Source: an uncultured SAR86 cluster bacterium
GTDB taxonomy: Bacteria; Pseudomonadota; Gammaproteobacteria; Magnimaribacterales; AG-339-G14
Direction of reading: 5' to 3'
Length of the DNA stretch: 64,000 bases
Assembly (NCBI GenBank): GCA_902526045.1
Contig: CABZJI010000001.1
Span: 529,416 to 593,415, forward strand
Shown here: positions 1 to 64,000 of the stretch, one piece after another
Layout: every line of letters begins with the position of its first letter
Numbering within the stretch: the first letter of the stretch is position 1
Notes under the pieces: model-generated
Told to the model about the DNA's origin: nothing
What the model saw: only the letters and a program-made list of their open reading frames with translations
Database searches by the model: none
Program-made: the position numbers and the translations under genes

Positions 1-1
1 T

Positions 2-1216
2 ATTGAAGATGTTGTGAGAGAAATAATTTCCGCAGTTAAAGAATCTGGAGATCATTCATTACTTTCATGCATAAATAGATATGAAAAAAAAGACCTTAAA
101 TCTGTAGATGAAATTTTATTTGATCAAAATTTCTTGGAGGATAAGTTTAATTCTCTTAATAAGAAAAACAAGGAAATGTTAATTTATATGGCTAACAGAA
201 TAGAGAAATTTCATAAAAAAGACATTGAATTATTCAGAGAGTTTGAAGATGACTCGGTAGAAAAATATGGTTATTTTAAGAGGCCTATAGAGAAAGTAGG
301 TCTCTATGCTCCAGGGGGAAAAGCGCAGTACCCATCTTCCGTTCTTATGACTGGGGTCTTAGCTAAATTAGCAAAAGTTAAAGATATAACGGTTATGTTT
401 CCAGGAAAGATAGATGACTTAGATCTTATGTTTGCTTCATCTCATTTAATTGGAGCAAAAAGAGTCATAAATTCTGGAGGAGCACATACATTAGCGGCTA
501 TTGCATTTGGGACTGAAAATATCGAAAGTGTTGATAAAATATTTGGGCCAGGAAATAGCTATGTTTCTGAGGCAAAAAGACAACTTTATGGGGAGGTAGG
601 AATTGATTCTCTAAATGGACCGTCAGAAGTTGCAATTATTGTTGACAAAAATTCATCAATTGAATATGCGGTTAAGGATTTTTTAGCTCAAGCGGAACAT
701 GGCGAGGACTCAAGGTGCTTTTTAATCCATTTGCCAGGATTTGATTTGAACCAATTTAAAAAATCATTGGAAAAGAATTTATCTATATCAAAAAGAAAAA
801 GTATTATAGAAAATGCTTTAATAAATTGCTGCTCAATTGATGCTAATTCATTGAATCATGCTATTTCGCTATCAAATTTAATAATCCCCGAACATTTAGA
901 AATTCTCATTGATAATATTGATTTAGATAAGATGCCAGAAATTCGAGCAGGTGCTGTTTTTATTGGAACTGAGTCATCTGCTGTAATGGGGGATTATTGT
1001 GCAGGACCATCACATGTTATTCCTACTGGGGGTCAAGGACGATTTAGTTCACAAGTTTCGTTGAATGACTTTTACATAAAAACTTCTTTCATGGTTGCCA
1101 CTAAAAACTCATACAAGAAAAATGGATTCAAAGCACTCCTTGATAATTCTATCAGCATTGCCGAGAGTGAAGGTTTATTGGAGCATGCAAATGCTTTAAA
1201 AGAGAGAGATAGTTAG
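2..1216 (+). CDS. hisD: histidinol dehydrogenase, 5' end cut by window edge
   Basis: Frame is open from position 2 with no stop before the GTG at 14, so the gene begins left of the window. HisD-type motifs IFGPGNSYVSEAKRQ and AQAEHGEDS. TAG stop at 1214-1216. Confidence 0.9.
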   Translation: MEDVVREIISAVKESGDHSLLSCINRYEKKDLKSVDEILFDQNFLEDKFNSLNKKNKEMLIYMANRIEKFHKKDIELFREFEDDSVEKYGYFKRPIEKVGLYAPGGKAQYPSSVLMTGVLAKLAKVKDITVMFPGKIDDLDLMFASSHLIGAKRVINSGGAHTLAAIAFGTENIESVDKIFGPGNSYVSEAKRQLYGEVGIDSLNGPSEVAIIVDKNSSIEYAVKDFLAQAEHGEDSRCFLIHLPGFDLNQFKKSLEKNLSISKRKSIIENALINCCSIDANSLNHAISLSNLIIPEHLEILIDNIDLDKMPEIRAGAVFIGTESSAVMGDYCAGPSHVIPTGGQGRFSSQVSLNDFYIKTSFMVATKNSYKKNGFKALLDNSISIAESEGLLEHANALKERDS

Positions 1217-1992
1217 TTATCTTTTCTATCTCTGACGATTTCAGAATAACTCTCTGACACAACATCAATTGGAATTGCAAAATTCAAGCCTTGATTTCCA
1301 CCAGTTGTAGATTCTATAAAATTAATAATTCCTAACAAATTTCCCTTGGAATCAACTAGCGCACCGCCTGAATTACCAGGATTTATAGAGGCATCAGTCT
1401 GTATGAAAGAACCTTCTTTATTTATGAACTTCCTCCCAATTGCTGAAATTATTCCCATGCTAACTGATTGACCAAGTCCTTGAGGATTACCAATCGCAAA
1501 AACGGTTTCACCAATTTTTATATCTTCTATTCTTCTTTTTCTTTGTATAGGCAAGATCTCTACATTTTTCTCAACTAATTTTAGAACTGCCAAATCATTG
1601 TCTCTGTCTATACCTATAATCTCTACTTCGTGATTTGAACCATTAAAGAGCTCAATAAGAAGTTTTTGTTTTAATTGAATCGAATTATTTAAAACGTGCA
1701 GATTAGTTATAATATGACCGTCTTCATCAAAGATCACCCCAGATCCATCTGGAAAAAACCCTGTTTTAATGACTTGTTTCCATCTTCTTAGTCCCAATGA
1801 AGGAGTTTTTTCTTGCCACTCTCTCCAACGACGAAGGCTCCAAATATTTACAACAGATGATGCAGATTTCTCGAAGTTAAGGATTCTTGAAGGATAATCA
1901 CTTTTGCCGTTAAGTCCTATGAAAGTTAAAAAACCATACCCTGCTAAAGTACCTAATAATATCCATACTGATAAAGTATAAAAAGAACGCAT
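1213..1992 (-). CDS. membrane-anchored HtrA/DegS-like S1C serine protease, protease domain only (no PDZ)
   Basis: N-terminal TM helix FYTLSVWILLGTLAGYGFLTFIGL. Catalytic triad contexts TNLHVL, DNDLAVLKL, GNSGGALVD. 259 aa, ending about 45 aa after the catalytic Ser. Lies beside rplM-rpsI as degS does in E. coli. Confidence 0.85.
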   Translation of the reverse strand: MRSFYTLSVWILLGTLAGYGFLTFIGLNGKSDYPSRILNFEKSASSVVNIWSLRRWREWQEKTPSLGLRRWKQVIKTGFFPDGSGVIFDEDGHIITNLHVLNNSIQLKQKLLIELFNGSNHEVEIIGIDRDNDLAVLKLVEKNVEILPIQRKRRIEDIKIGETVFAIGNPQGLGQSVSMGIISAIGRKFINKEGSFIQTDASINPGNSGGALVDSKGNLLGIINFIESTTGGNQGLNFAIPIDVVSESYSEIVRDRKDN

Positions 1993-2060
1993 TTTTTATT
2001 ATTCAGAGTTGTAAATTATAACCTCTCTAATGTATCATTCACGCGCTTTGAGCGTTAATT

Positions 2061-2489
2061 ATGGATACAAAATCTTACAAACTAGATCCCTTAGATAAAA
2101 GCTGGTTGTTGGTAGACGCTTCAGATAAAACATTAGGCCGTTTAAGTACTTACATCGCTAAAATTTTAATGGGAAAAAATAAACCTGAGTATACTCCCCA
2201 TAATGATGTCGGTGACTATGTTGTTGTTATAAATGCTGAAAAAATAAAAATTACAGGTAATAAAAACGAACAAAAGATGTATTACAGACACACAGGCTAT
2301 CCTGGTGGAATTAAGTCCCAAAGCTTTAATGATTTAGTTTCTACTTATCCAGATAGAATAATTACTTCTGCAGTTAAAGGTATGTTGCCAAAAAATAAAC
2401 TCTCAAACTCTGTGATAAAGAAACTAAAAGTTTACAAAGGCGAGACTCATCCTCACAGTGCTCAAAATCCAGTTAAAAAGGAATTTTAG
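2061..2489 (+). CDS. rplM: 50S ribosomal protein L13
   Basis: 142 aa. Typical L13 N-terminus (W.LVDA..K.LGRL...IA..L.GK.KP.YTPH) and rplM-rpsI pairing. Confidence 0.97.
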
Positions 2490-2492
2490 AAA

Positions 2493-2885
2493 ATGAGCGA
2501 TAATATGTTTTACTCTACCGGTAGAAGGAAAACCTCTACAGCCAGGGTTTATCTTAGTTTGGGGGAAGGCTCCATATTAGTTAACGATATACCATTAGAA
2601 GAATATTTTGGCCGAGAAGTAGCTAGAATATTAGTTAAACAACCAATAAAACTTGTTGATATGGAAGGAAAATTAGATTTAAAAATTTACGTTTCTGGTG
2701 GTGGATATTTTGGTCAGGCAGGGGCAATTAGACATGGTCTTTCAAGGGCTCTTGTAAGGTATGATGAATCTTTAAAGTCAATTCTCAAAGAAGCGGGTTT
2801 TCTTACTAGAGACTCAAGGAAAGTTGAGAGGAAAAAGGTCGGTTTAAGAAAAGCTCGAAAAGCACCTCAGTTCAGCAAAAGATAG
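2493..2885 (+). CDS. rpsI: 30S ribosomal protein S9
   Basis: 130 aa. GTGRRK-like start ([12 protein letters not shown]), [15 protein letters not shown]-terminal [18 protein letters not shown]. Confidence 0.97.
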
Positions 2886-2890
2886 ACTTT

Positions 2891-3484
2891 ATGCAACCGA
2901 ATTCTCCTCCGAACCCAATAAGGCGACAATTACTTACATCAGTCACATCCTTGCTAGGATTTGTTGGAGTGATTTTTGCAGCTATCCCTTTTCTAAGTGC
3001 TTTTAAGCCCAGCGCTCGAGCTGAGGCTGCAGGAGCACCAATAAAAGTTAACATAGGCAAGCTATCTCAAGGTGAATTGATGACTGTGGAATGGAGAGGA
3101 ATGCCTGTATTTGTTTACAAGGTTTCAAACGAAGCACAAAACGTATTATCATTAGATAAAACCAAGCTTGCTGACCCAAATTCTGCACAAGAGCAACAAC
3201 CTCAATATGCGAAAAACGATACTAGATCTAGAAAAGAAGGTATAGCTGTCTTAAAAGGAGTTTGTACCCATTTAGGTTGTGCTCCAAAGTTTTATCCAGA
3301 AGCTACTTCCCAGGATTTTGATCCTAATTGGCAGGGGGGTTTTTTCTGTCCATGTCATGGATCAAAGTTTGATCTCGCTGGAAGAGTTTATGCCAATGTT
3401 CCTGCCCCAACCAATCTTGAAGTCCCACCTCATTATTTTGAATCCGATTCCATGTTAGTAATTGGATCTGATGGAGCGAGTTAA
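2891..3484 (+). CDS. petA: ubiquinol-cytochrome c reductase Rieske iron-sulfur subunit
   Basis: N-terminal TM/Tat-like segment. Rieske boxes CTHLGC and CPCHGS. First gene of a petABC triplet. Confidence 0.95.
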
Positions 3485-4737
3485 TGGCAACTGATACTAG
3501 AACGAAACGACTTCTCAATTGGGTAGATTTTAGATTCCCTTTGACTGAAGTTTTTGAAAGGCATTTATCTAAATACCCTGCACCCACTAACCTCAATATT
3601 TGGTATCTCTTTGGATTTCTTCTTATTGTTGTTTTAGCAATGCAAATTGTCACGGGTTTGTGGCTTATGATGAATTACACAAACTCAGCTGAAGAGGCTT
3701 TTTCTTCCGTGGAATATATCATGAGAGATGTGGAGTATGGCTGGCTTATCCGATACATGCATGCTGCAGGTGCTTCAGCATTCTTTGCACTGATTTATTT
3801 ACATATGTTTAGAGGGATGATGTATGGCTCTTATCAAAAACCGAGAGAGCTAATATGGCTTGGGGGGTGGTTTACTTACCTTATTCTCATGGCAGAGGGC
3901 TTTACAGGATATGTTCTTCCTTGGGGTCAAATGTCTTTTTGGGCGGCCCAAGTGATCATTTCTCTGTTCAGTTCAATTCCTGTTGTAGGTGAAGATTTAG
4001 CCACATGGATAAGAGGCGATTACTTAGTTTCTGGGATAACTCTCTCAAGACTTTTCGCTTTTCACGTTGTACTTCTTCCAATATTACTCATCGCAATTGT
4101 ATTCTTTCATATTCTTGCTCTTCATGAGATTGGTTCAAATAATCCTGATGGAATAGATGTCAAAAAACACCTAGATGAAGATGGTGTTCCTTTAGATACG
4201 AAACCATTTTTTCCTTACGATATCAGCCACGACATATTTGCGCTTGGAGTATTTCTTATCATCTTCTGTTCTGTTGTCTTCTTCTTTCCAACAGGAGGTG
4301 GATACATTATTGAATATGTAAACTATGAGCCTGCGAATCCTTTGTCTACACCTGCCCACATTGTTCCATCTTGGTATTACACACCTTTTTATGCCATGTT
4401 GAGAGCTGTAGATTTTCCTCTATTTGGACTAACTGCCAAATTTCTCGGATTTGCAACTATGATGGCGGCAGTCGCTATCTTTGCTGTTCTTCCTTGGCTT
4501 GATAGAAGTCCAGTAAAATCAATCAAATATAAAGGAATTTTGAGTAAGACCTTCCTCGGAATTTTCGTTGTAAGTTTTTTTGCTCTTTGCTATCTGGGCA
4601 TGGTTCCTCCAACAGAAACAAAAGCGCTTTTATCTAAAATTTTTACCATAGGTTATTTCTCTTACTTTCTACTTATGCCTATTTATACAAGAATAGAGAA
4701 ATGTAAGCCGGTTCCGGAGAGAGTAGCCCAGGTATGA
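3484..4737 (+). CDS. petB: cytochrome b of the bc1 complex
   Basis: 417 aa polytopic protein. Cytochrome b signatures ([36 protein letters not shown]). ATG overlaps the petA stop. Confidence 0.95.
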
Positions 4738-5396
4738 GGCTTTTAGCGCTTCTAGCTATTTCATTTTTCTCGGGGCTTTCTTTTACAGCTAGTGAGTATA
4801 AATGCGGCTCAATTGAGTGCTATGAATTCAGAGCTGATATAAGAGATAAAGAGTCTCTTCAAAGAGGTCTAGCAGCTTACATGAACTATTGTTATGGATG
4901 TCACTCTCTTAAGTATTCACGCTATAAAAGAGTTGCTGAAGATCTTGCAATCCCTCTGGATATTTATGAGCAAAACTTGATATTTGACGATTCTAAGATA
5001 GGAGATCTGATGCATATAAGTCTCAAGGAATCAAAAGCCATAGAACTACTTGGTGCTAAGCCTCCTGATCTAACCCTAGAAGCTAGATTAAGATCGCCAG
5101 AGTGGATATATACTTATCTTGACACTTTTTATGAAGATTCCTCTAGACCATATGGAGTCAATAATAAAGTTTACGTTAATGTTTCCATGCCTCATGTACT
5201 CGAAGATATTCAGTCAGAACTAACAGAAGAGGAATATGATAGATATATTGCGGACATAACAAACTTTCTCACTTATGTATCTGATCCATCAGCTGAAACG
5301 AGAAAACAACTTGGTATATATGTTATTCTTTTCCTATTAATTTTTACTGCTTTTGCTTATCTCGTTTATAGAGAATTTAAAAAAGACTTAAAATAG
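4734..5396 (+). CDS. petC: cytochrome c1
   Basis: Signal peptide, single heme motif CYGCHS, PPDLT motif, C-terminal TM anchor. Overlaps the petB stop (ATGA). Confidence 0.9.
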
Positions 5397-5409
5397 ATTT
5401 ATAAATTAA

Positions 5410-6054
5410 ATGACAAGTTTATTAGGCAAAAGATCATCTATGGTCTTATTTCATAATGAAATTGGACATCAAAGTCACAAAGTAAGGATAGTATTATCAG
5501 AGAAGGGCATTACCGCCGATCTTGAAGCACTTGATCCTGAAAACCTGCCAAAAGAAATTCTTGAAGTTAATCCTAAAGGGTTCCTGCCTTTACTAATAGA
5601 CAGAGAGCTAGCTTTGTATAAATCCCAATTAATCGTCGAGTACCTGGATGAGAGATTTCCTCATCCTCCTTTGCTGCCTGTTTATCCTGTGGAAAGAGCT
5701 CAAACAAGATTAATTCTTCATAGAATAGAGGAAGAATGGACTCACCATTTAGATATTCTGGAACATACATCCTCTACAACTGCAAAAAAGAATTCTTCAA
5801 GAAAGGAGCTCAAAAAGAATATTACTAATTCGATGATGCTCTTTGATGGATCTGAATATTTTCGAAGCGATGAATTCTCTGTCTTAGATGCAACAATTAT
5901 TCCTATTTTGATTAGATTGAAATTTCTAGGAGTTGATATTCCTAATAATAAATCGACTAAGAAAATGCATGAATACATAGAAAGAATGATTGAAAGTGAA
6001 CTTGTGCAAGAAAGTTTGACGCTTCGTGAAAAAGAATCTTTTTTTACTGATTAA
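5410..6054 (+). CDS. sspA: stringent starvation protein A (GST-fold RNAP-associated protein)
   Basis: 214 aa GST-like fold. Position after rplM-rpsI(-pet) is typical of gammaproteobacteria. No sspB follows. Confidence 0.85.
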   Translation: MTSLLGKRSSMVLFHNEIGHQSHKVRIVLSEKGITADLEALDPENLPKEILEVNPKGFLPLLIDRELALYKSQLIVEYLDERFPHPPLLPVYPVERAQTRLILHRIEEEWTHHLDILEHTSSTTAKKNSSRKELKKNITNSMMLFDGSEYFRSDEFSVLDATIIPILIRLKFLGVDIPNNKSTKKMHEYIERMIESELVQESLTLREKESFFTD

Positions 6055-6055
6055 G

Positions 6056-7111
6056 TTAACCTTGTTTTACTCCATTAGAATCTATTGAAAATTTTAAAGG
6101 CTTAAAATAAATAAAACTTTCTTTAATTTCATACTTGCCAAGTAATCCAGGAAAATTAGAAGATCTATTTCTAATTTTTGTTCCAAAAAAGAAAATGTCA
6201 AAACCTGCAGAAAAAGCAATTTTTTCTTGCAGATCTAAACCAAGAATAATTTTTTCAAAGATATTCAATCTGTTCAATAAAATCGGATATTCAAATCCTT
6301 CAATTTTATTCAGCTCACTAAGACTCAATTCTGAGTTCCAAACATCTATTGATTTAGGATAAGTTAAAATATCTGCATCAAAAATCAGATTGTAGCGAAT
6401 AGCTGGAATAATTCTTTTCGTCTCATCCGGTGAGGCATCAATAAATATTTTATCAATATCTTTTCTTTTACGAGGGGTGAAGCTTATTTTTTCTTTTAAG
6501 ACATTTCTCAAAGATCTTACTCTTTCGCTACTTAAGTTGATTTCAAAGTAATCAGCAATTTTATTTTCATAATCTGAATCATTTTTCAAAGTCAAAATAC
6601 TTTTATTATTTTTTGTATTACGATTTTTTCCAGAAATTAGAAGAGATTTTTCATTGATCTGGCTAAATTCAATTTCACTATCTACATTTATCGATGTAAA
6701 AAGAGAATTTCTTGATAACCTTCTTTTACATTTTTTATAGAATTTTGAATTAAGATCATTTACTAGAATTAAACTAAACCCTTTTGCCTTAACTGTGCTG
6801 CAATCACTTTTTTCATCAAAAGAAATGAATGACAGTTTTGACTCAGTAGATACTTGATTAGAAAAAAACCCAAATTCCATACCTTTCATAAAAGAAGAAA
6901 TAATTTTTTTATCTACCTCTTCTGAAAAAAAAATACTATATGAAGAAGAGAAGTTTTTATTTTTATTAAAATTTTCAATGAAAGACTGAGAAAAATTACT
7001 ATCAATGATTTGCTCTTTATCTAATAAAACTTTATCTTCCATGTTCATAGAACAATGAAATAGGAATAAACTGATAGTTAAAAAATAAACTATTATCAAA
7101 AAAGCTCTCAT
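6056..7111 (-). CDS. exported hypothetical protein, possibly LpoA-like PBP activator (assigned by synteny only)
   Basis: 351 aa with a hydrophobic N-terminus ending in ...LFHCS. Divergent from rsmI exactly as lpoA (yraM) is from rsmI (yraL) in E. coli. No motif I can verify by eye. Confidence 0.5.
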   Translation of the reverse strand: MRAFLIIVYFLTISLFLFHCSMNMEDKVLLDKEQIIDSNFSQSFIENFNKNKNFSSSYSIFFSEEVDKKIISSFMKGMEFGFFSNQVSTESKLSFISFDEKSDCSTVKAKGFSLILVNDLNSKFYKKCKRRLSRNSLFTSINVDSEIEFSQINEKSLLISGKNRNTKNNKSILTLKNDSDYENKIADYFEINLSSERVRSLRNVLKEKISFTPRKRKDIDKIFIDASPDETKRIIPAIRYNLIFDADILTYPKSIDVWNSELSLSELNKIEGFEYPILLNRLNIFEKIILGLDLQEKIAFSAGFDIFFFGTKIRNRSSNFPGLLGKYEIKESFIYFKPLKFSIDSNGVKQG

Positions 7112-7114
7112 AAG

Positions 7115-7951
7115 TTGTCTACATTATATTTAGTCAGTACACCTATAGGAAATAAATTAGATATTTCTTTAAGAGCACAGAATGTGCTTTCCTCAGTTGA
7201 TTTCATTCTATGTGAGGATACAAAGAAATCGGGTATCTTGTTAAAAGATATTGGCGTAAAAAATAAATTAATTTCATATCACGACCATACAAATGTTTCG
7301 AAAGTTAATCACTTCCTTAAATTACTAAAGGAAGGTGCTTCTCTAGCCATAATCTCAGATGCAGGAACACCTTTAATATCTGATCCTGGATATGAATTAG
7401 TTGCTAAAGCCATTGATGAACAAATCAAAGTTACTTCTATACCAGGCCCCTCTGCTGTAATTTCCGGCTTAATATCGTCAGGGCTATCAACAAACTCTTT
7501 TGTATTTGAAGGCTATGTTCCAAAAAAGATGGGTCAGCTGGAAGAATTCTTAAAAAATCTAAAATATGAGATGAAAACTATCGTTCTTTTTGAATCTCCA
7601 AAAAGGATAGAAAGATTATTGCAAATGATCGTAAAAATTTTAGGCCCTAAAAGGAAAGTATCCTTAGCAAAAGAGCTCACAAAGAAATTTGAGAGGGTAA
7701 TAACAGATGAAGCTAAAGAAATTCATGAATTAATAAAAATAGATGAAACCTTAAAAAAAGGCGAGATAGTTATTGTCATTGAAGGCTCTAAAGAGAAACA
7801 ACATTTTTCAGTCGAACATCAGAAAGTTCTGTTTGAAGAGATTCAAAAACTAAATGGAACCAAGGCAGCATCCAAAATTGTGTCAAAGATTTCTTCAAAA
7901 ACTTCAAAAGAGATTTACTCAATTTTTGCAGAATCAAAGAATGACAAATAA
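7115..7951 (+). CDS. rsmI: 16S rRNA (cytidine1402-2'-O)-methyltransferase
   Basis: TTG start. N-terminal LYLVSTPIGN..DIS and SDAGTPLISDPGYELV motifs of the RsmI/tetrapyrrole-methylase family. Confidence 0.93.
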   Translation: MSTLYLVSTPIGNKLDISLRAQNVLSSVDFILCEDTKKSGILLKDIGVKNKLISYHDHTNVSKVNHFLKLLKEGASLAIISDAGTPLISDPGYELVAKAIDEQIKVTSIPGPSAVISGLISSGLSTNSFVFEGYVPKKMGQLEEFLKNLKYEMKTIVLFESPKRIERLLQMIVKILGPKRKVSLAKELTKKFERVITDEAKEIHELIKIDETLKKGEIVIVIEGSKEKQHFSVEHQKVLFEEIQKLNGTKAASKIVSKISSKTSKEIYSIFAESKNDK

Positions 7952-7973
7952 GTTCAAATACTTATAATGATCA

Positions 7974-8309
7974 CCGAGCTGACCGGGTAATCGCTGTCAA
8001 GTTGATAGAGGAAAGTCCGGGCTCCACAGAGAATGATGCCAGATAACGTCTGGGTGCTGTTAAGTAACGGATAGTGCAACAGAAAATAAACCGCCTTGTG
8101 TTAAAAGGTAAGGGTGAAAAGGTGCGGTAAGAGCGCACCAGACTTTTGGTAACAAAAGTTGTTGGCAAACCCCATCAGGAGCAAGACCAAATAGAGACCT
8201 GTTAATGTTTCTCGCATTAGGTCAGGGTAGGTTGCTAGAGGTTTATGGCAACATAAATCCCAGATGAATGATTACCAATTACAGAACCCGGCTTATAGGT
8301 CAGCTCACA
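7974..8309 (+). ncRNA. rnpB: RNase P RNA, bacterial type A (M1 RNA)
   Basis: P1 pairing GAGCTGACC (7976-7984) with GGTCAGCTC (8298-8306). Universally conserved P4 strands GAGGAAAGTCCGGGCTCC and ACAGAACCCGGCTTAT. Internal blocks GTGCAACAGAAA, GGTAAGGGTGAAA.GGTGCGGTAAGAGCGCACC and AGATGAATGA align with E. coli M1 RNA. Sits between rsmI and mraZ as in Pseudomonas. Confidence 0.95.
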
Positions 8310-8351
8310 TAATAAAATCCCTAAAACCCTTGTATTTTGGGACTAAACCCC

Positions 8352-8380
8352 TTGACAGTGATTATACAAGTAGCTAAAGT
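8352..8380 (+). promoter_or_regulatory. sigma70-type promoter of the dcw cluster (Pmra-like)
   Basis: TTGACA (8352-8357), 17-nt spacer, TAAAGT (8375-8380), about 50 nt upstream of mraZ. Confidence 0.55.
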
Positions 8381-8416
8381 GTGTTGAAGTGCACATTTGT
8401 GTATCTATGTGTGTAA
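8377..8416 (+). promoter_or_regulatory. putative MraZ operator: four 10-bp phased GTG-type direct repeats
   Basis: AAGTGTGTTG / AAGTGCACAT / TTGTGTATCT / ATGTGTGTAA. GTG starts at 8379, 8389, 8399 and 8409 (exact 10-bp phasing), immediately downstream of the -10. This resembles the known MraZ repeat operators. Confidence 0.5.
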
Positions 8417-8431
8417 AAGGGGTCTTGTTTG

Positions 8432-8911
8432 ATGGCTATAGGACTTTATGGATACAGTAGTTTGGCATTGGATTCTAAAGGACGAATTGCAATGCCAGCA
8501 AAGTATAAAGAAGCTTTAAAAGAAGTTTCAGAAGGTTCTTTGGTTATCACAAGGGACCCACAATATCCTTCCTTAAGAATTTATCCAGGCAGCTTATGGA
8601 AAACTATATCGAAAGCCTTTGAGAATCTATCAGGCCTAGACTCAAAAATTAGATCTATTCAGTGGAACTTCCTTGGATATGCAAATTTAATTGATTTTGA
8701 AGTCAACGATCGCATGCAAATACTTATTCCTCAAAGCTTAAGAGAATACGCACAATTAAAAGTCAAAGAAAAAGTATCTTTGATTGGTATGGGTCAGAAA
8801 TTTGAAGTATGGAACGAAAAAAATTGGCTTGCAAAAGAAAAAGGCCAGCAAATTCAAGGTGAAAAATTAGATATCGACTTACCTTCTAACGTCCAAGAAA
8901 TCCCTTTTTAG
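8432..8911 (+). CDS. mraZ: transcriptional regulator MraZ
   Basis: Two SpoVT/AbrB-like halves (LDSKGRIAMPAKY; RMQILIPQSLREY). First gene of the dcw cluster. ATG 8432 preferred over the TTG at 8429. Confidence 0.93.
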   Translation: MAIGLYGYSSLALDSKGRIAMPAKYKEALKEVSEGSLVITRDPQYPSLRIYPGSLWKTISKAFENLSGLDSKIRSIQWNFLGYANLIDFEVNDRMQILIPQSLREYAQLKVKEKVSLIGMGQKFEVWNEKNWLAKEKGQQIQGEKLDIDLPSNVQEIPF

Positions 8912-8915
8912 CATC

Positions 8916-9770
8916 ATGTTCACTCATCAGCCAGTAATGATCAACGAAACTATTAAAAATTTAATTCATGATCCTGCCGGCACTTATCTAGATTGTACTT
9001 TTGGTTTAGGAGGACATTCAAAAGAGATTTTAAAAAACCTTAACGACGATGGCCTATTAATCGCATTAGATAGAGATAAAGAAACTGTACCGTATTCACA
9101 AAAAATAAAAGACAAAAGATTTCATTACAAAAACTTAAATTTTTCAGAAATTGAAAGTTTAGAGACAAGACTAGACGGTATTTTTTTCGATCTAGGGAAC
9201 TCTTCTATGCAACTTGATGATCCAGATAGAGGATTTAGCTTTCAAAAGGATGGCCCCCTTGATATGAGAATGAATAAAGAAGAGGAAATGACAGCGGAAC
9301 AATGGATAAATACTGCAACAGAGAAAGAAATAAGTGATGTCTTATTTCATTTAGGTGAAGAGCGAAAATCAAGGCTTTATGCCAGGAAAATTGTTGAATC
9401 GAGAAAAAAAAATAAATTTAAAAGCACAGCACAGCTTTCTTTATTTATTGAGAAATATAGCAGCTCACAAAAGCGTCATCCAGCAACTAATGTATTTAGA
9501 GCAATAAGAATGCATATAAACAATGAAATTGAAGAGATGATCAATGGATTTATATCAGCAGGTTGCATGCTAAAGCAGAATGGAAAATTAATCATCATAA
9601 GCTTTCATTCAATAGAGGACAGAATAGCTAAAAACTTTCTTAGATCAGAAGAAGCAAAAAATCTTAATATAAAAAAGCAAGGAAAGCCCATAAAGCCAAC
9701 AATAAACGAAATTAAGTCTAATCCGAGATCGAGGAGCGCAATAATGAGAATTGCGATAAAAAATGTTTAA
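8916..9770 (+). CDS. rsmH: 16S rRNA (cytosine1402-N4)-methyltransferase
   Basis: HQPVM, DCTFGLGGHS, DLGNSSMQLD, ISFHSIEDR motifs. Confidence 0.95.
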   Translation: MFTHQPVMINETIKNLIHDPAGTYLDCTFGLGGHSKEILKNLNDDGLLIALDRDKETVPYSQKIKDKRFHYKNLNFSEIESLETRLDGIFFDLGNSSMQLDDPDRGFSFQKDGPLDMRMNKEEEMTAEQWINTATEKEISDVLFHLGEERKSRLYARKIVESRKKNKFKSTAQLSLFIEKYSSSQKRHPATNVFRAIRMHINNEIEEMINGFISAGCMLKQNGKLIIISFHSIEDRIAKNFLRSEEAKNLNIKKQGKPIKPTINEIKSNPRSRSAIMRIAIKNV

Positions 9771-10041
9771 TCAAATGATGTTGATATTTATTTTAGGATC
9801 TATGATAGCTGCCTTTCTAAGTTCCCAATTAGTTCTGAATAGGAATGCTAGCTTCAAGCAATTAGTCTCAGAAAAGTATCTTTTAAATGACTACAAGTCA
9901 AAATTAGGTGAAGAATCAGTTTACCTTAAGAACAAGATATTAAATCTAACTTCACACAATTCAGTAAAAGAAAAAACTGTCGATGAATATGGAATGATTT
10001 TGCCTGATTCCGTTGTTTTAATTCAAGGAGAAGAAAAGTGA
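9763..10041 (+). CDS. ftsL: cell division protein FtsL
   Basis: 92 aa bitopic protein with an N-terminal TM and a coiled-coil. Position after rsmH. Confidence 0.8.
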   Translation: MFNQMMLIFILGSMIAAFLSSQLVLNRNASFKQLVSEKYLLNDYKSKLGEESVYLKNKILNLTSHNSVKEKTVDEYGMILPDSVVLIQGEEK

Positions 10042-10589
10042 AATTCTTAACTTTCATTCTAATGATATTTTCTTCAACTTTTCTTTTATCCGAAGTTTTT
10101 AAAGATCCTAAACCTTTATTTTCAAAAGATAATCCTAATTTTGTTAAATCATCTAAAGCAGTCAATTCTTGGCCAACGAAAAAATTGCACGTGAAAGAAT
10201 ATCAACCTTTAGTTTTTTGGGGAAAAGACCAGATACTGACCCAATCTGGTCGCCTCCTCAAATTTGAAACTAAAGAAGGTTTGAAGTTAGTCAATATTGA
10301 GGCAAATAGAAATAATATTGATTTTGTCTTAAGGTATTTTTTTGATTTCTATAAAATTTTGAAAGGATCTGACTTAGTTCTTAAAAGAATTTTAATTGAA
10401 GAGTTTGATTTAATGACTATAGAAGATGATTCCGGTATTAGGTTTCATATGAATAAATCAAAAATAGAAAATCAATCAGAGAACCTTAAAACATTTCTTC
10501 AAAGCAATTACTTTAACAATATAAAAGATACCTTTTCATATTTAGATCTCAGGTATCAGAACAAAGGAGCAATTGGTTTTAGGGATTAA
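10038..10589 (+). CDS. ftsQ: FtsQ-like cell division protein, short form (183 aa)
   Basis: GTG start overlaps the ftsL stop (GTGA). N-terminal TM. C-terminal YLDLRYQNKGAIGF matches FtsQ (vDLRY..g.aVgW). WP.KKLHVKEYQPLVFW resembles the end of POTRA. Directly precedes ftsA. Confidence 0.65.
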   Translation: MKFLTFILMIFSSTFLLSEVFKDPKPLFSKDNPNFVKSSKAVNSWPTKKLHVKEYQPLVFWGKDQILTQSGRLLKFETKEGLKLVNIEANRNNIDFVLRYFFDFYKILKGSDLVLKRILIEEFDLMTIEDDSGIRFHMNKSKIENQSENLKTFLQSNYFNNIKDTFSYLDLRYQNKGAIGFRD

Positions 10590-10590
10590 T

Positions 10591-11820
10591 ATGGCTACCA
10601 ACGGATCAAATAACATCAGAGTAGGAATTGACATAGGCACCTCAAAAGTCGTGTGTTTAATAGCTGAATATGTTGATCACGAATTGCGAGTTATTGGTTT
10701 AGGAAGTAAAACGTCTCAAGGTTTAAAAAATGGTGTGATAGTTGATATTGAATCAACTGTATCTGCAATAGAATCTGCGGTTAATGACGCAGAATTGATG
10801 TCTGGCAAACAAGTTACATCAGCTTTTGTAGGTATAAGTGGAGGTCATATCAATGGTTTAAATTCTGAGGGTGTTGTAGGAATAAAAGATAAAAAAGTCA
10901 AAGTTAGTGATGTTGATAAAGTCATCACTGCCGCACAAGCATATGCTATTCCAGATGACTCTCAATTGCTTCATGTTCTGCCAAGAGACTATATTATTGA
11001 TCAACAAAATGGCATCAAAGAACCTCTTGGAATGGCCGGCGTAAGACTGGAAACCAAAGTTCATCTAGTCACCTGTAACAGGAACTCTGCTCAAAACATA
11101 TCCTCCTGTATGAAAGCTTGCGGCATTACTGTCGAAGGATTTGTTTTAGAGCAACTAGCTTCTAGTTACTCAGTCCTGTCAGAAGATGAAAAAGAGTTGG
11201 GAACGTGTTTAATTGACATGGGTGGCGGAACTTCAGACGTTGCAGTTTTTCAAAATGGAGCAATAAGCCATACTGCTAATATTCCAACTTCTGGTGATCA
11301 TATTACTAAAGACATTGCTAGAGCACTACAAACTCCAAGCATGCAAGCAGAAGAACTCAAGAAGAAGTATGGCTGTGCTTCAAGTTCGATAATTCATGAA
11401 AATGAAACAATTGAGGTTCCGGGCATGGCAGGAAGAAAAAATAAAATTTTCTCAAGAATGGCCCTTGCCAGTGTAATAGAGCAGAGGTATCTAGATATTT
11501 TTGGCTTAATAAAACAAAAACTTAACTTATCTTCTTCAGAAAATATTATTCCCGCTGGAATTGTAATCACAGGGGGAACATCCAGAATGGAAGGAGTAGC
11601 TCAATTAGCAGAAGAAGTTTTTAATTCTCCTGTGCGCATTGGTTCGCCATCAGGATTGATAGGATTGACCGATATTTTAAGGAATCCAATATATGCCACT
11701 GCTGTTGGATTGGTTTTATATAGTCAGAAATCACAAGAAGAAGATCATATGAATTATTTGTTTATGAAAGACAAGAATATTTTTAATAAGGCTTTTAGGT
11801 GGATCCAAAACAATTTCTAA
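10591..11820 (+). CDS. ftsA: cell division protein FtsA
   Basis: Actin-fold motifs VGIDIGTSKV and DMGGGTSDVAVF, GGTSRMEG. ATG 10591 preferred over the in-frame TTG at 10573, which overlaps ftsQ. Confidence 0.95.
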   Translation: MATNGSNNIRVGIDIGTSKVVCLIAEYVDHELRVIGLGSKTSQGLKNGVIVDIESTVSAIESAVNDAELMSGKQVTSAFVGISGGHINGLNSEGVVGIKDKKVKVSDVDKVITAAQAYAIPDDSQLLHVLPRDYIIDQQNGIKEPLGMAGVRLETKVHLVTCNRNSAQNISSCMKACGITVEGFVLEQLASSYSVLSEDEKELGTCLIDMGGGTSDVAVFQNGAISHTANIPTSGDHITKDIARALQTPSMQAEELKKKYGCASSSIIHENETIEVPGMAGRKNKIFSRMALASVIEQRYLDIFGLIKQKLNLSSSENIIPAGIVITGGTSRMEGVAQLAEEVFNSPVRIGSPSGLIGLTDILRNPIYATAVGLVLYSQKSQEEDHMNYLFMKDKNIFNKAFRWIQNNF

Positions 11821-11838
11821 TTTAAATAAGGAGGGACT

Positions 11839-12966
11839 ATGAACTGGACCGTTGTAGAAAATGAAACTAAATCATCTGCTCTTATAAGAGTAGTCGGAGT
11901 AGGCGGAGCTGGAGGAAACGCAGTAAATCATATGGTTGAAAGCGGAATCGAAGGCGTGCAAATGATTTGTGCTAATACAGATGAGCAAGCGCTTGATACC
12001 AACCTAGCAGAATTAAAAATTACTTTAGGAACGGGAATTTCGAATGGTCTTGGAGCAGGAGGAAAACCTGAGGTTGGAAGAGATGCAGCTCTTGATGATC
12101 TCGAAAGAATTAAAACCTTGCTTGAGGGTTCTGATATGGTTTTTGTTGCAGCAGGAATGGGGGGTGGAACTGGAACTGGTGCAGCCCCAATTGTCGCTAG
12201 AGCCGCTAAAGAAATAGGTGCTTTGACAGTTGCAGTAGTCACTAAGCCATTAGAGCTTGAAATGCGTGATCAAATTGCAGATGTTGGCTTAAAAGAACTT
12301 ACTGATGAAGTTGATTCATTAATCGCAATCCCTAACCAAAAATTATTGGAAGTTCTCGGAAGAGAACATAGTCTTCTTGATGCCTTTAAGCAAGCAAACG
12401 ATGTTCTATTAGGAGCTGTTAGAGGTATATCAGATATCATCACACAAACCGGACTCGTAAACGTTGATTTTCAAGATGTTAAAACAGTAATGTCAGAAAA
12501 AGGAACAGCTATGATGGGAACTGGAATTGCAAATGGGCCAAGCAGGGCAAAAGAGGCAGCCTCTGCAGCTGTTGGAAGTCCATTGTTAGAAGATATTAAT
12601 CTAGAAAACGCAAAAGGAGTTCTTGTCAATATCACAGCAGGGCCAGATATGAAAACGGGAGAAATTGAGGAAGTTCTCGCCTTAGTAAGAGAATTTGCTG
12701 CTCAAGATGCAACAATCATACATGGTGTGGCATTTGATGATTCTATGGGAGCGGATATAAAGGTAACGATTGTTGCAACTGGCCTTGGTGGAAGGGCATC
12801 TAAAAAGACGCCCAAAAATAGCTTTGAATTTGAATCGGTTGAACCCATCCTTCCGAAGCCAGATATTTCTCATTCTTCTAGGGAAGTTAAAAAAGTTTCG
12901 TCTAGTGATTTAATGGATTCAGAATATCTAGATATTCCATCTTTCGTTAAAAAACAAATAGATTAG
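11839..12966 (+). CDS. ftsZ: cell division GTPase FtsZ
   Basis: AAGGAGG SD upstream. Tubulin signature GGGTGTGAAP. C-terminal conserved peptide EYLDIPSFVKKQ. Confidence 0.98.
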   Translation: MNWTVVENETKSSALIRVVGVGGAGGNAVNHMVESGIEGVQMICANTDEQALDTNLAELKITLGTGISNGLGAGGKPEVGRDAALDDLERIKTLLEGSDMVFVAAGMGGGTGTGAAPIVARAAKEIGALTVAVVTKPLELEMRDQIADVGLKELTDEVDSLIAIPNQKLLEVLGREHSLLDAFKQANDVLLGAVRGISDIITQTGLVNVDFQDVKTVMSEKGTAMMGTGIANGPSRAKEAASAAVGSPLLEDINLENAKGVLVNITAGPDMKTGEIEEVLALVREFAAQDATIIHGVAFDDSMGADIKVTIVATGLGGRASKKTPKNSFEFESVEPILPKPDISHSSREVKKVSSSDLMDSEYLDIPSFVKKQID

Positions 12967-12972
12967 ATTTCT

Positions 12973-14601
12973 TTGAGCCATCAAACGGAAAAAACCAGAG
13001 AACTTGTTCTCTGGTTTTTTCTTCCCATTCTTTTTTTACTTCTCTTTGTAAGACTAATATATTTCCAAATGACTGAGGCAGACTTTTCATTTTATAAAAT
13101 TGATAGTCGAATTTCACAAAGCCAAGTCATAAAGTCATCACGAGGAAAAATAGTCGATAGAAACGATCGAGTATTGGCTGAAGATATTATTTTTTATGAT
13201 ATTGGAATAGACCTTAATTACTTCTCGTTCAAACCAGACGAGATAAAATTTATTTCTAATTTATTAGATATCGAGGAACAAAATTTAAGAGAAAGATCCT
13301 CTAATCAGAGACTTAAATTCATTCAAATTTCAAAAAAAGTAAATAGGGAAAAAGCAGAAAAGCTTAAAAAAGAAAAAATTCAAGGACTAGTTTTCGACGA
13401 AAGGTACTACAGAAATTATCCCGAAGGAGAAGCCTTTTCTCAACTAATTGGGATCACTGATATAAATAATGATGGTCTTCAAGGTATAGAGCTAAGTTTT
13501 CAGAAAAGCCTTGATAGCTCAAATGGAAGAATAGACTTAAAAAGAGATGGTAACGGAAAAGTTATTGAAGAAGTGATTGCTCCAGAGAGGGATGGCAACT
13601 TAATAAAGTTATCTATTGATTCAGATTATCAATTCATTGTTTTCGATGAATTGAAAAGAGCTGTAGTTGAAAACAATGCAAGCAATGCTTCCGCAATAAT
13701 GATTGATTTAGATTCTGAAGAGATTCTAGCAATCACTAATTATCCTAGTTTTGATCCCAACGATAGAAAATCCTTATCAGATATTTCTCTAGTGACGAAC
13801 AAAGCATCGATTTCTCTTATGGAGCCTGGTTCTGTTTTAAAACCGCTTAGTATTGCTTTAGCTCTAGATGATGAATTAATTGATGAAGATACCTTGATCG
13901 ATACTAATCCTGGATGGGTTGAATTTGAGGATTATAGAACAGAGGACTTTAGAAATTATGGAGTTCTTTCGGTAAGCGAAGTTATAGCTAAATCAAGCAA
14001 TGTAGGTACTGTAAAAATATGCTCTCAAATGAACAAATCAAGAGTAATATCAGGAATGCGTTCTTTTGGAATCGGAGAGTACTTTAGTCAGATGTTTTTG
14101 AATCACAGAGAGGGATTTTTGCCGGGAGAACAAAACATTTCCCTAAGAGGTTTGGTTAGTTTATGTTACGGGTATGGTCTCCAGACAACTCTGCTGCACA
14201 TTGCAAAAGCCTATACCGGAATTTTAAATGATGGTTTCGAAGCAAATCTTAAGATTATTTCATCAGATAGCAATGAAACAAGCAGAAGAATTCTTAAAAA
14301 GGAAACTTCTAACAAGATAAAAAACATTTTAATACAAACTGTTAATAATGGGACTGGAAAACTAGCTAAAGTAGAAGGTGGAGTTGTTGGCGGAAAAACA
14401 GGGACAAGTCTAATATCTGAAGAACGAGGATATGATGAAGATTCTATAAATGCTTTATTTGTGGGATTCATTGAAAAAAATAGTTATAGATACTTGCTAG
14501 CAATAATGGTTCAAGAACCAAAAAATGATGTCTCAGGAGGCTCCGATGTTGCAGCTCCAATTTTTTCTAATGTTTTTAAATCAATTTTTGCTTCGTCATG
14601 A
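12973..14601 (+). CDS. ftsI: peptidoglycan D,D-transpeptidase FtsI (PBP3)
   Basis: TTG start 6 nt after the ftsZ stop, in the same frame. N-terminal TM anchor. SxxK (PGSVLKP), SxN (KSSNVG) and KTG (GKTGTS) motifs. Confidence 0.93.
   Translation: MSHQTEKTRELVLWFFLPILFLLLFVRLIYFQMTEADFSFYKIDSRISQSQVIKSSRGKIVDRNDRVLAEDIIFYDIGIDLNYFSFKPDEIKFISNLLDIEEQNLRERSSNQRLKFIQISKKVNREKAEKLKKEKIQGLVFDERYYRNYPEGEAFSQLIGITDINNDGLQGIELSFQKSLDSSNGRIDLKRDGNGKVIEEVIAPERDGNLIKLSIDSDYQFIVFDELKRAVVENNASNASAIMIDLDSEEILAITNYPSFDPNDRKSLSDISLVTNKASISLMEPGSVLKPLSIALALDDELIDEDTLIDTNPGWVEFEDYRTEDFRNYGVLSVSEVIAKSSNVGTVKICSQMNKSRVISGMRSFGIGEYFSQMFLNHREGFLPGEQNISLRGLVSLCYGYGLQTTLLHIAKAYTGILNDGFEANLKIISSDSNETSRRILKKETSNKIKNILIQTVNNGTGKLAKVEGGVVGGKTGTSLISEERGYDEDSINALFVGFIEKNSYRYLLAIMVQEPKNDVSGGSDVAAPIFSNVFKSIFASS
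12988..13021. terminator. strong palindrome / intrinsic-terminator-like hairpin with A-tract and T-tract (bidirectional form)
   Basis: GAAAAAACCAGAGAAC (12988-13003), tt, GTTCTCTGGTTTTTTC (13006-13021): perfect 16-nt arms. The GC-containing core CCAGAGAAC/GTTCTCTGG is followed by TTTTTT. It begins 22 nt after the ftsZ stop, inside codons 6-17 of ftsI. Confidence 0.6.
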
Positions 14602-16040
14602 AAAATCTCAAAGATTTATTAGATACTAATGAATTAAAAAGTGATATTAGATTTAAAAAATTATGCATCAATTCAAATGATATAGATCCAGGAGATGTTT
14701 TTGTTGCATTGAAAAATTCTCCAAAAAGAGATGGAAATATATTTATAGACCATGCTTTTGAGAAAGGAGCAGTAGCTGTTCTTACGGGCATACATCATGC
14801 CAATTACAAAAAAAGGAACATAATTCATGTATCTGGGTTAGAAGAAAAACTAGTAGACCTGGCAAACAAGACCTATAAGTTTAATCAAGTCAAAAAGATA
14901 TTTGGCGTAACTGGAACAAATGGCAAGACCAGCACAATTCATTTTCTAAAACAATTACATGAACAGCTAAATATGAAGGTATCTTTTTTTAATTCTATTG
15001 AAAATGGAGGTTCAGGTCTTGAGTTAAAATCTTCAAAAATGACAACTCCAGATATCTTTAAACTCTATAGGTTTTTAGAAATATCAAATGAAAACAATAT
15101 TGAGAATTCTTTGCTAGAGGTTTCATCTCATGCTTTGCATCAAAAAAGGATCGGAGACATCGAAATCAAATTTAAAGGATTAACAAGTTTTTCTGAAGAC
15201 CATCTTGATTATCATGGCAATATGGAAAAATATTCAAAAGTAAAAGAATCTTTTTTTGATTCTCATGACTTATCGTTAAGAGGATATGTATTTAATGAAG
15301 ATAATTATTTAGGTGCAAAACTTAAACAGAAATTCAAAAATTGTTATTCATATTCATTTCATAACAAAAATGCTGATGTATTCATACACAAAAGCTCATC
15401 AAATCAATTTTTATTGGATTCTGAGGATATTTTGCCGAAAAAAATTAATGTTAACTTCCAAGGAGATCATTATTTCTCGAATCTGATTTGTGCTCTTCTT
15501 TTATTTTGGATTGCAAACCAAGACGTTGATTTATCAAGTATAGATATATTTGATCTTAGTCTGCCTGAAGGAAGAAATCAAAAAATAGATTTTCATGGAA
15601 GAGATGTGTTTATTGATTTTGCTCATACTCCTGATGCATTGAATGCAAGTTTAAAATCACTAAGAAATACACATCCAGGAAATTTAATTTGTCTATTCGG
15701 ATGTGGTGGTGATAGAGATAGATCTAAAAGGTCAAAGATGGGAAAAATAGCAGAAAATCTATCTGATCAGGTTTTCGTTACCAACGACAATCCTAGGAGT
15801 GAAAAACCTGAAATGATTGTTGAAGACATATTATCAGACTGTTCATCAAAGAACATAAATGTAATTTTTGATAGAAAGGAAGCTATTTTTAAATCGCTTG
15901 AATTACTCCTTGATAGTAAACCCGGTTCTGCATTATTAATTGCAGGCAAAGGAAATGAAAGTTATCAAGAATTTGAGAATGGATTAAGAAAAGATTTTAG
16001 TGATTTTAAAGAAGTCATGAGTTTTAAGAATGCTATTTAA
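14598..16040 (+). CDS. murE: UDP-MurNAc-L-Ala-D-Glu:meso-DAP ligase
   Basis: Mur ligase P-loop GVTGTNGKTST. DNPRSE motif typical of MurE. ATGA overlap with ftsI. Confidence 0.93.
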   Translation: MKNLKDLLDTNELKSDIRFKKLCINSNDIDPGDVFVALKNSPKRDGNIFIDHAFEKGAVAVLTGIHHANYKKRNIIHVSGLEEKLVDLANKTYKFNQVKKIFGVTGTNGKTSTIHFLKQLHEQLNMKVSFFNSIENGGSGLELKSSKMTTPDIFKLYRFLEISNENNIENSLLEVSSHALHQKRIGDIEIKFKGLTSFSEDHLDYHGNMEKYSKVKESFFDSHDLSLRGYVFNEDNYLGAKLKQKFKNCYSYSFHNKNADVFIHKSSSNQFLLDSEDILPKKINVNFQGDHYFSNLICALLLFWIANQDVDLSSIDIFDLSLPEGRNQKIDFHGRDVFIDFAHTPDALNASLKSLRNTHPGNLICLFGCGGDRDRSKRSKMGKIAENLSDQVFVTNDNPRSEKPEMIVEDILSDCSSKNINVIFDRKEAIFKSLELLLDSKPGSALLIAGKGNESYQEFENGLRKDFSDFKEVMSFKNAI

Positions 16041-17268
16041 ATTTTCAAACCAAATATTAGCCGCTAAATTAAATCTTGAGAAACCTAAGAAAGAATTTGT
16101 ATCCTCAAAAATAGTTACAGACTCCAGAAAGATTTCTAAAGGCGATTGTTTCCTTGCTTTAAAGGGACCAAATTTCAATGGTCATGATTTTATTGTTGAA
16201 GCATTAGATAGGGGAGCTTCTTTTGTTATTTCTGAAAAAAATCATCCTCAAGATAAAAGAATTTTAGGCGTTTATTCAACCCATGAATGTTTATCTTTTT
16301 TAGCTAAATATCAAAGAAACAAGTTTGAAGGAAAAGTGGTAGGTATAACTGGAAGTAATGGCAAAACTTCGACTAAATTACTATTGAGCTCTCTTTTATC
16401 TGACAAATTTGATCCTTCACAAATTTATGTTTCACCAGGAAACTGGAATAATTTTTACGGATTATGCTTTAGCCTCTTAGAATTAAAAAAACATCACAAA
16501 ATTGGAATTTTTGAGATAGGAACGAATGACTTTGGTGAAATAAATGAATTATCGTCAATATTGCAGCCCGAAGTAGGAGTGATTACATCAATTGGAAAAG
16601 CCCATTTAGAAAAATTGATCAATCTTGAGGGGGTTGCACAAGAGAAATCAAACATTTTTAAAAATGTTTTACCTCATGGTACTTGCATCTTTCCAGATAT
16701 TGATGATCATATCAGTGAGTTTCATGCCAAGTCTCATGACAAAAAGATCAGATCGTTTTCTTGCCATGGATTAGATGCAAAAAAATCAAATAGTAAGTGT
16801 GTAGAAGCTATTCTCGTAAGTCTTGGAATAGAAAATATCTCATTTGATCAAATATATAATTTATCAAAAGATGTTGTCGTCCCATCTAGGACAGAGCAAA
16901 GCTATAATTCTAAAGGTGTTTTGATAATTGATGATACTTACAATGCAAATCCTGATTCATTTATAGAGGCATTTAGAGTCTTAGAATCTAGTGATAAAGA
17001 TAATAAAATTTGTGTCATTGGTGATATGAAAGAGTTAGGTGAAAGCTTTCAGCAAGAAATGAAAAAAATAATCGATGAAGCCTGTGAGAGATTTGATAAC
17101 GTTTTTTTATTTAACTCAAAATTTGAACCCTCAAAGGAAAATGTAGTCAAAATAAATATTGCTAATGCAGAAGAAAAGATTGGATCTTTATTGGGTAATA
17201 ATACTGCCATATTATTCAAGGCATCTAGATCAGTTAAAATAGAAGATTGCATGAATATTTTTAAATAA
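16030..17268 (+). CDS. murF: UDP-MurNAc-tripeptide:D-Ala-D-Ala ligase
   Basis: GITGSNGKTST P-loop, DDTYNANPDS motif. Position after murE. Confidence 0.92.
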   Translation: MLFKFSNQILAAKLNLEKPKKEFVSSKIVTDSRKISKGDCFLALKGPNFNGHDFIVEALDRGASFVISEKNHPQDKRILGVYSTHECLSFLAKYQRNKFEGKVVGITGSNGKTSTKLLLSSLLSDKFDPSQIYVSPGNWNNFYGLCFSLLELKKHHKIGIFEIGTNDFGEINELSSILQPEVGVITSIGKAHLEKLINLEGVAQEKSNIFKNVLPHGTCIFPDIDDHISEFHAKSHDKKIRSFSCHGLDAKKSNSKCVEAILVSLGIENISFDQIYNLSKDVVVPSRTEQSYNSKGVLIIDDTYNANPDSFIEAFRVLESSDKDNKICVIGDMKELGESFQQEMKKIIDEACERFDNVFLFNSKFEPSKENVVKINIANAEEKIGSLLGNNTAILFKASRSVKIEDCMNIFK

Positions 17269-18350
17269 TGTTTTTACCTATTTTAGAAATTTTAGCTGAA
17301 AGCTATGGTCCCTTAAGGATTTTCAATTATCTTACTTTTAGAGCAATTTTAGCCACTTTAACTTCATTGATTTTTTGCCTATCCTTTGGAAATTGGTTTA
17401 TTAATTTTTTGAAAATGGAAAGGTTTAATCAATATATTAGGAAAGAAGGACCCGAAAGACATTTGGTTAAAGAAGGAACTCCAACAATGGGGGGGCTATT
17501 GATCTTAGCAGCTGTAGTATTCTCAGTTTTCTGCTGGGGAGACTTATCAAATAAATACCTTTGGCTGGTATTATTTATGACAGTTTCTTTTGGGGTAATC
17601 GGCTGGATAGATGATTTAACTAAACTCAAAACTCAGTCAAGCAACGGACTTACAAGTAGGCAGAAGTTCTTTTGGCAGTCTATATCAGCTTTTATCGGCA
17701 TAATAACCTTTTATACATTTTCTACAAATCCTCTTGAGACAAGCTTAATAATTCCTTTTTTCAAAGATTTTTCTTTGCCGTTAGGTTTATTTTTTATTTT
17801 CTTTTCTTATTTTGTAATTGTTGGCTCCAGTAGCGCGGTGAATCTTACTGATGGCTTGGATGGTCTTGCAATAATGCCTTCAGTAATGATCGCAGCTGCT
17901 TTGGGTATTCTTGGATATGCATCTGGGAACATAATCATTTCAGATTATCTCAATATTCCGTATTTACCACTATCAGGTGAAATGCTTGTATTTTGCGGAG
18001 CTATTGTTGGCTCCGGTATTGGATTTCTATGGTTCAACACTTATCCTGCTCAAGTCTTTATGGGAGATGTTGGCTCTCTTTCGTTAGGGGCAGCACTTGG
18101 AGCAATTGCGGTTATGATAAGGCAAGAAATAGTATTTGCGATAATGGCAGGAGTTTTTGTTGCCGAGACTTTATCTGTCATGATCCAGGTCACTTCATAT
18201 AAATTAACTGGTAAAAGGGTATTCAAAATGGCTCCCTTGCACCATCATTTTGAATTGTCAGGATGGGCAGAACCAAAGATTATTGTGAGATTCTGGATAA
18301 TTACATTGATTCTAATTCTTATTGGATTTGCTACCCTCAGACTAAGGTAG
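17268..18350 (+). CDS. mraY: phospho-N-acetylmuramoyl-pentapeptide transferase
   Basis: Polytopic membrane protein. NLTDGLDGLA, FMGDVGSL and APLHHHFE motifs. Confidence 0.97.
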   Translation: MFLPILEILAESYGPLRIFNYLTFRAILATLTSLIFCLSFGNWFINFLKMERFNQYIRKEGPERHLVKEGTPTMGGLLILAAVVFSVFCWGDLSNKYLWLVLFMTVSFGVIGWIDDLTKLKTQSSNGLTSRQKFFWQSISAFIGIITFYTFSTNPLETSLIIPFFKDFSLPLGLFFIFFSYFVIVGSSSAVNLTDGLDGLAIMPSVMIAAALGILGYASGNIIISDYLNIPYLPLSGEMLVFCGAIVGSGIGFLWFNTYPAQVFMGDVGSLSLGAALGAIAVMIRQEIVFAIMAGVFVAETLSVMIQVTSYKLTGKRVFKMAPLHHHFELSGWAEPKIIVRFWIITLILILIGFATLRLR

Positions 18351-18354
18351 CCAA

Positions 18355-19557
18355 GTGTCAGACAAAACTACTCGATCACTTATATTAGGGCTTGGTCAAA
18401 CAGGCTTATCTCTTTTTGATTACCTAAGAAAATTTGAACAAGAGCCACTTATTTTTGATACCAGAGATGATCCTCCATACAAAAAAGAATTACTTAAAAA
18501 AAGTAAAAATCCTCTAATTATTTCTAATCACAAGGAAATAGCTTTTGATGAGATTGAATCATGTTATATAAGTCCTGGATTTGAGTTAGGTCATGAAATC
18601 GTAAAAAAATTAAATACTAATAATATTAAAATCCTTTCAGATTTTGATCTCTTTCTGAAAGTTCATGCTAAAAAATCAATTCTTGTTACAGGAACAAACG
18701 GGAAAACATCTGTAGTATCTTTGCTTCAATACGTCATGAAATCCCTGGGACTCAAAGTAAAAAGTATTGGAAATAATGGTTTTCCTGTACTTGATCATAT
18801 TGAAGAGCGACTGGATTATTTTGTAATTGAAGTATCTTCTTTTCAAATAGAAAGGACAAAATATTTATCTAGTTTGATTTCTGTATTATTGAATATATCT
18901 CCTGATCATTTAGATGTTCACGATTCTTTTGAACAATACATAGAAATAAAAAAAAGAATATTTGAAAACTCAAACTTCAAAATTGGACCTGAAGGTACCG
19001 GATTAGATTTAGATTTCACTATGCCTGAAATCACAAATCATGAAATCTATAATCAAGAAGCTGTAAAAAGTATACTTTTGCACTTAGGTCTCAAGAAAAG
19101 ATCCATTGAAGAGAAAATACTTTCTTTTAACCCGCTTCCTCATCGCCTTGAAGATATTTCTTTAAACAAACATCTCACCATAATAAATGACTCAAAATCT
19201 TCCAATCCACATTCACTTAATGCTGCGATAAATAAGTATAAAGATGAAAAAATTATTTTAATTATGGGAGGTTTAAAAAAGGATCTAAGTTTTAGACCAC
19301 TATTGGAGCTTTTTAAGAAAAATACTAAGAAAGTTTTTGTTTATGGTGCAGACAGAGAAAAGATTTCAAATGAAATAGAAGAGTTAAATCCAATCGTGCT
19401 TGAGAGTATGGCTCAAGCCGTAAAAGAGGCTATTAATTATTCTACCAAAAATGATTTGGTCTTATTTTCTCCCGGATGTTCAAGTTTTGATGAATTTCAA
19501 AATTATGAAGAAAGGGGATCTAAGTTTAAAGAATTGATCAATAAATATGTTGGCTAG
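18355..19557 (+). CDS. murD: UDP-MurNAc-L-Ala:D-Glu ligase
   Basis: GLGQTG N-terminal Rossmann motif, VTGTNGKTS P-loop. Position between mraY and ftsW. Confidence 0.92.
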   Translation: MSDKTTRSLILGLGQTGLSLFDYLRKFEQEPLIFDTRDDPPYKKELLKKSKNPLIISNHKEIAFDEIESCYISPGFELGHEIVKKLNTNNIKILSDFDLFLKVHAKKSILVTGTNGKTSVVSLLQYVMKSLGLKVKSIGNNGFPVLDHIEERLDYFVIEVSSFQIERTKYLSSLISVLLNISPDHLDVHDSFEQYIEIKKRIFENSNFKIGPEGTGLDLDFTMPEITNHEIYNQEAVKSILLHLGLKKRSIEEKILSFNPLPHRLEDISLNKHLTIINDSKSSNPHSLNAAINKYKDEKIILIMGGLKKDLSFRPLLELFKKNTKKVFVYGADREKISNEIEELNPIVLESMAQAVKEAINYSTKNDLVLFSPGCSSFDEFQNYEERGSKFKELINKYVG

Positions 19558-20719
19558 AAAGCAAAACTTTATAAATAGAATTTTATTTGGTAGCCACGAT
19601 AGGAATATTAATTTTGATAATTTCGACTTCACAACAATAACAATATCTATTTTCTTAGCTTTCTTTGGAATTTTGATGGTTTCAAGCATTTCATTTAACG
19701 AGTTAACCAGTAGGCACATATTTAATTTGATGGTGGGTTTCGTTCTTTTCTTCTTTATATTCAGGTTTGAGATGAGTACATGGAGAAATATTGATTTATA
19801 TCTTATTTTTTTATCACTCTTTCTTTTGTTGATGCTCTTAGTACCTCATCTTGCACCAGAAATAAACGGAGCAAAGAGGTGGATAAAGTTCCTTGGTTTT
19901 AGTTTTCAGCCTGCTGAATTAGCCAAGTTATCATTATTGATTTACGTATCATCTTTTTGTATCAGGAAGAAAGAAGAATTTAAATCAAATTGGAGAGGTT
20001 TTTGGAAGCCAATTTTCATAATGGTTTCACTTATTTCTCTAATTTTATTGCAACCAGATCTCGGATCTTCGGCAATTATCTTTTTGGTAACTCTCACAAT
20101 TATGTTTATTGCTGGCGCGCCTATTGTTCATTTTATTACAATCTCTATGGTAGGTCTTTTTACATTTATTTTGATGATTTTTTTGGTTCCTTGGAGATTT
20201 CAAAGAATACTTTCATTTATGAATCCATGGGAAAATGCTCAAGAAGGAGGATATCAACTGACAAGATCTTTTTCTGCTATTGGTAGAGGTGACTGGTTCG
20301 GCACTGGCTATGGAGAAAGTTGGTTGAAATTAAATTTATTGCCAGACGCTCAAACTGACTTTGTTTTTTCAATTATTTTGGAGGAATTTGGTAGTTTTTT
20401 TGGATTAATCTTAATTTTTATTTTTCTAGTTTTAGTCATAAGATGTTTCATGATTGGACGTTTAGCAAGAAAGATGAATCAAATGTTTAATTCATTTATT
20501 GCATATGGCATTGGTACTTTGATTGGGTTACATGTTTTTATCAATATCGGCGTGTCTATCGGACTACTTCCTACAAAAGGGCTGACGTTGCCATTCTTGA
20601 GCTACGGTGGTTCCAATTTATTTTTGACCTTTATTTTGATTTCACTGATTCAAAGAATATATTTTGAGTTAAATGAATCAGATAGACATAAAGTGACATC
20701 AAGGAGGAAAAATTTCTAA
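19547..20719 (+). CDS. ftsW: SEDS-family peptidoglycan glycosyltransferase FtsW
   Basis: Polytopic membrane protein. LQPDLGS and LPTKGLTLPFLSYGGS motifs. Confidence 0.93.
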   Translation: MLARKQNFINRILFGSHDRNINFDNFDFTTITISIFLAFFGILMVSSISFNELTSRHIFNLMVGFVLFFFIFRFEMSTWRNIDLYLIFLSLFLLLMLLVPHLAPEINGAKRWIKFLGFSFQPAELAKLSLLIYVSSFCIRKKEEFKSNWRGFWKPIFIMVSLISLILLQPDLGSSAIIFLVTLTIMFIAGAPIVHFITISMVGLFTFILMIFLVPWRFQRILSFMNPWENAQEGGYQLTRSFSAIGRGDWFGTGYGESWLKLNLLPDAQTDFVFSIILEEFGSFFGLILIFIFLVLVIRCFMIGRLARKMNQMFNSFIAYGIGTLIGLHVFINIGVSIGLLPTKGLTLPFLSYGGSNLFLTFILISLIQRIYFELNESDRHKVTSRRKNF

Positions 20720-21782
20720 AAAATTCTTCATAGTTGCTGGAGGAACAGGAGGTCATGTATTTCCTGCCGAGCAAATTGCGAAAGACTTATTAAAAAAAGA
20801 TATCTCTATAATCTGGATTGGTACAGCCAGAGGACCGGAGAAAAATATATGTAAAAAGCTTGGCATCAAATTTATAGAATATGATTTAGTAGGTTTCAGA
20901 GGAAAGGGCTTGATTAATAAATTTTATTCAGTTTTAAAACTACTTCACTCTGGGTTGAAATTTTTTTTCAAATACCGAGTTTTCTCCAGTCAGAATGATC
21001 AAATGATTGTTTTTGGAGGGTACACGTCAATGATCGCTTTATTTTTCCCTTTTAGAACAATCTATGCACAAGAGCAAAATTCAATCCCAGGATCTGCTAT
21101 AAGGATTCTTTCTAAGTTGGCATATCTTGATAAAGTATTTTTGGGCTTCGGTCAGGCATCTAATTATTTCAAAAAAACTAAAATTAATTTTCTTATTGAT
21201 AGTGGCAATCCTATTCGAGATGAACTTTTAGGTTTAAAACAAAAAAACATTGATCAGTTTAACAACCTTCTAATAATTGGAGGCAGCCAAGGTTCAGATT
21301 TTTTAAATCATTTAGTGCCAAAAGTATTAGGAGGAATCGATAAAGATAGTTTGAAAATCCGTCATCAGTGTGGATTGAAACATAGAGAAATAACCCAAAA
21401 AGCTTACAAGAAAAGTAATGTTAATAATCAATTCACAGTAAGCGAATTTATAGATGATATGAGAGAAGCATATGAATGGAGCGATGTTGTCATTTGTAGG
21501 GGAGGCGCGCTGACAGTATCAGAATTAATCATGGTTAGAAGATCAGCATTTATAATCCCTATTCCAAATTCAATTGATAATCACCAAATTTTAAATGCAA
21601 AATTTTTTGAGGAAAGAGGATTTGGAAAGGTTTTAGAACAAGATTCCGATATTAATAATCTGATATCGAACCTGAGAGAATCAATTTTAGATAATACTTC
21701 TGTAAAAAGTTATTATGAGCAACTTAATAAGAATTCATTTACTAACTCTTCGAAAATTATCATTGATAATTTAAATATCTAA
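20712..21782 (+). CDS. murG: UDP-GlcNAc:lipid I GlcNAc transferase MurG. 5' end extended beyond the ORF-track call; probable ATT start.
   Basis: The track ORF (20910-21782) lacks the MurG N-terminus. The same frame is open from 20697 and encodes (I)SKKFFIVAGGTGGHVFPAEQIAKDL, the MurG G-loop. No ATG/GTG/TTG occurs in frame before 20910. AAGGAGG (20701-20707) lies 4 nt before ATT 20712. Confidence 0.8.
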   Translation: MSKKFFIVAGGTGGHVFPAEQIAKDLLKKDISIIWIGTARGPEKNICKKLGIKFIEYDLVGFRGKGLINKFYSVLKLLHSGLKFFFKYRVFSSQNDQMIVFGGYTSMIALFFPFRTIYAQEQNSIPGSAIRILSKLAYLDKVFLGFGQASNYFKKTKINFLIDSGNPIRDELLGLKQKNIDQFNNLLIIGGSQGSDFLNHLVPKVLGGIDKDSLKIRHQCGLKHREITQKAYKKSNVNNQFTVSEFIDDMREAYEWSDVVICRGGALTVSELIMVRRSAFIIPIPNSIDNHQILNAKFFEERGFGKVLEQDSDINNLISNLRESILDNTSVKSYYEQLNKNSFTNSSKIIIDNLNI

Positions 21783-23155
21783 TGTCCAGCATAAAAAATA
21801 TTCATCTAGTTGGAATCGGTGGAGCAGGTATGAGCGGAATTGCAGAGATTCTTCATAATCAAGACTATTTTGTTTCAGGAAGTGATCTAGAGGATACAGA
21901 TGTGACAAAAAGACTAAAAAATCTAGGGGTAAAAATTTTCAAAGGCCACAGAGAAAGTAATGTCCTAAAAAAAGATCTTGTAGTGATTTCATCGGCAATA
22001 TCAAAAAAAAATGTTGAGCTTAAAAAAGCAATTTCTATGGGCATACCAGTTATTCCTAGAGCTGAAATGTTGGCTAATCTTATGATGCTTAAAAATAGCA
22101 TTGCGGTTGCAGGCAGTCATGGAAAAACTACCGTAACTTGCATAATGGCTCATATTTTCACAGAGGCAGGTCTAGACCCTACTTACATCATTGGAGGCAA
22201 AGTAAAGTCTTTTGAATCAAATGCCAAATTAGGTCTTGGCGAACATATCATTGCGGAAGCTGACGAGAGTGATGGATCTTTCTTAAATCTTAGGCCTCTG
22301 AAAGCTTTAGTTACAAATATAGATAACGATCATTTAGGTACTTATGGTAATGACTTTAATAATTTAAAAAAGTCTTTTAAAAAATTTTGTCTCTCATTGC
22401 CTTTTCAAGGCTATTTAATTGCCAATGGCGATGATCAATCCATTAAAAGTATTATTAAAAACATACCAAGGAATTCATTTTCTTTTGGAAAAGATAAAAG
22501 TAATGACTATCAAATCAAAGATATAAAACAAAACATTAGAGGGACAAGTTTTGTGCTCAAAGATAATTTCATTAAAAAAGATTATAGCTTTTCCATGTCA
22601 ATGCATGGCGAACATAATGTTATGAATGCAACATCTGCGATTATTGCGGCTATTCAAGAAAATATTGATATGTCTTTGATAAAAAAATCTCTCAAAACTT
22701 GTTCTTCAATCGAGAGACGTTTTGAAATTATCTCTGATGATATCTTTTCAAAAAAGATTACCCTAGTTGATGATTACGGACATCATCCCAAAGAAATCAA
22801 ATATTCTCATGACACAGCATCTGAAATATGGAAAAACAAAAAGAAGATTGTTGTTTTTCAACCGCATAGATATACGAGAACAAAAGATCTTTTTAATGAA
22901 TTTATTGAAATACTTTTAGATATAGAAAACCTTCTATTGCTAGATATTTATCCCGCGAGCGAGAGGAAAATCAAAGGCTATGAAGGTAAAGATCTATTTC
23001 ACACCCTTAAAGAAAATGGCTCAAACGTAATATTTTGTCAAAATCATACCGACGTAATTCAAAAGCTTCAAAATATGACTACTGGAAGTGAGGTCATTAT
23101 GACTCAAGGGGCAGGAACGACTTCAGAGCTTGCAAGAAAGATATCTAATCAATGA
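21782..23155 (+). CDS. murC: UDP-MurNAc:L-alanine ligase
   Basis: GIGGAGMSGIAE N-terminus, GSHGKTT P-loop. TAATG overlap with murG. Confidence 0.95.
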   Translation: MSSIKNIHLVGIGGAGMSGIAEILHNQDYFVSGSDLEDTDVTKRLKNLGVKIFKGHRESNVLKKDLVVISSAISKKNVELKKAISMGIPVIPRAEMLANLMMLKNSIAVAGSHGKTTVTCIMAHIFTEAGLDPTYIIGGKVKSFESNAKLGLGEHIIAEADESDGSFLNLRPLKALVTNIDNDHLGTYGNDFNNLKKSFKKFCLSLPFQGYLIANGDDQSIKSIIKNIPRNSFSFGKDKSNDYQIKDIKQNIRGTSFVLKDNFIKKDYSFSMSMHGEHNVMNATSAIIAAIQENIDMSLIKKSLKTCSSIERRFEIISDDIFSKKITLVDDYGHHPKEIKYSHDTASEIWKNKKKIVVFQPHRYTRTKDLFNEFIEILLDIENLLLLDIYPASERKIKGYEGKDLFHTLKENGSNVIFCQNHTDVIQKLQNMTTGSEVIMTQGAGTTSELARKISNQ

Positions 23156-24069
23156 TAAATAAAAAAATTGCAGTATTATGCGGCGGTTGGTCAGAGGAAA
23201 GAGTCATTTCATTAAAGAGCGGTGATTCTGTTTACCAATGTCTGAAAGAAAATGGTTACGAAGTTTCTAAAATTGATGTCAAAACCGCAAATGAGGCGTT
23301 CAATAGGGATTTATATTCTGAATTCGATCTTGTCTTCATTTTACTTCATGGCAGAGGAGGAGAAGATGGAGAAATTCAAAAGTTCTTTGAAGAGAATCAC
23401 ATTTTATTCACTGGATCAAATTCGCATTCTTCCAAAATCACTATGAATAAAATAGAGACCAAAGAAATTTGGAGAAAAAATAATATTAAAACACCAGAAT
23501 ATTTTATCTATGGGGAAAACTTCTCCATAGATAATTTATCCTCATTCGATAAATGGGTAATCAAGCCGAATTTAGAGGGATCTTCTAACGGCATCTCTTT
23601 TTACAGCAATTTTGAAGGGAAAGAGAATTTTCAAAAAAAAATTAAACTAGCTCAAAAATATGATGATTCAGTATTAATAGAAAGGTTTATAGATGGTAAA
23701 GAAATTACTGTACCGATAATTAACAAAAGATGCCTTAGGCCCATTCATATTATCCCAGAGGGCGAGTTTTATGATTTTGAAGCCAAATATGTTTCCAAAA
23801 ATACAAAATATTTAGAGTACAAGACAGATTCAGAAAAGTTGGATACTTTAAATGATCTTGTAATTAATGCTTATGAACTTGTTGATGCCGAAAATTGGGG
23901 CCGTATTGATATCATTGATGATGGTGAAGATTATTTCTTTATAGAACTTAACTCAGTTCCTGGAATGACGGAGACTAGTTTAGTACCAAAATCATCTGAT
24001 CTCTCCGGTTTCAGCTATCTTGAATTACTGGAGAGTATTATTGATGATGCTCTTGCCAAAAAAGCATAA
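23152..24069 (+). CDS. ddl: D-alanine--D-alanine ligase
   Basis: ATP-grasp enzyme. LHGRGGEDGEIQ, EGSSNGIS and ELNSVPGMTE motifs. ATGA overlap with murC. Confidence 0.94.
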   Translation: MINKKIAVLCGGWSEERVISLKSGDSVYQCLKENGYEVSKIDVKTANEAFNRDLYSEFDLVFILLHGRGGEDGEIQKFFEENHILFTGSNSHSSKITMNKIETKEIWRKNNIKTPEYFIYGENFSIDNLSSFDKWVIKPNLEGSSNGISFYSNFEGKENFQKKIKLAQKYDDSVLIERFIDGKEITVPIINKRCLRPIHIIPEGEFYDFEAKYVSKNTKYLEYKTDSEKLDTLNDLVINAYELVDAENWGRIDIIDDGEDYFFIELNSVPGMTETSLVPKSSDLSGFSYLELLESIIDDALAKKA

Positions 24070-24135
24070 TCTCTCTAGAATCGGTCCTTTTCTTGCTGAG
24101 ATAAAAGTATTTTAGCTACAAACCATAAGAAAAAT

Positions 24136-24696
24136 ATGAACCACTACGAAATTGTTTTTTTAATCCATCCTGATCAAAAATCAGATTCTGAAGCAATACT
24201 AAGCAAGTATTGCGATCAAATAAAATCTTCTAATGGAACTATCGACAGATCTGAGAATATAGGTTCTAGAAAGCTGGCTTATCCTATCCAAGATTGTTAC
24301 AAAGCAAATTACTGCTGTATCAATGTTACCTGTGAAACCGATCAAATTGATGATCTCAAAGAATCTTTCAAATATAACGATGCAATTCTTAGACACTTGA
24401 TTGTCAGAAAAGATGACATTGAAACAGAACCGTCTTCACTTTTAAAACAAAATCAAGAAGACGGTCAAACTCAACTTGAGGAATACGAAGCTTCAATTAA
24501 AAATGATAATCCTCTCAAAGAGGTTACGAAGACTTCAGAAAAATCTTCTTCAGATAAAGATACTGAGGCGAAAGAAGAATCTGATCAATTAGAAAATGAT
24601 TCAGAAGAAATAAACATGGCTAATGAAAATAATGATGGTGATGAAACTGTAGTTGAAGCAGAAGGTGAATCAAAAGAAGATAAAGGTGCAACATGA
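24136..24696 (+). CDS. rpsF: 30S ribosomal protein S6 with a long acidic C-terminal extension
   Basis: [14 protein letters not shown] start typical of S6. The last ~85 aa are an Asp/Glu/Ser-rich low-complexity tail. Confidence 0.93.
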
Positions 24697-24962
24697 GAAG
24701 AAAGAAAGATATAAGAAAAAAAAATACTGGTCTAGAACCTTTAGTAAAGCAAGCTAGAAAATGTAGATTCTCTGCTGAAGGCATCAAGCAGATTGATTAC
24801 AAAGACGTAAACTTGTTAAAAGAATTCATAAATGAAAATGGGAAAATACTTCCAGCAAGATTAACAGGAACATCTGCAAAGTATCAAAGGCAATTAGAAA
24901 CTGCCATTAAGAGAGCAAGGCTTCTCGCGCTTCTTCCATACACTGACAGTCACTATTCTTAA
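24693..24962 (+). CDS. rpsR: 30S ribosomal protein S18
   Basis: [12 protein letters not shown] and [23 protein letters not shown] motifs. ATGA overlap with rpsF. About 14 aa longer at the N-terminus than E. coli S18. No priB between rpsF and rpsR. Confidence 0.93.
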
Positions 24963-24965
24963 TAA

Positions 24966-25415
24966 ATGAAAGTTATTTTATTAGAGAGAATCACTGGCTT
25001 AGGAGCGCCAGGCGATCTTGTAACAGTTAAATCTGGATACGGAAGAAATTTTCTTTTGCCTGGCAAAAAAGCTATTCCAGCAAATAAAGAAAACATGGAC
25101 AAATATGAGGCAGAGAAAGCTCAAATCCTTGCTGCTGAAGAATCAAAGAAAGCTTCTGCGCAAACCGTTTATGATCAACTTAACGGACAAAGCTTTGAAA
25201 TTGTATCTGCTGTTACTGAAGAAAATACTCTTTATGGTTCTGTTGGGACTAGCGAAATTATTGAGAAAGTTACAACTGCTGGTTTTGATCTACATAAACA
25301 AGTTGTTAGACTTCCAGAAGGGCCAATTAAAGATCTTGGTGATTTTGAGATAGACATAGAATTGCATCCTGAAGTTATTGCTAAAATAAATATAAAAGTT
25401 TCACCAGAAGAATAA
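24966..25415 (+). CDS. rplI: 50S ribosomal protein L9
   Basis: MKVILLE...LG..GD.V.VK.GY.RNFL.P start typical of L9. Confidence 0.96.
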   Translation: MKVILLERITGLGAPGDLVTVKSGYGRNFLLPGKKAIPANKENMDKYEAEKAQILAAEESKKASAQTVYDQLNGQSFEIVSAVTEENTLYGSVGTSEIIEKVTTAGFDLHKQVVRLPEGPIKDLGDFEIDIELHPEVIAKINIKVSPEE

Positions 25416-25421
25416 TTTTCG

Positions 25422-26840
25422 TTGTTTTCTATTTATTCGGATGGGAGAATAGAAAATGTGAAGAGCTTCGATAAAAATTCATTACCTTCATCTATAAAAG
25501 CAGAAAAAGCTGCTTTAGGTTGTCTTCTCTTAGAGCCTAATTTATGGGATGATCTTGCCACTCAAGTTGAGGAAAAAGATTTTATTAAAGTAGAAAATAA
25601 AATAATTTATAGAGCTATAAAGAAGCTTTCAGATCAGGGCACTCAATTAGATACTCTCACTTTAATAGAAGCTGTGTCTTCAGATGCAGAAATCAAGAAA
25701 AATCCTAATTTAAACTTTTCTTCTTACATAAAAGATTTATTTGAGGAAACTCCAGGAACCTCCAATTTCACTAATTATGTTGACATCGTTAAACAAACAT
25801 CTAGCTTAAGGAAACTTATAGAAACTGCCGATGAAATTTCATCAACCGCATTCTCTACAGATAGTTTTAGCAGTGATGATGCAATAACTAAAGCCGAAGA
25901 TAAGATACTGAAATTAAGAGACTCAATTGAAAGAAAAAGCGGACCACAAATAGCTAGGGATCTTGTGGGTCCAGTCTATGAAAATATTGATATAAACATT
26001 AAGTCATCGGGACCTCTTGTTGGATATAGTACTGGATTTAAATATATTGATAACTTAACAATGGGCCTTCAGAAGGGAGATTTGTTTATTATTGCTGGAA
26101 GACCAGGGATGGGTAAGACTGCTTTTGCGATGAGCATTGCTTGTAACTTATTAATTGATGAAGTTCCTGTTCTTCTTTTTAGTATGGAGATGTCATCAAG
26201 ATCCATCATGTACAGACTTTTCTCTTCACTTTCCAGAGTAGATTTTAAAAAACTGCAAGAAGCTAAAAATCTCTCAGAGAAAGATTTTCGAGATATTGAT
26301 GATGCTTCAACTATACTCAGTAAGTCAAAATTATTTATAGATGATACGCCTGGCCTTACTCCATCTGAGCTAATTTCAAGGGCAAGAAAAGTTAAAAGAG
26401 AAAATCCTGATTTAGGCCTAATAATTATTGATTATCTTCAGCTTATGAATTCTGATAGGAACTCTGAGAATAGAGTTACTGAAATGAGCGAGATATCCAG
26501 ATCAGTAAAATCCTTAGCTAGAGATTTAGATATCAATGTAATTGCGTTATCACAACTTAACCGTGCTGTTGAGAATAGAAATAACAAAAGACCTCTAATG
26601 TCAGATTTAAGAGAATCCGGTGCTTTAGAGCAGGATGCTGATTTAGTAGTCTTTGTGTACAGGGATGAATACTATAATGAAACACCAGAGAATAAAGGTT
26701 TAGCTGAAGTTAATATCGCCAAGCATAGGAATGGGAAAACTGGAAAAGTAAAACTTCATTTTGCATCTAACATAATAAAGTTTGAAAACTTAGCTGATAA
26801 TGATCCAGCAATGTCAATGCCAACGAATTATGAGGATTGA
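25422..26840 (+). CDS. dnaB: replicative DNA helicase DnaB
   Basis: TTG start. AEKAALGCLLLEP N-terminal domain, Walker A GRPGMGKTAF, IIIDYLQLM, LSQLNR.VE.R. Confidence 0.96.
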   Translation: MFSIYSDGRIENVKSFDKNSLPSSIKAEKAALGCLLLEPNLWDDLATQVEEKDFIKVENKIIYRAIKKLSDQGTQLDTLTLIEAVSSDAEIKKNPNLNFSSYIKDLFEETPGTSNFTNYVDIVKQTSSLRKLIETADEISSTAFSTDSFSSDDAITKAEDKILKLRDSIERKSGPQIARDLVGPVYENIDINIKSSGPLVGYSTGFKYIDNLTMGLQKGDLFIIAGRPGMGKTAFAMSIACNLLIDEVPVLLFSMEMSSRSIMYRLFSSLSRVDFKKLQEAKNLSEKDFRDIDDASTILSKSKLFIDDTPGLTPSELISRARKVKRENPDLGLIIIDYLQLMNSDRNSENRVTEMSEISRSVKSLARDLDINVIALSQLNRAVENRNNKRPLMSDLRESGALEQDADLVVFVYRDEYYNETPENKGLAEVNIAKHRNGKTGKVKLHFASNIIKFENLADNDPAMSMPTNYED

Positions 26841-26843
26841 GAT

Positions 26844-27920
26844 TTGCCAAGACCAACAACTGCAATAATCGATCTTTCATCCATTGCTTACAACTTTAAT
26901 GTTATAAAAAACCATTGTCCTAAATCTAAAATATATTCTGTAGTTAAGTCTAACGCTTATGGACATGGTGTGAGGAAAGTCGTCGATGCATTAAAAAGGT
27001 CTGATGGATTTTGTGTAGCTACAATTGAAGAAGCAGGGGAATTTAGAGAGTTTTCAAAAAAACCTCTTTTATGTCTGCAAGGTTTTTATGATAAGGAAGA
27101 TTTAAAATTTGCTCACTTCCATAAATTAGAATTAGTTATCCATAATAAAGAACAAATTGAGCTTTTGGAGAAGTCAAAACTTTCTTTTTCTTCTTTGTGG
27201 CTTAAATTTGATACGGGTATGAATAGGTTAGGTTTTGTGCATAACGACATTGAAAACATGATGCATAGGCTAAAACCATTTTCAAAAAAGATAGTTCTAA
27301 TGACTCACCTTAAATCTTCATCTGGAAAAAAAATGTCCAAGAAGGTTACCAATGAACAATATAATTTATTTACAAAAACATCCTTAAATCTGAGAAAACA
27401 AAAGCATAAATTCTTTACGAGCGTTTCAAACTCAGGGGGAATTCTTAACTTTGACGATTTATTTTCAGATATTGAAAGGCCAGGATTATCTTTGTATGGA
27501 AGTCATTATGGACATGAATCTAAAACTTTTAGATTAAAAAATGTAACTACACTAGTTTCAAAAATTATTGCAATTAAAGAAATTAAGAAAGGAGAAACAG
27601 TTGGTTATGATGGTTTATGGCAAGCGAAAAAAAATAGTCTAATAGGAATCGTTCCAATAGGATATTCTGATGGAATCCCATTAAATTACGGTAACAAAGG
27701 TTATGTTTTAGTTAAACAATCTAAAGCCAAAGTGATAGGGAGGGTAGCCATGGATTTAATGGCCATTGAGCTTCCTCATGATGAAATAAATGTAGGCGAG
27801 GATATAATCTTATGGGGAAAAGAACTTAAAGTAGACGAGTTGGCTTTGTTGACAGATAATATCCCATACTCTTTTATGACATCACTTTCTAAAAGAGTTA
27901 AAAGAAAATACATTAAATAA
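26844..27920 (+). CDS. alr: alanine racemase
   Basis: TTG start. PLP-lysine motif VVKSNAYGHG. dnaB-alr adjacency as in E. coli. Confidence 0.92.
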   Translation: MPRPTTAIIDLSSIAYNFNVIKNHCPKSKIYSVVKSNAYGHGVRKVVDALKRSDGFCVATIEEAGEFREFSKKPLLCLQGFYDKEDLKFAHFHKLELVIHNKEQIELLEKSKLSFSSLWLKFDTGMNRLGFVHNDIENMMHRLKPFSKKIVLMTHLKSSSGKKMSKKVTNEQYNLFTKTSLNLRKQKHKFFTSVSNSGGILNFDDLFSDIERPGLSLYGSHYGHESKTFRLKNVTTLVSKIIAIKEIKKGETVGYDGLWQAKKNSLIGIVPIGYSDGIPLNYGNKGYVLVKQSKAKVIGRVAMDLMAIELPHDEINVGEDIILWGKELKVDELALLTDNIPYSFMTSLSKRVKRKYIK

Positions 27921-27922
27921 TT

Positions 27923-29035
27923 ATGAAGATAAAAGTAGTTGAAGAAACGCCAAGAAAAGTTATTGAATTTCCACTTGATAACGATATGGATCTTAGTAAA
28001 GAAGATGTTGAGGATGTAGCGGAAATCTTTAATACTCCTCTGACAGGATCTTATAACTGGGATTACACGGTTCAAGATAATAGAATTAAAAGACTTTACG
28101 AACTTGGTAAAGATTTAAATTGGAACGCTGAAAAGGATATTGATTGGGATAGACCTCTACCAGAGCGAGAAGAAAATCCTCCAGAAATTTTCTGGGATCA
28201 GTACAAGCCTTATCAAGACTTATCTAAAGATGATAAATTTAAATTTCTCCAACATCGTGCGGCATGGTCTATAAGTCAATTCCTTCATGGTGAACAAGGT
28301 GCTTTATTGGTGGCTTCTCAGCTTGTTTCTTGCGCTCCCACTTTCAATGCAAAACTTTATGCAGCTTCACAAACCTTTGATGAAGCGAGACACGTCGAGG
28401 CATTTAACAAGTATATACAAAAAAGAATTGGTCTTTCCTATCCAATTGGCCATGGCCTCAAATCTTTATTAGATAAAATTCTGTCTGATCATAGGTGGGA
28501 CTTAAAATTTATCGGAATGCAGATAATTATTGAAGGTCTTGCTCTGGCTGCTTTTAATGTAGCTCGACAAGGATCAAATGATCCTGTTTTCAGAGATATG
28601 CTTTACTTAATCATAAGAGATGAGGCTAGACATGTAACTTTTGGCGTCAACTACCTTGAAGAGTTCATTCAAACTTTATCAGAAGAAGAAAGAGAGGACC
28701 GTGCAATGTTTGCGTACGAAGCATCTGTTGTCATGCGATCAAGATTGATGGCTGCTGATGTATATTCAAATTTTGGATGGGATGTCGACGAGACAATGGC
28801 TTTTCAAAGTAAAGCAGATGTCAATGCTAATTTCCAGCATCTATTATTTACTCGAGTCATGCCTAACTTATCAAAGATCGGATTGATTACAGACAAGGTT
28901 AGACCACTCTATGATGAATTAGGGGTCTTAGATTTGGAAAGCTGGCCGAACGACGGTGAAATCGATTGGGTTTCTCTTGAAAGACCACTTGATGCTAACG
29001 AAGACAGTTCAGAACCTGAAATTATAGCTATTTAA
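27923..29035 (+). CDS. ferritin-like di-iron carboxylate protein (R2/AurF-like oxygenase fold), function unknown
   Basis: 370 aa. Ligand pattern E...EXXH...E...EXXH: LHGEQGAL, DEARHVEAF, IIIEGLALAAF, RDEARHVTF, with spacings of about 33, 48 and 30 aa. Confidence 0.7.
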   Translation: MKIKVVEETPRKVIEFPLDNDMDLSKEDVEDVAEIFNTPLTGSYNWDYTVQDNRIKRLYELGKDLNWNAEKDIDWDRPLPEREENPPEIFWDQYKPYQDLSKDDKFKFLQHRAAWSISQFLHGEQGALLVASQLVSCAPTFNAKLYAASQTFDEARHVEAFNKYIQKRIGLSYPIGHGLKSLLDKILSDHRWDLKFIGMQIIIEGLALAAFNVARQGSNDPVFRDMLYLIIRDEARHVTFGVNYLEEFIQTLSEEEREDRAMFAYEASVVMRSRLMAADVYSNFGWDVDETMAFQSKADVNANFQHLLFTRVMPNLSKIGLITDKVRPLYDELGVLDLESWPNDGEIDWVSLERPLDANEDSSEPEIIAI

Positions 29036-29053
29036 TACTTTCTACAGAACAAT

Positions 29054-29074
29054 CAGATACTTTCGAAGTATCTG
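29054..29074 (+). terminator. hairpin downstream of the di-iron gene (weak terminator candidate)
   Basis: CAGATACTT tcg AAGTATCTG: perfect 9-bp stem and 3-nt loop. Followed by tccatttct, a poor T-tract. Confidence 0.35.
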
Positions 29075-29088
29075 TCCATTTCTGATAA

Positions 29089-30735
<1,647 letters not shown>

Positions 30736-30736
30736 A

Positions 30737-31564
30737 ATGGTTCAAATAACTGAAGTTCAATTAAAAAACCGAAAAATATCTAATAGTGATCCTGCCATTT
30801 TTATAGCTGGCATGAACGTAATTGAATCAGAGGAGCTCTGTATCTCTGTCGCAAGAGAGCTGAAAAAGATTTGTAAAAAAAATGATGTAGAATTTATATT
30901 CAAGGCTTCCTTTGACAAAGCTAACCGATCTTCAATAGATTCCTATAGAGGGCCAGGGGTTGATCAAGGCCTAAAAATTTTAAAAAAAGTTAAGGATGAA
31001 CTTAATGTCCCTATTATTTCAGACATTCATGAGCCCTCGCATGCAGAAACAGCAGCAGAAGTTCTTGATGTTATTCAAATTCCTGCTTTTTTGTCCAGAC
31101 AAACTGACTTAATTAAAGCTGCTTGCGAAACAAAAAAAGTGATAAACATAAAAAAAGCTCAATTCTTATCACCTCCGCAAATGATGAATATTATTGAAAA
31201 ATGTAATCATTTTGGTAATGAAAACATTTTGCTGTGCGAGCGAGGGAGTATTTTTGGTTATGATAATTTAGTTGTAGATTTTTTAGGGATAGACGAGATA
31301 AAAAAAATTGCCCCAACCATTTTAGATATCACTCACTCATTACAGCTTCCTGGAGGCAAAGGCAAATCCGCAGATGGGAGATCCTTTCAGGCAAAAGTTT
31401 TGGGAACTGCTGCTGCAGCTATAGGATTAGCAGGTTTTTTTATTGAAGTTCATCCAAGTCCTGAAAATGCTCTTTGCGATGGAGCATCAGCCACCAAGTT
31501 ATCTGAATTTGAAAGTTTACTAATAGAATTAAAAAAATTTGATGAAGTATCAAAATCCTCATGA
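30737..31564 (+). CDS. kdsA: 3-deoxy-8-phosphooctulonate (KDO8P) synthase
   Basis: KASFDKANRSS, IPAFLSRQTDL, DITHSLQLPGG motifs. pyrG-kdsA-eno order as in Pseudomonas. Confidence 0.95.
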   Translation: MVQITEVQLKNRKISNSDPAIFIAGMNVIESEELCISVARELKKICKKNDVEFIFKASFDKANRSSIDSYRGPGVDQGLKILKKVKDELNVPIISDIHEPSHAETAAEVLDVIQIPAFLSRQTDLIKAACETKKVINIKKAQFLSPPQMMNIIEKCNHFGNENILLCERGSIFGYDNLVVDFLGIDEIKKIAPTILDITHSLQLPGGKGKSADGRSFQAKVLGTAAAAIGLAGFFIEVHPSPENALCDGASATKLSEFESLLIELKKFDEVSKSS

Positions 31565-32841
31565 AAATTGATGAATTAAAGTTTTATGAGGTCATAGATT
31601 CGAGAGGTAATCCTACAATTGCTTGCAAGATATTTTCTGGCAAATTTTCATCAATAAGCATGGTTCCTTCTGGCGCCTCGACAGGTTCAAAAGAAGCTCA
31701 AGAAATTAGGGATAATGACAAAAAAAGATTTCTTGGTAAAGGGCTAAAAGAAGTAATCAAGAAAACTGAACATCAAATATTCGGTGCAATTTGCCAAAAA
31801 AATTTATTGGATCAAAAAGAAATAGATAATAGTCTCATTGAGCTCGACGGAAGTAAGAATAAATCAAATATTGGAGCAAATATGATTCTTGCTGTATCTA
31901 TGGCAGTCTCTAAGGTAGCTTCACAATCAGAAAACATGGAGTTATATCAATACTTGCATCAAATTGCTAAACAATTTGAAATTGACAGCGATTATTCCTT
32001 ACCTTTACCAATGATGAATATTCTTAATGGTGGCGCTCATGCAAACAATCCTCTAGAGTTTCAAGAGTTTATGATTCAGCCTGCTGGATTTGAAGATTTT
32101 GATGAAAGCCTTAGATCAGGAATAGAAATATTTCATAATCTTAAAAATGAGTTACAGGATAATAATTTTTCAACTTCGGTTGGAGATGAAGGAGGCTTTG
32201 CTCCAGAAATCTCTGATACTAAAAAAGCTTTAGATTTTATTTGTTCCGCTGTTGAAAAGTCGGGCTATAAAATGGGAGATGAAATTTTTATTGCTATGGA
32301 TTGTGCTGCGTCTGAAATATTTATTGATGGCAAATATAGTTTCGAGGGTAATAATCTTGATACTTTAGGTCTGATTCAAATTTATGAAGAACTTATAAAA
32401 AGTTATCCTATTAAATCAATTGAAGATCCTTTAGATGAAAATGATTGGGATGGATGGAAAGATATTACCAAGCAAATTGGAGATAAAGTATCTATTGTGG
32501 GAGATGACTTATTCGTTACAAATAAAAAAGTATTAGAAAAAGGAATAAAGAATGTCTCAGCTAATTCAATTCTAATTAAAGTTAATCAGATTGGAACAAT
32601 AAGCGAAACCTTAGAGACAATAAGTTTGGCAAATAAAAATAATATTAGTACTGTCATTTCTCATAGGTCTGGAGAAACAGAAGATACATTTATTTCAGAT
32701 TTTGCAGTTGGAATAGGGGCAGGACAAATAAAAACGGGGGCACCTTCTAGATCTGATAGGACAGCAAAATACAACAGACTTTTAATGATTAATAGTGATA
32801 ATAATTTTTCCTTTGAAGGAACAAATGAGATTAAAAAATGA
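31561..32841 (+). CDS. eno: enolase
   Basis: DSRGNPT, SHRSGETED, IKTGAPSRSDR motifs. Confidence 0.97.
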   Translation: MKIDELKFYEVIDSRGNPTIACKIFSGKFSSISMVPSGASTGSKEAQEIRDNDKKRFLGKGLKEVIKKTEHQIFGAICQKNLLDQKEIDNSLIELDGSKNKSNIGANMILAVSMAVSKVASQSENMELYQYLHQIAKQFEIDSDYSLPLPMMNILNGGAHANNPLEFQEFMIQPAGFEDFDESLRSGIEIFHNLKNELQDNNFSTSVGDEGGFAPEISDTKKALDFICSAVEKSGYKMGDEIFIAMDCAASEIFIDGKYSFEGNNLDTLGLIQIYEELIKSYPIKSIEDPLDENDWDGWKDITKQIGDKVSIVGDDLFVTNKKVLEKGIKNVSANSILIKVNQIGTISETLETISLANKNNISTVISHRSGETEDTFISDFAVGIGAGQIKTGAPSRSDRTAKYNRLLMINSDNNFSFEGTNEIKK

Positions 32842-33131
32842 TTGATGCATCAAAAAAATTATCATTGTTAGGTTTTTTTGTTTTTTTCTTGATTTTGACT
32901 TTCAGTAATTTTTACAAAATAATCTTAGGAAGTTATTCTTCTTCTAATATTGAAAAACTACAAAATGAAATTTTTCTTCTTAACAGTTCCATAGAGATTT
33001 TAGAATTAGAAAATAGAATTTTTGAGGTTGAAATAGCTTCTTTTTCAGATGAAGATGAAGCAATAATTGGCTTAGCTAGATTTGAGAGGGGTTTAATCAA
33101 AAAAGGGGAGCAATTAGTAGAATTTAAATAA
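32838..33131 (+). CDS. ftsB: cell division protein FtsB
   Basis: 97 aa with an N-terminal TM and a coiled-coil. Conserved eno-ftsB-ispD position. Confidence 0.8.
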   Translation: MIDASKKLSLLGFFVFFLILTFSNFYKIILGSYSSSNIEKLQNEIFLLNSSIEILELENRIFEVEIASFSDEDEAIIGLARFERGLIKKGEQLVEFK

Positions 33132-33133
33132 TA

Positions 33134-33844
33134 ATGGAAGAATACTTAGCATTAATACCTGCAGCAGGAATGGGTAGCAGAGCTCAGCAAAATATGGCGA
33201 AGCAGTTTCAAAAGATTGGAGCTAAATGTTTAATTGAATATTCTATAGAGCCATTTCTTAGAGATGAGAAATGCCAAAAAATTTGTGTAGTCCTTCAGGA
33301 GGAAGACGAAATATGGGACAGCCTTGCCATCTCTAAAAGTGAAAAAATAATTACCTGCGATGGAGGGAAATCAAGAATGGAGTCTGTTCATCTAGGCTTA
33401 AAATGTTTGCTTGAAACTGAAGACAAAGATGAACTTATTGCTATTCATGATGCTGCAAGACCCTGTTTAATTGAAGGAGAACTAAATCTTTTACTTTCTA
33501 AAGCAGAAGAAGAAATAAAAAATGAAGGGGATGGAGCTTTTTTAGCTTATCAGCCACTAGAAAGCATAAATATAGTTACGAATGGTACTGTTAAAGAATC
33601 GTTAGAAAGAAGCAAAATTTGGCTTTCGTCAACTCCACAGGTTTTTAGAATGATTGATGTCTATAACTCTATTGAATCGGCAATAGGAGAAGAAAAGATT
33701 TTTTCTGATGAGGTTTCATCAGTCAGTAATTATTTAAAAGGTCAAATCCATGCTGTTCCTTCTTCAAAATCAAATTTTAAAGTAACCAGGAAGGAAGATT
33801 TTGAAGTTGCAACAAAGATACTAAAAGAAATCGGTAGACTATGA
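33134..33844 (+). CDS. ispD: 2-C-methyl-D-erythritol 4-phosphate cytidylyltransferase
   Basis: IPAAGMGSR P-loop-like motif, HDAARP. Confidence 0.92.
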   Translation: MEEYLALIPAAGMGSRAQQNMAKQFQKIGAKCLIEYSIEPFLRDEKCQKICVVLQEEDEIWDSLAISKSEKIITCDGGKSRMESVHLGLKCLLETEDKDELIAIHDAARPCLIEGELNLLLSKAEEEIKNEGDGAFLAYQPLESINIVTNGTVKESLERSKIWLSSTPQVFRMIDVYNSIESAIGEEKIFSDEVSSVSNYLKGQIHAVPSSKSNFKVTRKEDFEVATKILKEIGRL

Positions 33845-34323
33845 CATCTGATCTCAAGATTGGATTTGGTGTTGACTATCATCAAATCCAAAAAGGCAAT
33901 TATATGATCCTTGGAGGGATTAAAATTGATTGTGGTTACTCAATATTAGCTCACTCCGATGGCGATATTATTCTTCATTCAATCTGCGATGCTTTGCTAG
34001 GAGCTGCCAGCATGGGAGATTTGGGAACGGTTTTCAAAGAAGATGATTCAACAGAGAATATTTCTAGCTCAGCTCTTCTAAATCAAGTTTTAAATTTATT
34101 AAGCAAAGGATCTTATCAAATTGTAAATTTAGATATTACTTATGTGGGCGAAGTTCCAAGAATTTCCAATTATAGAGAAGAAATTTTATCTAACTTATCG
34201 AAACTTATGAATTTAAATGAAAAGCTTTTATCTGTTAAATCAACTACTACCGATAAATTAGGAGCAATTGGAAACAGAGAGGGAATAGCCTGTTATTGTT
34301 CAGCATTAATTCAGAAAAAATGA
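33841..34323 (+). CDS. ispF: 2-C-methyl-D-erythritol 2,4-cyclodiphosphate synthase
   Basis: GFGVDYH...HSDGDI..H...DALLGA motifs. ATGA overlap with ispD. Confidence 0.94.
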   Translation: MTSDLKIGFGVDYHQIQKGNYMILGGIKIDCGYSILAHSDGDIILHSICDALLGAASMGDLGTVFKEDDSTENISSSALLNQVLNLLSKGSYQIVNLDITYVGEVPRISNYREEILSNLSKLMNLNEKLLSVKSTTTDKLGAIGNREGIACYCSALIQKK

Positions 34324-34997
34324 AGATCCTCCTAACAAATGATGATGGCTTTGAAGCACCTGGAATCTTGCAGTTACATGAATCTTTAAAAGATAAATAC
34401 GAAGTATTTTTTTTAGCACCAAAAGAGAATATGAGTGGAAAAGGATCGGCAATAACAGTTTGGGATCAGCCTTCTTTCCAAAACCATGGGAACGGAATTA
34501 ATAGTTTAAATGGTACTCCAGTAGATTGCGTGAAATACGCTATAAATTTTTATTGTCCATTTACTCCTGATTTGGTTGTCTCAGGTATAAACCCAGGTCC
34601 AAATCTAGGAACGGATATCTTCTTTTCAGGGACTATCGGAGCAGCCCTCGAAGGTAGGAATTTAAAATATCCATCTATTGCTTTATCAGCTAATTCGTTT
34701 GAACTTAATGACTACAGTCATCAAGTAAAAATATCAGAAGAAATAATAGGAAAATTAGATCAGCTGGAATTTAATTCACAATGCATTCTTAATGTGAATA
34801 TTCCAAATTACTCAGATAACAACAATCCTAGAGTAGACTTTACAGTTCCATCTCTTGAAATAGGTGAAAATAATTTTTCAGAAGATAGAAAAAGTTTGGA
34901 GAAAGGTAATATATCTATTTCAGCACTAACACCAATTCTTTGCTCTCAAGATAATAATGATATTGCTAGCTCTTGGGTAAAAAAACTAAACTATTGA
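34320..34997 (+). CDS. surE: 5'/3'-nucleotidase SurE
   Basis: MKILLTNDDG start at ATG 34320, overlapping the ispF stop (ATGA). The track's upstream start at 34296 is less likely. GINPGPNLG motif. No truD between ispF and surE. Confidence 0.92.
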   Translation: MKILLTNDDGFEAPGILQLHESLKDKYEVFFLAPKENMSGKGSAITVWDQPSFQNHGNGINSLNGTPVDCVKYAINFYCPFTPDLVVSGINPGPNLGTDIFFSGTIGAALEGRNLKYPSIALSANSFELNDYSHQVKISEEIIGKLDQLEFNSQCILNVNIPNYSDNNNPRVDFTVPSLEIGENNFSEDRKSLEKGNISISALTPILCSQDNNDIASSWVKKLNY

Positions 34998-35641
34998 TAA
35001 CCAATAAAATAGAAAAATTAGTCAAAGTCCTTTCGGAGAAAGGTATTTCTGATGTGCGAGTATTACAAGCGATGCTGGAAATCCCAAGACATGAGTTTCT
35101 TGATGGTGTTTTTGATGCACAAGCATATAAAGATATGTCACTGCCAATTGGACACAAGCAAACTATCTCCCAACCTTTCATTGTTGCAAGAATGACAGAA
35201 TTACTTATATCAGGCAGTGCTTTTGTAGATAGACCGCTTGGAGAGGTATTAGAAATAGGTGCGGGTTGTGGTTATCAAACAGCCGTCTTATCTAAAATTT
35301 GTCGAAAAGTTTTTGCTATAGAAAGGATAGAACAGTTATGCACTGTTGCAAAAAAGAATTTAAAAAAACTTAACATTAATAACTTTGAAATAAAGCATGG
35401 CGATGGATATGAAGGGTGGAAAATTGAAAAAAAATTTGACGGAATTCTTTGTGCTGCAGCTGCCCCTTTAGTTCCAAAAAAATTAAAGCAACAACTTAAC
35501 TTAGGAGCAAAGCTAGTATGCCCAGTAGGAGATAAAGAAAATCAAAAATTAATGACTGTAAAAAGAATATCCATAGAGGGGTTTGAAGAAGAATTAGTTG
35601 AAAATGTTTTGTTTGTTCCAATGTTAGAAGGAGTGGACTAA
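34973..35641 (+). CDS. pcm: protein-L-isoaspartate O-methyltransferase
   Basis: IPRHEF, ISQPFIVARM, SAM motif EIGAGCGYQTAVL. surE-pcm pairing. Confidence 0.93.
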   Translation: MGKKTKLLITNKIEKLVKVLSEKGISDVRVLQAMLEIPRHEFLDGVFDAQAYKDMSLPIGHKQTISQPFIVARMTELLISGSAFVDRPLGEVLEIGAGCGYQTAVLSKICRKVFAIERIEQLCTVAKKNLKKLNINNFEIKHGDGYEGWKIEKKFDGILCAAAAPLVPKKLKQQLNLGAKLVCPVGDKENQKLMTVKRISIEGFEEELVENVLFVPMLEGVD

Positions 35642-35670
35642 AACCACCCCTTCATCCCCTTATAGATCTA

Positions 35671-36075
35671 TTAAATAAACTTTGAGCAACTTCCTTTTTC
35701 AAAAAAAGCTGCTAGTTTTAAATTATCTAAATCTTGAATAAATTCCTTTTGAATATCACAACTTCTAGGGTTTTTGATAGAATTGTATTTTATAAACTGA
35801 AGATAATCCGCATAGATTCCCACTAAGGTCAATGACTTAATTTCTTTTGTAAGTGTTTTATCTATGAAAACAGTATTAGGTTGATCTGTCCTGAAACATG
35901 CAGCCATTTTTCCTTCGCACATGATTCGTAGTTTTCTTTGATCAAGTTCTTGTACCTTAGGAGCATCAACAGATGAAATATTTGATAATTTTTGAGTATT
36001 TTCAAATAGATTAAGGTGATCATTAGAGGATACAAGCCCCGCAACGAACATCAATACTAATAATGTTTTTCCCAT
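35671..36075 (-). CDS. small secreted hypothetical protein with several Cys (134 aa)
   Basis: Signal-peptide-like N-terminus MGKTLLVLMFVAGLVSS. Five Cys residues in the mature part. No recognisable family. Occupies the slot where nlpD-rpoS normally follow pcm. Confidence 0.55.
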   Translation of the reverse strand: MGKTLLVLMFVAGLVSSNDHLNLFENTQKLSNISSVDAPKVQELDQRKLRIMCEGKMAACFRTDQPNTVFIDKTLTKEIKSLTLVGIYADYLQFIKYNSIKNPRSCDIQKEFIQDLDNLKLAAFFEKGSCSKFI

Positions 36076-36161
36076 AATGTTTCTTATTAGTGACCATATT
36101 ATGGCAATTGCGTGACATTTACTATAAAAACTTAAATATTTTTAATAATTTTTTACTATAA

Positions 36162-36488
36162 CTAATCTAATTCTAAATAACTTAACTTATCCTCTCTTTT
36201 TTCCCATTCTTTGTAATCTGGCATAGGATCTTTAGCTTCGGTGATATTAGGCCAGATTTTTGAATATTTTTCGTTAATTTCAATGAAATCTAATTGATCT
36301 GCAGGGACTTCGTCTTCTGCAAAAATAGCATCAACAGGACATTCTGGTTCACATAACCCACAATCGATGCATTCCTCTGGATCTATAACAAGAATATTTT
36401 TACCTTCATAAAAACAATCAACAGGGCAAACCTGCACACAAGTAGTATGCTTACAATTTATGCAGTCTTTCCCGACAACGAAAGTCAT
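36162..36488 (-). CDS. fdxA: 7Fe (3Fe-4S/4Fe-4S) ferredoxin, Azotobacter FdxA type
   Basis: [18 protein letters not shown] and [16 protein letters not shown] cluster motifs. 108 aa. Confidence 0.93.
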
Positions 36489-36508
36489 AAATCATTATAA
36501 TTTGTTTC

Positions 36509-37000
36509 ATGGATGACAACCTAGGTAAAAATGCTACTGAACTTGGAAAAATTCTATTAAAGAATCAATTATTTATATCATTTGCAGAATCATGCACAGG
36601 AGGCCTTTTGGGCTCAAGCTTGATATCAGTTCCTGGAAGCTCTAAGTGGGTAAGCCAGGGATTTGTCACCTATTCAAATATCGCAAAATTAAAATTTCTT
36701 GGAGTGAATAAACAAACACTTAAGGATTTTGGAGCCGTTGATACTAAAGTAACAGATGAAATGGTAAAGGGTGTCCTAAAATATGATCTTGCTGATATAG
36801 CAATTGCTATAAGTGGAGTTGCAGGCCCTACAGGTGGATCTAAGTCTAAGCCTGTGGGAACCGTTTGTATCAGCATTGGGAATAACGAGGAAATTTTATC
36901 TAAACAACACTTCTTTGAGGGGGATAGAAATCAAGTAAGAGCCCAGTCTGCAGAAATAGCAATAAAAGACGCAATTAATTTTATAAAAAATATTGATTAA
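36509..37000 (+). CDS. pncC: CinA C-terminal domain protein / nicotinamide-nucleotide amidohydrolase PncC
   Basis: AESCTGGLLGS and SGVAGPTGGSK.KPVGTV motifs. Immediately upstream of recA as cinA is in many bacteria. Confidence 0.85.
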   Translation: MDDNLGKNATELGKILLKNQLFISFAESCTGGLLGSSLISVPGSSKWVSQGFVTYSNIAKLKFLGVNKQTLKDFGAVDTKVTDEMVKGVLKYDLADIAIAISGVAGPTGGSKSKPVGTVCISIGNNEEILSKQHFFEGDRNQVRAQSAEIAIKDAINFIKNID

Positions 37001-37022
37001 TTCTTTAAAGTATTATTAAATA

Positions 37023-37038
37023 CTGTATAAATATACAG
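37023..37038 (+). promoter_or_regulatory. LexA SOS box in the recA promoter
   Basis: taCTGTATAAATATACAGgt is a perfect CTGT-N8-ACAG palindrome ending 8 nt before the recA ATG. Compare the E. coli recA box TACTGTATGAGCATACAGTA. Confidence 0.85.
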
Positions 37039-37046
37039 GTTAAATT

Positions 37047-38063
37047 ATGGCTAGATCTTCAAAGGAATCCCAAACAAAAGATAGAGTAAAATCTCTACAG
37101 TCCGCCCTTAGTCAAATTGAGACCCAATTTGGCCCTGGAACAATAATGAGGATGGGAGATAGAGAGGTTCAGAATATACCTTCTATTTCAACGGGTTCAT
37201 TAGGTCTTGATGTTGCTCTCGGAATAGGTGGACTGCCAAAAGGAAGAGTGGTTGAAATTTTTGGGCCTGAATCTTCAGGGAAAACAACTTTAACTCTTCA
37301 AATTATCGCTGAGTGTCAAAAAGCAGGTGGAACCGCAGCATTCATTGATGCAGAACATGCACTGGACCCTTCTTATGCCGAAAAAATTGGTGTAAATGTT
37401 GATGACTTACTTTTATCTCAGCCTGATACAGGAGAGCAAGCTCTTGAAGTAGCAGATATTATGGTTAAGTCAGAAAGTGTTGATGTGCTAGTAATTGATT
37501 CTGTTGCTGCCCTTGTCCCAAGAGCTGAAATCGAAGGTGATATGGGTGATCATCATGTTGGTCTGCAAGCTAGATTAATGTCTCAAGCTTTGAGAAAAAT
37601 AACTGGAAGCATACAAAAATCAAACACATTAGTTATTTTTATCAATCAAATCAGAATGAAAATCGGCGTTATGTTTGGCAATCCAGAAACAACAACTGGA
37701 GGAAATGCACTCAAGTTTTACTCTTCTGTGAGACTGGATATTAGAAGAATCGGAACTGTTAAGGATGGAGATGAAGTAACGGGAAATGAAACACGAGTAA
37801 AAGTAGTAAAAAATAAAGTTTCACCTCCATTCAGGCAAGCTGAATTCCAAATTATTTATAACAAAGGGATCAATAGAACAGGCGAACTTGTCGATATGGC
37901 CGCTGAGAAGAAAATAATTGAAAAGGCTGGAGCTTGGTATTCCTACGAAGGAGAAAAAATTGGCCAAGGTAAATCAAACGCCTGTGAATTTTTAGATGCC
38001 AATCAAAAGATATCTCAAGAAATAGAAAAAAAACTATTCAATGCCATTAAGGCTTCAGCTTAG
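37047..38063 (+). CDS. recA: recombinase RecA
   Basis: Walker [34 protein letters not shown] motifs. Confidence 0.98.
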
Positions 38064-39303
38064 TTAAAATATTTTTTTTATCTTCTTTGAGTGAAGTTCC
38101 CTCAGATCTAACTTTTAGTTCCAGAAGTTTTTCCTTTTGGTTTTTTTCACTTATTATTAATTGAAATGGAATACCGGTAAGATCTGCATCCTTAAATTTC
38201 TTTCCTGGCGATTCATTTCTATCATCTATTATCGAATCTACTCCAATTTTTGTTAGGTCGTTTTGAAGAGACTCAGCTTCAGTAAGATGATTTTCATCAT
38301 CACCAATGATAATTATTATTGCTTCAAATGGCGCAATTGATCTTGGAAAGATAATTCCATCCTGATCATAATTTTGTTCTATTGAAGCAGCAATAATTCT
38401 TGATATGCCTATTCCGTAACATCCCATCAGAGGATTTATTTTTCCCTCTTTAGTTTGAATAGAGAGAGATAATGACTTGCTATATTTATCACCTAATTGA
38501 AATATATGACCAACTTCAATTCCTCTTTTAATTAAATATTTTTTTCCATCTTTCTCATGAAGATGATCAATTATTTCTTGATCAGATTTCTCTTCAAATA
38601 ACTCTAGATTACTAGCAAATAATTCATCATCGCTAAAAATTATTTTATCCTCTCCTGAATCCGCTAAAACGTGAAATTCTTCTGATCTAGATCCACCAAT
38701 TGCTCCTGAATCAGCTAAAACTATTCTGTAATCAAATCCAATTTCATTAAATATTTTTTGATATGCATCTTTCATCAAGTCGTAACTTTCTTTCATGCCT
38801 TTTTCATTAATATCAAATGAGTAGGCATCCTTCATAAGAAACTCACGGGAACGCATTACTCCAAATCTTGGTCTAATTTCATCTCTAAACTTGGTTTGAA
38901 TTTGATAATAATTAGCAGGAAGATCTTTTGGACTGTTCAAAGTTTTTCTTGCAATATCTGTAATTATTTCTTCATGTGTTGGCCCCAATACAAAACTTCT
39001 ATCATTTCTGTCTTCAAATTTAAGTAATTCTGGACCATACTCTGACAATCTTTTGGATTCCTCCCATAAATCAGAGGGTTGAACCATAGGCATTAGTATT
39101 TCTTGAGCTCCTGCCTGATCCATACATTTTCTGACAATGTTCTCGACCTTTTTGAGAGATCTTAATCCTAAGGGCAACCAGGTATAGATCCCTGAGGCGT
39201 TTAGTTTGATCATTGAGGATCTGAGCATGAGTTTATGACTCATTAACTCAGCGTCAGAAGGTGAGTCTTTTAACGTTTTATAGTGATAAGAGCTAGTTTT
39301 CAT
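38047..39303 (-). CDS. proS: prolyl-tRNA synthetase, bacterial type but lacking the INS editing domain (418 aa)
   Basis: Class II motifs [25 protein letters not shown] and [25 protein letters not shown]. Only about 25 aa separate [10 protein letters not shown]...NLELFEE from [10 protein letters not shown], where E. coli has about 185 aa. Confidence 0.9.
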
Positions 39304-39339
39304 TTAAAATAATAACTATACCTTCAATATATAAAAAAA

Positions 39340-39615
39340 ATGCCAATTTATGAGTTTCAATGCACAAAGTGCAACAAAAAATTTGAAAAGATTTTACCTA
39401 TTTCTTCCAAGGAAACTGTGTACTGTGATTGTTCAAAAGATTCAGAGGCAAAAAAAATAATTTCAGCACCATCGTTCAGATTAAGTGGTAAGGGTTGGTA
39501 TGAAACTGATTTTAAGACAGGTTCAAAGAAAAACCTTGTACAATCTGAGCCTAAAGGAAAGAAGGCTAAACCTGAAAAAAAAGAATCTACAAAAAAAACA
39601 AAAAAGGTTGATTAG
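39340..39615 (+). CDS. FmdB-family zinc-ribbon protein
   Basis: MPIYEFQCTKC....F start and a second Cys pair (CDC), then a Lys-rich tail. Upstream of aspS, as in many proteobacteria. Confidence 0.8.
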   Translation: MPIYEFQCTKCNKKFEKILPISSKETVYCDCSKDSEAKKIISAPSFRLSGKGWYETDFKTGSKKNLVQSEPKGKKAKPEKKESTKKTKKVD

Positions 39616-39618
39616 TAC

Positions 39619-41382
39619 ATGAAATATTCTAGCTGCGGTCATGTCAATATTGCCAACATTGAAGAGCCAACAAGACTTAGGGGTTGGATTGATAGCTTAA
39701 GAGATCATGGCGGTGTAATTTTTATAGATTTAAGAGATGAAACAGGCATAACTCAGGTAGTTGTAGAGCCTGAAAATAAAAAATTTTTCTCAATGGCTGA
39801 AAGATGCAGGTCAGAATTTGTGCTATCTGTGGATGGAAAAATTAGAAAAAGACCTGACGGGACTATCAATAAACAAATACCTACAGGAGAAGTTGAGTTA
39901 TTAGTCTCTTCATTTGAAATTTTATCAGAATCAGATCCTCTTCCATTTCAGCTTGATGACCATTCATCAGCAGGAGAGGAGGTAAGATTAAAATATAGAT
40001 TTTTAGATCTTAGACGATCTGAAATGCAAAATAATATTAGAGCAAGATCAAAAGTTACATCTTCGATAAGAGAGTTCATGGACAAAGAAGGATTTCTGGA
40101 TATAGAAACTCCAATGATGACAAAAGCAACTCCAGAAGGAGCTAGAGATTTTCTTGTTCCAAGCAGAATTTCACGCGGCAGTTTTTACGCTTTGCCACAG
40201 TCTCCTCAATTATTTAAGCAACTTTTAATGGCATCTGGATTTGAGAAGTATTATCAAATTGTACGATGCTTTAGAGACGAAGATACACGGGCAGATAGGC
40301 AACCTGAATTCACTCAGCTCGACATTGAAAAGGCATTTACTGATGAAGATGAGATTATCAATCTATCCGAAAAATTGATTAAGTTAGTATTTAAGAAGTT
40401 ACTCGACATAAAGCTGCCTAAATTTACAAAAATGACTTACTCAGAGGCAATAGAAAGGTTTGGGAGCGATAAACCTGACCTAAGAATCAATCTTGAACTT
40501 AAAGAAGTAAAGGAAATCTTCCTAGATTCTGATTTCAAGGTCTTTTCTGGTCCTGCTAATGATTTTAATAGTCGAGTTGTGGCTTTAAAAATTTCTTCAG
40601 AACTTACAAGAAGTAAAATTGATTCTTATACAGAATTTGTTAGAAAGTTTGGAGCAAAAGGTTTGGCTTATATCAAGGTAAATGATTTATCAAAAGGAAA
40701 CGATGGATTGCAGTCGCCAATCTTAAAATTTTTATCTCAAAAAGAAATTGATTCTTTATTTAAATTACTAGACGTAAAAGAGGGAGATACCGTTTTTTTT
40801 GGAGCTGGGCATAAAAAAATTGTTTCTGATTCGATCGGAGCATTAAGAAATAAAATAGCTGAAGATTTTGATTTAATTCAAAAGTCGTGGAAACCGGTTT
40901 GGATAACAAATTGGCCTCTATTTGAGGAATCTATTGGAGGAGATCTTTCTCCTGCTCATCACCCCTTTACCAGCTTCAAGGGTTCAATAGAAGATCTTGA
41001 GGCCGATCCTAGAGCAGTAGAAGCCAATGCATACGACCTTGTTATAAATGGGACTGAAGTTGGAGGTGGATCGATAAGAATTCACAAATCTTCTGAGCAG
41101 GCAAAAGTTCTGGAAGTATTGGGTATATCTGAAAACGAGGCACAAAATAAGTTCGGTTTTTTTCTTGATGCTTTGAATTATGGATTTCCTCCCCATGGCG
41201 GTATAGCTTTTGGTTTAGATCGCCTTCTTATGCTCATGATGGGAGCAGACTCTATTAGATCTGTGATTCCCTTTCCAAAAACTCAGTCAGCTTTATGTTT
41301 ACTGACGGATGCTCCTGCTAAGGTAGATTCTGAACAGCTTGAAGAGCTAGGTATTTCACTAACCGATCCTGACGGAGATTAA
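39619..41382 (+). CDS. aspS: aspartyl-tRNA synthetase
   Basis: GWI...RDHGGVIFIDLRD OB-fold start, FRDEDTRADRQPEFTQLD, GGGSIRIH, GIAFGLDRL. Confidence 0.97.
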   Translation: MKYSSCGHVNIANIEEPTRLRGWIDSLRDHGGVIFIDLRDETGITQVVVEPENKKFFSMAERCRSEFVLSVDGKIRKRPDGTINKQIPTGEVELLVSSFEILSESDPLPFQLDDHSSAGEEVRLKYRFLDLRRSEMQNNIRARSKVTSSIREFMDKEGFLDIETPMMTKATPEGARDFLVPSRISRGSFYALPQSPQLFKQLLMASGFEKYYQIVRCFRDEDTRADRQPEFTQLDIEKAFTDEDEIINLSEKLIKLVFKKLLDIKLPKFTKMTYSEAIERFGSDKPDLRINLELKEVKEIFLDSDFKVFSGPANDFNSRVVALKISSELTRSKIDSYTEFVRKFGAKGLAYIKVNDLSKGNDGLQSPILKFLSQKEIDSLFKLLDVKEGDTVFFGAGHKKIVSDSIGALRNKIAEDFDLIQKSWKPVWITNWPLFEESIGGDLSPAHHPFTSFKGSIEDLEADPRAVEANAYDLVINGTEVGGGSIRIHKSSEQAKVLEVLGISENEAQNKFGFFLDALNYGFPPHGGIAFGLDRLLMLMMGADSIRSVIPFPKTQSALCLLTDAPAKVDSEQLEELGISLTDPDGD

Positions 41383-41383
41383 G

Positions 41384-42115
41384 ATGGCAGGTCATTCCAA
41401 GTGGGCAAATATTAAGCATAGAAAAGGTCGCCAAGATGAAAAAAAACAAAAAATCTTTTCCAAGTTTATTAGAGAACTGACAGTCGCATCAAGACTAGGA
41501 GGCCCAATTGCAGCAGATAATCCCAGACTTCGGTTAGCTTTAGATAAAGCTTTGGGCGCCAACATGCCTAAAGATACTATTGATAGAGCTATTGCAAGGG
41601 GGGCTGGAAATTCAGAAGCTGATAATCTGGAAGAAATAAAATATGAAGGCTATGGTCCAAATGGTGTGGCGATATTAATCGATGCAATGACAGATAACAG
41701 GAATAGAACCGTTGCAGAGGTTAGACATGCTTTTACTAAAGCTGGCGGAAGCCTTGGAACAGACGGTTCGGTTGCTTATCAATTTGAATCTAAGGGAATA
41801 ATCTCCATTTCAGGTTTATCAGAAGATGAGACACTCGAACTCGTCATTGACTATGATATTGAGGAAATTGAATCGCAAGGCGTGATTGTTACAGTGATTT
41901 GTAAACCTGATAATTTTTTAAATATAAAAGAAATTTTGGAGCAGTCCTATGCAGGGATTGAAAATGCAGAGATTACTATGCTTCCATCAAATTCAGTAGA
42001 GTTAGGAGATGAAGATTCAGAAAAAGTTATTAGGCTAATTGATACTCTTGAAGACTTAGATGATGTTCAAAATGTTTATACAAATGCTGAACTAAGTGAG
42101 GCATCAGTAACATAG
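41384..42115 (+). CDS. yebC: YebC/PmpR-family transcriptional regulator
   Basis: MAGHSKWANIKHRKG start is diagnostic. Confidence 0.96.
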   Translation: MAGHSKWANIKHRKGRQDEKKQKIFSKFIRELTVASRLGGPIAADNPRLRLALDKALGANMPKDTIDRAIARGAGNSEADNLEEIKYEGYGPNGVAILIDAMTDNRNRTVAEVRHAFTKAGGSLGTDGSVAYQFESKGIISISGLSEDETLELVIDYDIEEIESQGVIVTVICKPDNFLNIKEILEQSYAGIENAEITMLPSNSVELGDEDSEKVIRLIDTLEDLDDVQNVYTNAELSEASVT

Positions 42116-42547
42116 ATGACTAATTCGAGAAACAAAGGAGCTTCTTTTGAAAGAGAAATTGCTAATGAATTAACTACAAGACTTGAACTAAAGCATCAAC
42201 TTAAGAGAATACTTGAGCAAACTAGGGAAAAACATCTACCAGATTTAATTCTTGGAAGATGGTATCTGGAATGCAAAAGATATGGTTCTGGCAATGAGCC
42301 AATGGATTCGTGGTGGGAACAAGTAGTATTAGCATCAGGGAGGGATAAAATTCCTGCTCTAATCTATAAATTTGATAGAAGACCAATAAAGGTGAGAGTA
42401 CCGTTGTCAATCTTAAATGAAAATTTTAGCTTCAAAGAAAATGTCACTTGTGATCTATCTTTTGAGGACTTTATTACATTGATAAAAACTGAATTTTCTG
42501 AAGATTTAGAAAATCACAACAACAAACTGAAAGACTTTCAGTATTAG
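42116..42547 (+). CDS. PD-(D/E)xK nuclease resembling archaeal Hjc / VRR-NUC structure-specific endonucleases (putative Holliday junction resolvase)
   Basis: 143 aa. RNKGASFEREIANEL (compare Hjc KGxxxEREL), PDLILGRWYLECKRY (D43...E52-x-K54 catalytic pattern), IPALIYKF (compare Hjc IPVLAVKF). ATG abuts the yebC stop. Occupies the ruvC position. Confidence 0.6.
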   Translation: MTNSRNKGASFEREIANELTTRLELKHQLKRILEQTREKHLPDLILGRWYLECKRYGSGNEPMDSWWEQVVLASGRDKIPALIYKFDRRPIKVRVPLSILNENFSFKENVTCDLSFEDFITLIKTEFSEDLENHNNKLKDFQY

Positions 42548-42551
42548 TCAA

Positions 42552-42968
42552 ATGCACAGGTTACCTCTTCGAATATATTATGAAGATACAGATGCACAAG
42601 GAATCGTTTATCATTCAAAATATCTAAATTTTTTTGAAAGAGCGCGCGCTGAATGTTTAAGAGAAATTGGCTATCGACAAGAAGAATTATTAGAAGAAGA
42701 CATTGCGTTTATCGTAAAGAAACAAGAAATTGAATATTTTTCTCCGGCAAAACTTGATGACGAGATTGTAATAAAAACGATTTTATCCTCTACAAAAAAT
42801 GTGTCTTTTACTTTCATACAATCGGCCATCCTTAAAAATGATGAGAATCAAGTTCTTTGTAAAGGACAGGTTTACTGTGGCTGTATTTCTCTAAAAAGGA
42901 ATGCTCCTGCTAAAATTCCAGAGGAATTAAGAGTTAAAATGAAATCTTTAGTGCAAAACAATGTCTGA
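42552..42968 (+). CDS. ybgC: tol-pal-associated acyl-CoA thioesterase (4HBT fold)
   Basis: RIYYEDTDAQGIVYHSKYLNFFERAR motif. Precedes tolQ. Confidence 0.9.
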   Translation: MHRLPLRIYYEDTDAQGIVYHSKYLNFFERARAECLREIGYRQEELLEEDIAFIVKKQEIEYFSPAKLDDEIVIKTILSSTKNVSFTFIQSAILKNDENQVLCKGQVYCGCISLKRNAPAKIPEELRVKMKSLVQNNV

Positions 42969-43617
42969 TTATTTTTCAATTTATTCCTTAATTATTAATG
43001 CAAGCATAGTTGTTCAACTAGTAATAGGAATTCTTCTGCTGGCCTCAATTGGCTCTTGGGTGATAATAGTAGAAAAATGGATAGTCACAAACAATGCCTT
43101 AAAAGAATTTTTTCTTTTTGAACAATTTTTTTGGTCAGGCGAATCATTGAAAGATATTTATGATGACCTAAAAGCAAAAAAAGATCTTGTTGGAATAGAA
43201 TCAATTTTTTATGAGATTTATGAAGACTCAATAGCTCAAGATAGTCAGGAGCTACATAAGGATGACTTAACTGCCAGATTTAAACGTGTGTCAAAAGTTT
43301 CTTTGATGCGACAAGAGGATCTTTTAGAATCAAGAATTTCATTCCTATCAACAGTTGCTTCGGCAAGTCCTTATATTGGCTTATTTGGTACTGTCTGGGG
43401 AATAATGAATTCATTTAGAGGATTGGCTCAGACTTCGCAGGCAACTCTTTCCGTTGTTGCGCCAGGAATATCAGAAGCCTTAATTGCAACAGCACTGGGT
43501 TTATTTGCTGCAATTCCAGCTTTAATCGCGTACAACTTTTTTGTGAAAAGAATCAATACTATCTTGAATCGATACGAGAGTTTCATTGAAGAATTTCAAA
43601 ATCTTTTGGCAAGGTAA
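42961..43617 (+). CDS. tolQ: Tol-Pal system protein TolQ
   Basis: MotA/TolQ/ExbB-family polytopic protein. GLFGTVWGIM and APGISEALIATA motifs. Confidence 0.93.
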   Translation: MSDYFSIYSLIINASIVVQLVIGILLLASIGSWVIIVEKWIVTNNALKEFFLFEQFFWSGESLKDIYDDLKAKKDLVGIESIFYEIYEDSIAQDSQELHKDDLTARFKRVSKVSLMRQEDLLESRISFLSTVASASPYIGLFGTVWGIMNSFRGLAQTSQATLSVVAPGISEALIATALGLFAAIPALIAYNFFVKRINTILNRYESFIEEFQNLLAR

Positions 43618-44040
43618 ATGAGAAAATCAGACAGAAGTCAAATCAACGAAATAAATGTGGTTCCTTATGTTGATGTGATGCTCGTTTTGCTGGTAGTTTT
43701 TATGGTAACTGCGCCTTTGTTAGTCCAAGGAATAAAAATTGATTTGCCTGAAACAACTGCATCTGTGCTAGAGGAGAGTGAATTAGAGGAACTTACTATA
43801 ACAATCGATAAGAAAGGGCAGTTTTTTATAGAATTTGAATCCTATAAAAATAAATCATTTTCCATTGACACTTTGAAACCTATCTTGGAGAACATATTCA
43901 AGATTAATGACAATTTGAATATTTATATTAGGGGAGATAAAGATGTTGAATATGACAATGTCTTAAAACTTCTCGCCGTTATTCAAAATCTTGATCCAAT
44001 ATCAATTAACTTAATTTCCGATCCCATTAACAATGATTAA
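43618..44040 (+). CDS. tolR: Tol-Pal system protein TolR
   Basis: ExbD/TolR family. INVVPYVDVMLVLLVVFM TM containing the conserved Asp. Confidence 0.92.
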   Translation: MRKSDRSQINEINVVPYVDVMLVLLVVFMVTAPLLVQGIKIDLPETTASVLEESELEELTITIDKKGQFFIEFESYKNKSFSIDTLKPILENIFKINDNLNIYIRGDKDVEYDNVLKLLAVIQNLDPISINLISDPINND

Positions 44041-44623
44041 TTTAATAGCGGGGTTTTTTTGCTCTTTCTTTTTACATGCATTTTTGTTCAGCTTCTTTTT
44101 CAACATTGATTTTAATGATTATTCAGAAGAAAAGATGATTCAGCTGCCCGTTAATCTAATCTTTGAAGAAAAAATAGAAACTAAATCAAAAAAATCGTCA
44201 TCTAAAAATGTCAAAACCACTTCGTCCTCTTTTTCAGAAGATGTCAAATCTAAAAATGATTTTGAGTCTGATGTGAATTCTTTTTTTTCTAATCTTGAAA
44301 AAGATAGAGATAGAGTTGAACAAATATCTACTCAATCAGAAGTCTTAAAAATAGCAGCTAAAATCAGAGCAGAATATGAGTTTTTATGGCAAAAACCTAA
44401 AAATCTACCTGAAGATTTATTTGTTAAAGCCCTTATCTCTATTGCTCCTTCTGGTGAGGTTGTTAATTATGAAATTCTGAATAAAAGCAGCAATGAGGTT
44501 TTCGATAGATCTATTAGAATAGCTCTTGACAGGATAAGCTCTTTTGATTTCATAAAAAACATTTCAAGAGATGATTTCGAGAAAAATTTTAGACAATTTA
44601 ACTTACAATTTTCTTCCAATTGA
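44033..44623 (+). CDS. tolA: short TolA-like protein (196 aa)
   Basis: N-terminal TM, Ser/Lys-rich linker, C-terminal TolA/TonB-like domain. Position between tolR and tolB. Confidence 0.7.
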   Translation: MINLIAGFFCSFFLHAFLFSFFFNIDFNDYSEEKMIQLPVNLIFEEKIETKSKKSSSKNVKTTSSSFSEDVKSKNDFESDVNSFFSNLEKDRDRVEQISTQSEVLKIAAKIRAEYEFLWQKPKNLPEDLFVKALISIAPSGEVVNYEILNKSSNEVFDRSIRIALDRISSFDFIKNISRDDFEKNFRQFNLQFSSN

Positions 44624-44624
44624 T

Positions 44625-45902
44625 ATGAGTCTTAAAGTATTTTTTATTTCTATCTTTCTCTTTTCGTTATCTATTTTTTCAAATATAACAATTGAAATCA
44701 GCAGGGGAACAGAAGAGCCTCCAAGAATTGCCATTGTTCCTTTTCTTTATGATGATCAATCAATATCTTATTTGTTAACTAATCAAATATCAGAAAATTT
44801 ATCTTTGTTTGGAGAGTTTGAAATAATTGCCAACAGCGATCTGATAGCCTTTCCATCATCTCCAGAAGATTTTTTTTACAATGATTGGAAGATATTAGAT
44901 ATTGATTACGTTGTAGCAGGATTCATAAGCCTTGAGGATGTTTCATCAAAATTCATTGTAAATTACTTTCTCTTTGATATAAGGCAAGGAAGAAATCTTC
45001 TCAATGGGACTGCAAGGTCATCAGCAGATTCTCTTGTGCTCTCATCTCATAAAATGAGTAATAGAATTTACAAGCAGATAACTGGAGTAGATGGAATTTT
45101 TACAACGAAACTTATGTATATTCTTAATCCTGGGAAGGATAAGTATCAATTAAATATTTGTGATATCAACGGTGATAATGAGATTACTTTGTTCGATTCA
45201 CCTGAACCGATAATGTCGCCAGATTGGTCTCACGATGGGAAAAAAATAAGCTACGTATCTTTTGAGAACGGGAATTCCGAAATTTTTATTCAAGATATTT
45301 CCTCAGGGAAAAGAAATTCATTAAGAAGATACCCTGGAATAAATAGTGCTCCTGTTTGGTCTCCAAATGGAAATTATTTAGCTTTCGTTTCATCAAGAAG
45401 CGGGAATCCAGATGTTTATTTATATGATTTAAAGACCGAAAAGATTTCCAGAATTACTGCGCATTACGGAATAGATACAGAACCTTCTTTCTCTGCAAAC
45501 GGGAGGAAACTTCTCTTTACTTCCAATAGGTCAGGAACACCTCAGTTATATGAAGTTAGCCTAATTACAAGAAAAATTTCAAGGATAACTTTTGACGGTA
45601 ACTACAATGCTAGAGGAAGATATTTCCCAGATGGGAAGAATATTGTTTTTGTTCATAGATCTGAAGAAAAGTTTCATATTTCAATTAAACGTCTTGGAAA
45701 AAGTGGTTTAAAGATGCTTACTGAGACATCTTTAGATGAATCTCCGAGCGTTTCTCCTAATAATAACTTCATTATTTATGCCACGAAAGACAGCGAAAAG
45801 GGCTATTTAGCAGGAATTTCACTAGATGGGCTGGCAAAGTTTAAAATACCTAGTAAAATTGGCGCTATTCGGGAACCTGTTTGGTCTCCTTTCTTGAACT
45901 AA
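44625..45902 (+). CDS. tolB: Tol-Pal system beta-propeller protein TolB
   Basis: ATG 44625 gives signal peptide MSLKVFFISIFLFSLSIFS and follows the tolA stop. The track start at 44571 overlaps tolA. Repeated PxWSPDG-like blades (SPDWSHDGKK, APVWSPNGNY, EPSFSANGRK). Confidence 0.93.
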   Translation: MSLKVFFISIFLFSLSIFSNITIEISRGTEEPPRIAIVPFLYDDQSISYLLTNQISENLSLFGEFEIIANSDLIAFPSSPEDFFYNDWKILDIDYVVAGFISLEDVSSKFIVNYFLFDIRQGRNLLNGTARSSADSLVLSSHKMSNRIYKQITGVDGIFTTKLMYILNPGKDKYQLNICDINGDNEITLFDSPEPIMSPDWSHDGKKISYVSFENGNSEIFIQDISSGKRNSLRRYPGINSAPVWSPNGNYLAFVSSRSGNPDVYLYDLKTEKISRITAHYGIDTEPSFSANGRKLLFTSNRSGTPQLYEVSLITRKISRITFDGNYNARGRYFPDGKNIVFVHRSEEKFHISIKRLGKSGLKMLTETSLDESPSVSPNNNFIIYATKDSEKGYLAGISLDGLAKFKIPSKIGAIREPVWSPFLN

Positions 45903-45943
45903 TTGAAGAATTTTGGGTCAAATATAATAGAACGTTTAACTAG

Positions 45944-46423
45944 ATGAGGATAAAAATGGAACCAATAAGTATTTTTCTAATATCAATATTGGCATGTTTA
46001 GGAAGTGGCTGTGCTAATGATGTTGCTGACGATGTATCTGCATCTAGCTATGCTTCTGTTTCTGGTCAATCAGCTCAGATGGGACCAAAAATAGACGTAA
46101 ATTTGCCGGATAAGGTTTATTTTGAATTTGATAACTTTGACCTCGGCGATGATGCCATGGATACTTTGGAGCAATACATTCGTTTTGCTAAAAGAGCAAA
46201 GGCAATTAGACTAGAGGGTCATTGCGATGAGAGAGGAACAAGAGAATATAACCTTGCGTTGGGTGAAAAAAGAGCTCAATCCGTAAGTGAATTCTTAATA
46301 GTCAACGGCATCTCATCCTCAAAGATCGATGTTGTTTCTTATGGAGAAGAAAGACCAGACAGACTTGGCTCTTCGGAATCAGCATATAAAGCTAACAGGA
46401 GAGTTGAGATATCTCTTTACTAG
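45944..46423 (+). CDS. pal: peptidoglycan-associated lipoprotein Pal
   Basis: Lipobox LACLGSGC. OmpA-like domain (FEFDNFDL, EGHCDERGTREYNLALGEKRA, NRRVE). Alternative start at 45956. Confidence 0.93.
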   Translation: MRIKMEPISIFLISILACLGSGCANDVADDVSASSYASVSGQSAQMGPKIDVNLPDKVYFEFDNFDLGDDAMDTLEQYIRFAKRAKAIRLEGHCDERGTREYNLALGEKRAQSVSEFLIVNGISSSKIDVVSYGEERPDRLGSSESAYKANRRVEISLY

Positions 46424-46429
46424 CCTTAA

Positions 46430-47116
46430 GTGATTAAAAGATCTCTTGTACTTTTATTTTTTTTAATATCTTCTTCGACTTGGGCACAAGATTCTGAGTC
46501 GGAAAGGCTATTATTAAATAAAATTAATTCCCTTGAAAAAGAAATCCAAACACTCTTAAGTCAGCTTGAAGAAATTAAATATAAGTTAAATAGAATTGAA
46601 GATACACAACAGCTTCGATACGTAGATTTAGATAAAAGAATCCACGAGTTAGAAGGCATCTTGTTGGTTCAAGAAGAAATAGAAGGAACAAACATAGATG
46701 AATTAGACCCTTTAGCAGGAATAATTGAAGAGGATGATGCTAGTAATGAATTTGACCTTTGGTCAGAGTCACTTCAACTCATTGAAGATGGAAGATTTGC
46801 GGAGGCATCAGAAAAATTAAGATACTTGATTCTTTCTTTTCCTGAGGGAAATTTTATCGGAGATGCTTTATTTTGGTTGGGAGAAATATATTTTCTTCAA
46901 GAAAATTACATCGATTCATCTGATTCATTTAACGAATTAATTTCTTCTTATGAAGAGCATAGCAGGATACCAGACGCAAACTATAAATTAGGAATGATAA
47001 GTTTAAGGTCAGAAGATTTTAATAAGGCAAAAGAATATTTTAATTACTTAATTAACAATTATCCTGACTCTGGAGCTGGTATACTCGCTGCCGAAGAGCT
47101 TAAGAAGTTTCAATAA
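46430..47116 (+). CDS. cpoB: cell division coordinator CpoB (YbgF)
   Basis: GTG start. Signal peptide, N-terminal coiled-coil, C-terminal TPR repeats. Last gene of the tol-pal cluster. Confidence 0.85.
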   Translation: MIKRSLVLLFFLISSSTWAQDSESERLLLNKINSLEKEIQTLLSQLEEIKYKLNRIEDTQQLRYVDLDKRIHELEGILLVQEEIEGTNIDELDPLAGIIEEDDASNEFDLWSESLQLIEDGRFAEASEKLRYLILSFPEGNFIGDALFWLGEIYFLQENYIDSSDSFNELISSYEEHSRIPDANYKLGMISLRSEDFNKAKEYFNYLINNYPDSGAGILAAEELKKFQ

Positions 47117-47121
47117 TACGT

Positions 47122-47197
47122 GGGTCGTTAGCTCAGTTGGTAGAGCAGTTGGCTTTTAATCAATTGGTCATAGGTTCGAATCCTATACGACCCACCA
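47122..47197 (+). tRNA. tRNA-Lys (anticodon UUU)
   Basis: GGGTCGTTAGCTCAGTTGGTAGAGCAGTTGGCTTTTAATCAATTGGTCATAGGTTCGAATCCTATACGACCCACCA is near-identical to E. coli tRNA-Lys. Anticodon TTT at 47155-47157. CCA is encoded. Follows cpoB as lysT does in E. coli. Confidence 0.97.
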
Positions 47198-47206
47198 CTT
47201 TTTAAT

Positions 47207-47563
47207 ATGTCTATTTTAATGATTTCACTTGGTGGAGCTTTAGGCGCTTCATCAAGATTTTTGGTTTCCTCCTTTTTTAACAACTATTCTATTCTTAGCT
47301 TTACTCTTGGGACTTTGGTAGTAAACATCATTGGATGCTTTTTCATTGGTTTTTATATTTCAGAAGTTTCAGAAGTAATTACGGAAAATATAAAAAATTT
47401 CTTAATCATAGGATTTCTGGGATCATTTACAACATTTTCAGCTTTCACTAAAGAGTCTTTAGAGCTCTATCAAACATTTGGCATCATAAACTCTTTTTTG
47501 TTCATTTTATTAACCGTACTATTGTGCTTGAGTGCTACCTACTTGGGATATAAGATTTCGTAA
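47207..47563 (+). CDS. crcB: fluoride ion channel CrcB/FluC
   Basis: 118 aa, 4 TM. GGALGASSRF and GFLGSFTTFSAF motifs. Confidence 0.9.
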   Translation: MSILMISLGGALGASSRFLVSSFFNNYSILSFTLGTLVVNIIGCFFIGFYISEVSEVITENIKNFLIIGFLGSFTTFSAFTKESLELYQTFGIINSFLFILLTVLLCLSATYLGYKIS

Positions 47564-47914
47564 ATGTCAGAAGAAAAAACCATCTTTCAAAAGATAATAG
47601 ACAAAGAAATACCATCTACTGCTCACTATGAAGATGAATTATGTATTGTTATTGAGGATATAAATCCCAAAGCTCCAATACATTTACTTATTATTCCGAA
47701 AAAACCAATTCCAAAATTATCCGATGCCTCTGAAGAAGATGTATCAATTCTGGGACACTTGATGTTCATTGTAGGAGAGATGTCCAGAAAATTTGAAACG
47801 GAAGATTCATTTAATGTTGTGGTAAATAATGGAGCTTCTGCAGGGCAGACAGTCTTTCACCTTCACTTACATTTATTAGCTGGAAGAGATTTCTCTGATT
47901 TATTTCCTGCTTGA
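47564..47914 (+). CDS. hinT: HIT-family purine nucleoside phosphoramidase
   Basis: CIFQKII-like start (TIFQKIIDKEIPS). Histidine triad HLHLHLL. Confidence 0.92.
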   Translation: MSEEKTIFQKIIDKEIPSTAHYEDELCIVIEDINPKAPIHLLIIPKKPIPKLSDASEEDVSILGHLMFIVGEMSRKFETEDSFNVVVNNGASAGQTVFHLHLHLLAGRDFSDLFPA

Positions 47915-49357
47915 CTAACCCATTCTCTTCAAGGCTTCAGTCGTCTGGTAAATTTCTTCCATCCTAGTTCTGATACTTTCATTCACCTCAAAGAAGTTTA
48001 CAGCTAATTTTGATGCTTCTCTAAGCTGCATGATTGCTGCCTCAAATCGTCCTGTTAAAAAGAAGTATTCTGCTCTTGACCTGTGCAATCCAATTAGATT
48101 ATTTGAAAGGCCTTGCACTTCTGCTAACTCATACCAAACGAAAGGATCTGAAGGTCTTTCTTTTGAAATGTCGTTTAAAATTTCCTCGGCTTCATCATAT
48201 TTTTTATCTCTAAATAAAGCTTTAGACAATAACAGAGAGATTGAATAATTATTAGGGTGCAAGGAAATAAGATTTTTTCCCAAAGAAACACTTTCAAGAA
48301 TATTTCCCGCCTTCATATGTGCTTCCATAAGGGATATTTGAAGATTGATATTGATAGGATCCAATTCTATGCATTCCCTTATTAGAGAAAAGGCTTTTGG
48401 ATAATCTTTATTATTTAAATGCGCAAGATGAAGGGCATACTTTGAAATAGTCTCATCTTTTTTTGTTTTTGCTTTCCTTAATTCACTTGAATATTTTCTG
48501 ATTAAACCCCTAAGATTTTGTTCTATTCCGCTCTCAATTCTTTTTTTAATTAGATGAAAGTCTACTGAGTCTCTATAAGATACAAATGAATTTTTTTCTT
48601 CAAATTCAGTTTCCCTTATCCTTGCATCAGTAATTCGATCCTTTGGAAATGGATGAGTCCTTAGGTAACCAAATTGATCTTCTGAATTATTACGTGAAAG
48701 ATCTTGAAGTATTTTAAACATCCTACCTTGTCCTTTGGGATCAAAACCTGATTTAACAAGATTATTGAATCCTATTCGATCTGCTTCTTGCTCATTTGAA
48801 CGAGTGAAATTTGTATTTAATTGTTGCATTAAGGCAGGTCCAGTTATTATTGCCTGAGGATTATTGGATGCAGCCGCTAAAGCAATGCTTCCTAGAATCA
48901 TCAAAGCATTTGCCAAAGGCGATCCTCTATTTTGACTTCTCGCATAATGTCTCTGACTTAGATGTGCTAATTCATGCGTCATAACTGAAGAAAATTCAGA
49001 CTCATCATTAGTATAAAAAAATAAACCTGTATTTATCCCAATTATTCCACCAGCAGCTGCAAAGGCATTTATCGACTTATCGTCGATGATAATAAACTCA
49101 AATCTCCTGTCCTTAACTTGTGAATTCTCTGCCAGCCTATAAACCAAATCCTCTATATATGACCTAACAAGAGGATCGGAATGTTCTTTTGCTTGTGATC
49201 TAAAAAGAGATAGCCACAATCTACCCATTCCGTATTCACCTGACAACGAAACAGAGGCTGATGATCTATCGCCTAAAACTGGTAAATCATCCTCAATGTT
49301 TTGAGCATAAGAGAATGAAAGAGCTACTAGGGTTAAAAATAAAAAAAATCTCTTCAC
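47915..49357 (-). CDS. bepA: periplasmic M48 metalloprotease with TPR domain, BepA-like
   Basis: Signal peptide. HELAHLSQRH zinc motif with a downstream E, C-terminal TPR repeats. Confidence 0.85.
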   Translation of the reverse strand: MKRFFLFLTLVALSFSYAQNIEDDLPVLGDRSSASVSLSGEYGMGRLWLSLFRSQAKEHSDPLVRSYIEDLVYRLAENSQVKDRRFEFIIIDDKSINAFAAAGGIIGINTGLFFYTNDESEFSSVMTHELAHLSQRHYARSQNRGSPLANALMILGSIALAAASNNPQAIITGPALMQQLNTNFTRSNEQEADRIGFNNLVKSGFDPKGQGRMFKILQDLSRNNSEDQFGYLRTHPFPKDRITDARIRETEFEEKNSFVSYRDSVDFHLIKKRIESGIEQNLRGLIRKYSSELRKAKTKKDETISKYALHLAHLNNKDYPKAFSLIRECIELDPININLQISLMEAHMKAGNILESVSLGKNLISLHPNNYSISLLLSKALFRDKKYDEAEEILNDISKERPSDPFVWYELAEVQGLSNNLIGLHRSRAEYFFLTGRFEAAIMQLREASKLAVNFFEVNESIRTRMEEIYQTTEALKRMG

Positions 49358-49410
49358 AATAACAGTATAATTAAATTTGATTACTACAAAACAAAATAGT
49401 TCAAAAATTT

Positions 49411-50460
49411 ATGGCTTCATATTTTAAGAATCTTATTGATAAATATTTTCATACAGAAGATCAAATTTCTTTGTCAATTTTATTAGTTTTTATTGGAATT
49501 ATCGTAATTTTCTTTGGCTCAATACTTACGCCATTATTTATAAGCGCTCTAGTTGCTTATTTATTGAACAGCATTGTCACTGCATTAGATAGAAGGGGAT
49601 TTTCAAGACCAATAGGGCTTACTATTTCGATAACTCTGTTTTTTGCTCTTTACCTTTCATTATTTTTAATTTTTCCTTTATTATCAAGACAAATAATCGG
49701 CCTAGTAAACGAATTACCAAGAATCGTAGAAAATTTAGAAGATATTCTTGTGAATTTCTTTAATGATTACCCAGAATTTTTTACCTCAGAGCAAATTGAG
49801 AATTTAAGCGTTACAGTAACTTCAAGCCTGCCAAATATTCTTGAACAAACTTTATTACAACTTAATGCTGGCTTTTCAGCAGCAATGAGTGCCCTTATTT
49901 ATTTAGTTCTAATACCTTTTCTGGTATTTTTCTTTTTGAAAGATAAGAAGCAAATGCTTGAGTACGTAGCTTATTTTCTTCCCAGTGATAAAAGCTCCGC
50001 ATCAAAAATATGGATAGAACTTGATTCTCAACTTTTTAAATATCTTCGTGGGAAAGTTCTTGAATTAATTATAGTAGGAATTGTCACTACAACGGCATTT
50101 TCTCTACTAGGCGCCAATTATTCTCTTTTGCTTGGAATATTAGTTGGGTTATCAGTATTAATTCCATTGTTTGGAGCTATTTTCGTAACGATACCCGTCG
50201 TAATTGTTGGTTATTTTCAATGGGGATTAGATATGAATTATTTAATTTTCCTTTCAACTTATTTGATCATTCAAGGGCTTGATGGAAATGTATTGTTTCC
50301 GCTTCTGATTGGAAGAGAAGTAAATCTCCATCCAGTATTAATAGTCTTAGCAATTCTTATTTTCGGGGGTATATGGGGTTTTTGGGGAGTTTTATTAGCA
50401 GTCCCTTTAGCTACTGCTATAAGGGCAGTTATAAAGTCTTGGCCAGTTGTAAATAATTAG
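49411..50460 (+). CDS. perM: AI-2E family transporter (PerM/UPF0118 permease)
   Basis: 349 aa polytopic protein with the typical AI-2E topology. Divergent from bepA as perM is in E. coli. Confidence 0.75.
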   Translation: MASYFKNLIDKYFHTEDQISLSILLVFIGIIVIFFGSILTPLFISALVAYLLNSIVTALDRRGFSRPIGLTISITLFFALYLSLFLIFPLLSRQIIGLVNELPRIVENLEDILVNFFNDYPEFFTSEQIENLSVTVTSSLPNILEQTLLQLNAGFSAAMSALIYLVLIPFLVFFFLKDKKQMLEYVAYFLPSDKSSASKIWIELDSQLFKYLRGKVLELIIVGIVTTTAFSLLGANYSLLLGILVGLSVLIPLFGAIFVTIPVVIVGYFQWGLDMNYLIFLSTYLIIQGLDGNVLFPLLIGREVNLHPVLIVLAILIFGGIWGFWGVLLAVPLATAIRAVIKSWPVVNN

Positions 50461-50930
50461 CTTTTTAAATGCTCTTCTAGAGTTTCTAAAACTTCTTGGG
50501 CATGTCCAGGGACTTTAACGTTTCTCCATTCCTTGATTAATTTGTTGCTTGAGTCGATGAGGAAAGTACTTCTTTCTATGCCCATGTATTTTTTTCCATA
50601 CATACTTTTTTCCTTAATTACATCAAACAGTTTACAAAGTTTTTCATCAGGATCGCTAATAAGCTCAAAAGGAAATTTAAATTTTTCTTTGAAATTCTCA
50701 TGAGATTTTAAACTCTCTCTGGAAACACCAAAAATTTCAGCATTTGCATTTTCAAACTTCTTATATAAATCTCTAAAATTTTCTCCTTCCGTTGTGCATC
50801 CTGGAGTATTATCTTTTGGGTAAAAATATATTACTAAATTCTTCTTATTACTCTTCGAATCAAAAGTAGAGTCATTAGTAGCATCCGCTTTGAAATCAGG
50901 AATTTTTTTGCCATCTGTTATTTTTCCCAT
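50457..50930 (-). CDS. bcp: thiol peroxidase Bcp (peroxiredoxin)
   Basis: YFYPKDNTPGCTTE peroxidatic Cys motif. 157 aa. Confidence 0.93.
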   Translation of the reverse strand: MGKITDGKKIPDFKADATNDSTFDSKSNKKNLVIYFYPKDNTPGCTTEGENFRDLYKKFENANAEIFGVSRESLKSHENFKEKFKFPFELISDPDEKLCKLFDVIKEKSMYGKKYMGIERSTFLIDSSNKLIKEWRNVKVPGHAQEVLETLEEHLKS

Positions 50931-51000
50931 CTATGTTTCCTCTCAAAAAAAGTAATTTATTTAAAGCAATAATATACAATTCAATTTGATAAAAAGAAAT

Positions 51001-51879
51001 ATGTTAGTTAAGGGAAGTATTGTTGCTATCGTAACTCCTATGAAGGCAAACGGAGATATTGACCTTGATATCCTAGATAAACTCGTAGATTTTCATATCG
51101 TATCAGGAACAAAAGGAATTGTTGCAGTAGGCACAACAGGTGAATCTGCTACTTTGGAGGTTTCCGAACATATATCGGTTATAGAAAGGATCGTTAAGAG
51201 AGCAAATAATAAGATCTTTATTTTTGCTGGAACAGGAGCAAATAGTACAAAGGAGGCAATTTATTTAAGTAAATCAGCCAAAAGTGCTGGTGCTGATGCA
51301 TCATTATCAGTAACACCTTATTACAACAAGCCTACACAAGAAGGCTTATTCCAACACTATTCACAAATCGCAGATCAAGTTGATTTTCCTCAAGTCCTTT
51401 ATAACGTTCCTGGTAGAACGAGTAGTGATTTGTTACCTGAAACAATTGCTAAGTTGGCACCCCATGAGAATATTTTAGGTATTAAGGAAGCAACAGGAGA
51501 TTTATCAAGATTAGAGGATTTAAAAAAACTAATAAAAGACGAAACTTTTTTTCTTTATTCTGGTGACGATGCGACTGCAACAGACTTTATTTTAAACGGA
51601 GGCCATGGAAATATTTCAGTTACTGCCAATGTAGTCCCTGAAATTATGTCTAAATTATGTGATTTAGCTCTTGAAAAATCTTCAGAAGCAAAAGTTATAG
51701 AAAAAAAGATTTCAAATTTAAACACAATGCTTTTTTTAGAATCTAATCCAATACCTGTAAAATGGGTATTAAATAGAATGGGCTTGATGGATATAGGAAT
51801 AAGATTACCTTTGACAAACCTATCTAAAAAGCATCATCAAACTTTTGAAGAAGAACTAATAAAACTAAAGCTAATTTGA
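51001..51879 (+). CDS. dapA: 4-hydroxy-tetrahydrodipicolinate synthase
   Basis: ATG 51001 gives MLVKGSIVAIVTPM, the typical DapA start. The track TTG at 50986 is in frame. GTTGESATL and YNVPGRT motifs. Confidence 0.94.
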   Translation: MLVKGSIVAIVTPMKANGDIDLDILDKLVDFHIVSGTKGIVAVGTTGESATLEVSEHISVIERIVKRANNKIFIFAGTGANSTKEAIYLSKSAKSAGADASLSVTPYYNKPTQEGLFQHYSQIADQVDFPQVLYNVPGRTSSDLLPETIAKLAPHENILGIKEATGDLSRLEDLKKLIKDETFFLYSGDDATATDFILNGGHGNISVTANVVPEIMSKLCDLALEKSSEAKVIEKKISNLNTMLFLESNPIPVKWVLNRMGLMDIGIRLPLTNLSKKHHQTFEEELIKLKLI

Positions 51880-51880
51880 T

Positions 51881-52828
51881 ATGAGATTTTTTGTATTACT
51901 TTTAATTTTAAGCAGTTGCGTATCTGATCCTTCAAAACAAACTAGAAATGCTTACTTATTGGAAGAGGAAGACAGTACTTTATCTGAAGTAATTGATGAT
52001 ATTTCAATTCTTTTAGACTTGTATCCAATAAGCGGTGAAATCGATAAGAACAATTTAAGCTATGACTTACAAAGACCAAGCCAATATTTTTCCTCAGGAA
52101 GTAATAATGAAATAAGACTTCATAAACTAGGTCAAATTAGATGGCTTTATGTAGAATCTTTACCGAGCTCTGTATGGCCCATTTTGAATCAATATATTGA
52201 AAATGAAGACAATTTAACTGTCAGGATTTCTGATCCAGATGAGGGAATCATTGAAACAGATATCTTCAACAGAAAAAATAGAGAGGTAAAGTATCGATTT
52301 AAAGTTGAGCATGGAATAAGACAGGCTAGTACAGAGTTATTTTTCTCTGAGCTTGTTAAAGAAGATGATAGTTGGGCTATTTTAGATAATGATAATTCAG
52401 GAGCAGATGAGTTTTTGAGAAATTTATTAGATTATTTTTCTTCAGCTACTGTTTCTCAAGGTACTTCTTTGGTTGCCTTAAACTTAAATCAAGGTAGAAA
52501 GTCAGAGGTAATAAAGGCAAATGATGGAAAATCATTCATAAAGCTAAGCATAGGTTTTGCTCGAACTTGGGCAGCTCTAAACAGAGCTTTGAAAGAGGCT
52601 GCTATCAAAGTTAAAGATCTAAATAGGGAAGAAGGGTATGTTTTGATTAATTATGGCTTACCAGGAGAAGAAGGTATTCTAACAAGGCTAAGAAAAAGTG
52701 AACCTAAAGAGTATAAAATTATTGTAAGATCATCATCAGAGGAATCAACTCAAATAATGCTCGATTCTGATAAATGGAATGATGAACTTGAAAGTCTTCT
52801 ATCCGAAATTAATCAATCTCTATCATAA
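51881..52828 (+). CDS. bamC: outer membrane protein assembly factor BamC (NlpB)-like lipoprotein
   Basis: Lipobox LILSSC. Conserved dapA-bamC-purC position. No motif verified beyond that. Confidence 0.6.
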   Translation: MRFFVLLLILSSCVSDPSKQTRNAYLLEEEDSTLSEVIDDISILLDLYPISGEIDKNNLSYDLQRPSQYFSSGSNNEIRLHKLGQIRWLYVESLPSSVWPILNQYIENEDNLTVRISDPDEGIIETDIFNRKNREVKYRFKVEHGIRQASTELFFSELVKEDDSWAILDNDNSGADEFLRNLLDYFSSATVSQGTSLVALNLNQGRKSEVIKANDGKSFIKLSIGFARTWAALNRALKEAAIKVKDLNREEGYVLINYGLPGEEGILTRLRKSEPKEYKIIVRSSSEESTQIMLDSDKWNDELESLLSEINQSLS

Positions 52829-52836
52829 TTATTGAT

Positions 52837-53550
52837 ATGAAAAAAATAGAACTTTTATCTAGCGGCAAAGCAAAATCTTTATACACTACAGATAATTCTG
52901 ATCAGCTTATTATGGAGTACAGAGATGATACCTCCGCTTTTGACGGGAAAAAGATTGAAAAACTTGCCGGCAAAGGAATAGTAAATAACCGCTTTAATGC
53001 ACATGTAATGCACTATATTGAAAATTCTGGGGTACCTACTCATTTTATTGAAGAGGTTTCGGATAATGAAAGCCTTGTGAGAAAATTAGACATGGTCCCA
53101 ATTGAATGCGTTGTTAGAAATATTACAGCTGGGAGTATATGTAAAAGATTGGGGCTGAAGGAAGGAATGGAACTGAATCCTCCAACGTTTGAATTTTTTT
53201 ATAAAGACGACGAACTTGGCGATCCTATGGTTAATGAATTCCATATCATTTCATTCAATTGGGGAACAGAACAGGATATCGAAGAAATGCGAGAATTAAC
53301 TTTCAAGGTCAATAACATTTTAAAAAAAATGTTTTCTGATGGCGGGTTACTTCTTGTTGATTTCAAACTTGAATTTGGAAGACAAGACGGAAAAATGTAT
53401 CTGGGCGATGAAATGACTCCGGATGGATGCAGGGTATGGGATGCAGAAACAAGACAAAAACTTGATAAGGACAGATTTAGATTGGGATTAGGCGACGTTG
53501 TAGAATCTTATCAAGAAATAGCGCATAGAATTGGTATAGATATTAACTAG
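52837..53550 (+). CDS. purC: SAICAR synthetase
   Basis: GKAKSLY start, RDDTSAFDG, LVDFKLEFG, DEMTPDGCRVWD motifs. Confidence 0.96.
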   Translation: MKKIELLSSGKAKSLYTTDNSDQLIMEYRDDTSAFDGKKIEKLAGKGIVNNRFNAHVMHYIENSGVPTHFIEEVSDNESLVRKLDMVPIECVVRNITAGSICKRLGLKEGMELNPPTFEFFYKDDELGDPMVNEFHIISFNWGTEQDIEEMRELTFKVNNILKKMFSDGGLLLVDFKLEFGRQDGKMYLGDEMTPDGCRVWDAETRQKLDKDRFRLGLGDVVESYQEIAHRIGIDIN

Positions 53551-53556
53551 TCTTAA

Positions 53557-55230
53557 ATGAGTTTCTTAAAAAACCAAAAAAAAATTTCAGGTGCAGAACT
53601 ATTCATAAAATGCCTAGAGCAAGAAGGAGTAGAGTATATTTTTGGTCTTCCTGGCGAGGAAAATTTAGATTTTTTAGAGCATCTCAGTAAGTCGGATAAA
53701 ATCAAATTAATACTCACAAGGCATGAGCAGGGTGCTGGTTTTATGGCAGCTACTTACGGAAGATTAACTGGGAAAGCAGGAGTCTGTTTGTCAACTCTTG
53801 GTCCCGGTGCAACAAATTTAATTACTTCTGCTGCATACGCTCAACTTGGTGGAGTGCCGATGTTAATGATCACCGGCCAAAAACCTATAAAAAGCTCTAA
53901 ACAAGGAAAATTTCAAATTTTAGATGTTGTCGATTTGATGCAACCGATAACCAAATATACAAACCAAATCACATCCGCAAACCTTATTCCATCCAGAGTC
54001 AGAGAAGCATTTAGAATAGCTGAAGAGGAGAAACCAGGGGCAGTTCATTTAGAATTACCTGAAGATATAGCATCAGAAACATCAAGAAGGATTCCTCTTC
54101 CTAGAAGTATTTCTAGAAGACCAGTTCCTGATGAAAAAGCTATCATTCAAGCTACAGATATGATTGAAAAATCTTCAAAGCCAGTATTGATTCTTGGAGG
54201 AGGCGCAAATAGAACTTTAACAAATAAAATGCTCTTAGAATTTGTTGAAAAAACTAAAATTCCATTCATTACTACTCAATTAGGCAAAGGTGTACTTGAT
54301 GAAAGGCATGATTACTTTCTAGGCTGCGCTGCTTTATCTTCAGGTGATTTCGTTCATCAAGCCATTGAAGAGTCTGATTTGATAATTACAGTTGGTCATG
54401 ACGAAGTAGAAAAACCGCCATTTGTTATGAAAGAATTTGATAGAAGGAAAGTGATTCATATCAATCATAGTTCTGCCATTATAGATGCCATATATTTTCC
54501 TCAGTATATGGTCGTAGGAGATATAGCAAATACAATTTGGCAAATTAAAGAAAGAATCAAAAACAATCCTAAATGGGATTTTTCAAAAATGCTTAAAGTA
54601 AGGGTGGCACATTTGGAACATTCAAAAAAAATAAGGGAAGATGATAGATTTCCTATTTTTCCTCCCTATTTAGTAAGACAGATAAGAAATCTTATGCCCT
54701 CTGATGGAATAATTACTCTCGATAATGGAGTTTATAAGCTTTGGTTTGCCAGAGGGTATCCTGCTCTTCATCAAAATACTGTAATTTTAGATAATGCTCT
54801 TGCGAGCATGGGAGCAGGTCTGCCATCAGCAATCACAGCAGCAATGATTTTTCCTGACAAAAAAGTGTTATCTGTTTGTGGCGATGGAGGATTTATGATG
54901 AATAGCCAAGAAATGGAAACAGCTGTCAGATTAGGAGTAAACTTGACTGTTATAATTTTGAACGATAAAGCCTATGGAATGGTTAAATGGAAGCAAGAAA
55001 ATATGAAATTCACTGACTATGGCTTGAGCTTTGAAAACCCAGATTTTGTCAAATATGCTGAGTCTTATGGCGCAACAGGACATCAAATAAATAAATCTAG
55101 TGAACTTTCATCAACAATTGAATATTGCCTCAATACTCCTGGAGTGCACCTAATTGATTGTCCTGTTGACTATAGTGAAAATGATAAAATCCTAAATAAA
55201 GATTTAAAAAGAATTAGTTCTTCACTATAA
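53557..55230 (+). CDS. thiamine-diphosphate enzyme of the acetolactate synthase (AlsS-like) / 2-oxoacid decarboxylase family
   Basis: 557 aa. N-terminal PYR domain GAELFIKCLEQEGVEYIFGLPGEENL...RHEQGAGFMA...GPGATNL. C-terminal TPP motif GDGGFMMNSQEMETAVRL..N..VIILND. Confidence 0.8.
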   Translation: MSFLKNQKKISGAELFIKCLEQEGVEYIFGLPGEENLDFLEHLSKSDKIKLILTRHEQGAGFMAATYGRLTGKAGVCLSTLGPGATNLITSAAYAQLGGVPMLMITGQKPIKSSKQGKFQILDVVDLMQPITKYTNQITSANLIPSRVREAFRIAEEEKPGAVHLELPEDIASETSRRIPLPRSISRRPVPDEKAIIQATDMIEKSSKPVLILGGGANRTLTNKMLLEFVEKTKIPFITTQLGKGVLDERHDYFLGCAALSSGDFVHQAIEESDLIITVGHDEVEKPPFVMKEFDRRKVIHINHSSAIIDAIYFPQYMVVGDIANTIWQIKERIKNNPKWDFSKMLKVRVAHLEHSKKIREDDRFPIFPPYLVRQIRNLMPSDGIITLDNGVYKLWFARGYPALHQNTVILDNALASMGAGLPSAITAAMIFPDKKVLSVCGDGGFMMNSQEMETAVRLGVNLTVIILNDKAYGMVKWKQENMKFTDYGLSFENPDFVKYAESYGATGHQINKSSELSSTIEYCLNTPGVHLIDCPVDYSENDKILNKDLKRISSSL

Positions 55231-55352
55231 AACTTCAAACTATGGTGGTTCTTATTTTAAGATTGGTCTTTGGAAAAAACCTAAAAAAGATAGAAAGCTT
55301 TATCTAAGTTATAATCGCAATTAAGAATTAAAAAATAATTAGGAGTAGTAAA

Positions 55353-56741
55353 ATGACTGAAGCTATGACAGATCAACTTGAGGATTTATCAATCCAAGAT
55401 ATCGTTAATAAGGCGCGCGTTGCACAAAAAGACTTCGAACTTTTTACACAAGAAAAAGTAGATGCCATTGTTCGTGATATTGGTAAGTTTGTTTATGACA
55501 ATGCTGAACCACTAGCAAGAATGGCTGTTGATGAAACAGAAATGGGATCATACGAAGATAAGATATTGAAAAACAAAAGTAAAGCTCGTGTTATTTGGAA
55601 TAATTTAAAGGATAAAAAGTCCCGTGGAGTCATTGATGAAGATTTGGATAGCAACCTTGTGTTTGTTGCGAAACCTATGGGTGTTGTTGCTGCTGTAACT
55701 CCTGTGACAAATCCTATAGTCACACCTATGTGTAACGGCATGTTCGCTCTAAAAACTGGTAATTCTGTAATTTTTGCGGCTCATCCGAAGGCTCAAAATT
55801 GCGCTGAACATTTAACCAAAGAATTTATGAAAATTGTTAAGTTTCATGATGGTCCAGATAATCTTATTCAGGTTGTTACAAAGGGATCCGTAGAAAAAAC
55901 ACAAGAATTAATGAAATGCGCAGATGTTGTTGTTGCAACCGGAGGGGGAGCAATGGTCAAATCTGCATACTCCTCGGGTAAACCTTCCTTTGGGGTTGGG
56001 GCGGGAAATGTCCCAGTAATAATAGATAGGAACATAAATTTACAGGAAGCTGTAGAAAAAATAGTCGATGGAGCATCATTTGATCATGGAATCATCTGTT
56101 CACACGAACAGTTTGTTTTTGCGCCTGAAGAAAATTTCGATGAGACTATAGATTTATTTACTAATACCGGCAAAGTATGGTTCACAGATGATCAAAGTCA
56201 GATACAAAAGTTGCGTAATGTAGTTTTTCAAGATGGACATTTAAACAAAGATGTAGTCGGTAAGTCAGCAAGTGATGTTGGCAAGCTTGCAGGCATTGAG
56301 ATTCCTGACTCATCAAGATTAATACTTTTGCCAGCAGACGGTTCTGGAACTGAAGATGTTCTAGCAAAAGAAAAACTTTGTCCTGTCATAGCTATCGTTC
56401 CATATTCTACTTTTGAAGAGGCCATTAATATGGCTAAATCAAACCTTCTTGTTGAAGGCGCAGGCCATTCTGCTGCACTTCATTCTGATAATGATCAAAA
56501 TATACAGATGGCAGGGTTGGAACTACCAATAAGCCGTCTTGTTGTAAACCAACCAAGCTCCACGACCGCAGGCGGTTCTTTAACAAATGGTTTTGCACCA
56601 ACAACTACACTTGGCTGTGGTTCCTGGGGAGGAAATTCAATATCAGAAAATCTTGATTATAAGCATCTTATGAACGTATCTCGTATCGGTAAAATAATTC
56701 CTGACAAGAAAGTTCCAACAGATGAAGAAATCTGGGCTTAA
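55353..56741 (+). CDS. CoA-acylating aldehyde dehydrogenase (EutE/PduP/SucD/AdhE-N-terminal type)
   Basis: 462 aa. GVGAGNVPVIID and SFDHGIICSHEQ (catalytic Cys about residue 249, compare AdhE FDNGVICASEQ). AGGAG SD upstream. Confidence 0.8.
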   Translation: MTEAMTDQLEDLSIQDIVNKARVAQKDFELFTQEKVDAIVRDIGKFVYDNAEPLARMAVDETEMGSYEDKILKNKSKARVIWNNLKDKKSRGVIDEDLDSNLVFVAKPMGVVAAVTPVTNPIVTPMCNGMFALKTGNSVIFAAHPKAQNCAEHLTKEFMKIVKFHDGPDNLIQVVTKGSVEKTQELMKCADVVVATGGGAMVKSAYSSGKPSFGVGAGNVPVIIDRNINLQEAVEKIVDGASFDHGIICSHEQFVFAPEENFDETIDLFTNTGKVWFTDDQSQIQKLRNVVFQDGHLNKDVVGKSASDVGKLAGIEIPDSSRLILLPADGSGTEDVLAKEKLCPVIAIVPYSTFEEAINMAKSNLLVEGAGHSAALHSDNDQNIQMAGLELPISRLVVNQPSSTTAGGSLTNGFAPTTTLGCGSWGGNSISENLDYKHLMNVSRIGKIIPDKKVPTDEEIWA

Positions 56742-56775
56742 AACTTTATCGAACTTGATCTCTAGCTACCTGAAA

Positions 56776-57077
56776 AGTACCTTAATAAATCGTCATTAAG
56801 ATTGCTTTGTATGAAGGTACATTCATTATCATCTCTTTATCATTGTATGCTTAATGTAATTATGAAACTTTGAATTTTTGCTTGCTTACAAGTAATTAAT
56901 TTCAAAGATATCTTTAAGAACTTTTTATTATAATAAGCATATTCTTTAATGAAATTTTTTATATGTACCTTTTTTCAAGCTATGAATTGTGGTACAGTTA
57001 ATCTCCAATGAATAAAAAATATCTTTTTAAAAGAAATAATACATGGTGGGTAAAAGTTCCTGTACCTTTGTACCTTC
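56776..57077. repeat. cluster of TGTACCTT octamer repeats spanning the iscS upstream region and first codons
   Basis: aGTACCTT 56776-56783 (+). AAGGTACA 56814-56821 (inverted copy). TGTACCTT 56964-56971 (+). Tandem TGTACCTTTGTACCTT 57061-57076 (+). Partial GGTACAG at 56991-56997. Confidence 0.8.
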
Positions 57078-58432
57078 GAGATGATATGGGCTTTGATCTT
57101 AGGAAGTCAACAGGCGAAAAGGATCTTGATAAAGCCCTATTAGCGAGAGATAAAATTGTGCCTGAGCTTAAATCTAAATTTGTATCTGTTCCACAAAAGA
57201 ATCAATTTGCTGAATCTTCTTTTGAAGAAAGGACTACTTATTTTGATTATGCCTCGACAACTCCTGTTGATGAGAGAGTAATTGAAAAAATGAAAGATTG
57301 TTTGTCATTTGAAGGAGTTTTTGGCAATTCTGGATCAAGATCACATGTTTATGGCTGGAAAGCAGAAGAATTGGTCGAGGAGGCACGCGTAAACGTTTCC
57401 AAGCTTTTAAATTGTGACCCTAGGGAAATTATATGGACTTCTGGCGCAACAGAATCCGATAATTTAGCTATTAAAGGAGCTGCTAACTTTTACAAGTCTA
57501 AAGGAAAACATGTAATTACTTCGAAAATAGAACATAAAGCTGTTTTGGATGTTTGCAGGCAGCTGGAAAAAGATAACTATGAGATTACTTACTTAGATCC
57601 TGATGAGAAAGGTGTTATTTCTCCTGCTGCAGTCAAAAAAGCAATTAGGGAAGATACCGTTCTAGTCTCTTTGATGCACATAAATAACGAGATTGGTGTA
57701 ATAAATGACATAGAAGAAATAGGAAATATTACACGAGCAAATAACGTAATATTTCACGTTGATGCAGCCCAGAGTGCTGGAAAAGTACCAATGGATTTAA
57801 GTTCATTGAATGTTGATCTGATGTCTTTTTCTGCTCATAAAATATATGGACCAAAAGGAATAGGCGCTCTATACATCAGCAGAAAACCAAGAATTAGACT
57901 GCAACCTCTTTTTCATGGAGGCGGCCAAGAAAGAGGTATCAGGGCAGGGACACTTCCAACACATCAAATTGTTGGGATGGGAGAGGCCTTTAGAATTGCC
58001 AATGAACAAATGGAGATGGATCATCAAAAACTTACTAATTTCAGATCTATTCTTTGGAATGGTTTGAAGGATATGGAAGAAATTTATGTTAATGGAGCAA
58101 TCGAAAATAGTTTCCCTGGAATATTTAATTTGTCTTTTAATTTTGTAGAAGGAGAATCTTTAATCATGGCATTAAAAAATATCGCAGTTTCTTCTGGATC
58201 AGCTTGTACATCAGCAAGTTTAGAACCATCCTATGTCCTAAGAGCCCTCGGAAGGCCCGATGAATTAGCGCACAGTTCAATTAGATTTTCCTTTGGAAGG
58301 TTTACAAGAAAAGAAGAAGTTGAAAATACAGTTAATTTAGTAAAGAACTCCGTTTCTAAGTTAAGAGAAATTTCACCTTTGTGGGAAATGTATCAAGATG
58401 GAATTGATTTAGATAAAATAGAATGGGCTTAG
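57008..58432 (+). CDS. iscS: cysteine desulfurase IscS with a foreign ~75-aa N-terminal extension resembling a tyrosine-integrase N-terminal (arm-type) domain
   Basis: From residue ~76 ([20 protein letters not shown]) to the end it is colinear with E. coli IscS ([15 protein letters not shown]-Lys, [21 protein letters not shown]). No ATG/GTG/TTG in frame near the canonical start. Residues 4-57: [51 protein letters not shown]. Confidence 0.9.
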
Positions 58433-58453
58433 ATGAATTAATGAGGTAGTTAG

Positions 58454-58876
58454 ATGGCATATTCACAAAAAGTAGTTGATAAATTTGAAGAAACTTTAAA
58501 TAATCCTGAAAAGGCTAGCGTCGGCAGATGGAAGCCGGGCGATGAAGATTTTCATAGGGTGGGAACTGGTATTGTTGGAGCTCCAGCTTGTGGAGATGTG
58601 ATGAAACTTCAAATCAAATGTAAGAATATTGATGGAGTAAACAGAATAGTTGATGCAAGATTTAAGACTTATGGATGCGGGTCAGCTATTGCTTCTAGTG
58701 GGCAATTAATTGATATGCTAAAGGGAAAAACTTTGGAAGAAGCTCAGGCTATTTCTAATCAAGAAATTGTTGATATTCTAGAACTGCCCTCAATCAAAAT
58801 ACACTGTAGCGTTCTTGCGGAAGAAGCAATTCATAGAGCAATAGATGATTTCAAGAGCTTAAGAACTAATGACTAA
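58454..58876 (+). CDS. iscU: Fe-S cluster scaffold IscU
   Basis: GAPACGDVMKLQI, KTYGCGSAIASS and IHCSVLAE cluster-ligand motifs. The HscA-binding motif reads LPSIK instead of LPPVK. Confidence 0.96.
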   Translation: MAYSQKVVDKFEETLNNPEKASVGRWKPGDEDFHRVGTGIVGAPACGDVMKLQIKCKNIDGVNRIVDARFKTYGCGSAIASSGQLIDMLKGKTLEEAQAISNQEIVDILELPSIKIHCSVLAEEAIHRAIDDFKSLRTND

Positions 58877-59610
58877 TGCCAAAGATTACTTTATTGCCAC
58901 ACCCGGAGATATGCCCTGAAGGTTCAGTTGTCGAAGCTGATCCCTCAAAGTCAGTCTGTGAAAATTTATTAGATAATAATATATTCGTTGAACATGCCTG
59001 CGAGATGTCTTGTGCATGTACCACATGTCATGTTGTCGTTACCGAAGGATTTGAAACTTTAGAAGCATCATCTGATGACGAGGAAGATATGCTCGATAAA
59101 GCTTGGGGGCTAGAACAGAGATCAAGATTAAGTTGTCAACTAAGAAATCTTTCAAACGATATAACAATTGAATTTCCGCGTTATACTGTCAATATGGTTT
59201 CAGAGATACATCCAAGAAAAGAAAGCTCTGCGGTGAATGAACCGAAATCCCTTCATCAGGATGATTTCTTTGTTTCAGGCTCTGCTATAAAACACCTTTC
59301 TAAAATGATCGAATCTAATTCTGGCTCTTGTGGAATCAGAATCTCTTTAAAAGATTCTGGATGTTCTGGATTTGCATACGATCTTAACTATGTTACGGAT
59401 TCAGATCCAAGCGATTACCATGGAAATTTTTCAGGTGTAAATGTTTACATAAAAGATACAAGTCTAATCTTTTTGAGAGGAACTGAATTAGACTTTATTC
59501 AAGATGGCTTAAACCAGAATCTAGTTTTTAAAAATCCAAATGTAGAAAATGAATGCGGTTGCGGAGAAAGTTTTACTTTTTCTAATAAACCATATGCTGA
59601 ATTAAAATAG
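58876..59610 (+). CDS. single ORF fusing ISC [2Fe-2S] ferredoxin (Fdx, aa 1-112) to A-type carrier IscA (aa ~131-235)
   Basis: N-terminal half is colinear with E. coli Fdx (MPKI..LPH, CEMSCACTTCH, DMLDKAWGLE..SRLSCQ, PRYT). C-terminal half is colinear with IscA (GIRISLKDSGCSGFAY, FKNPNVENECGCGESF). An 18-aa linker joins them with no stop. Confidence 0.9.
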   Translation: MPKITLLPHPEICPEGSVVEADPSKSVCENLLDNNIFVEHACEMSCACTTCHVVVTEGFETLEASSDDEEDMLDKAWGLEQRSRLSCQLRNLSNDITIEFPRYTVNMVSEIHPRKESSAVNEPKSLHQDDFFVSGSAIKHLSKMIESNSGSCGIRISLKDSGCSGFAYDLNYVTDSDPSDYHGNFSGVNVYIKDTSLIFLRGTELDFIQDGLNQNLVFKNPNVENECGCGESFTFSNKPYAELK

Positions 59611-59629
59611 ATTTTTTATCCATATTAAA

Positions 59630-59824
59630 ATGCTTTGGACAGATATTTATGACATCGTGGATGAGCTTATCGAAAAGCATTCAGAAATCGATCCAGAGAA
59701 AATTTTATTTGTTGACCTTAGGAACTTGGTTTTAAGCCTCGAAAGTTTTTCTGATGATCCAAATAAATCAAATGAAAAGATACTAGAAGCAATTCAGTCA
59801 ACTTGGATTGAAGAAAAGGACTAA
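59630..59824 (+). CDS. iscX: Fe-S assembly protein IscX (YfhJ)
   Basis: 64 aa. LWTDIYDI...DPEKILFVDL...SFSDDPNKSNEKILEAIQSTWIEE aligns with E. coli IscX. Confidence 0.9.
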   Translation: MLWTDIYDIVDELIEKHSEIDPEKILFVDLRNLVLSLESFSDDPNKSNEKILEAIQSTWIEEKD

Positions 59825-59840
59825 TTTAAAAGGAGGAAAT

Positions 59841-60245
59841 GTGGAAAGTACTTTATGCATAATTAAGCCTGATGCTGTAAAAAATGGTCATGTTGAAGAT
59901 ATAAATAAAAAAATAGAAGAATCTGGTATAGAAATTATTAAATCTAAACGTCTTACCTTGAAAAAATATATTGCAGAAGAATTCTATGCTGAACACTCTG
60001 AGAGACCTTTCTATCCTGAGCTTGTTGATTTTATGACATCTGGAGATTGCGTTATTCAAATTTTACAAGGAGATGACGTTGTCAAAAGATATAGAGAATT
60101 AATGGGGGCAACCAACCCAGCTGAAGCAGTTGAGGGAACACTGAGACAATTATTTGCTTCATCTTTAGGTGAAAATGCAGTACATGGTTCTGATTCAAAG
60201 CAGTCTGCTGAAAGAGAGATTGCTATTATGAATAATCTTTTCTAG
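59841..60245 (+). CDS. ndk: nucleoside diphosphate kinase
   Basis: GTG 59841 follows AGGAGG (59831-59836) and gives (M)ESTLCIIKPDAV. The track start at 59808 overlaps iscX. Active-site motif NAVHGSDS. Confidence 0.93.
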   Translation: MESTLCIIKPDAVKNGHVEDINKKIEESGIEIIKSKRLTLKKYIAEEFYAEHSERPFYPELVDFMTSGDCVIQILQGDDVVKRYRELMGATNPAEAVEGTLRQLFASSLGENAVHGSDSKQSAEREIAIMNNLF

Positions 60246-60252
60246 AGGACTC

Positions 60253-61110
60253 TTGGATCCTGACATAAAAAAAATCAGATCAGAAAGAGAAATTTCTTTA
60301 AATGAGATTTCATCTAAGTTAAATATTCCAAAAAAATTTCTTCTGGCTATTGAGGGACTTGACTTTGATCAACTGCCAGCTCCAATTTTTGCAAAATCAC
60401 AGATTAATAAATACTGCTCATTTTTGGATTTAGATTCGTCGATAATTATTGATAAATACAACGAATTCTTGAAAGAACAAAATTTCTCTAACAATGATGA
60501 GAAATTTGAACCATCAGAAAGTTTTTTTTTAAATTTGATACGTTTCTTGTCTGAAAGAAGACTAACTATTCTCTCTCTAATTATTTTTTCTTTGATAACC
60601 CTGATCTTTTTAACATTCAATGGTGATGATCAAAAAAATATCTCTAACTCACCGGAAAGCAACTCTTTAGTAAAACAAGAAATTTTTGATAACGAGATGG
60701 TTACAGATAGTTTCACCGTAAAAGAAGAAAATATTGAGATTAATATGACTGAAGATCAAAAAGATTTAGAAAAAGATTTTGAAATTCCAATAATTGATAT
60801 TAATTTTAAAGAGAAAAATGAAATTATTTCAATAGAAATAGATCCAAGTGAAATTGAGATAATAGTCCAAGGAGAAAGCTGGATTGAAATTATTGATAAT
60901 GAGCAAATTTTGCTTTTCGAGCTTCTTCAAACAGGTCTTTATGAAGTAACTGGTTACGGACCATTCAAGTTTAAGATAGGACACTCTCCATCTGTAAAGA
61001 TATACTTAAATGGGAATGATATAGATTTTTCAGAAACTGTGAGTCAATATACCGATTTTGCGCATTTTTTGTACAAGGATGGAGTAGTTGTTGAACTTTT
61101 TAAAGATTAA
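60253..61110 (+). CDS. rodZ: cytoskeleton protein RodZ-like
   Basis: TTG start. N-terminal HTH-like segment, central TM ([17 protein letters not shown]), C-terminal beta domain. Conserved position before ispG. Confidence 0.7.
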
Positions 61111-62200
61111 AAGAAGAGATTCTTTAAAAATCAAAGTAGGTGATGTAGAAGTTGGAGGCGATGCTCCTATAAGTGTTCAAAGCATGACGAACACCAAAAC
61201 AGAAGATGTCGAAGCAACTTTAGGTCAAGTCAGACAGCTCGAGTATGCTGGAGCTGATCTAGTAAGAATTTCCGTACCTAACGAAGAAGCTGCAAAGGCA
61301 TTTAAGAAGATAAAAAAAGATTCTAATGTGCCTCTAATTGCAGACATACATTTTGATTATAAGATGGGTATTCTGGCAGCTAAAAATGGTGCCGATTGCT
61401 TACGAATTAATCCTGGAAATATTGGAAATATTGACAGAGTAAAGGAAGTTGTTAGATGTGCAGAAGACTTAAATATCCCAATTCGAGTTGGTGTTAATGC
61501 AGGCTCCTTAGAAAAGAAACTTCAAAAGAAGTATGGAGAGCCGACACCTGATGCTCTGGTTGAATCAGCTATGGGCCATGTTGATATTTTGGAATCTTTA
61601 AACTTTCAGAATTTCAAGCTGAGCATTAAAGCTTCTGATGTGGGCATGATGATAGAGAGCTATAGGATTATTGCTGAAAAGATAAAGCAACCTTTACATC
61701 TTGGCCTTACTGAAGCAGGTGGGTTCAGATCTGGTACGGTTAAATCATCTATCGCTATGGGCGCGTTATTAATGGATGGAATAGGAGACACAATCAGGGT
61801 GTCGCTTGCATCCGATCCCGTTGACGAAATAAAAGTTGGTTTTGATTTACTAAAAAGCTTGAAGTTAAGAGCTAAGGGAATAAATTTTATAGCTTGTCCA
61901 AGCTGTTCAAGACAAAATTTCAATGTAATAGAAACTATGAATCAATTAGAAGCAAGACTTGAAGATATCCGAGAAAACATTGATGTTGCTGTAATTGGTT
62001 GTTATGTGAATGGGCCTGGTGAATCAAAGGCTGCTCATGTCGGCATAACTGGGGCAGATCCAAATAATTTGATTTATATTGATGGAGAACCTGATCATAA
62101 AATAGGGAATGAAAACCTCGTAGAGCATTTAGAAAAACAAATTAGAGATAAAATAAAATCTATCGAGATGCAGAATAAAAAAATAATTGCTAAAGGTTAG
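61088..62200 (+). CDS. ispG: 4-hydroxy-3-methylbut-2-enyl diphosphate synthase
   Basis: [22 protein letters not shown] and ACPSCSR motifs. The exact start (TTG 61088/61091) is uncertain and overlaps the rodZ end. Confidence 0.95.
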
Positions 62201-62203
62201 ATT

Positions 62204-63457
62204 ATGTCGAAAGTTACAAAACCTAGAGGATTCAATGATCTGGATCCTAGTGAGTTTGAGCATAAATCAAATCTACTAGATGAAATAAAAAGCATTTTTA
62301 ATAGTTATTTTTTTAGAGAGATTGAAACTCCCATAGTGGAAAAGAAAGAGCTTTTTATCAGATCTGTTGGAGAAGAAACCGACATTGTAAATAAGGAAAT
62401 GTTCACCTTTCAAGATAGGAAGGGAGATGATCTGGTTCTTAGGCCAGAGGGCACTGCAGGATGCCTAAGGTTTGCGATCGATTCAGGCTTAGTTGATTCA
62501 GGCCCAACAAAACTTTCATACGCAGGTCCTATGTTTAGGTATGAACGACCTCAAAAAGGGCGATCTAGGCAATTTTTTCAGGTAAGTGCAGAAACATTCG
62601 GAGTCAGAGGTTTTGAGGCAGATCTTGAGCTGCTGATGATGACAAATGAAATTTTTCAAAGTTTTGGGTTAGGTAATGTTTCACTAAATATCAACTCTCT
62701 TGGTGATCAAGAATCTCAAAAAAAATATTCTTCAGAGCTAAAAGAGTATTTAAGTGATTTTTCTAGCATTTTAGATGAGGATAGCTTGAAAAGACTTGAT
62801 ACTAATCCTCTTAGGATCTTAGATTCTAAAAATGAAGAAACTCAAAAGGTGATTAAAAATGCACCCAAAATATCTTCATTTTTTAGTCAAAAATCAACTG
62901 CTAATTATGAGCTGATCAAAGAAGGTCTGAGTGATTTAGGAATATCATTTAAAGAAGATGAGAGATTAGTCAGAGGCCTTGATTACTATAACGATCTAGT
63001 ATTCGAATGGACATCTTCGGATCTTGGAAGTCAAAATACCTTTTGCGGAGGCGGAAGGTATGACAGATTATCCCAACAACTTGGTGGAAGAGACTGTCCA
63101 GCTACTGGTTTTTCAATCGGTTTGGACAGACTTGCTCTGATTGCAAAAATTAAAGGATCAAATATTTCATCGTCTCTTCAAATAATCCTTACAGATGAAA
63201 GCTATGTTTCAAATGGACTAGAGCTTTCACAAAAGTTGAGGCAAGATAACAAAGATTTAAGAGTTTTATTTTCTGGCTACCAATCTTCCCTCAAAAATCA
63301 ACTAAAAAAAGCTGATAAGAATAATATCGATTTTGCGGTTATAATCGGCTCCGAAGAAGTGAGGTCTAAAAGCTATTCTTTAAAAAAATTAAAAGAGGAT
63401 GAGGATCAACTCACCCTTAAATATGATCAACTAGTTAAAGAAATAAAAAATGAATGA
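62204..63457 (+). CDS. hisS: histidyl-tRNA synthetase
   Basis: LRPEGTAGCLR, FRYERPQKGR.RQF and GGGRYD motifs. Confidence 0.96.
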   Translation: MSKVTKPRGFNDLDPSEFEHKSNLLDEIKSIFNSYFFREIETPIVEKKELFIRSVGEETDIVNKEMFTFQDRKGDDLVLRPEGTAGCLRFAIDSGLVDSGPTKLSYAGPMFRYERPQKGRSRQFFQVSAETFGVRGFEADLELLMMTNEIFQSFGLGNVSLNINSLGDQESQKKYSSELKEYLSDFSSILDEDSLKRLDTNPLRILDSKNEETQKVIKNAPKISSFFSQKSTANYELIKEGLSDLGISFKEDERLVRGLDYYNDLVFEWTSSDLGSQNTFCGGGRYDRLSQQLGGRDCPATGFSIGLDRLALIAKIKGSNISSSLQIILTDESYVSNGLELSQKLRQDNKDLRVLFSGYQSSLKNQLKKADKNNIDFAVIIGSEEVRSKSYSLKKLKEDEDQLTLKYDQLVKEIKNE

Positions 63458-64000
63458 GGATCCGTTTAGTTCATCTGCAGAGTCGAGATTATCTGGTTTT
63501 TTTGACTGGACTAGGTCTAATGCAATATCAATATCTCTTGTTTTAGCTCTGTTAGTAGGATCATTTTTTATCTACCTTTACTTTCAAAATAAAAAAGAAG
63601 AGAAATTATCTGAAGCTTTTGAAGCTTATCAAAGTATCATTGAATCTTTTAATAATGCGGAATCAACATTAGAAGACTTTATGAGGCAAATGGATTCAGC
63701 ACAACCCAGTATTGAAAAAACAGTTTACGAGACGGCATCTGATCTTTTAATTGCCAAGAAAGCATTTGAGGAAGCCAATCTTGATTTAGCGAAAAGAAAA
63801 CTCACTAAGATAGTCACCACTGCGGATAACTCCAATAATCCTCTCCATGATATTGCAGTAATAAGATTAGGATATATTTTGATCCAGGAAAGGAATTTTG
63901 AGAAAGCCAGGGAAAATTTAGGTTCAAAATTAGATTTTTATGAACCGAAGAGACTTGAATTGCTTGGAGATATAGAAAGTTTTGAGAAATCATTCGACGC
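63450..64000 (+). CDS. yfgM: YfgM-like membrane-anchored TPR protein, 3' end cut by window edge
   Basis: ATG 63450 overlaps the hisS end. The frame is open to the window edge, so it is absent from the ORF track. TM ISISLVLALLVGSFFIYLYF followed by a helical/TPR-like region. hisS-yfgM order as in E. coli. Confidence 0.7.
   Translation, partial: MNEDPFSSSAESRLSGFFDWTRSNAISISLVLALLVGSFFIYLYFQNKKEEKLSEAFEAYQSIIESFNNAESTLEDFMRQMDSAQPSIEKTVYETASDLLIAKKAFEEANLDLAKRKLTKIVTTADNSNNPLHDIAVIRLGYILIQERNFEKARENLGSKLDFYEPKRLELLGDIESFEKSFD

Follow-up and report, generated by a model that had tools for sequence, protein, structure and literature searches.

Few recombination functions of bacteria are as conserved as RuvAB, and RuvC, which cuts only at a preferred sequence, relies on it to bring such sites. 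Hjc-type enzymes and most phage resolvases are selective for structure and free of the sequence requirement of RuvC. RusA has a fold that differs from that of PD-(D/E)xK nucleases. SAR86, the source of the DNA described here, is free-living and ranks among the most abundant bacterial groups of the surface ocean. Two described systems bear most directly on its locus. RecU of the Firmicutes and Mollicutes, a PD-(D/E)xK resolvase, displaces the RNase-H-fold RuvC lineage-wide (PMC1193525; PMC3403352); RuvAB is kept in these lineages, and recU usually lies distant from ruvAB (PMC3403352). RusA, encoded by a cryptic prophage of E. coli, where its activation suppresses ruv mutants, can take the place of RuvABC, perhaps with the help of RecG in moving junctions to sequences that it can cleave (PMC3403352). 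In a survey of 117 genomes, RuvAB was missing from only two that were RecA-positive, those of the insect endosymbiont Wigglesworthia and of Aquifex, both of which keep RecG (Rocha et al., PMC1193525). In roughly half of the bacteria that have RuvC, yebC and ruvC belong to the same operon (Zhang et al. 2012, PMC3403352), and the top genomic-neighbourhood partners of RuvA, RuvB and RuvC in STRING are YebC, YbgC, TolB, TolQ and TolR (PMC3403352).

The stretch of SAR86 DNA that we analysed (64 kb, referred to as the window) has a GC content of about 33% and tightly packed genes. Pfam searches gave the order recA, proS (on the opposite strand), a zinc-ribbon ORF, aspS, yebC, the nuclease ORF studied here, ybgC, tolQ, tolR, tolA, tolB, pal and cpoB (Table 1). 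No terminator-like site was detected from aspS to pal in the window, and promoter-like matches over this interval were rarer than in shuffled sequence. In E. coli, ruvC directly follows yebC; in Pseudomonas the order is aspS-yebC-ruvCAB-ybgC-tolQRAB-pal-cpoB. The nuclease thus occupies the slot that ruvC-ruvA-ruvB fill in many other proteobacteria, and to say that it lies exactly where ruvCAB should be is fair, given the adjacency in E. coli and the neighbourhood data of PMC3403352. The original prediction, drawn from the letters of the sequence and their translations, had described the flanking genes of this block as all present and colinear, and Pfam bore this out gene by gene; its ORF position, peptides and numbering of E12, D43, E52 and K54 were all correct when the sequence was read again. 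The nuclease translation contains RNKGASFEREIANEL, which holds K7, G8 and E12, followed by PDLILGRWYLECKRY, which holds D43, E52 and K54, and also IPALIYKF.

Table 1. Features at and around the nuclease gene, in window coordinates
Feature	Position	Strand	Evidence and remarks
recA	37047..38063	+	Pfam RecA, E 2e-141; found in 67 loci
aspS, upstream gene of the block	39619..41382	+	Pfam tRNA-synt_2 and GAD
yebC (TACO1/YebC family)	41384..42115	+	Pfam, E 2e-56; stop TAG at 42113-42115 abuts the nuclease ATG at 42116
Nuclease ORF, PF24608 (PDDEXK_15), Hjc-like, 143 aa, proposed Holliday-junction resolvase	42116..42547	+	Pfam, PHROG, AF2, Foldseek, hhalign, dN/dS; start ATG at 42116, 143 codons, stop TAG at 42545-42547
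E12 codon, acidic residue of helix 1	42149..42151	+	Invariant in 59/59 family members and 76/76 SAR86 orthologs; pairs with Hjc E9
D43 codon, 'PD' aspartate just ahead of strand 44-46	42242..42244	+	Invariant; pairs with the catalytic D of Hjc
E52-C53-K54 codons, (D/E)xK motif, strand 49-56	42269..42277	+	E52 and K54 invariant; pair with Hjc I-E-V-K
ybgC thioesterase, first gene of the tol-pal cluster	42552..42968	+	Pfam 4HBT_2; start at 42552, 4 nt 3' of the nuclease stop
tolQ-tolR-tolA-tolB-pal-cpoB, colinear downstream block	42961..47116	+	Pfam MotA_ExbB, ExbD, TonB_2, TolB_N + PD40, OmpA, TolA_bind_tri + TPR

Family, fold and predicted active site of the nuclease

The nuclease is a member of Pfam family PF24608 (PDDEXK_15), which it matches over residues 3-102 with a score of 44.8 bits against a gathering cut-off of 27 (E 1.6e-11). 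The family is uncharacterised and carries the Pfam description 'Phage putative PDDEXK endonuclease'. A match was also obtained to PHROG 244 (E 1e-14), annotated as a Holliday junction resolvase, 'RusA-like', and some SAR86 orthologs already bear automatic 'Holliday junction resolvase' labels (JGI, UniRef). Searched exhaustively with phmmer, 1.84 billion cluster representatives yielded only 376 relatives at E <= 1e-3, nearly all of them 120-190 aa long. An alignment of 59 diverse members with 27-81% identity (alignment A1) served for the family comparisons, and all 59 aligned relatives match PF24608. The nuclease gave no match in NCBIfam, and a single-sequence search of PDB sequences with it returned noise only.

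Several other identities were considered and rejected. No Pfam match at E <= 1 was found to RuvC (PF02075), to RusA or to VRR-NUC (PF08774); VRR-NUC was also without a match among the 59 relatives at E <= 0.01, and neither the nuclease nor any of these relatives matched RecU. The predicted structure of the protein is that of a PD-(D/E)xK enzyme, which likewise argues against RusA, and the 'RusA-like' name of PHROG 244 is a functional label only. A known anti-phage defence nuclease was rejected in the same way, with zero PADLOC-DB families matched at E <= 1. Two weaker signals were seen in these searches: a RecU-labelled phage protein stands at rank 35, and no higher, among the BFVD structure matches, and one member of the PF24608 alignment matches Mrr_cat weakly (E 0.009). 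The view taken in the original prediction that the ORF is not RuvC agrees with these searches, in which it matched no RuvC, RuvA or RuvB Pfam model, and the PF24608 score well above the cut-off supplies the nuclease-family profile match that it had proposed to look for. Its suggestion that the motifs also fit the VRR-NUC pattern did not hold.

By profile search, hhalign and Foldseek, the nearest characterised relatives of the nuclease are Hjc and Hje. With the family profile run against PDB sequences, the best match was P. furiosus Hjc (1GEF, E 0.013); then came 2WCZ, 2WCW and 4TKD, and with them the Hjc enzymes of A. fulgidus and S. solfataricus. In the profile alignment to Hjc the elements KG..ER, D, E-x-K and IP.L..K were all in register. 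Comparison of A1 in hhalign with two Hjc sequences taken from the output of this profile search gave a probability of 95.2% and an E value of 2.8e-8 over 89 columns. The similarity is remote, with 18-20% identity, Foldseek E values of 2e-3 to 9e-2 and TM scores of about 0.5-0.6, and the Pfam Hjc model (PF01870) is nearly silent, matching one of the 59 relatives (E 0.0026) and not the window protein at E <= 1. The nuclease is therefore filed as an Hjc-like member of PF24608, outside the Pfam Hjc family proper.

The AlphaFold2 (AF2) model of the nuclease (pLDDT 88.1, pTM 0.85) has a predicted alpha-beta-beta-alpha-beta-beta core, made up of a helix (residues 4-22), strands 44-46 and 49-56, a second helix (64-74) and strands 79-86 and 92-96; the C-terminus adds a further strand and two helices (residues 111-139). 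In this model D43 directly precedes strand 44-46, and E52 and K54 lie within strand 49-56. The modelled core topology and the placement of the motifs assign the nuclease to the PD-(D/E)xK superfamily. A Foldseek search of the PDB with the model returned Hjc, Hje or ST1444 at each of ranks 1-13, with probabilities of 0.87-1.0 and target-normalised TM scores of 0.47-0.60. The top 16 matches are all PD-(D/E)xK enzymes; several more stand lower, among them Cas4, restriction enzymes and lambda exonuclease, and unrelated proteins also occur below rank 16. The named matches in BFVD include phage entries labelled 'Holliday junction resolvase'.

Eight residues (K7, G8, E12, R31, Q35, D43, E52 and K54) are invariant in 59/59 family members, and a further seven (R5, L33, W66, W67, Q69, P80 and L82) are at least 90% conserved. 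The tetrad E12/D43/E52/K54 is in register with Hjc and does not vary in 76/76 SAR86 orthologs. The original prediction had aligned these motifs with the Hjc signature by eye; in both the profile-versus-PDB and the hhalign alignments, the D, E and K residues fall in register with the Hjc site, and the fold comparison that it had proposed, with Hjc and Hje heading the Foldseek list for the predicted structure, points the same way. Compared with Hjc and Hje (PDB 1GEF, 2WCZ, 1OB9 and 2EO0; Pfam PF01870), the nuclease shares the small PD-(D/E)xK core of about 120-140 aa, the N-terminal helix with KGxxxER, the D...E-x-K residues on consecutive strands and IP.L..K on the next strand. It differs in its invariant R31, Q35 and W66-W67-x-Q69, which are absent from the two Hjc sequences compared, in the C-terminal addition and in having a bacterial host and a phage source. 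The identity is only 18-20%, and a dimeric state and junction cleavage like those of Hjc are putative for the nuclease.

The locus across SAR86 and the search for ruvCAB

A scan of species-representative genomes placed the window in the SAR86 cluster. The window was compared with 75 SAR86 loci from that scan (45-98% protein identity; 76 genomes in total, spanning 45-100%), which were up to about 20 kb in length (+/-10 kb) and include the closed genomes CP151794.1 (HIMB1674) and CP097968.1. The order recA...aspS-yebC-nuclease-(ybgC)-tolQ is found in the window and in 75/75 of the other loci. In 76/76 genomes the nuclease ATG lies -11 to +3 nt from the yebC stop, and in all loci but one the next gene begins -16 to +4 nt from the nuclease stop. 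One locus (L056) carries a 3.2-kb insertion, encoding a TPP-dependent enzyme and an aldehyde dehydrogenase, downstream of the nuclease gene; even there the nuclease gene overlaps yebC by 4 nt. In the most divergent clade, TMED112 (L065-L075), ybgC has been lost and the nuclease gene abuts tolQ. Since both of these changes leave the yebC-nuclease junction intact, the conserved linkage is the one to yebC. The original prediction had read the arrangement in the window as translational coupling to yebC, and the close junction in every genome of the order that was compared is consistent with such coupling being kept throughout.

The nuclease gene is fixed, syntenic and under purifying selection across SAR86. 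In two SAR86 clades its dN/dS is 0.058 and 0.026, to be set beside 0.038 and 0.036 for yebC, 0.072 and 0.058 for tolQ, 0.085 and 0.053 for aspS and 0.018 and 0.011 for recA; purifying selection on the nuclease is as strong as on its housekeeping neighbours. In 76/76 SAR86 orthologs none of the 14 family-conserved residues varies, the total of invariant positions is 42, and no internal stop was found in the orthologous nuclease coding regions. The hundreds of homologs, the dN/dS of 0.03-0.06 and the 42 residues that do not vary among 76 orthologs together establish the ORF as a real gene and not a chance frame.

Searches by tblastn with E. coli RuvA, RuvB and RuvC (queries from NC_000913.3, E < 1e-5) gave no match in the 64-kb window or in the 75 SAR86 loci. 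For whole genomes the evidence comes from published HMM marker calls (Ramfelt et al., PMC11582366). According to Table S1 of that study, the closed genome of HIMB1674 is without the markers RuvA_N (PF01330), RuvA_C (PF07499), RuvB_C (PF05491) and RuvC (PF02075), as well as RadA (TIGR00416), RecN (TIGR00634), MutS_I (PF01624) and MutL_C (PF01119), and these markers score zero in almost every SAR86 genome listed; a few genomes score positive for RuvA or RuvC markers. RecF, RecO, RecR and the TRCF domain are present in HIMB1674, and PF03652 (YqgF/RuvX) is present in HIMB1674 and in most SAR86 genomes (PMC11582366, Table S1). The words 'resolvase' and 'nuclease' do not occur in the main text of PMC11582366, which thus proposes no substitute. 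A complete ruvCAB operon elsewhere, a finding that would have spoken against a replacement, is therefore lacking from the local regions by tblastn and from nearly all of the listed genomes according to these marker calls. E. coli RecG likewise gave no tblastn match in the window or the SAR86 loci, which are local regions and not whole genomes, and no literature on RecG in SAR86 was found. The recA gene is present, so strand exchange, and hence the formation of junctions, is retained.

Phage relatives

All members of the family from outside SAR86 whose genomic context was inspected lie on marine phage or phage-like contigs, in replication or recombination modules, and their identity to the nuclease is 32-49%. 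Neighbouring genes encode exonuclease-like PDDEXK/DUF3799 proteins, SSB, a Sak-like annealase, helicase, primase or DNA polymerase A; the vicinity of exonuclease-like/DUF3799 genes is a common place for phage junction resolvases. Five roseophages and Phage C72C1 carry a homolog with 32-39% identity. In CRP-811 it directly adjoins genes for a PD-(D/E)XK exonuclease-like protein, SSB and a RepA helicase, and in C72C1 it lies between PAPS reductase and replication-initiator genes, a few kb from those for a Sak-like annealase and SSB. Among metagenomic homologs, the contigs of P0278 (45% identity) encode DNA polymerase A, thymidylate synthase, dUTPase, PDDEXK_1 and a small terminase subunit; P0276 and P0279 (36%) are near a VapE-type primase, DUF3799, a weak integrase-like match and terminase; and P0129 (49%), the nearest outgroup, lies directly 3' of a DUF3799 gene.

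SAR86 members differ from these phage members in being chromosomal, single-copy and syntenic. SAR86 provided the only cellular PF24608 members found in a genome scan by query-specific peptide patterns, whose reach does not extend to distant members elsewhere. In a neighbour-joining tree over 126 columns, a single split takes in all SAR86 sequences and excludes every known phage sequence, with weak bootstrap support (30-37/100), and a single acquisition by SAR86 appears likely from these sequences. Of the archaeal or phage-type source named in the original prediction, the phage part is borne out by relatives in marine phage modules, and the archaeal part is not.

A proposed replacement of RuvABC

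The probable explanation, in our judgement, is that a domesticated phage resolvase, the Hjc-like PF24608 nuclease, displaced ruvCAB in situ in SAR86. An ancestor of the order (Magnimaribacterales) would have captured the gene from the recombination module of a marine phage; the gene would have settled between yebC and ybgC, and ruvCAB would have been lost. RecA and RecFOR would still make joint molecules and four-way junctions. The nuclease, as a putative Hjc-like homodimer, would bind the four-way junction and resolve it by paired nicks, with E12, D43 and E52 coordinating Mg2+ and K54 acting as the catalytic lysine. A structure-selective resolvase would make scanning by the RuvAB motor for cleavable sequences dispensable, and because such an enzyme has no RuvC-type sequence requirement, all three ruv genes could go together; their deletion would save about 1.7 kb in a streamlined genome of 1.0-1.6 Mb. 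The non-orthologous displacement of RuvABC put forward in the original prediction thus draws support from family and fold, synteny and selection, together with the Ruv absence reported in PMC11582366, and we infer the resolving activity, junction specificity, dimerisation and in vivo role of the nuclease from its sequence and predicted structure. A more far-reaching form of the proposal is offered tentatively: RecA-dependent recombination in SAR86 might proceed without any dedicated branch-migration motor, lacking RuvAB, RadA and possibly RecG, and using only a sequence-independent, phage-derived Hjc-like resolvase co-translated with YebC.

As in the RecU lineages, the SAR86 arrangement would place a PD-(D/E)xK resolvase in the role of RuvC throughout a lineage; it differs in that, by the published marker calls, RuvA and RuvB are also gone, in that the substitute occupies the ruv locus itself and in the lack of a Pfam RecU match for the nuclease. 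With RusA it would share the takeover from RuvABC by a phage-derived resolvase, and by this analogy SAR86 looks like a natural, fixed version of the laboratory RusA suppressor. The gene for RusA is an accessory one carried by a prophage, whereas that for the SAR86 nuclease belongs to a core operon and is under housekeeping-level constraint.

The PF24608 family, the automatic resolvase labels, the absence of Ruv markers from SAR86 and the RecU-type replacement of RuvC are already known. What we did not find in the literature is an order-wide, in-situ replacement of the whole of ruvCAB, in a gammaproteobacterium that is free-living and RecA-positive, by a domesticated Hjc-like resolvase of phage origin: no paper was found that links the Ruv loss of SAR86 to the nuclease gene, and nothing relevant on PDDEXK_15/PF24608 or on Hjc-type displacement of RuvC in bacteria. 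The original prediction had taken the arrangement to be undescribed, which stands for this link and fails for the loss of the Ruv markers, published in PMC11582366. If the proposal is right, a 143-aa phage resolvase has replaced the 712 aa of RuvABC, a clean natural case of in-situ non-orthologous displacement driven by streamlining, and PF24608 gains its first proposed cellular role. Should the motor-free form also hold, SAR86 would provide a minimal bacterial pathway in which the near-universal RuvAB is dispensable once the resolvase needs no cognate sequence. The replacement would also explain why Ruv markers lower the CheckM completeness of SAR86 genomes and, with the loss of MutSL, RadA and RecN, would have a bearing on the ways in which SAR86 populations are structured by recombination and mutation. 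HIMB1674 is in culture and two genomes are closed, so the hypothesis can be put to a direct test.

It is unlikely, in our estimate, that the nuclease is instead a housekeeping structure-specific enzyme with another main substrate (stalled or reversed forks, flaps, D-loops or segregation intermediates) and that SAR86 handles its junctions otherwise, by resolving or dissolving them with a RecG-type helicase and a topoisomerase or by avoiding double junctions. Many different substrates are acted on by PD-(D/E)xK nucleases whose cores are almost alike, as the Cas4, restriction enzyme and lambda exonuclease matches at the lower Foldseek ranks illustrate; the family is uncharacterised, and the loss of RadA, RecN and MutSL means that the recombination pathway may have been rewired. 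Against these points, every top structural and profile match is a junction resolvase, the phage homologs belong to replication and recombination modules, several of them directly beside an exonuclease-like gene, and the nuclease is at the precise place that ruvC takes beside yebC in other bacteria.

We give still less credence to YqgF/RuvX, or an unrecognised protein, as the real resolvase, with the nuclease serving YebC or Tol-Pal and its position in the ruv slot a coincidence. YqgF has been suggested as a possible resolvase where RuvC and RecU are both missing (PMC1193525), and PF03652 is indeed widespread in SAR86; in the same study, the great majority of bacteria had RuvC or RecU alongside YqgF, and resolvase activity of YqgF had not been demonstrated as of that publication. 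The apparent translational coupling of the nuclease gene to yebC in all SAR86 genomes would suit a function with YebC, but yebC-ruvC coupling is ancestral and found in about half of RuvC-containing bacteria (PMC3403352), so that it speaks for a substitution of ruvC, not for a role specific to YebC. The TMED112 clade, which has lost ybgC, keeps the nuclease.

We regard it as highly improbable that the gene is a remnant of phage origin, selfish or related to defence (such as a prophage leftover or a restriction-like nuclease), and plays no part in host recombination; the conservation data come close to refuting this. In its favour, phages carry the family outside SAR86, and one member shows the weak Mrr_cat match. 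Against it, no phage genes, integrase or methylase were seen flanking the nuclease gene, PADLOC gave no match, the gene lies within the aspS-yebC-tol operon, where stop and start codons overlap, it is fixed at a single locus across 76/76 SAR86 genomes, and its dN/dS equals that of housekeeping genes.

Gene order downstream of the nuclease in SAR86

In one SAR86 lineage (AH-779-I09, locus L056), the nuclease gene and ybgC are split by a 3.2-kb insertion (L056 10454–13577) containing two ORFs of 551 and 478 aa, which on inspection by eye look like genes for an acetolactate-synthase-like enzyme dependent on TPP and for an aldehyde dehydrogenase. The 4-nt ATGA overlap between the yebC and nuclease genes is retained despite this insertion. 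The sequence 3' of the nuclease stop in the nearest relative (L053) is non-coding in appearance, and the contig stops short of ybgC and tolQ. Within TMED112-family SAR86 (loci L065–L075, including the closed genome CP097968.1), ybgC was not found by tblastn with the window YbgC as query, and the nuclease stop abuts or overlaps the start of tolQ; the usual first gene of the tol–pal cluster therefore appears to have been lost from these loci. The block is also present in PAWD01000035.1 (L057; 11 850 bp), which was deposited under the name 'MAG: Thaumarchaeota archaeon isolate SAT137'. Since this contig carries a complete SAR86 recA–aspS–yebC–nuclease–ybgC–tolQ block, with proteins 56–76% identical to those of the window, it almost certainly comes from SAR86 and was mis-binned.

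Phage neighborhoods and apparent domain fusions

Several marine phages carry a PD-(D/E)xK exonuclease-like gene, either DUF3799 or a gene annotated as PD-(D/E)XK nuclease-like, near the gene for the PF24608 homolog of the nuclease. The two genes are immediately adjacent in L087–L089 (homolog P0129) and in roseophage CRP-811 (L078), which suggests a two-gene recombination cassette of exonuclease and putative resolvase in these phages. In L082–L086 (homologs P0276/P0279), the exonuclease-like gene is encoded on the other strand, at a distance of ∼5.5 kb.

Two metagenomic proteins with 93–97% identity to the window nuclease contain an additional Pfam domain: PF06071 in P0006 (155 aa; source contig 606 bp) and PF05711 in P0009 (200 aa; source contig 1365 bp). 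Genuine fusions are unlikely here; chimeric assembly or gene-call read-through probably accounts for both.

Other genes of the window and markers in HIMB1674

Coordinates of the tolA, tolB and prolyl-tRNA synthetase (ProRS) ORFs in the window
Feature	Position	Strand	Remarks
tolA ORF	44033–44623	+	196 aa, very short; sole domain match TonB_2, C-terminal
tolB, longest ORF	44571–45902	+	53-nt overlap with tolA ORF
ProRS ORF	38047–39303	-	418 aa

Owing to its overlap with tolA, the longest tolB ORF probably begins upstream of the real tolB start. Gammaproteobacterial ProRS is typically ∼570 aa in length with an inserted editing (INS) domain, whereas the only Pfam matches in the window ProRS are a class II core and an anticodon-binding domain. 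Judged from this domain content and its shorter length, the SAR86 enzyme may be minimized and lack cis-editing.

Besides RuvABC, the closed SAR86 genome HIMB1674 was scored as lacking the RadA, RecN, MutS domain I and MutL C-terminal markers, and likewise ClpB, PrfC, LolA/LolD and BioB (PMC11582366 Table S1). The markers for FtsY (TIGR00064) and for the SRP 'signal peptide binding domain' (PF02978) were also scored absent (PMC11582366 Table S1), a surprise that may reflect divergence instead of true loss.
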